Source of the DNA: Catajapyx aquilonaris
Lineage: Eukaryota
Assembly (NCBI GenBank): GCA_000934665.2
Contig: KZ538525.1
Location: 1-64,000 of the forward strand
Direction of reading: 5' to 3'
Length of the DNA stretch: 64,000 nucleotides
The translations under genes were made by a program, and so were the position numbers. Every line of letters begins with the position of its first letter. Position 1 is the first letter of the stretch. The notes under the pieces are model-generated. The model did no database searches. It saw only the letters and a program-made list of their open reading frames with translations, and was not told the DNA's origin. Shown here piece after piece: positions 1 to 64,000 of the stretch.

Positions 1-119
1 GACATAGCGAAATGAAACAACCGCTAGTATGCGGTTGGGTGGCCATAAGCTCGTCTGACGACCTCGCCGCGAGGTAGAGAAAATTTCGGTAAGGGTTAGG
101 TTGAAGTGGCATACACTGC

Positions 120-185
120 TTACAAAGTAGCAGCTTAGTGCAATATTTCCGATAACTGTTAAGACAAAAAAGTTGAAACACCCTG
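120..185. mobile_element. Right end of a CAGGGTG-type MITE (same family as 25946-26267)
   Basis: aaagtagcagc..ttccgataactgtt..aaaaaagttgaaacaccctg|TA matches 26208-26269. Confidence 0.75.
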
Positions 186-301
186 TATTCTAAGAATTTC
201 ATGACTGTTGGAATCATATGAAGGAAGATCTAAACGACCATGTCCATAATTAAAAGTTTTCCGTCAACATCAATGGTGCAATTGGGAATTTGACACTATA
301 G

Positions 302-568
302 AAGCCACCTCCTATTCTGCCGTCAGATATGAGAAGACCGTAACTTAATGTCCACGTCCCCTTGCGGCGAGAAAAAAAGCAGTGGTACCAAAAGCACCCA
401 ACAGGTGGAGTTGGGGTGCCGTTCCTNNNNNNNNCTTCCCCCCCCCCCCCTTCCTCCGACGCCGCCACCTCTTGGATGCTTTCGGTAACACTTGCTTTCT
501 TTTCTCGCCGCAAGGGAAGTGGACATTGAGTTACGGTCCTCTCACATCTGACGGCAGTAGTGGCTCCA
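302..568. repeat. Diverged inverted repeat (about 105-bp arms), foldback/MITE-like
   Basis: ctgccgtcagat..cttgcggcgagaaaa..aggtgg (302-408) is the reverse complement of ccacct..ttttctcgccgcaagg..atctgacggcag (465-568). Confidence 0.75.
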
Positions 569-3500
569 CCATTCTTTTCTTCTTCTTCTTTTTTTCAAGT
601 GATCAAAATTTGTTGGAAAATTTTACCTGCTCAGAGTGTATTAAGACGCAGGGCATCAGGAGAGGTGCCAAAAATGGGAAAAGGTATAGGATTGGTGGGA
701 AAAAGGGCGGGATGGGCCCAATGTCCGCATTCGGGAAAATGTCCCCGGAGGAAATGCAGAGAAGCTTCGGGGATGCATCACATCGGAATGTGAAGGCCTA
801 CAGGGGGTTCGGCCTATTCCGCGTCGGAAGGAGGAGATATAGCATCCAGTCCCATCCTTTATATCCCCCACCACCTCCCACAACCCAACCCCAGTAACGA
901 GATGGATGGGTTGGGATCCCAAGCCAAACCAGGAATTAAGCCCAGCCCCGTATTTTTGGGGGAAAGTTTTTTTTTTTTTTTTTCCTCTTCGAAAGGGGGT
1001 GGGTGGGGCCCATCGTCTGATAGCAAGCCACCAAGCAAAACCACCTTCGCTTCCGCCATTTTCCGGAGGGCTTGCTGTCAAGACCTCCCCTAATTGAATA
1101 CGTGCACTGCTGCATTGCAGTTCCAACACTTAAGTTATAACCATGGGATTCTACCCCACCACCACTCTCTCTGCTCCACCCTTACTTTCATACTCGACCT
1201 TACTCGGTTTATAGTCAGGCAAACGTCTTATGTAGAGCACCGTTGGAATAATTATCAGATATGCATCTATCTTCTATCATATGCACAATTCACAATCCAT
1301 GAGTTCCTATAAACAAGTTGTCTCATCACCTAGGTAGTAATTACCATAGCTTTCACTTTCCCCAAAGTTAAAGAATTATAGGGCAGAGTAGCACCCTGGT
1401 GGACTTTGTCCGCGCAGTGACTCATCACCAACGTGCATGTAGTACTACTTTCTTCCTGAGAGTGGCAGTAGTGTGCAGAGAGGGAGCCTATGCGCCAACT
1501 GGTATAGTGGCCTATCCAAGTTGGGGGGGGGGGGGGGGGGGGNGGGGGGGGCAAATTTTGGCAACGGGTTCACTAGTATTCGTATGAAAGGCAAATGTTG
1601 ATTGTTTGTTTGTTTGTCCAGGTTTGGTTTTCATAGCAATGGCTTACCACATGTTAGTTTGAAGATAAATTTATATTATATTGAGGCAATTATTTAAAAC
1701 TTCATATGCAACAGAAGAGGTTGTTACTTCACATTATATTAATATGCGTGTAATAATAATGATACTAATACTATACCACCGGTAATAATAATAATAGCAG
1801 CCTAACACATCAGAACTGATGATGTTACCGCATATTTTATAGCATTTTAGTAGACACACTTGTCAAGGCCTTTTTATAGGGGTTTTTTTCAAGCATTGTA
1901 CTGGTATAATGATATTAATCAAGTTGAGCACGTGGTTTAAATTAGCGACAGTTTTGCAAGGCGTGGATTAGGCCTAACGTGGTTAATTAATAAATTTTGC
2001 ACTATGCAGGGCCTAGAGAGGGTTATACACAAGGCCTGACATAATTAGCCCCCCGGAATCACATACAGTGTGTCATTATTTTTCGGGGGTGGGTGGGGGG
2101 GGGGGACATATTTGTTCCATTGCGGTGAGTCACGTGAAATCAAAAGGGAGAAAGCCAAGCTGCATAATAATCACATTATTTTGTAATGTTTTTCGTTACT
2201 GTTCGTCAGGTTTTGCTTATTTTTTTTTGTCCACCACTGTGCATCGCACTAGGTATAATCCATCGACTTTAATAACCACAGGGGTAATTGGAAATGTGAT
2301 CAACGTCTAGCCTGATGTCGAGGATATGCAGGAGAAATTGGCAAATCAGAATGGATGGATTTTTGCATGGAATAAGAAAACAGGAAACTTTTCCTAATCA
2401 AAATCTTTAAAAAAAACAAGGAACATGTTTCAAAATATACGTACAGGGTGTGGTACTGCCCTTGTTACTATAGATGAAAATGGTGGTAAGGAGAATGTTT
2501 TGAATGCTTATCTCAACAGAGTTAAAATATTGACAATTTTGTACGTAAATATATCTTTTTACACTTCACTGTTTTCATCACCTTACACTTCTAATATTAA
2601 TTAATGCTGTTTCCATTCTACTGTATATTATGCATTTATTTTGTATTACTTTTCAATATCATTTGTTATACAGTATTGCATCTACTGTACCGTATATATT
2701 ATTTATTTATTCGATATTTTATAATGATTTATTCGATATGTTACATCTATTTATGTGTTATAATTTGTTAACTTATTTATTCAATATTATTCGTTACTTT
2801 AACGACTTTTTTGGCGCAGTGTACACAAAATTGCGGTTGCGCCACGAAATAAGTGAAGTTTAAAGCAAATAGTTTTTCACCTTTTAAACTTAGTTACTGC
2901 AATGAAAAGTGCACAGCACTCTCAGCATATTACATGATCTGTGCACCTGGAGAGTGAACCACCCTGCTTAAATTGTACTCTACATTTTCATCAGGTCCAA
3001 TCCAGTTGTTTTGAAATTGCACCTTCCAAACTTTATTTCTTGTTTTCAGTGGTTTTTTTTTTTCCTCCCCACCTTTCGTGGGGAAAAATATATGAGATTG
3101 CAACCCTTTCTTTGAGCCAGTTTCATCCCTTTCGGTAGACGCAAAAGCTACCCACAAAACTTTTTTTTATTTTATTTTCGTAGATTCCAAAAACTTATAT
3201 CTGTAATACTTCATATGTTGCTTCTCTTCTTTCTTTCTTTCTTTTTTTCCCCCCGCGAGCTTTTCCAACTTTTCTTCACTCTTCTCCAGCCCAAATCAAT
3301 AGGTGAAAGCAGGCTTCTAATTCAGCTTGCAGTAAAAACCAATAATCCTTTGGACGTCGAAGGAGTTCCATCGCCAGTCAAGGAGATAGAAAGGGATTTG
3401 TTCCTTACACTTTTTTTCTCTCTCTTTCTCTTCCCGCTTTTCCACGCTTTTCTTCTTCGTCCTATCCTCCTATACGTATATATTCGTCCCAAGGACTTTT

Positions 3501-4844
3501 TTATGTGTTAAAAAGTTTGGCCCAATTTTTTTCCTCCCCCGCTTGTAATTATACGGATTTGCGACAGACCTGTAGAAACTTTGATCGAAGACTTAAAAAT
3601 TGAAGAGTTGAATAATGATTTTTAAAAATCTGTTTCATGCTAGTTAATGTCATGAATGTAATTAGCTTCACTGAATACGTCGATGAATTATAAATATTTA
3701 ATTTTTATAGCCACATTACAATCCAGCAACGATGCACTTGGTATTATTTCTTATTAAAATGTATGAAGGGGTATGCACCCTATTCATCCAATGGTTTTTG
3801 ATCTGTAAAAGTTTGTAATTATTTTAAATTTTTTTTGTATAGTGTTTACTGAGCAAATGAACTAACAAAATGACATTAGGCATATCTGGATTAAAAGTGT
3901 ATTTTAATTTAATTTGAACATTCGAGCCCGGTCCCCAGGAGAATTATAGCAAGAGTCATCTAAACGTGATCTAAGGTGACTAATAGAGTCATACTCTCTT
4001 TGGCTCGAAGACAGGTCGTATGGTTCATGGGTACGGATTTAAAAAAGTGCGGTTAAAAAAAAAAGATAGGGAGAGAGAAAAGTGGGCAGGAAATTAGATA
4101 AGGACTAGAAGTCGGGGTCCCCCGAAATGCTAGAATTGATTACTAAGCTCGGGAAGTGGTCTAGTGCTGAAAAACCCCGATTTATAACCGTACATGTGTC
4201 AGCCAGGATGTTTCACCGCCAAGTTCAGCCGAATAATGGTTGGATCTAGGCCCAAACCGGAATATAATATAATAAATAAATAAAGTTAAAAATATTGAGG
4301 AAAAAAAGTATAGTCACATATCTCATTGAAAGCATTGCCTAACCCAACTTAAGATGTATCTGAAGAAATCGCAGGCGGAGTCTCGCGTGTGTCTGTCCCT
4401 AAGTCCGGATTAGACATTCCCAGACAGGCTGTGCTCATCACTCCCAACTTCCGGATACATGCGATATCGCGAATAAGAAGGAGGCAAAATGTCAGGCAAT
4501 ATCACTGTGGAGCACGCTAATTATGTATATCGTGCCCCCCGATATGAAACAAATTGAAGGGATCCGACTTGAGTTGTACACACGCATTCTTGGAGACCTA
4601 ATTTGGCGACAGATGGCGGGACACGCATGTCCGACAAATCGCAGGAGCGCATGCGTGCAGTCCCCAGACACTCCTACCCCAGCCTTATGGAAACCCCGTG
4701 AGCTTAAGTTCGTCCACCCCGTAAGGAGTGTGGTTTCCGCTTCGGCGCTGGTGTAGTTTCCAAACGTGGGGCGATCCTGGCGGACGAATCTGCCTTTGGT
4801 AGCACTTCGCATCGATAGTATAAGATCGTGGACTGCTACTCCAG

Positions 4845-5400
4845 ATTCTACTACTAAAAGGAGAATCTTGAGTAGAAATTCTACTTTTAGTAGTAGAATC
4901 TTGAATAGAAATTCTACTTAATTAGTAGGAGAATCTTGAGTAGAAATTCTGAATTTAGTAGCAGAATCTTGAGTAGAAATTCTGAATTTAGTAGCAGAAT
5001 CTTGAGTAGAAATTCTGAATTTAGTAGTAGAATCTTGAGTAGAAATCAACGGTCTTTATAATATCGATAGTATCGATAGTGGTAGAATCTTGAGTAGAAA
5101 TCACCGATCTTATACTATTGATAGTATCGATAGTGGTAGAATCTTGAGTAGAAATCAACGGTCTTATAATATCGATAGTATCGATAGTGGTAGAATCTTG
5201 AGTAGAAATCACCGATCTTATACTATTGATAGTATCGATAGTGGTAGAATCTTGAGTAGAAATCAACGGTCTTATAATATCGATAGTATCGATAACAGTA
5301 GAATCTTGAGTAGAAATCAACGGTCTTATAATATCGATAGTATCGATAACAGTAGAATCTTGAGTAGAATTCTACGATCTTACAGTATAATATCGATGCG
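4845..5400. repeat. Compound minisatellite: about 33-bp units changing to 54-bp A/B units
   Basis: Core agaatcttgagtagaaat at 4862, 4895, 4930, 4963, 4996, 5029, then 5084, 5138, 5192, 5246, 5300, 5354. Confidence 0.95.
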
Positions 5401-7612
5401 AAGTGCTGCTAAAGGTATATAGAATCGTTCGCCAGGATTGCCACACTTAGGGACTACGACACCAGCTCCGAAGCGGTAACCCCTCTCAGCTGATAAGGGC
5501 ACGTGGTAAACCTGGTAAGAGGAGTTTCCAGACCTGTATAACACCGTGGTTATTGTAACATCCTGTTTCGTCGCCATGTAGGTGAGAAAAGTCCGGCGAC
5601 CAAAAGTTTTTCATTATTAATCGTCCTATGAGCCATTTCCCCGCCTGTAATACCGGGCTCAGCCCTGGGCCTACTTAATAGAAAGCTAAGCAGTATATAT
5701 TTCCCACAGTGGACGGGAGGAATTTATATTGACTAGGGCAGGCCCTAATTGGAAAACTAGGCAAGGTTTTTGCCCCTTCCGTGGCTCCACCCCCTCGACG
5801 CCCAAAGGGTACAGATCGGCGCGCAATCCTAGCTATGCAACTGGGTCTTCCTCCTCCCCTCCCCCCTCTCCCATAATGTGGGGGGGGGGGGGGCTCTTTT
5901 GCATATTCTGCACGCGGAATGCTTCCCAGAGGAGACTAAATCCGGAGCACACATTATTTTATGAGGACACGTTACCCAGTCGCTCATCTTCCTAATCCAT
6001 GGATTAAGCCATCTGGATCAGAACTTGTCTGGTCCCAAAAGTTGGAAAGCGGGATGACTTTTGAATATTAAATGCATTTTTTTGCATAATATGCGCATGC
6101 GCAGGGTTTTAGCCAATCTGTGGCCGTCTTGCAAACGCTCATGCGCATCTTCCTGCTGTTAGCCAATCCGGGAGCAAAACGCGCAGGATCGCTCTTGAAC
6201 GCTTGGCCTAGAGAGTAAAAACGGGGTCAAAGGCGAGCATGACATATAGTGTTTCTGGCTAATAGGTCGGCCACGCTCTCTTCCGCGGAATGGCGTGGAT
6301 TGTGCCAATTCACAAGAGGAAATTGCCCGGCGGGAATAAAAACACCTGATTCATCTCGCGGCAAAAAGCGAGGGAAGTTCGTAGCTTTTGCTGATAAGAA
6401 ACATAACCACACGCAAAGTGTATACGCAACACACGATTCTGTGATGTCACACATGTGGCATATACGTCCACGCAGGCCGGGCAGTGTTGCCAAATAAATG
6501 ACACCGTGAAGTGTCACGTATTGGGGGGGACAATATTGCCGAACCTTTTTCCCACAAATGGGCCAGACCCTTCCCATTTGAGGCACTTATTTCCTCGTTT
6601 AAAATTGACAAGATAGGGTGGGGTGGTTGGGTGGAAACAGTAGATCGATGTTTAAATGTGGCACTGCGTGTTGCACAAACCTTAATGTCAGTTTGCGACG
6701 CAGGTACAGAGGAAATAGGATACCAATTATCTGTATTGTGTCGAGGTTAACCACATGAGTGTTTTTTTGGGGGCACACCCCACGAAAAAAAAATTGGGTG
6801 CCCTACATTCCACCTCAGACCATGTATCAATGTCGACTTTAATCTCCATACTTGTGTAAACAGAACTTGAACTGAATTTTTTAAGCGCCACTCGTCTTTA
6901 TACCCGCTTCAATAAATCATTGGATAGGGGGGGGAAATGGGGGGCATATCGAGCATGGGCCCTGCTAAATATTGAAGTTTTAGTGCCAGAAACATGTCGT
7001 GGAGTGATGCCTATCGTATGAGGCGGTGCAGTGTGCAAGGCGCATGTAAGTGGTAGTAAAAAGGAGCTGTACTTTTAAAATTACAGGAGCTCTAGGCATG
7101 CATTACCTTTATTTTTTGATTAGATCGCGAGGCACGCACTTTGCCTACCCTATAGTTATCATACAGTATATGTGAGATGTTACAAATATTTGGTTGCACG
7201 AAGTGGGCAATTGACACATCTGACCCAGTTATTTTACATTATCACAGATTGTCATACGCCAGGAGTCAAGAATAGAAATGGTTGGTATTGTTAAGTTTCC
7301 TGAGAGAAAAATGGGGGGGGGGGGGGGGNTTTTCCTTCCTTTTCCTTCTGGTGCAGCCAGCTCCTTCCCATTAGTCCATTACCTTAACACGGCCACAGAC
7401 AGGGCTCGCTAATAAATTGATGACAGCAACACGCCGCCTTAGGCGCTCCAGATACTTCATATATCGATTCTTTTCTCCCTGCCCTGCCTTCCCTTTTCTC
7501 TCACACCATAGTGACGAACTATACATGCCGAAACTTGGCAAAAACTGTGCATGCTACCATATTTCTCACATATATGGCGAATCTACATATTTCTGCCGCT
7601 TTCAGGTATCGG

Positions 7613-7997
7613 GACTAAAAATGGCGTCCTGTGACGCGTGACTAGCCTAACCTACACGAATTGCGCGACTAAAAATGGCGTCTTGTGACGTGTGACTAAC
7701 ATAACCTACCCGAAATGTGGGACTAACAATGGCGTCCTGTGACGCGTGACTAGCCTAACCTACACGAATTGCGAGACTAAAAATGGCGTCTTGTGACGTG
7801 TGACTAACATAACCTACCCGAAATGTGGGACTAACAATGGCGTCCTGTGACGCGTGACTAGCCTAACCTACACGAACTGCGCGACTAAATATGGCGTCTT
7901 GTGACTAACATAACCTACCCGAAATGTGGGACTAACAATGGCGTCCTGTGACGCGTGACTAACCTGACCTACCCGAACTGTGGGACTAAAAATGGCG
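7613..7997. repeat. 54-bp minisatellite with alternating A/B variants (108-bp higher-order unit)
   Basis: gactaa(a/c)aatggcg at 7613, 7667, 7721, 7775, 7829, 7883, 7930, 7984. Confidence 0.95.
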
Positions 7998-8744
7998 GCC
8001 CTGCGTTGCCGGATCGGATACAGTGTTGCCGGATTTCGATTTCAACCGATTTCCTGGGATATGCGGAGAAATTGATCGAAACATGAAGCTTTGGGGATGT
8101 TGGAGGCTGACATAACTGGAGCTGGGGAGTCGTAGGTAAACTAATACCGGGAGGCAAAATGCGCGGAAAACGTCCAATGTTGGGGTGATAACAGGTGCAC
8201 TTACTGTAATTTGGTTAATTGGATCCCGGGGCCTAATCCCACTTGTCCATTAACACCGATTCGTCCACTGATTGGTTGCCACATTCCCTGCGACCTCACA
8301 GTTCATTGGGGAAATGTATTGGCAATCATGTTTATGTACTATTTTCAACCCCCCCCCCCCTTCCCCCCTGGTTTTACTATCTCTAAAGCTTAGCTCTGGG
8401 AGGGGGGTTGTGTTGAGTATATACGATATACAAAAAGAATTTGTAATTAGGTTTTCTTTGAAAAGTACTATAGTGCCGGTTAATAATTAATCGCTTCACC
8501 TCTTTTTTTTAAGTGTCCGAAACGGGCATTTTTAAATGTCAAGGTCTACAGGTGTGCTTATGTGCTCACATTTTCATATTTAATGCATGAACTTGGCCCA
8601 TTAAAAATTTATATTAGCATCAGAGCAATATTTTCTAGCTGGAGGGTCAAGGTTTTGTAATCCAATTGAGATTTTTTTTTAACGTGTAATTATTAAAACA
8701 CCTAGCAATTTTGCACATCGTAGTGTATTAAGTAGCCTAATATG

Positions 8745-8990
8745 TACGATTTTTTAAAAGCGAACAGTGCGCACCCACACTCGCGCAAGTCCATTGTTTC
8801 GACAACAACGTTGCCACACTTTTACATCTCAGAGACCGAAGTCACACCGTTAGCTTCTAAACCAGCTCTAATGTTTGTTCCAGAGCCTTGGCAACGTCGC
8901 AAAAGTCGGCCATATTGTTACCCCCTCAAGTGTAGTGTTGGAAACAAATTTGCACGAACTCTGTTGCGTACTCGGTTGAGATCATTTTAA
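8745..8990. mobile_element. Dispersed repeat, homologous to 62330-62630
   Basis: Shared blocks gcgcacccacactcgcgcaagtccat and ggcaacgtcgcaaaag(t/c)cggccatattgt..ccccctcaagtgtagtgttggaaa. Confidence 0.8.
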
Positions 8991-11412
8991 AAATTCATTT
9001 ATAGTAGTGAATCCTTCGCCAATACGGTTCAAGCACCAAATTGTTTATGTAGCACCATATTTCTCACATAGTTGGCGCATATAGTCCCTCTCGGTACACT
9101 ACTGTCAAAGTCAAGCGGGAAAACGTGGTACTACATGCCCCCAGTTGTTGACTCACCCGGACAGGCAGAGTCACAGACTCAAGCCAATTCTATGTGTATA
9201 AGATTGAGTTTGTGAGGATGAAGTTAACCAGTTTGAATAAGAAAAAGCAATGATTTTGACAGTGGCAGATTCCAACTGGGGGGGGGGGGNGGGGTAATGA
9301 ACAATCAGTAACTTCTTCTCTTGGTCCGTGAATTTGAGCCTTGTGTTGTCCAGTAATTTTGTTGCGCAGTGAGACATTATTTATTCAAACGTCAGATATT
9401 GCTGGCTTGGCAAGGCTTTTTTTTACATTTAAATATTCATGATTTCTGGGATTTCAAGAAGCGGAGTAAAGAAGAAATTGGGTGTCATCACATGCAAGGC
9501 GCTATAAAGTTGTGTGAAAACCACTCTTTATTATTAAGTTATAATCAGCAGTAAAATAGCTTAAATTAAAATCAGGTTAATTATGTATGCAGTAATTTAT
9601 TTAAAGGCGCAGGTTGTGCATGACCTGTCACTATTTTTTTGACGGATATGACTGGGTCATAGCATGCTCCTCATGTACAGCACATTGCACATTATTTATG
9701 ACAATATTATGATGGATTACGTGACACCTGTCGCCTTCATTTTTTGGAGGTGCAAATACCAGGGGTCGAATCTTACATTTTTGCAGACAAATTTGCAGAC
9801 TTTCATCTGGAGTGCAAATTACTTGGAGTTCTTAATTTTTTTAAAATTATTTGGTTTAGCCTTGTTAAAAATCAGTAAGAACTTTGCACTTCAAGGCTCA
9901 ATTTGTAGTGCAGATAACAAATCTGCGCACATTTGCATCCGAATATTTTGACTCCTTGAAATACTATAGGCAAATAATTCCAATGCACTCAATTTAAGTA
10001 CCGTACTGAACTTTTTTATGTGTGTGCGTGTTTCAATGAGCTCTGCTAGTTACTGCTAAGTTAGCAGTGTCTATAGCAGTGGGACGAAAAAATTCGACCC
10101 CTACTTTTTTGTGTGTGTCTCAATCACAAACCTTTTGTACTAACTTCTCTGATTGACTCAAATTAGAGTGGAACCCTACTCAGACCCAGTCAATCCCTCA
10201 TTACTTCACTTCATTACCGTAATTGGGGGGGGTCTGCGAATTTTTTTTATAGTTCTATAGGGATGAGTCGCGGATTAGATATTTTTTGCTATTGCAATAT
10301 ATGAAATGATAGTATTTTTTTTCGTCTTTCGCAATAATAATGATTTTGAGGGTAAGGGGGCAATGAAGATACGTAAAGACGGAGGGGGTGTATTGAAGAA
10401 GAGTGGGGCAGGTTGCAAAATGTTGGCGAATGCGCTTTTGCAAATTGGCTCGGAGACGACGGGGGCCTGAAGAGGCGGTGGGGGGACTCACCATGGGGGT
10501 TGCTTAGCAACGTCAACTCGACGAGGAGTGTGTCCCACCACCCACCCACCCCCGCTCAATATTGAATGGAGGCTATGGGGGTAGGGGCTTGGATGCTTGA
10601 ACCTTCAAGTCTATAGTAAGATAGACCTAGATAAGCAACCCCCAAAAAAGAAGGCTCCCCCCCGGAAGCAAGAGGGTTCTGATAATGCCTCAAAAATGAT
10701 GTGTCTATCGTTGGATGTGACAAGTTGTGGAGGAGGGGGGGGGGGATTGCAGTCGTCCGCTATGACATCGGGGATGATAGTCTATCGATAGATTGCGAGG
10801 TTGGACAATTTCAGATGATTCGGTCGTTGGCGGATCTGCGTGTCCAACTTCCTCATCAAACCCGGAAACATCCTCCCCCCTTTCCCATTTTGCTCTTCTT
10901 CCATCCCCCATGGAGCCAAATGCAATAGATTAAAGGTAAAGGCTTCTTCGGGGCTGACACAAATGTTAAGTGCCGGAGCAGCCTCTGCGCGATTACATGA
11001 TTGGTCCGAGTTTTATTGGGACTTTGGGGGAGGGTCGAAGAAAAGGGCATTGTATATATAGAGAGAAAAAGGGGCATGTTACTGAGGGTTGGGAAAAAAG
11101 GAGGACCCAGTGACAAAAAGAGAGGCTGCGGCCGCTTCGCTTAATGAAAACATTGCTAATTCATAGCCTACGGAAATAAAATGTTGAACTTGAGGGAATC
11201 TTCTCTCTCTTTTTTGTGTGTGTGTGCCCCTAGAATCCCCAACTGATTCTTGGTGTAATCGACATCGGTTGGTGGTGGGGGGGTGGGTGGGGCTGGAAAA
11301 TAATTCAGCAAGTGGCAATCAGTCGGATTGAGGAACTGGCTAGTTTTTTTTTCTGGGGAGGAGTCGATCGAAAGTTCTCCGTTTTAATTCCCTCTGTTTG
11401 TCTTCTCTCCAG

Positions 11413-51647
<40,235 letters not shown>

Positions 51648-54600
51648 CATCAACCCGCCCAAGTACAGCCCCTACGATTTATTTAAAACTATTTCCCTTC
51701 CCCCTCCTACTACCCCGTTCCTTAAAAATAGATGAGAGAAAGAAAGAAAGAAAAAAAAGCAGCTAACTTAACCCCCCTCTCGAAACACGCCCCCTTGTAT
51801 TGTATTCTGCACAGCCAACATTGCCATAAGTTTTTTGCATACGGTTCAAAAGGGGGGGGCCCCTGATGTTGCTGGTTTATAATTTTTAAATGGTTGGTTA
51901 AATATGTTTCTTTTAATTATTATTTATTTATATATATATAAAGGCAACGTTGGTCATGTTGCCATATTGCCCTTGGCCCCCTGTTGTCCTGACAGTTGGG
52001 AAGTGGGTGCCTTGTAGCCCAAAGCATGGATTTTCAAATGAGAGAAAAAAAATATGATGTGTATGTATATCCTACCCCCCCTCTCCCTGATGATTCACCA
52101 AAAATCGCCATGCAGTCACCGTGTTATATAGCCATTATTAATATTAGCTGGAAATGGAAAAAAAAAGATGAAAAGAAAAAAACAGTTTTTTTAGGTGTTC
52201 TCTTTCTGCAAATGGGCAGTAACATACATGATTTTAAAGGATATTCCTGATAAATGCCTCAGTGTGGGCGGCCTTTGATTATTCCTCTAATTTTTTTTAG
52301 TGGGTGGCTTTTCTGGGGTTTAAAAAAATATAAAAAATAAAAATCAGTATTTCCACGCGGCATGTGGCTTTGTTGGAAGAGCTGACATATAAACTTATCT
52401 GTTGATATTAAACAGTGGGGAATGAAAGAAGGAGACGATGGCAAAAATGGGTGATTCTTTTTTTAAAAGAATAATGAGAGAGGAAATGTTTTTTTGGTGA
52501 AATTCACCAAAAAAAAAGTGGATATTTATTAATTTATCAAGACCGTTGTTTTTGTTCCCCCCCTCCCAACGATGGATTTGGCATATTTGTCCAGTAGTTT
52601 CTCGATGTGTGTACAAAATATATATATGCTAGGCAGCATAGGGCTGGCTGTTCCGGTTTAAAAAAAAACAAACAAAGTATATATAGTTATGAGATTTGAA
52701 AAAAAAACTAACCTTAGTAGAAGAAGCAAAAAGACACAAAAAATTGTGGCTGAATGTTTCGTCNCCCCCCCCCCCCCCTCCAATTTTTTCCTTCAAATCC
52801 TCCCTGACCCCCCCTCCCAGTTTCTAAATTTTTACTCATGTACAGTTGCTGCATTAAAATAACGTCCTTCTACTCTACGATTTTGTAGAAACTTGGAGCA
52901 AAACAAGAGAGCTAACTCAAACCCTTGTTTTTTATATTATATATTATATAAATATAAAAGAAAGACAAAGGGTTTTTTCTTCTTTTTTTTTGCAACAGCC
53001 AGCCCTTTCTAACGCTGGAAGTTCACTGTTGCTGAACCGTGAACTGACAGAAAAACTTTTGTTGGGACTATTACACATTTAAAGGGAAAAATAATAATAA
53101 CTGCGTACCGTATGAAAAAAACTATTGTAATCAATATTAACCAGGCCTTTAGCATAATGGTCATTTCTTAAATAAATAAACCTTTGGCAACAAGTGACGT
53201 CAGATTGTGAATATCATTAGAGCAAACTTGCTGAAGGTCTGGTTTCAAAGTATCCAATTATTGCGCATGCAAAGTCTCATTGTTGCCTGTGGAAGAGGCG
53301 AAAAAAAAAAAGTTCAATGTTCTGGTACAATATTGTTCCTCGGTTTTTTCGGGAGTTTTCAGACCCCTCCCTCCCCAAGCATGAAACAAACAATTTTTAA
53401 AAAATCAACCAAACATAAAAAACTTATTACATAACTAAATTTGCTCCGGTTTTTCGTCATTATGCTCTTGTTGTTATTGTCTCAGCTTTGTACAAATAAT
53501 AAATATTAATAATAATAAAAACGGTAGGGTCTGGTTACATATGCACGAGGATTGACATTATCATTGATGTTCTGGATTATATATATATTGAAAGATTAAA
53601 AAGAAAGAAAAGAAATACTTGGAACAAACAAAACAGTTGTTGACATATACATTGCTTTGTGAAGGTTCTTTTATCTCCAAGAGCCCGTTAGTGTTTATAA
53701 CAAAAAAAAGCTATTTTATATTCATATAGAATTACTTACTTTGTAACCGCAATTTAAAAGAAAAGTAGGTTACTTATTAACAATTGGGGAAATGGGTATA
53801 AAAAAAGAACAGGCAGCAGTGTTATCTCAAGGACTTGGGGGCTTTTAAGGTTACGATTTTTCAGACTGATCTTTTTCTCGCTAATTATTGAAGAAAAAAA
53901 ACATACTTATTATTATTATTATTAAACTTATTATTATTTGTTCTTGTTGGTACTATCGTAACCAGCGATCTGGAGTCATTAGCGTGGAAAAAATATTTGG
54001 CAACAATAGTTTTTTGTTGCCAGTTTTCCACACTAGAGATCCCAGCCCGTTGATTGTGGCTAAATATTTAAGTATTATTATTATTTTTAAATAGATGAGT
54101 TGTTTAACAACGAAATTTTAGCAAAACCACCTTATGGTATGGCCACTTAATTGTTGGAGAAAAAAAAAGGTGAACGTGTTTTTTCCGCCATGGTTATTTT
54201 GCACAAAAAAAAATAACATCAGCTTTTATGCCAATGTTAAACTACCAGGTGCTAGTGCAAGTTACATTATTACATTCTCAAACTGTACATAATTACGTAT
54301 CACATGCCATTTTACGCAATTTTTAATTTTTTTTTCCCCCCTCGACTTTTTTTTTTTTTAGTGATTCTCGACGGAACATCACTGTCGATATTTTAGTGTC
54401 CAATCCTATGTCCATAAATTGTGTGTGGTTTTTTTTGGTTTGTTTAAATGTGTGTATGTGTGGGAATGTGTGAGAACGAAAGAGAGCAAATTTTCACATC
54501 AGAAAGTATTGGTTTGAGCCAGTTATATTATTAACCAAACAGTGGGAGTGTACTATTTTCTAACAATGAACGATCTTTTTTGTAACACCCTGCATTTACA

Positions 54601-57100
54601 AAAAAAAGAGAGAGAGAGAGAATATTAAGCAGTTCCACTTCACCTTGTACTGTACCCATTCCCGGTTGATGCTAAGGGCATGATGGCTCTTTTTTTGTCT
54701 TCTTAAAAAGAAAGTAAAGATAATTTAAATAATAATGAGGTGAGGTAGAGAAGCCTTTTGTGGCTTCGTTTTAGCAAGTCCGATCTTAACAATATACTTA
54801 AAATCCCAATTACCTTTCGAAAACTATACACACACATAACAAAAAAATGTACTTAAGTCATGAACTGAGAACAATTTAATCAAATCACGTGTATGATACA
54901 TTCGATTAGTAATCGTAAATAAGAAGCTACATGCACCCAACTGTTATACTGAGTGAATGAATGTACCCACCACTGGTAGTGAAGAAGAAGAAGAAAAAAA
55001 AAATTAAGCAGAATATTTTATTTATTTAGTTAAATTTTTTTCTGTTTCCTATCACTAATTTTGACACAGCCCCGTTTTATAGCCCACCTTTTTCTACTTA
55101 TACCTTGCTACTGAGGCTTTGTACACAGACGATTAAAATAATTAAAACAGAAATATAATGATAAATCTAGAAAAAAGGCGCACCTCGCCAGTAGTGGTAT
55201 AAATGGTCAACTAAAAAATAAAATAAAATAAGGGCGGTTTTTTTGGTCCTAAGTGTTATCCAACTGTTGTGCCATAATTAATTATGATGTGCTTTACGAA
55301 ATGCAGGGGGCTGAGCATGTAATTGCTCACGAAGAGATACACCATACACAAAAAAGGAGACGAAAAAAATAATACCATTTAGCGCCAATGTCACACACAC
55401 ACATACCCTTTTTTTCTCTTTTTTGGTACACATGCTCTGTTGGTGTTGGAAACCGATTGTTGTACCCAAAAATGTGAAAAGGGAAGAAAAAAAAACGATG
55501 AGCATATCCATAGTGGGCCCAAAAAGAAACAAAATATTAACCCCCTTGGAAGTGAGTGCTTGGAATTTAAAAAAAAGGGGGTTGTTCAAGTGTGACGTAA
55601 CGCTTATCATTCAGATTTCAAATAATGTGAAGTAATCGCCATTTTTTTCCAACTGGTTTTTTTTTGTGTGTGTGCAGGCTTTTAATACGCACATGTGTTA
55701 CTATATCTGCGATAAAGGTCACGGTGTAAAATGGCGTGTAATCGTTTTTAAGGGATTTAAAAAATAAATACAAAGTGTGTGATGTGCAAGCATAACTTAT
55801 GGCTGTGCTGTTATGAAGCGATACGTAATACTTGAGCAGTCTGCAAAAGATTTTGAAAAAAAAAGAGAGAGCTCGAGTCGTACGTTTGCAGTTTTTTGAA
55901 TATTTGTAATGTAGCCTGATATTTTGCGCCAGCAGTTTTAATGATATTTTTTATTACAACTGGTAAAAAAAAAGTATGAAAATGGGGATACTTTGTGCCC
56001 TGTGTGGGGGTTACTGTGACACTAGGGACTATCACAGAGCCATCTAGTTAGTAAGAGATACTTGCCATTTGCTAGCTAGATGGAACTGGATGAATCCTTC
56101 AGAACCCCCTTCCAGATCTGAAGCATCCCCAAATTGTTTTGCCCTCTATTCTGAAGCTTCCATATTATAAACCACCCCCCCAAAAAAACTGTCTCCCATT
56201 TTCTTGGTTCTTTATATATTTAACAGAAAAACGAAGTCACTTATTCCTCTATCCAACTGTAATATTTATTTTTTTTTGATGGGGGAGGGAGGGGTGGGGG
56301 AAAAGGGGGGTGAATTCAGACGCATGGCACTTTTTTTGAAGAAAAAAACAAATATATATTATCCACTTTAAATAAATAAAAAAGTGAGAGTTGATCCCTC
56401 ACTGGACATCAACATTTAAAGAAAACAAACTTCAGTGATAATTCTAGTCATTTCTGTAACCATTGCGTTCCCGCGTTTCATAATTGGACATTTGCAATAT
56501 TGTTATTATTAATTATTATTTTTTTGAGACCGACTTTATCATTCGTGTTCTCAGTGGCTCGTGTTCTGAGCTTTTAAGGGTACATTTTAATTATTATTAT
56601 TTTTAACTTAAAAGGATGGGTAAATCTCATGCCTTAGAAAGCTCAGTTGTGTGAGACTTTGACAAAAAAAATTACATTACAGTCAAAAAAAAAAAAAGCA
56701 GGTGTGTATGTGTGTGCGCTCGCGATGGTGCGCATGCGTGAATGTTTTTATCAATATTACAATGTGCAAGTTTTCTTAGCCCTTTTTATGTTTCGATTTT
56801 TTATTGTATGTATATGAGGACGTTAATTATTTTTTTTTTCTCTCCTCTCTTTGAACTATGTATCTTATACTCTTAATACTACGTTAATAAGTTGATGGCT
56901 ACCAAAAAAGAAAATCGTGATGATGGATTTATCTTACTGGAAACGTGGACTTATTCGGGACGAATGGACGATTTTATGAGAGAGAAAATGAGTTTAAAAA
57001 AAATACAACCTCAAACGGACCTAGGGGATGAAAAAAAAATTCATTTAAGGAAAATAAAAATAAAAATAAAAATAAACAAGTATACCGCTAGACGCATCTT
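51648..57100 (+). other. Probable long AU-rich CaMKII 3' UTR with several polyadenylation signals
   Basis: AT-rich, no further exons or MITE-like repeats seen. AATAAA near 53171, 53513, 55217, 56371 and four in tandem at 57053-57076, followed by GT-rich sequence. The true end is inferred. Confidence 0.55.
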
Positions 57101-57559
57101 ATCCAGTGTATTGTCTGAACACTAGAATTTCTCTGGCAGATACCTACAAAATGTCACTGATGTAAATCAATTTAGTGTATCTGAATTCATGTCACTTGCA
57201 TCATGAACTGTTTCCAGTTTACCACTTGCTGTGTATTTGTGTGTTTGAGCTGACAATATACTCCTGTTCTTCAAGTGTCTTTGTTATTCCTGAGTTGACA
57301 TTTCATTGATATTGTTTGTGGCGTGCTGACAGTAACAATTAGTGACATTATTCACTGATATAGCAAATGCAGAGTGTACATCCTCAAAATAATTATGACA
57401 ATTTTAGTAACATCACCGTTGAATCACGTCTCTTGACGTGGCATCATCTGATTACGAAACTGCAATCTGACCTATCCGTATCAGCTTGAGAGAAAAAAAA
57501 GGGCAGCCCTCTGGAGAAAATAGGAACTTTTCGACTAGAGAGATCTAGGATCAAGGGTC

Positions 57560-57680
57560 TGCACTATCTCAGCACTTTATCTATAGGGAGCTCCCTGAAG
57601 GCCAAAGTCCTGAGGACACTACACACACACACACATACTGGAGAAATTTATAAAAGAGTTGGCGTGTGCGATTAGTACTG
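57560..57680 (+). promoter_or_regulatory. Putative upstream MTP promoter (TATA, Inr-like, GATA and HNF4/DR1-like motifs)
   Basis: TATAAAAG 57649-57656; TTAGT 57672-57676; minus-strand WGATAR at 57564 and 57577; AGGCCAAAGTCCT 57599-57611; about 100 bp upstream of a signal-peptide exon. Confidence 0.55.
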
Positions 57681-57749
57681 GCCTGTGGGGGGTCAACTCC
57701 TGGTCACTTGAGTCGTTTGCTTCGTTCAGGATTCTTTGTGGTAACAGTC

Positions 57750-57795
57750 ATGGATTGGAAGTGGACAGTGTCATTCCTCTTCTTCGCTGTATTTG
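57750..57795 (+). CDS. Mtp: MTP upstream first coding exon (signal peptide 1)
   Basis: gtcATGG..TTT G|gtaagc; MDWKWTVSFLFFAVF; phase 1. Confidence 0.72.
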
Positions 57796-60700
57796 GTAAG
57801 CTTTTTTTTTTTTGGAAGATGTTTTTTTGGTGAAAGCGTGTGTTAGGTTGAATGAAACGTTTTGCATGTTCAGAAAATGTGATAACTTTAAAACGTGCCA
57901 GATTTTTGCAATGGATGTGTTTTCGCGTCCAGAAATAGTCTGGAAAGCATTTAACGTTGCACAGTTGCGTCAGCCTGATAATACTCCAAAGGTCGTGGAA
58001 AAAAAAGCTTATTACCCAATTTACTCAGTGTCAGAAATATTAATTTAAAGACGACAAAATTAATGTGCTCCTTCAGAAGCAAAAAAAAAACAGATCAAAC
58101 TCCAAAGGTTGTGTATAAAAGCTTATTAGCCAGTTGCCTCAGTGTCAGAAATATTAATTGAAAGGCGACAAAATTAATGTGCTCCTTCAGAAGCAAATAA
58201 TGATTACAAGAAGGCAATGAACTGCAATGTGTCAACGTACCTGTTGTTTGATTAGTAAGAGGTCATGTCCTGTTTATCAGTGGGCACGTAATGACCGTAA
58301 TAGTTGTTAAACGATTACAAAAATCAAAGAGTGTTCGATTTAACAATGTTAGACATGGTAATACACTATGTATAACTAATTAAAAATTGAGATATCTATC
58401 ATTATGGGTTGAAAATTTTAAAGTTAATATCACGACTGCAACAAATCAAAATTTTGACCCAATTTTTTCGCCATGATAGATTGTGTGACTTGAAATTATT
58501 TCAAGGCTTGTTACATTTTTCTGCATGCTCCACAAACATTAGCTGCAAAAAAAAATAATCAGTTATTTCACACACGTGCCGTGAAAAATCCGCCCTCAAA
58601 TTAAACACAACATCTCCGAACTAAATGCCAAGGAAACATGTCCATTTAATTAGTGACGCCAGCTAGTAAATTCCACTTCATTTTCTTTCCCCCCTTCGAC
58701 TCGTCTTAGGTTCACTTTGCCATCAAGCTCCAGGTGAGTTTATAACAATTAAATTATTGCAATAATAATAAAAATGCATGCGCATGGACTTCACATAAAA
58801 CATTTATAAGTACTTGCCATTAAAGATGAATTAGTAGCAGATAGGTACAGGGTGAATCAAAACAATTTTTGCTAGATATTTTGTCTGGATTCTCTTGCGG
58901 AATATTTTGTCGAAGTGAAACTAATTTTGCAATCATTTTTTTAAATGTACTGTTCGAGACATTATAGAGAGTGACCGAAGAATGTGGCAACCGAGCCATC
59001 AATTACCACACACAGTACGAGATAGTACCGTATGAGGAACTCTGCTCAAGACCAAAGAGCTATTTTTATCCTCGCCAGCAAATTGCCTCAATACCATATA
59101 GGAAAAACGATAGCACTTTGTTACATGACCTTCGTTAGTCGAGGGAATGAAATATTGATTCACTAATGATATACATTGTGAAGAGTATCCAGAGTTCAAT
59201 GTTGCGTAGCTTCTTTTTTTTTTTTTTGCATGTAAACAACTTAACGGGAGATGGTGTGTTGAGCACGTTACGACTTCATGTTTTAAAAAGATTTGCATCA
59301 GCCATCAGCAGCATCGGTAGCACTTTCGAACACGTATGAGGCAATAGCACATATCCTGCAAGACCAGTTACAAAACGAAAGCAAAGTCTTGAAGGAAAAA
59401 ATAAATAAATAAATTCAGATCTCAATTGGCGATTTTTTTTCTCACCAAGCTGCTTATCATTATGCATTTTAAAATCAAAATATTATAGCTACTAATATTA
59501 TGTTGCTTTTCAACTGCTCATGTTTTAGGCGGAAAAAAATCTGAATAAATTCAGAGCCCCAATTTTTTTGCCAATATGCTTTTAGCTGCAAATAGATTAG
59601 TTTATCTGTTTCACAACTTCTGAAAACATTATCAAAAAAAATCGTTCCCATCAGCAAAATTGTGAACAGCTCGTATGATTTTGAGACATATTTTTGGCAC
59701 AAATTTTTTTGCGGATTTTTAGTCACACTGTGGTCACCTGCGCTATTATGTGGGCAAAGGATGTGGGACAAATTGCGATCCGTCACGCCCTACTCGCATG
59801 AAAAGAACCGAAACATACTTGGGGGGGGGGGGGGGGGGGGGGGGGGTGGAATACCACCATTNCCCCTTGCACAGCTCAAGCTAACGGGGTTTGTGTTTTG
59901 GAAAAAAGAGTCTCGAGGTATGGGATAACGGTACGAGAGACTCTGAGTGTAGAAGAAGCGGACGGTAATAGCAATGGTCCAATGCCCTGGACTCCAGTGT
60001 GAGTGTATGCGCCTGAACTAGGAGGAAGGTGATTGCTTCTTGGAATTAACTGTGAAGGCCAGTTGGTCACTTGCTGTAGGTCAGGATTTTGTGCTTCTGT
60101 TTGTCCGGACAGTGTTGCCTAAGTGGTTACGACTTCCGCTGCAATATTTGGGATTCCCCCTCACAAATTCCAGAGACCAGTAAGGAATTTTCCATTTGAG
60201 AAGACGAGTGACCTTCCTTCATGTTTGCTAGGTAATCGACCTTCCTCCTGACCTTGACAAGCAGGTAAAAGTTAGGGGGGGAACCCTCAGCACAAGAGAT
60301 TACATTTCCCTAGCCCTGCCCCTCATGCAGACAGTCAGTGTGTGAGGAGCTGGTGTGTGTCAGTGTGTGGTGAGAAACCGCAGCATGTGGACAGTGCTTT
60401 TGGTGACACTGCTGGTGGTGCGGTGTGACTCTTTTGTGCTTTTGTCACACGCAGCCAGCACCAGGACCTATGAGTTGGGTACTTCCTATTCGTACGAGTA
60501 TGTGACTGAAGTTCTGCTCAACGAGGTGACAGGACAACAACCGGCGTCTACTGTCGGATACCAGGTGTCGGCGGATGTACAGGTCACACCGGTATGGCAG
60601 AACGAAGCCGAAAAACTTATGCAAATCAAGGTACGTTCCGTATGACTTCCAAGTTTTATCTGGTGTCGAACTTTGGTCCCGGAGACGAAGGTCCGTTCGC

Positions 60701-63700
60701 ACGTAGATAAAAAGGAAGTGACTTTGGTCCGTTGCACATGGTTAGTGATAAACCTCTACACGTTTTAGCACTAACCACAAGTCGCCAAAAGTAAAATTTG
60801 TCGTTAATACCTGCTTATACAATCAGATCATATATGAAGGACGTGGTTGTTGCGTAATTGCTACATGAAATAAAATAATGAGAGTATAGGAAGTAACGAA
60901 ACTGGTTATATTACGCAATAATCGAGCAAAACACAAATTGTGTCCTTCATATCTTCCGCATTACTTCAACAAAATGATCTGAAAATATTGAGCAATTTGG
61001 ATCTTGTACAGTGCGAAATTAGTATTTGCGTACAATCATGCATGTAAATAATGTGCACATTGCAGTTTGTAAGCACAAAGCAATGCTGACTTGACCATCT
61101 GACTGGGCAAGGTCACACGAGTTGAATTATTGAATGAATCAAGAATGATTGTTCTCAATTGGTGCGTCCCCCAGTCCTCGGTGTTAATGCACTTTTGTCA
61201 CACTTGGTGTGCATCACTTTCTACTGACCATATTTTTCAAAAAAAAATATTTGAGACAAATTTGCTCAAGTTTCTTCTCCATAAATTGATTTGTGAAAGG
61301 TTCAAATAATTGCTGAAAATTTCTGGGAGTGTTGTACAGTACATTCAGGCAACGTCGCAGAGACATTCAAAATATAGGTAAAGGCAGCGCAAAACAACCG
61401 CTCAGCCGAATAATGCGGTGACCTTGACCCTTGAAGGAAGCTTCTCTAGCGGAAAAAAGAGCCCAAGAGTGACGGTCAAAAGAAGAATGTATGTTGAAAC
61501 GAGGCCATGGTCACTCCATTTATCTGAAAAACATTTTTTCAAAAAATAAATAAATAAATAAATAAATTTTCTGTCAAGGGTGAGAATTATTTAAATGCAT
61601 GGTAATCACTTCCTTTCACTTATGCAGAGTCACCCAAACTCGTTTAGCACCTTATAACATGTACGGTTGTTTTTCCAGTCGCTGGTTTAATACCAAGTGA
61701 GTGTGAATTATTCTCGTTAACATTAAGCATAAATAATAATGACTACATGTTATGTCTTTAAATTTTGAGTAGTTCCCGCATTGCGCGCGGCGGCCATCTT
61801 GGAATCGGAAATTTCCGATTCCAAGATGGCCGTCGCGCGCAATTGGAACTTGTTAATCTGCAATTAATTGCTATTAAATTTAATTGAAATTGACATTATT
61901 TTTGCACACACTTTTCACTTTGCTAAAATTCAGCAAAAAATTTTTCTTTCTCAGCTTGTTTCGCCTAAGCTTCACATAAGGTCTCGCAAGGCCCCGTCGC
62001 CAGAGGGCTTCCTGAGTCACAGCTCCCGATTGGACAGCTCCGAGAATGACCCCGTTTACGTCATCTGGAATTCCGGGAGGGTCAGCGGCCTGCTTGTCTC
62101 CAAAGGAGAGTCCGAGTCGCTGCTCAATCTCAAGAGAGGTGTGGCTGGAATATTCCAGGTAATTGTCTCATATATAGAATTGGCTTGAGTTCGGTTTTGT
62201 CCGGGGTGAGTCATCATCTAGGTGCATGTAGTGTGGCAGTAGTGTGCAGATGCGCCATCTATGTGAGGGGTATGGTACTACCTGAACAGTCTCGGGCAGT
62301 GTTGCCAATTGTTAGCAAAAGGTTCGATATAAGTGAATTTTTTACGAGCTCAACCGAATGCGCACCCACACTCGCGCAAGTCCATGGTTCCGACAACAAT
62401 GTTGCCAGAGTTACTCATCGTGAGCCAAATTACACATTGGTAGCCTCCAAAGAGTTCTGCTATACATGCAGTAGCCTACATACTTGTAATATGAGAACTC
62501 TTTGGTAGTGTGTAAGCCAGCTTCTAAGAGTCTTGCAATTTGGCAACGTCGCAAAAGCCGGCCATATTGTAACCCCCTCAAGTGTAGTGTTGGAAAGAAT
62601 TTGAGCGAGCTGTATTGTGATCATTTAAAAAATATGTAACCTAAAACCTAATATGACTTTGTTGTTGACCAGTTTCAGGACAGGAGTTCGGAGGTGGAGG
62701 AATCGGGAGTTACTGGAGTGTGTCGAGTGACGTACAGGACCAACGACGGAAGACATGTGACCAAGGAGGTCAACCAGTGCCAAAATGCTGAGCAGCTAGT
62801 TTCATATACGCATAACAACCCGGTATAAATTCTGACGTTTACATATTTTTAAAAAATATATAAATTAATATAAATAATGAATATTTGACCCCTCAGGTTT
62901 TGGGATCAAGTGTGGAGTCTACGTACAAGTCTGAGTACTCGTTGTCAAGGGAGGAGAGTGTGATTGCAAAGGCGGAAGTGGAAGAGACCCATGTTGTTCG
63001 AGTATCGATGAAGAAAGACTCGGGCAATCTGGTCAGTTCACGCCAATCAATAAAACTGACAGGTAATACATCTTTTACAATTTGGGGGGGGGGGGGGATT
63101 TGTATTCTGGTAATAAATCAACAATCACAAAATAATTGCAGGTACGAGTACATCGAAGGAGAAGCTGCAGGCCAGTACACTGACCGCAGCAGTACAGGAG
63201 TTGTCAAAAAAATATAAGGTCGAGTTGGTCCAAGTGACGTTAGAAAGTTCGCCAGAAACTCACACGTGCACTGAAAATTGTAAAAATGTAAGTACAGCAG
63301 AGCATGATGTGATAAAGAGACGTGTTTTCTCTTGCTCTGTTGATGCCACGATTTTGATCAAAATTTCATTTTTCCAGTTTGCTAATCTAGTCGAAGAACT
63401 GAAGGACGTTCTGCTGGCCAAACACATGGCGACTGTCAAAATGGCCTCAGCTCATGCCAAGCTGGTCCAGAAGCTAAGGACCACCCCTAAAAGTGCGATA
63501 GTGGAAGTTCTGAAGAGCAAGAAGTACAAGAAGCAGCTGTAAGTACTCCTGGCGATGAAACTAACTGACAAAATATTGGTTAATAACAATGATTCCCTAT
63601 AAGCCCACAGATACTCGACGCCATCGCAACCGCGCAGACTGTCGATTCACACAATGCTGTCAAGGAAATACTGGACTTCAAGAAAGCAGAGAACATAGAA

Positions 63701-64000
63701 CTACCTGAGCGTTATCTTCTTGCGCTGTCGTTAGCGTCACATCCGCCTGAGGAGGTCGTTAGAGGTACGGCAACAATGGATAAGTTTGAATCAAATGAAT
63801 TGATGGGATCAAAAATTTCAGATTTGATGGAAATTAGCAAGAAGAAGATATCGAACCAGAAGCTGAAGGAAACATTGGTGTTGACCCTTGGAGCTTTTGC
63901 GAAAACACTCAGCCGCAACTCACCGAAGGTTAGTGTTGTTTACGTACTCCAGACATAACTTGGCTGATGTTTTGACATTTCTGCAGCTAGTGGATGAGAT
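57750..64000 (+). CDS. Mtp: Microsomal triglyceride transfer protein large subunit (LLTP / Vitellogenin_N family), multi-exon, 3' incomplete
   Basis: Exons 57750-57795, 58710-58733, 60455-60630 (or 60385-60630), 61955-62158, 62673-62822, 62897-63062, 63142-63287, 63378-63538, 63604-63764, 63822-63928, 63987->64000 join in frame. Motifs: YELGTSYSYEY, NLKRGVAGIFQ, EESGVTGVCRVTY. The segment LPQILDAIATAQTVDSHNAVKEILDFK..ERYLLALSLASHP matches recalled human MTP LPQLVDAVTSAQT..ERFLYACGFASHP. Confidence 0.9.
58002..58197. repeat. Local direct duplication (about 80-bp block, about 115-bp period)
   Basis: ctcagtgtcagaaatattaatt..cgacaaaattaatgtgctccttcagaagcaaa occurs twice. Confidence 0.85.
58710..58733 (+). 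CDS. Mtp: MTP 24-nt mini-exon
   Basis: Pyrimidine tract..cttag|GTTCACTTTGCCATCAAGCTCCAG|gtgagt; GSLCHQAP; phase 1-1. Confidence 0.7.
60385..60630 (+). CDS. Mtp: MTP exon with own ATG/signal peptide 2 and an internal acceptor (exon start 60455)
   Basis: MWTVLLVTLLVVRCDSFVLLSHA|ASTRTYELGTSYSYEYVTEVLLNE..KLMQIK|gtacgt. Confidence 0.88.
61780..61843. repeat. 64-bp loopless palindrome (1 mismatch)
   Basis: attgcgcgcggcggccatcttggaatcggaaa|tttccgattccaagatggccgtcgcgcgcaat. Confidence 0.92.
61955..62158 (+). CDS. Mtp: MTP exon
   Basis: tctcag|LVSPKLHIRSRK..NLKRGVAGIFQ|gtaatt; 204 nt. Confidence 0.92.
62200..62630. mobile_element. Dispersed repeat copy in an MTP intron
   Basis: Homology blocks with 1417-1480, 19898-20010 and 8745-8990. 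Confidence 0.78.
62673..62822 (+). CDS. Mtp: MTP exon
   Basis: gaccag|FQDRSSEVEESGVTGVCRVTY..HNNP|gtataa; an in-frame alternative acceptor lies 6 nt downstream. Confidence 0.88.
62897..63062 (+). CDS. Mtp: MTP exon
   Basis: cctcag|VLGSSVESTYKSEY..SRQSIKLT G|gtaata. Confidence 0.9.
63142..63287 (+). CDS. Mtp: MTP exon
   Basis: ttgcag|GT ACG..TCTENCKN|gtaagt. Confidence 0.88.
63378..63538 (+). CDS. Mtp: MTP exon
   Basis: tttccag|FANLVEELKD..KKYKKQ CT|gtaagt. Confidence 0.9.
63604..63764 (+). CDS. Mtp: MTP exon (alpha-helical domain)
   Basis: ctataag|C CCA CAG ATA..; LPQILDAIATAQT..SHPPEEVVR G|gtacgg; phase requires the AAG acceptor. Confidence 0.9.
63822..63928 (+). CDS. Mtp: MTP exon
   Basis: tttcag|DLMEISKKKISNQKLKETLVLTLGAFAKTLSRNSPK|gttagt. 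Confidence 0.88.
63987..64000 (+). CDS. Mtp: MTP exon start, truncated by window end
   Basis: tttctgcag|CTA GTG GAT GAG AT. Confidence 0.75.

Follow-up and report, generated by a model that had tools for sequence, protein, structure and literature searches.

A Catajapyx aquilonaris MTP gene whose start probably gives three N-termini, in an arrangement known from crab and salmon louse cDNAs

Results

A probable three-way 5' end

Judged by comparison with other arthropods, the start of the MTP gene described here can probably give the protein three N-termini. The window, the 64-kb stretch of Catajapyx aquilonaris DNA that was analyzed, likely covers the 5' portion of an MTP gene of pancrustacean type with a conserved three-way 5' architecture of distal exon, cassette and proximal exon (Table 1). 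A distal first exon, behind a TATA-like box, would splice in phase 1 to the first common exon, either directly or via a 24-nt cassette that would lengthen the signal peptide at its C-terminal end by GSLCHQAP. A proximal first exon would begin within the same intron, and translation from its ATG would run straight across the acceptor, so that the FVLLSHA codons would also be the pyrimidine tract and AG for the distal exons. From ASTRTYELG on, the MTP body would be identical in every form. This three-way arrangement is, on the comparative evidence, conserved rather than independent; it is already known from crab and salmon louse cDNAs and hence not new.

The original prediction had described two routes with two leaders. 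Its coordinates, splice signals and peptides are all present in the DNA, and translation returns exactly the two 23-residue leaders it quoted. A third N-terminus is possible because the 24-nt exon is frame-neutral and, in the models for damselfly and spider, can be included or skipped.

Table 1 Features of the MTP 5' region, in window coordinates
Feature	Position	Strand	Detail
Candidate TATA box TATAAAAG	57649-57656	+	101 nt upstream of the distal ATG
Distal first coding exon, 46 nt	57750-57795	+	ATG 57750, 15 codons + 1 nt (MDWKWTVSFLFFAVF, followed by the G that opens the next codon); ends TTTG/gtaagc
Frame-neutral 24-nt micro-exon, probable cassette	58710-58733	+	(G)SLCHQAP; ...ctcgtcttag before, gtgagt after
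GC-richer unique block, candidate proximal promoter or 5' UTR	59870-60384	+	assigned from composition
Proximal leader MWTVLLVTLLVVRCDSFVLLSHA	60385-60454	+	in-frame ATG 60385; last codons also pyrimidine tract and AG for the distal exons
First exon shared by every route (ASTRTYELG...LMQIK)	60455-60630	+	entered in phase 1
Further MTP coding exons (first four)	61955-62158, 62679-62822, 62897-63062, 63142-63287	+	
Further MTP coding exons (next three)	63378-63538, 63604-63764, 63822-63928	+	
Last visible MTP coding exon	63987 to window end (64000)	+	gene continues past the window

Identity of the downstream gene

Similarity identifies the downstream gene as that of the MTP large subunit, a member of the superfamily of large lipid transfer proteins. 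Lipoprotein and yolk-lipid loading requires MTP, and its knock-down in the salmon louse reportedly lowers larval survival. The spliced product, an open frame of 426 residues, aligned with the Notodromas, Ischnura and P0049 MTPs at 38-39% identity (E 3e-88 to 6e-91, 411-448 aligned columns) and with frog MTP at 28% identity (E 2e-30), with the N-sheet cysteines aligned; all matched proteins are only distantly related to the MTP of the window. For 68 of the window's 188 stop-to-stop ORFs of at least 75 codons, the Pfam domains were Pkinase, CaMKII_AD and Vitellogenin_N only. When scanned as single exons, Vitellogenin_N (PF01347) scored 25.9 bits on ORF 61868-62185, above the cut-off of 24, and fell short of it on 63593-63958 (19.4 bits). 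A word-indexed protein search with the common exon 60455-60630 as query gave 59 candidates, of which 0 scored, and a profile built from 11 full-length MTPs returned 6 proteins.

The distal route and its micro-exon

The route from the distal exon through the micro-exon to the acceptor before 60455 (...tcacacgcag, immediately upstream of the common exon) is very probably real, because distant arthropods also show the 8-residue peptide of the micro-exon, with phase-1 junctions on either side. The ...AVF end of the distal exon resembles the ...LLAVF of Ischnura and the ...LILAVF and ...LAIF of unnamed transcript-derived proteins. The micro-exon peptide has relatives in GSNCHQAP (P0049), CSLCQQAP (P0105) and, in Ischnura, GSSGQLAP, which is found in isoform X1 only; its pattern C[HQ][QVA]AP has a single match among the 127,996 six-frame residues of the window, the micro-exon itself. 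Across the junctions, the window reads FFAVF/GSLCHQAP/ASTRTYELG, P0049 LAIF/GSNCHQAP/ATTRLHYEVG and P0105 LILAVF/CSLCQQAP/ATKTWQYELG. Two RefSeq pairs differ by the cassette: Ischnura X1 (LLAVF/GSSGQLAP/ASSTRQYDAG) versus X2 (LLAVF/ASSTRQYDAG), and Stegodyphus X1 (FSVI/GSSNSLPAP/VSTLQYETG) versus X2 (FSVI/VSTLQYETG). The residues flanking the cassette in these pairs (F-A and I-V when skipped; F-G...P-A and I-G...P-V when included) agree with the phase-1 junctions of the window.

We also considered the distal exons as mere 5' UTR joined to the AG at 60383, and rejected this on inspection: the tract there is purine- and GT-rich, and the distal frame would stop within a few codons.

The proximal leader

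The proximal leader carries FVLLSH, a form of the motif F[VI]L[LIF]S[SH], which was defined solely from five relatives, without the window sequence. Among 118 proteins, the motif is present in these 5 other arthropod MTP N-termini, always at residues 20-29; the carriers are ostracods (two Notodromas proteins), a beetle (Holotrichia), a stick insect (Timema) and a planthopper (Nilaparvata). The N-termini are CDSFVLLSHAAS in the window, CRAFILLSHSSS and CHAFILLSHSAS in Notodromas, CYGFVLISSASA in Holotrichia, CYGFVLISSPAM in Timema and SDGFVLFSSPPA in Nilaparvata X1. Set side by side for a comparison of origin, the window has WTV...C.. and Notodromas ...LFSPLLCHA-FILLSHS. The 127,996 six-frame residues of the window hold one match, FVLLSH at 60433, and none of 5706 control acceptor read-throughs contains the motif. 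The leader has no charged n-region and is interrupted by R13 and D15.

The claim that both leaders are real MTP coding sequence thus gains support from their conservation in arthropod MTPs, and the claim that the last proximal codons double as pyrimidine tract and AG for the distal exons is borne out in the sequence of this gene. The doubling is not universal, because in Nilaparvata the motif would appear to lie in a separate exon: the junction residues of X1 and X2 (P versus A) are incompatible with AG read-through in any phase. The proximal-type relatives of known source are genome-annotation models only, and one artefact could be common to them; where small upstream exons had been missed, such models might pick an in-frame ATG before the acceptor.

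Splice signals, chance levels and a shared word

Splice sites were scored with a rough PWM. On this rough scale, and relative to the window's 3631 GT sites, the donors at 57795 and 58733 reached the 98.0th and 99.97th percentile; relative to its 3391 AG sites, the acceptors of the micro-exon and the common exon reached the 99.1st and 96.4th, and all four leader splice sites scored at least as high as those of the same gene's 8 downstream introns. By a heuristic scan, the uncharged hydrophobic cores of the three N-termini span 15, 14 and 12 residues, and several candidate -3/-1 sites are present. As chance controls, 20 of 360 combinations of control window and phase contained an upstream path from an ATG exon that matched in site quality and hydrophobicity, and 10 of 666 strong-acceptor and phase read-throughs gave a hydrophobic ATG leader. 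These levels are non-negligible, and the case therefore rests on comparative evidence rather than on signals alone.

The original prediction had further pointed to tggacagtg (WTV) in both leaders. The shared word holds up and is in fact the 10-mer GTGGACAGTG, present in two copies in the 64 kb (both strands), one per leader; the similarity does not extend, as the observed local score of the ~270-nt contexts was reached in 48 of 300 shuffles, ruling out extended DNA similarity of the leader regions. When the two 70-nt leaders were shuffled 3000 times, a common word of at least 10 nt appeared in 27 cases. By itself, the shared 10-mer is a weak sign of duplication.

Promoter-side sequence and assembly quality

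The candidate TATA word TATAAAAG occurs 4 times on the window's + strand and is for that reason weak promoter evidence; no ATG lies between 57675 and 57750. GC-richer blocks precede both the distal and the proximal ATG. The proximal one has a GC fraction of 0.49, compared with 0.35 in the remaining intron. Its identity as a repeat or transposon was ruled out within the window, where it has no second copy. The proximal ATG is preceded by two uATGs (60221, 60325) and an in-frame stop codon (60343). TCAGTG, a possible core-promoter word, stands at 60335 and 60360 and has 16 copies in the whole window. The stretch that separates the micro-exon from the common exon contains a poly-G run at 59821-59846 and an N at 59862, and local assembly quality is low; the true gaps of the window are N runs, and single Ns next to G runs are found elsewhere in it as well.

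Discussion

Comparison with expressed or annotated MTP N-termini elsewhere establishes, at the level of sequence, the homology of each 5' element. The alternatives concern how these elements are used. If only the distal route were active, with or without the micro-exon, the frame from ATG 60385 would be unexpressed intron, either the relic of an ancestral leader or a by-product of the T-rich tract. We consider this unlikely: the FVLLS-type motif is not generic to acceptors (0/5706), the proximal frame, its ATG and its 12-residue hydrophobic core are all intact, 8 of 12 residues (a segment picked by eye) are kept relative to Notodromas, with mature proteins 38% identical, and the crab counterpart, MTP-C, is the main embryonic transcript according to the available text of PMC8416765. 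The distal-only alternative takes its strength from the damselfly and spider RefSeq isoform pairs and the transcript-derived proteins, in which the distal form is seen, from the rate at which chance hydrophobic ATG frames run into strong acceptors (10/666), and from the uncharged n-region of the proximal leader.

An improbable variant of the three-form reading would have a single promoter, with the proximal leader translated from distal-promoter transcripts that retain the second intron, as in LsMTP-B of the salmon louse. Although no core-promoter element is shown before 60385 and the sole TATA-like word precedes the distal exon, a retained-intron mRNA would place the distal ATG ahead of ATG 60385, together with ~1.7 kb of intron that is AT-rich and has many uATGs; moreover, the 515 nt preceding this ATG differ in composition from the remaining intron, and the louse also has LsMTP-C, which is without exon 1 (PMC5538283, available text). 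It is more improbable still that the distal and common exons were misjoined in assembly or stem from two MTP paralogues, giving two genes with one leader each. The poly-G run and N at 59821-59862 do fall between the exons, and Notodromas does carry two MTP paralogues. Against this, the exons share a strand, stand in the correct order at a plausible distance, and have a phase-1 G at both exon ends that matches the acceptor; true gaps are N runs, the combination of a single N and a G run recurs elsewhere in the window, and the three crab cDNAs share 2711 identical nt, i.e. come from one gene (PMC8416765, available text).

Under the favored three-way architecture, we infer that all three forms would be made in Catajapyx, with tissue or stage use differing as in crab and louse, and that the proximal form would have its own promoter rather than arise by intron retention.

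A bolder and tentative reading, which we regard as possible but doubtful, is that the dual leader and cassette micro-exon form an ancient arthropod module, in which conservation would be higher in the short leader segments than in the mature protein. The micro-exon is common to spiders too, and the FVLLS-type leader occurs in ostracods, insects and decapods (the latter from a crab primer whose frame is assumed). In segments picked by eye, 12 of 15 and 8 of 12 leader residues are kept, against ~38-39% identity of the mature protein. If this reading were true, the leaders would do more than generic ER targeting and hold sequence-specific information, for instance for the choice between an ER-lumen and a lipid-droplet or cytosolic pool, or for regulated splicing, and the proximal leader may have come from exonisation of the intron's tail behind duplicated exon 1 and micro-exon sequence.

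The locus would supply the genomic anatomy for the three crab cDNA forms: a 24-nt cassette within the sequence for the signal peptide, plus another leader whose last codons are the splice acceptor for the first. Knowing this anatomy would ease the design of variant-specific knock-downs and reporter tests. It also calls for caution, as automatic arthropod MTP gene models give just one or two of the alternative N-termini. A literature search on microsomal triglyceride transfer protein with 'microexon', in this unhyphenated spelling only, found no paper, and among the accessible titles on Nilaparvata MTP none concerned MTP isoforms.

Comparison with known systems

The published systems are described here as far as the available parts of the cited papers go. 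In vertebrates, mouse Mttp (MTP-A, MTP-B) as well as human MTP-A, B and C likewise have alternative first exons with separate promoter regions (PMC4891672, PMC4714884). The mature mouse MTP-A and MTP-B proteins are nearly identical (PMC4891672), and human MTP-B gives no protein product (PMC4891672, PMC4714884). The vertebrate genes differ in having their alternative exon 2.7-10.5 kb upstream; an overlap of leader and acceptor is absent from these accounts (PMC4891672, PMC4714884). Closer to the window, Ischnura elegans (XP_046406129/30) and Stegodyphus (XP_035206917/18) each have a RefSeq isoform pair with a cassette of 8 or 9 residues in the place and phase of the micro-exon; unlike the window, their clusters are without a proximal, FVLLS-type isoform, and the pairs are computed models rather than cloned cDNAs.

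The original prediction had proposed an independent arthropod version of the vertebrate arrangement. Independence did not survive the comparison: the three-way 5' end has been RACE-cloned in the mud crab (PMC8416765), both leader types occur across arthropods, and an alternative start codon in intron 1 is known from the salmon louse (PMC5538283). In Lepeophtheirus salmonis, LsMTP-B and LsMTP-C use a start codon inside the LsMTP-A intron (intron 1) and a different signal peptide; LsMTP-C is without exon 1 and LsMTP-B is described as a retained-intron transcript (PMC5538283). As in the window, the B/C start codon is directly upstream of the common exon. In the louse, isoform expression varies by tissue and stage; the louse gene differs in its six exons, its isoforms of 827 and 819 aa and the lack of a reported micro-exon (PMC5538283).

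The nearest counterpart is Scylla paramamosain, whose RACE-cloned, differentially expressed MTP-A, B and C have 881, 889 and 919 aa, of which 866 aa are common, and unique N-termini of 15, 23 and 53 residues, B being A plus 24 nt (PMC8416765). The 2711 identical nt shared by the three cDNAs place them in one gene. MTP-C, whose N-terminus the authors predict to have no signal peptide, has 53 unique residues, whereas the proximal frame of the window allows at most 23 unless a further exon joins. The leader-acceptor overlap is absent from the available text of the crab paper because gene structure is not given there ('exon' occurs 0 times). With primers from PMC8416765, the C-specific RACE primer reads AFVLLSSY in one frame, the reading frame being assumed, and the B-specific primers read GTLCQQ or SVNLCH in one frame. 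Crab and window are alike in three 5' variants, predicted in the case of the window, that differ only at the N-terminus, in a third, unrelated N-terminus with an FVLLS-type primer frame in the crab and FVLLSH in the window, and in the 15 and 23 unique crab residues, which equal the 15 and 23 codons of the window.

Gene identity and 5′ anatomy

When spliced, the downstream exons give an open frame of 426 residues in a gene that extends past the window end. The product aligns with the MTPs of Notodromas monacha (ostracod), Ischnura elegans (damselfly) and P0049, a transcript-derived protein, at 38–39% identity (E 3e-88 to 6e-91), and with frog MTP at 28% identity (E 2e-30) with the N-sheet cysteines in register; a Vitellogenin_N domain was also found. 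No close relative was found, the best short match being to the ostracod Darwinula (57% over 55 residues). The 57-nt intron 63765-63821 is a multiple of three and free of in-frame stops, lying within the open ORF 63593-63958; its retention would add 19 residues with the frame intact. A CaMKII gene (exons 36514-36900 and 50003-50341, + strand; Pkinase E 2.6e-10, CaMKII association domain E 7.6e-11) lies upstream on the same strand, which places the putative MTP distal promoter within the CaMKII-MTP intergenic space.

Coordinates of the MTP gene features
Feature	Position	Strand	Details
Distal first coding exon	57750-57795, 46 nt	+	ATG at 57750; 3′ end TTTG/gtaagc
Micro-exon	58710-58733, 24 nt	+	flanks ...ctcgtcttag/ and /gtgagt
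Common-exon acceptor	immediately before 60455	+	...ttttgtcacacgcag/
Proximal start	ATG 60385	+	in frame, reads through acceptor before 60455
Downstream exons	61955-62158, 62679-62822, 62897-63062, 63142-63287, 63378-63538, 63604-63764, 63822-63928, 63987-window end	+	

The original prediction described a distal and a proximal route into the common exon, and its coordinates and peptides for both match the sequence exactly. Translation gives MDWKWTVSFLFFAVF-GSLCHQAP-ASTRTYELG for the distal route and MWTVLLVTLLVVRCDSFVLLSHA-ASTRTYELG for the proximal route. The micro-exon length is divisible by three, and the junctions on both sides are phase 1 with a common base G; skipping keeps the frame and yields ...AVF-ASTRTYELG, a form absent from that prediction. 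Intron 1 of the distal route contains a tandem duplication of ~110 bp (57977-58086 and 58093-58200, 87% identical).

Chance levels within the window

Judged on the window sequence alone, the case exceeds chance only moderately. Scored with a rough splice matrix, the four distal-route splice sites fall at the 96th to 99.97th percentile among all GT or AG sites and score equal to or better than those of the eight confirmed downstream introns of the gene. Of 360 control windows × phases, 20 held an ATG-exon path just as good in quality and hydrophobicity, and 10 of 666 strong-acceptor read-throughs gave a hydrophobic ATG leader. The predicted word common to both leaders is indeed present, as the 10-mer GTGGACAGTG, with no further copies in 64 kb; an equally long common word appeared in 27 of 3000 shuffles, and no leader-leader similarity was found past it.

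The distal route and its micro-exon

HMMER, run exhaustively with exons 7-8 as query, returned 91 relatives, and the N-termini of full-length relatives and their cluster mates were compared.

N-terminal joints in MTP proteins (P0049 and P0105, transcript-derived; P0104 and P0095, relatives of P0105)
Protein	Exon 1 end	Micro-exon	Common exon start
Window	FFAVF	GSLCHQAP	ASTR.YELG
P0049	LAIF	GSNCHQAP	ATTRLHYEVG
P0105	LILAVF	CSLCQQAP	ATKTWQYELG
P0104, P0095	LILAVF	none	SSKSWQYELG
Ischnura X1	LLAVF	GSSGQLAP	ASSTRQYDAG
Ischnura X2	LLAVF	none	ASSTRQYDAG
Stegodyphus X1	FSVI	GSSNSLPAP	VSTLQYETG
Stegodyphus X2	FSVI	none	VSTLQYETG

The joint residues agree with the window's phase-1 junctions: skipping leaves F-A or I-V, whereas inclusion gives F-G...P-A or I-G...P-V. 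C[HQ][QVA]AP, a word derived from the relatives, has one match in 127,996 six-frame window residues, at the micro-exon. Taken with these alignments, the distal route is very probably real and the 24-nt exon a cassette. RefSeq isoform pairs from Ischnura (P0024/P0094), Stegodyphus (P0041/P0117), Nilaparvata (P0107/P0109) and Centruroides (P0019/P0112) differ solely at the N-terminus; a normal hydrophobic leader seems to be missing from Nilaparvata X2 (MAPAIAGH...) and Centruroides X2 (MWSVSLWQCLVYSYEVG).

The proximal leader and alternative explanations

We consider it probable that one MTP gene has three N-termini. A distal promoter would give the exon 1 form with the micro-exon included or skipped, which would alter the c-region and likely cleavage site of the predicted signal peptide; a proximal start would give a different leader, whose final seven codons would double as pyrimidine tract and AG.

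It is unlikely, on balance, that the proximal frame is simply not used. The motif F[VI]L[LIF]S[SH] occurs at residues 20-29 in five other MTP N-termini and nowhere else among 118 proteins: two Notodromas paralogues (...CRAFILLSHSSS and ...CHAFILLSHSAS), the beetle Holotrichia (CYGFVLISSASA), the stick insect Timema (CYGFVLISSPAM) and Nilaparvata isoform X1 (SDGFVLFSSPPA), all annotation models. It is absent from control acceptor read-throughs (0/5706) and so is not what T-rich acceptor tracts generally encode; together with the five relatives and a single window match, at 60433, this argues that the proximal leader is also a conserved coding element. In Nilaparvata the motif seems to lie in its own exon, since the X1/X2 joint (P vs A) fits no phase of AG read-through. 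The Notodromas monacha paralogues (P0043 and P0106) are 69% identical and both carry FILLSH; P0106 reads ...LFSPLLCHA-FILLSHS, with a micro-exon-like LCH immediately before the motif.

A single promoter, with the proximal form arising by intron retention, appears quite improbable. Two local features favour the reading with three N-termini: GC content is 0.47 over 190 nt ahead of the distal ATG and 0.49 over 515 nt ahead of the proximal one, against 0.35 in introns, and the stretch from the TATA-like box region to the distal start codon is free of ATGs. TGACCTT half-sites cluster at 60209-60257, ~130-175 nt 5′ of the proximal start codon; within them, at 60249, lies one of two window copies of TGACCTTGA, which we take to be the reverse complement of a candidate extended nuclear-receptor half-site, TCAAGGTCA. 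Least likely is an artefact, of assembly or of paralogues, spanning the poly-G/N stretch at 59821-59862, in the intron separating micro-exon from common exon. Long G runs followed by a single N recur at 1523-1543, 7313-7329 and 9278-9290, resembling a repeated sequencing or assembly artefact.

Comparison with known systems

Human MTP reportedly has alternative first exons. Those of mouse Mttp, invoked in the original prediction, are borne out by a published account (PMC4891672). Alternative MTP N-termini are already known as cDNAs in crab and louse, and also in RefSeq models. To these the window locus adds exon-intron anatomy, including leader codons doubling as an acceptor, a micro-exon range extending to spiders, and a range of FVLLS-type leaders from ostracods to insects; a literature search pairing MTP with "microexon", in that one spelling, found nothing. 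In salmon louse, the start codon of LsMTP-B and C is placed within an LsMTP-A intron, with a differing signal peptide and tissue-specific expression (PMC5538283). For mud crab, a published study reports RACE clones of MTP-A (881 aa), MTP-B (889 aa, ORF longer by 24 nucleotides at the 5′ end) and MTP-C (919 aa, signal peptide predicted absent) with 866 residues in common, and its authors describe the three types as widespread in decapods and show stage-specific expression (PMC8416765). With the frames assumed, the MTP-C-specific RACE primer (sense strand) reads AFVLLSSY in one frame, and MTP-B-specific primers, likewise in one frame, read GTLCQQ and SVNLCH. The crab protein lengths leave unique parts of 15, 23 and 53 residues, the first two being the same as the window's distal exon of 15 codons, or 23 with the micro-exon.
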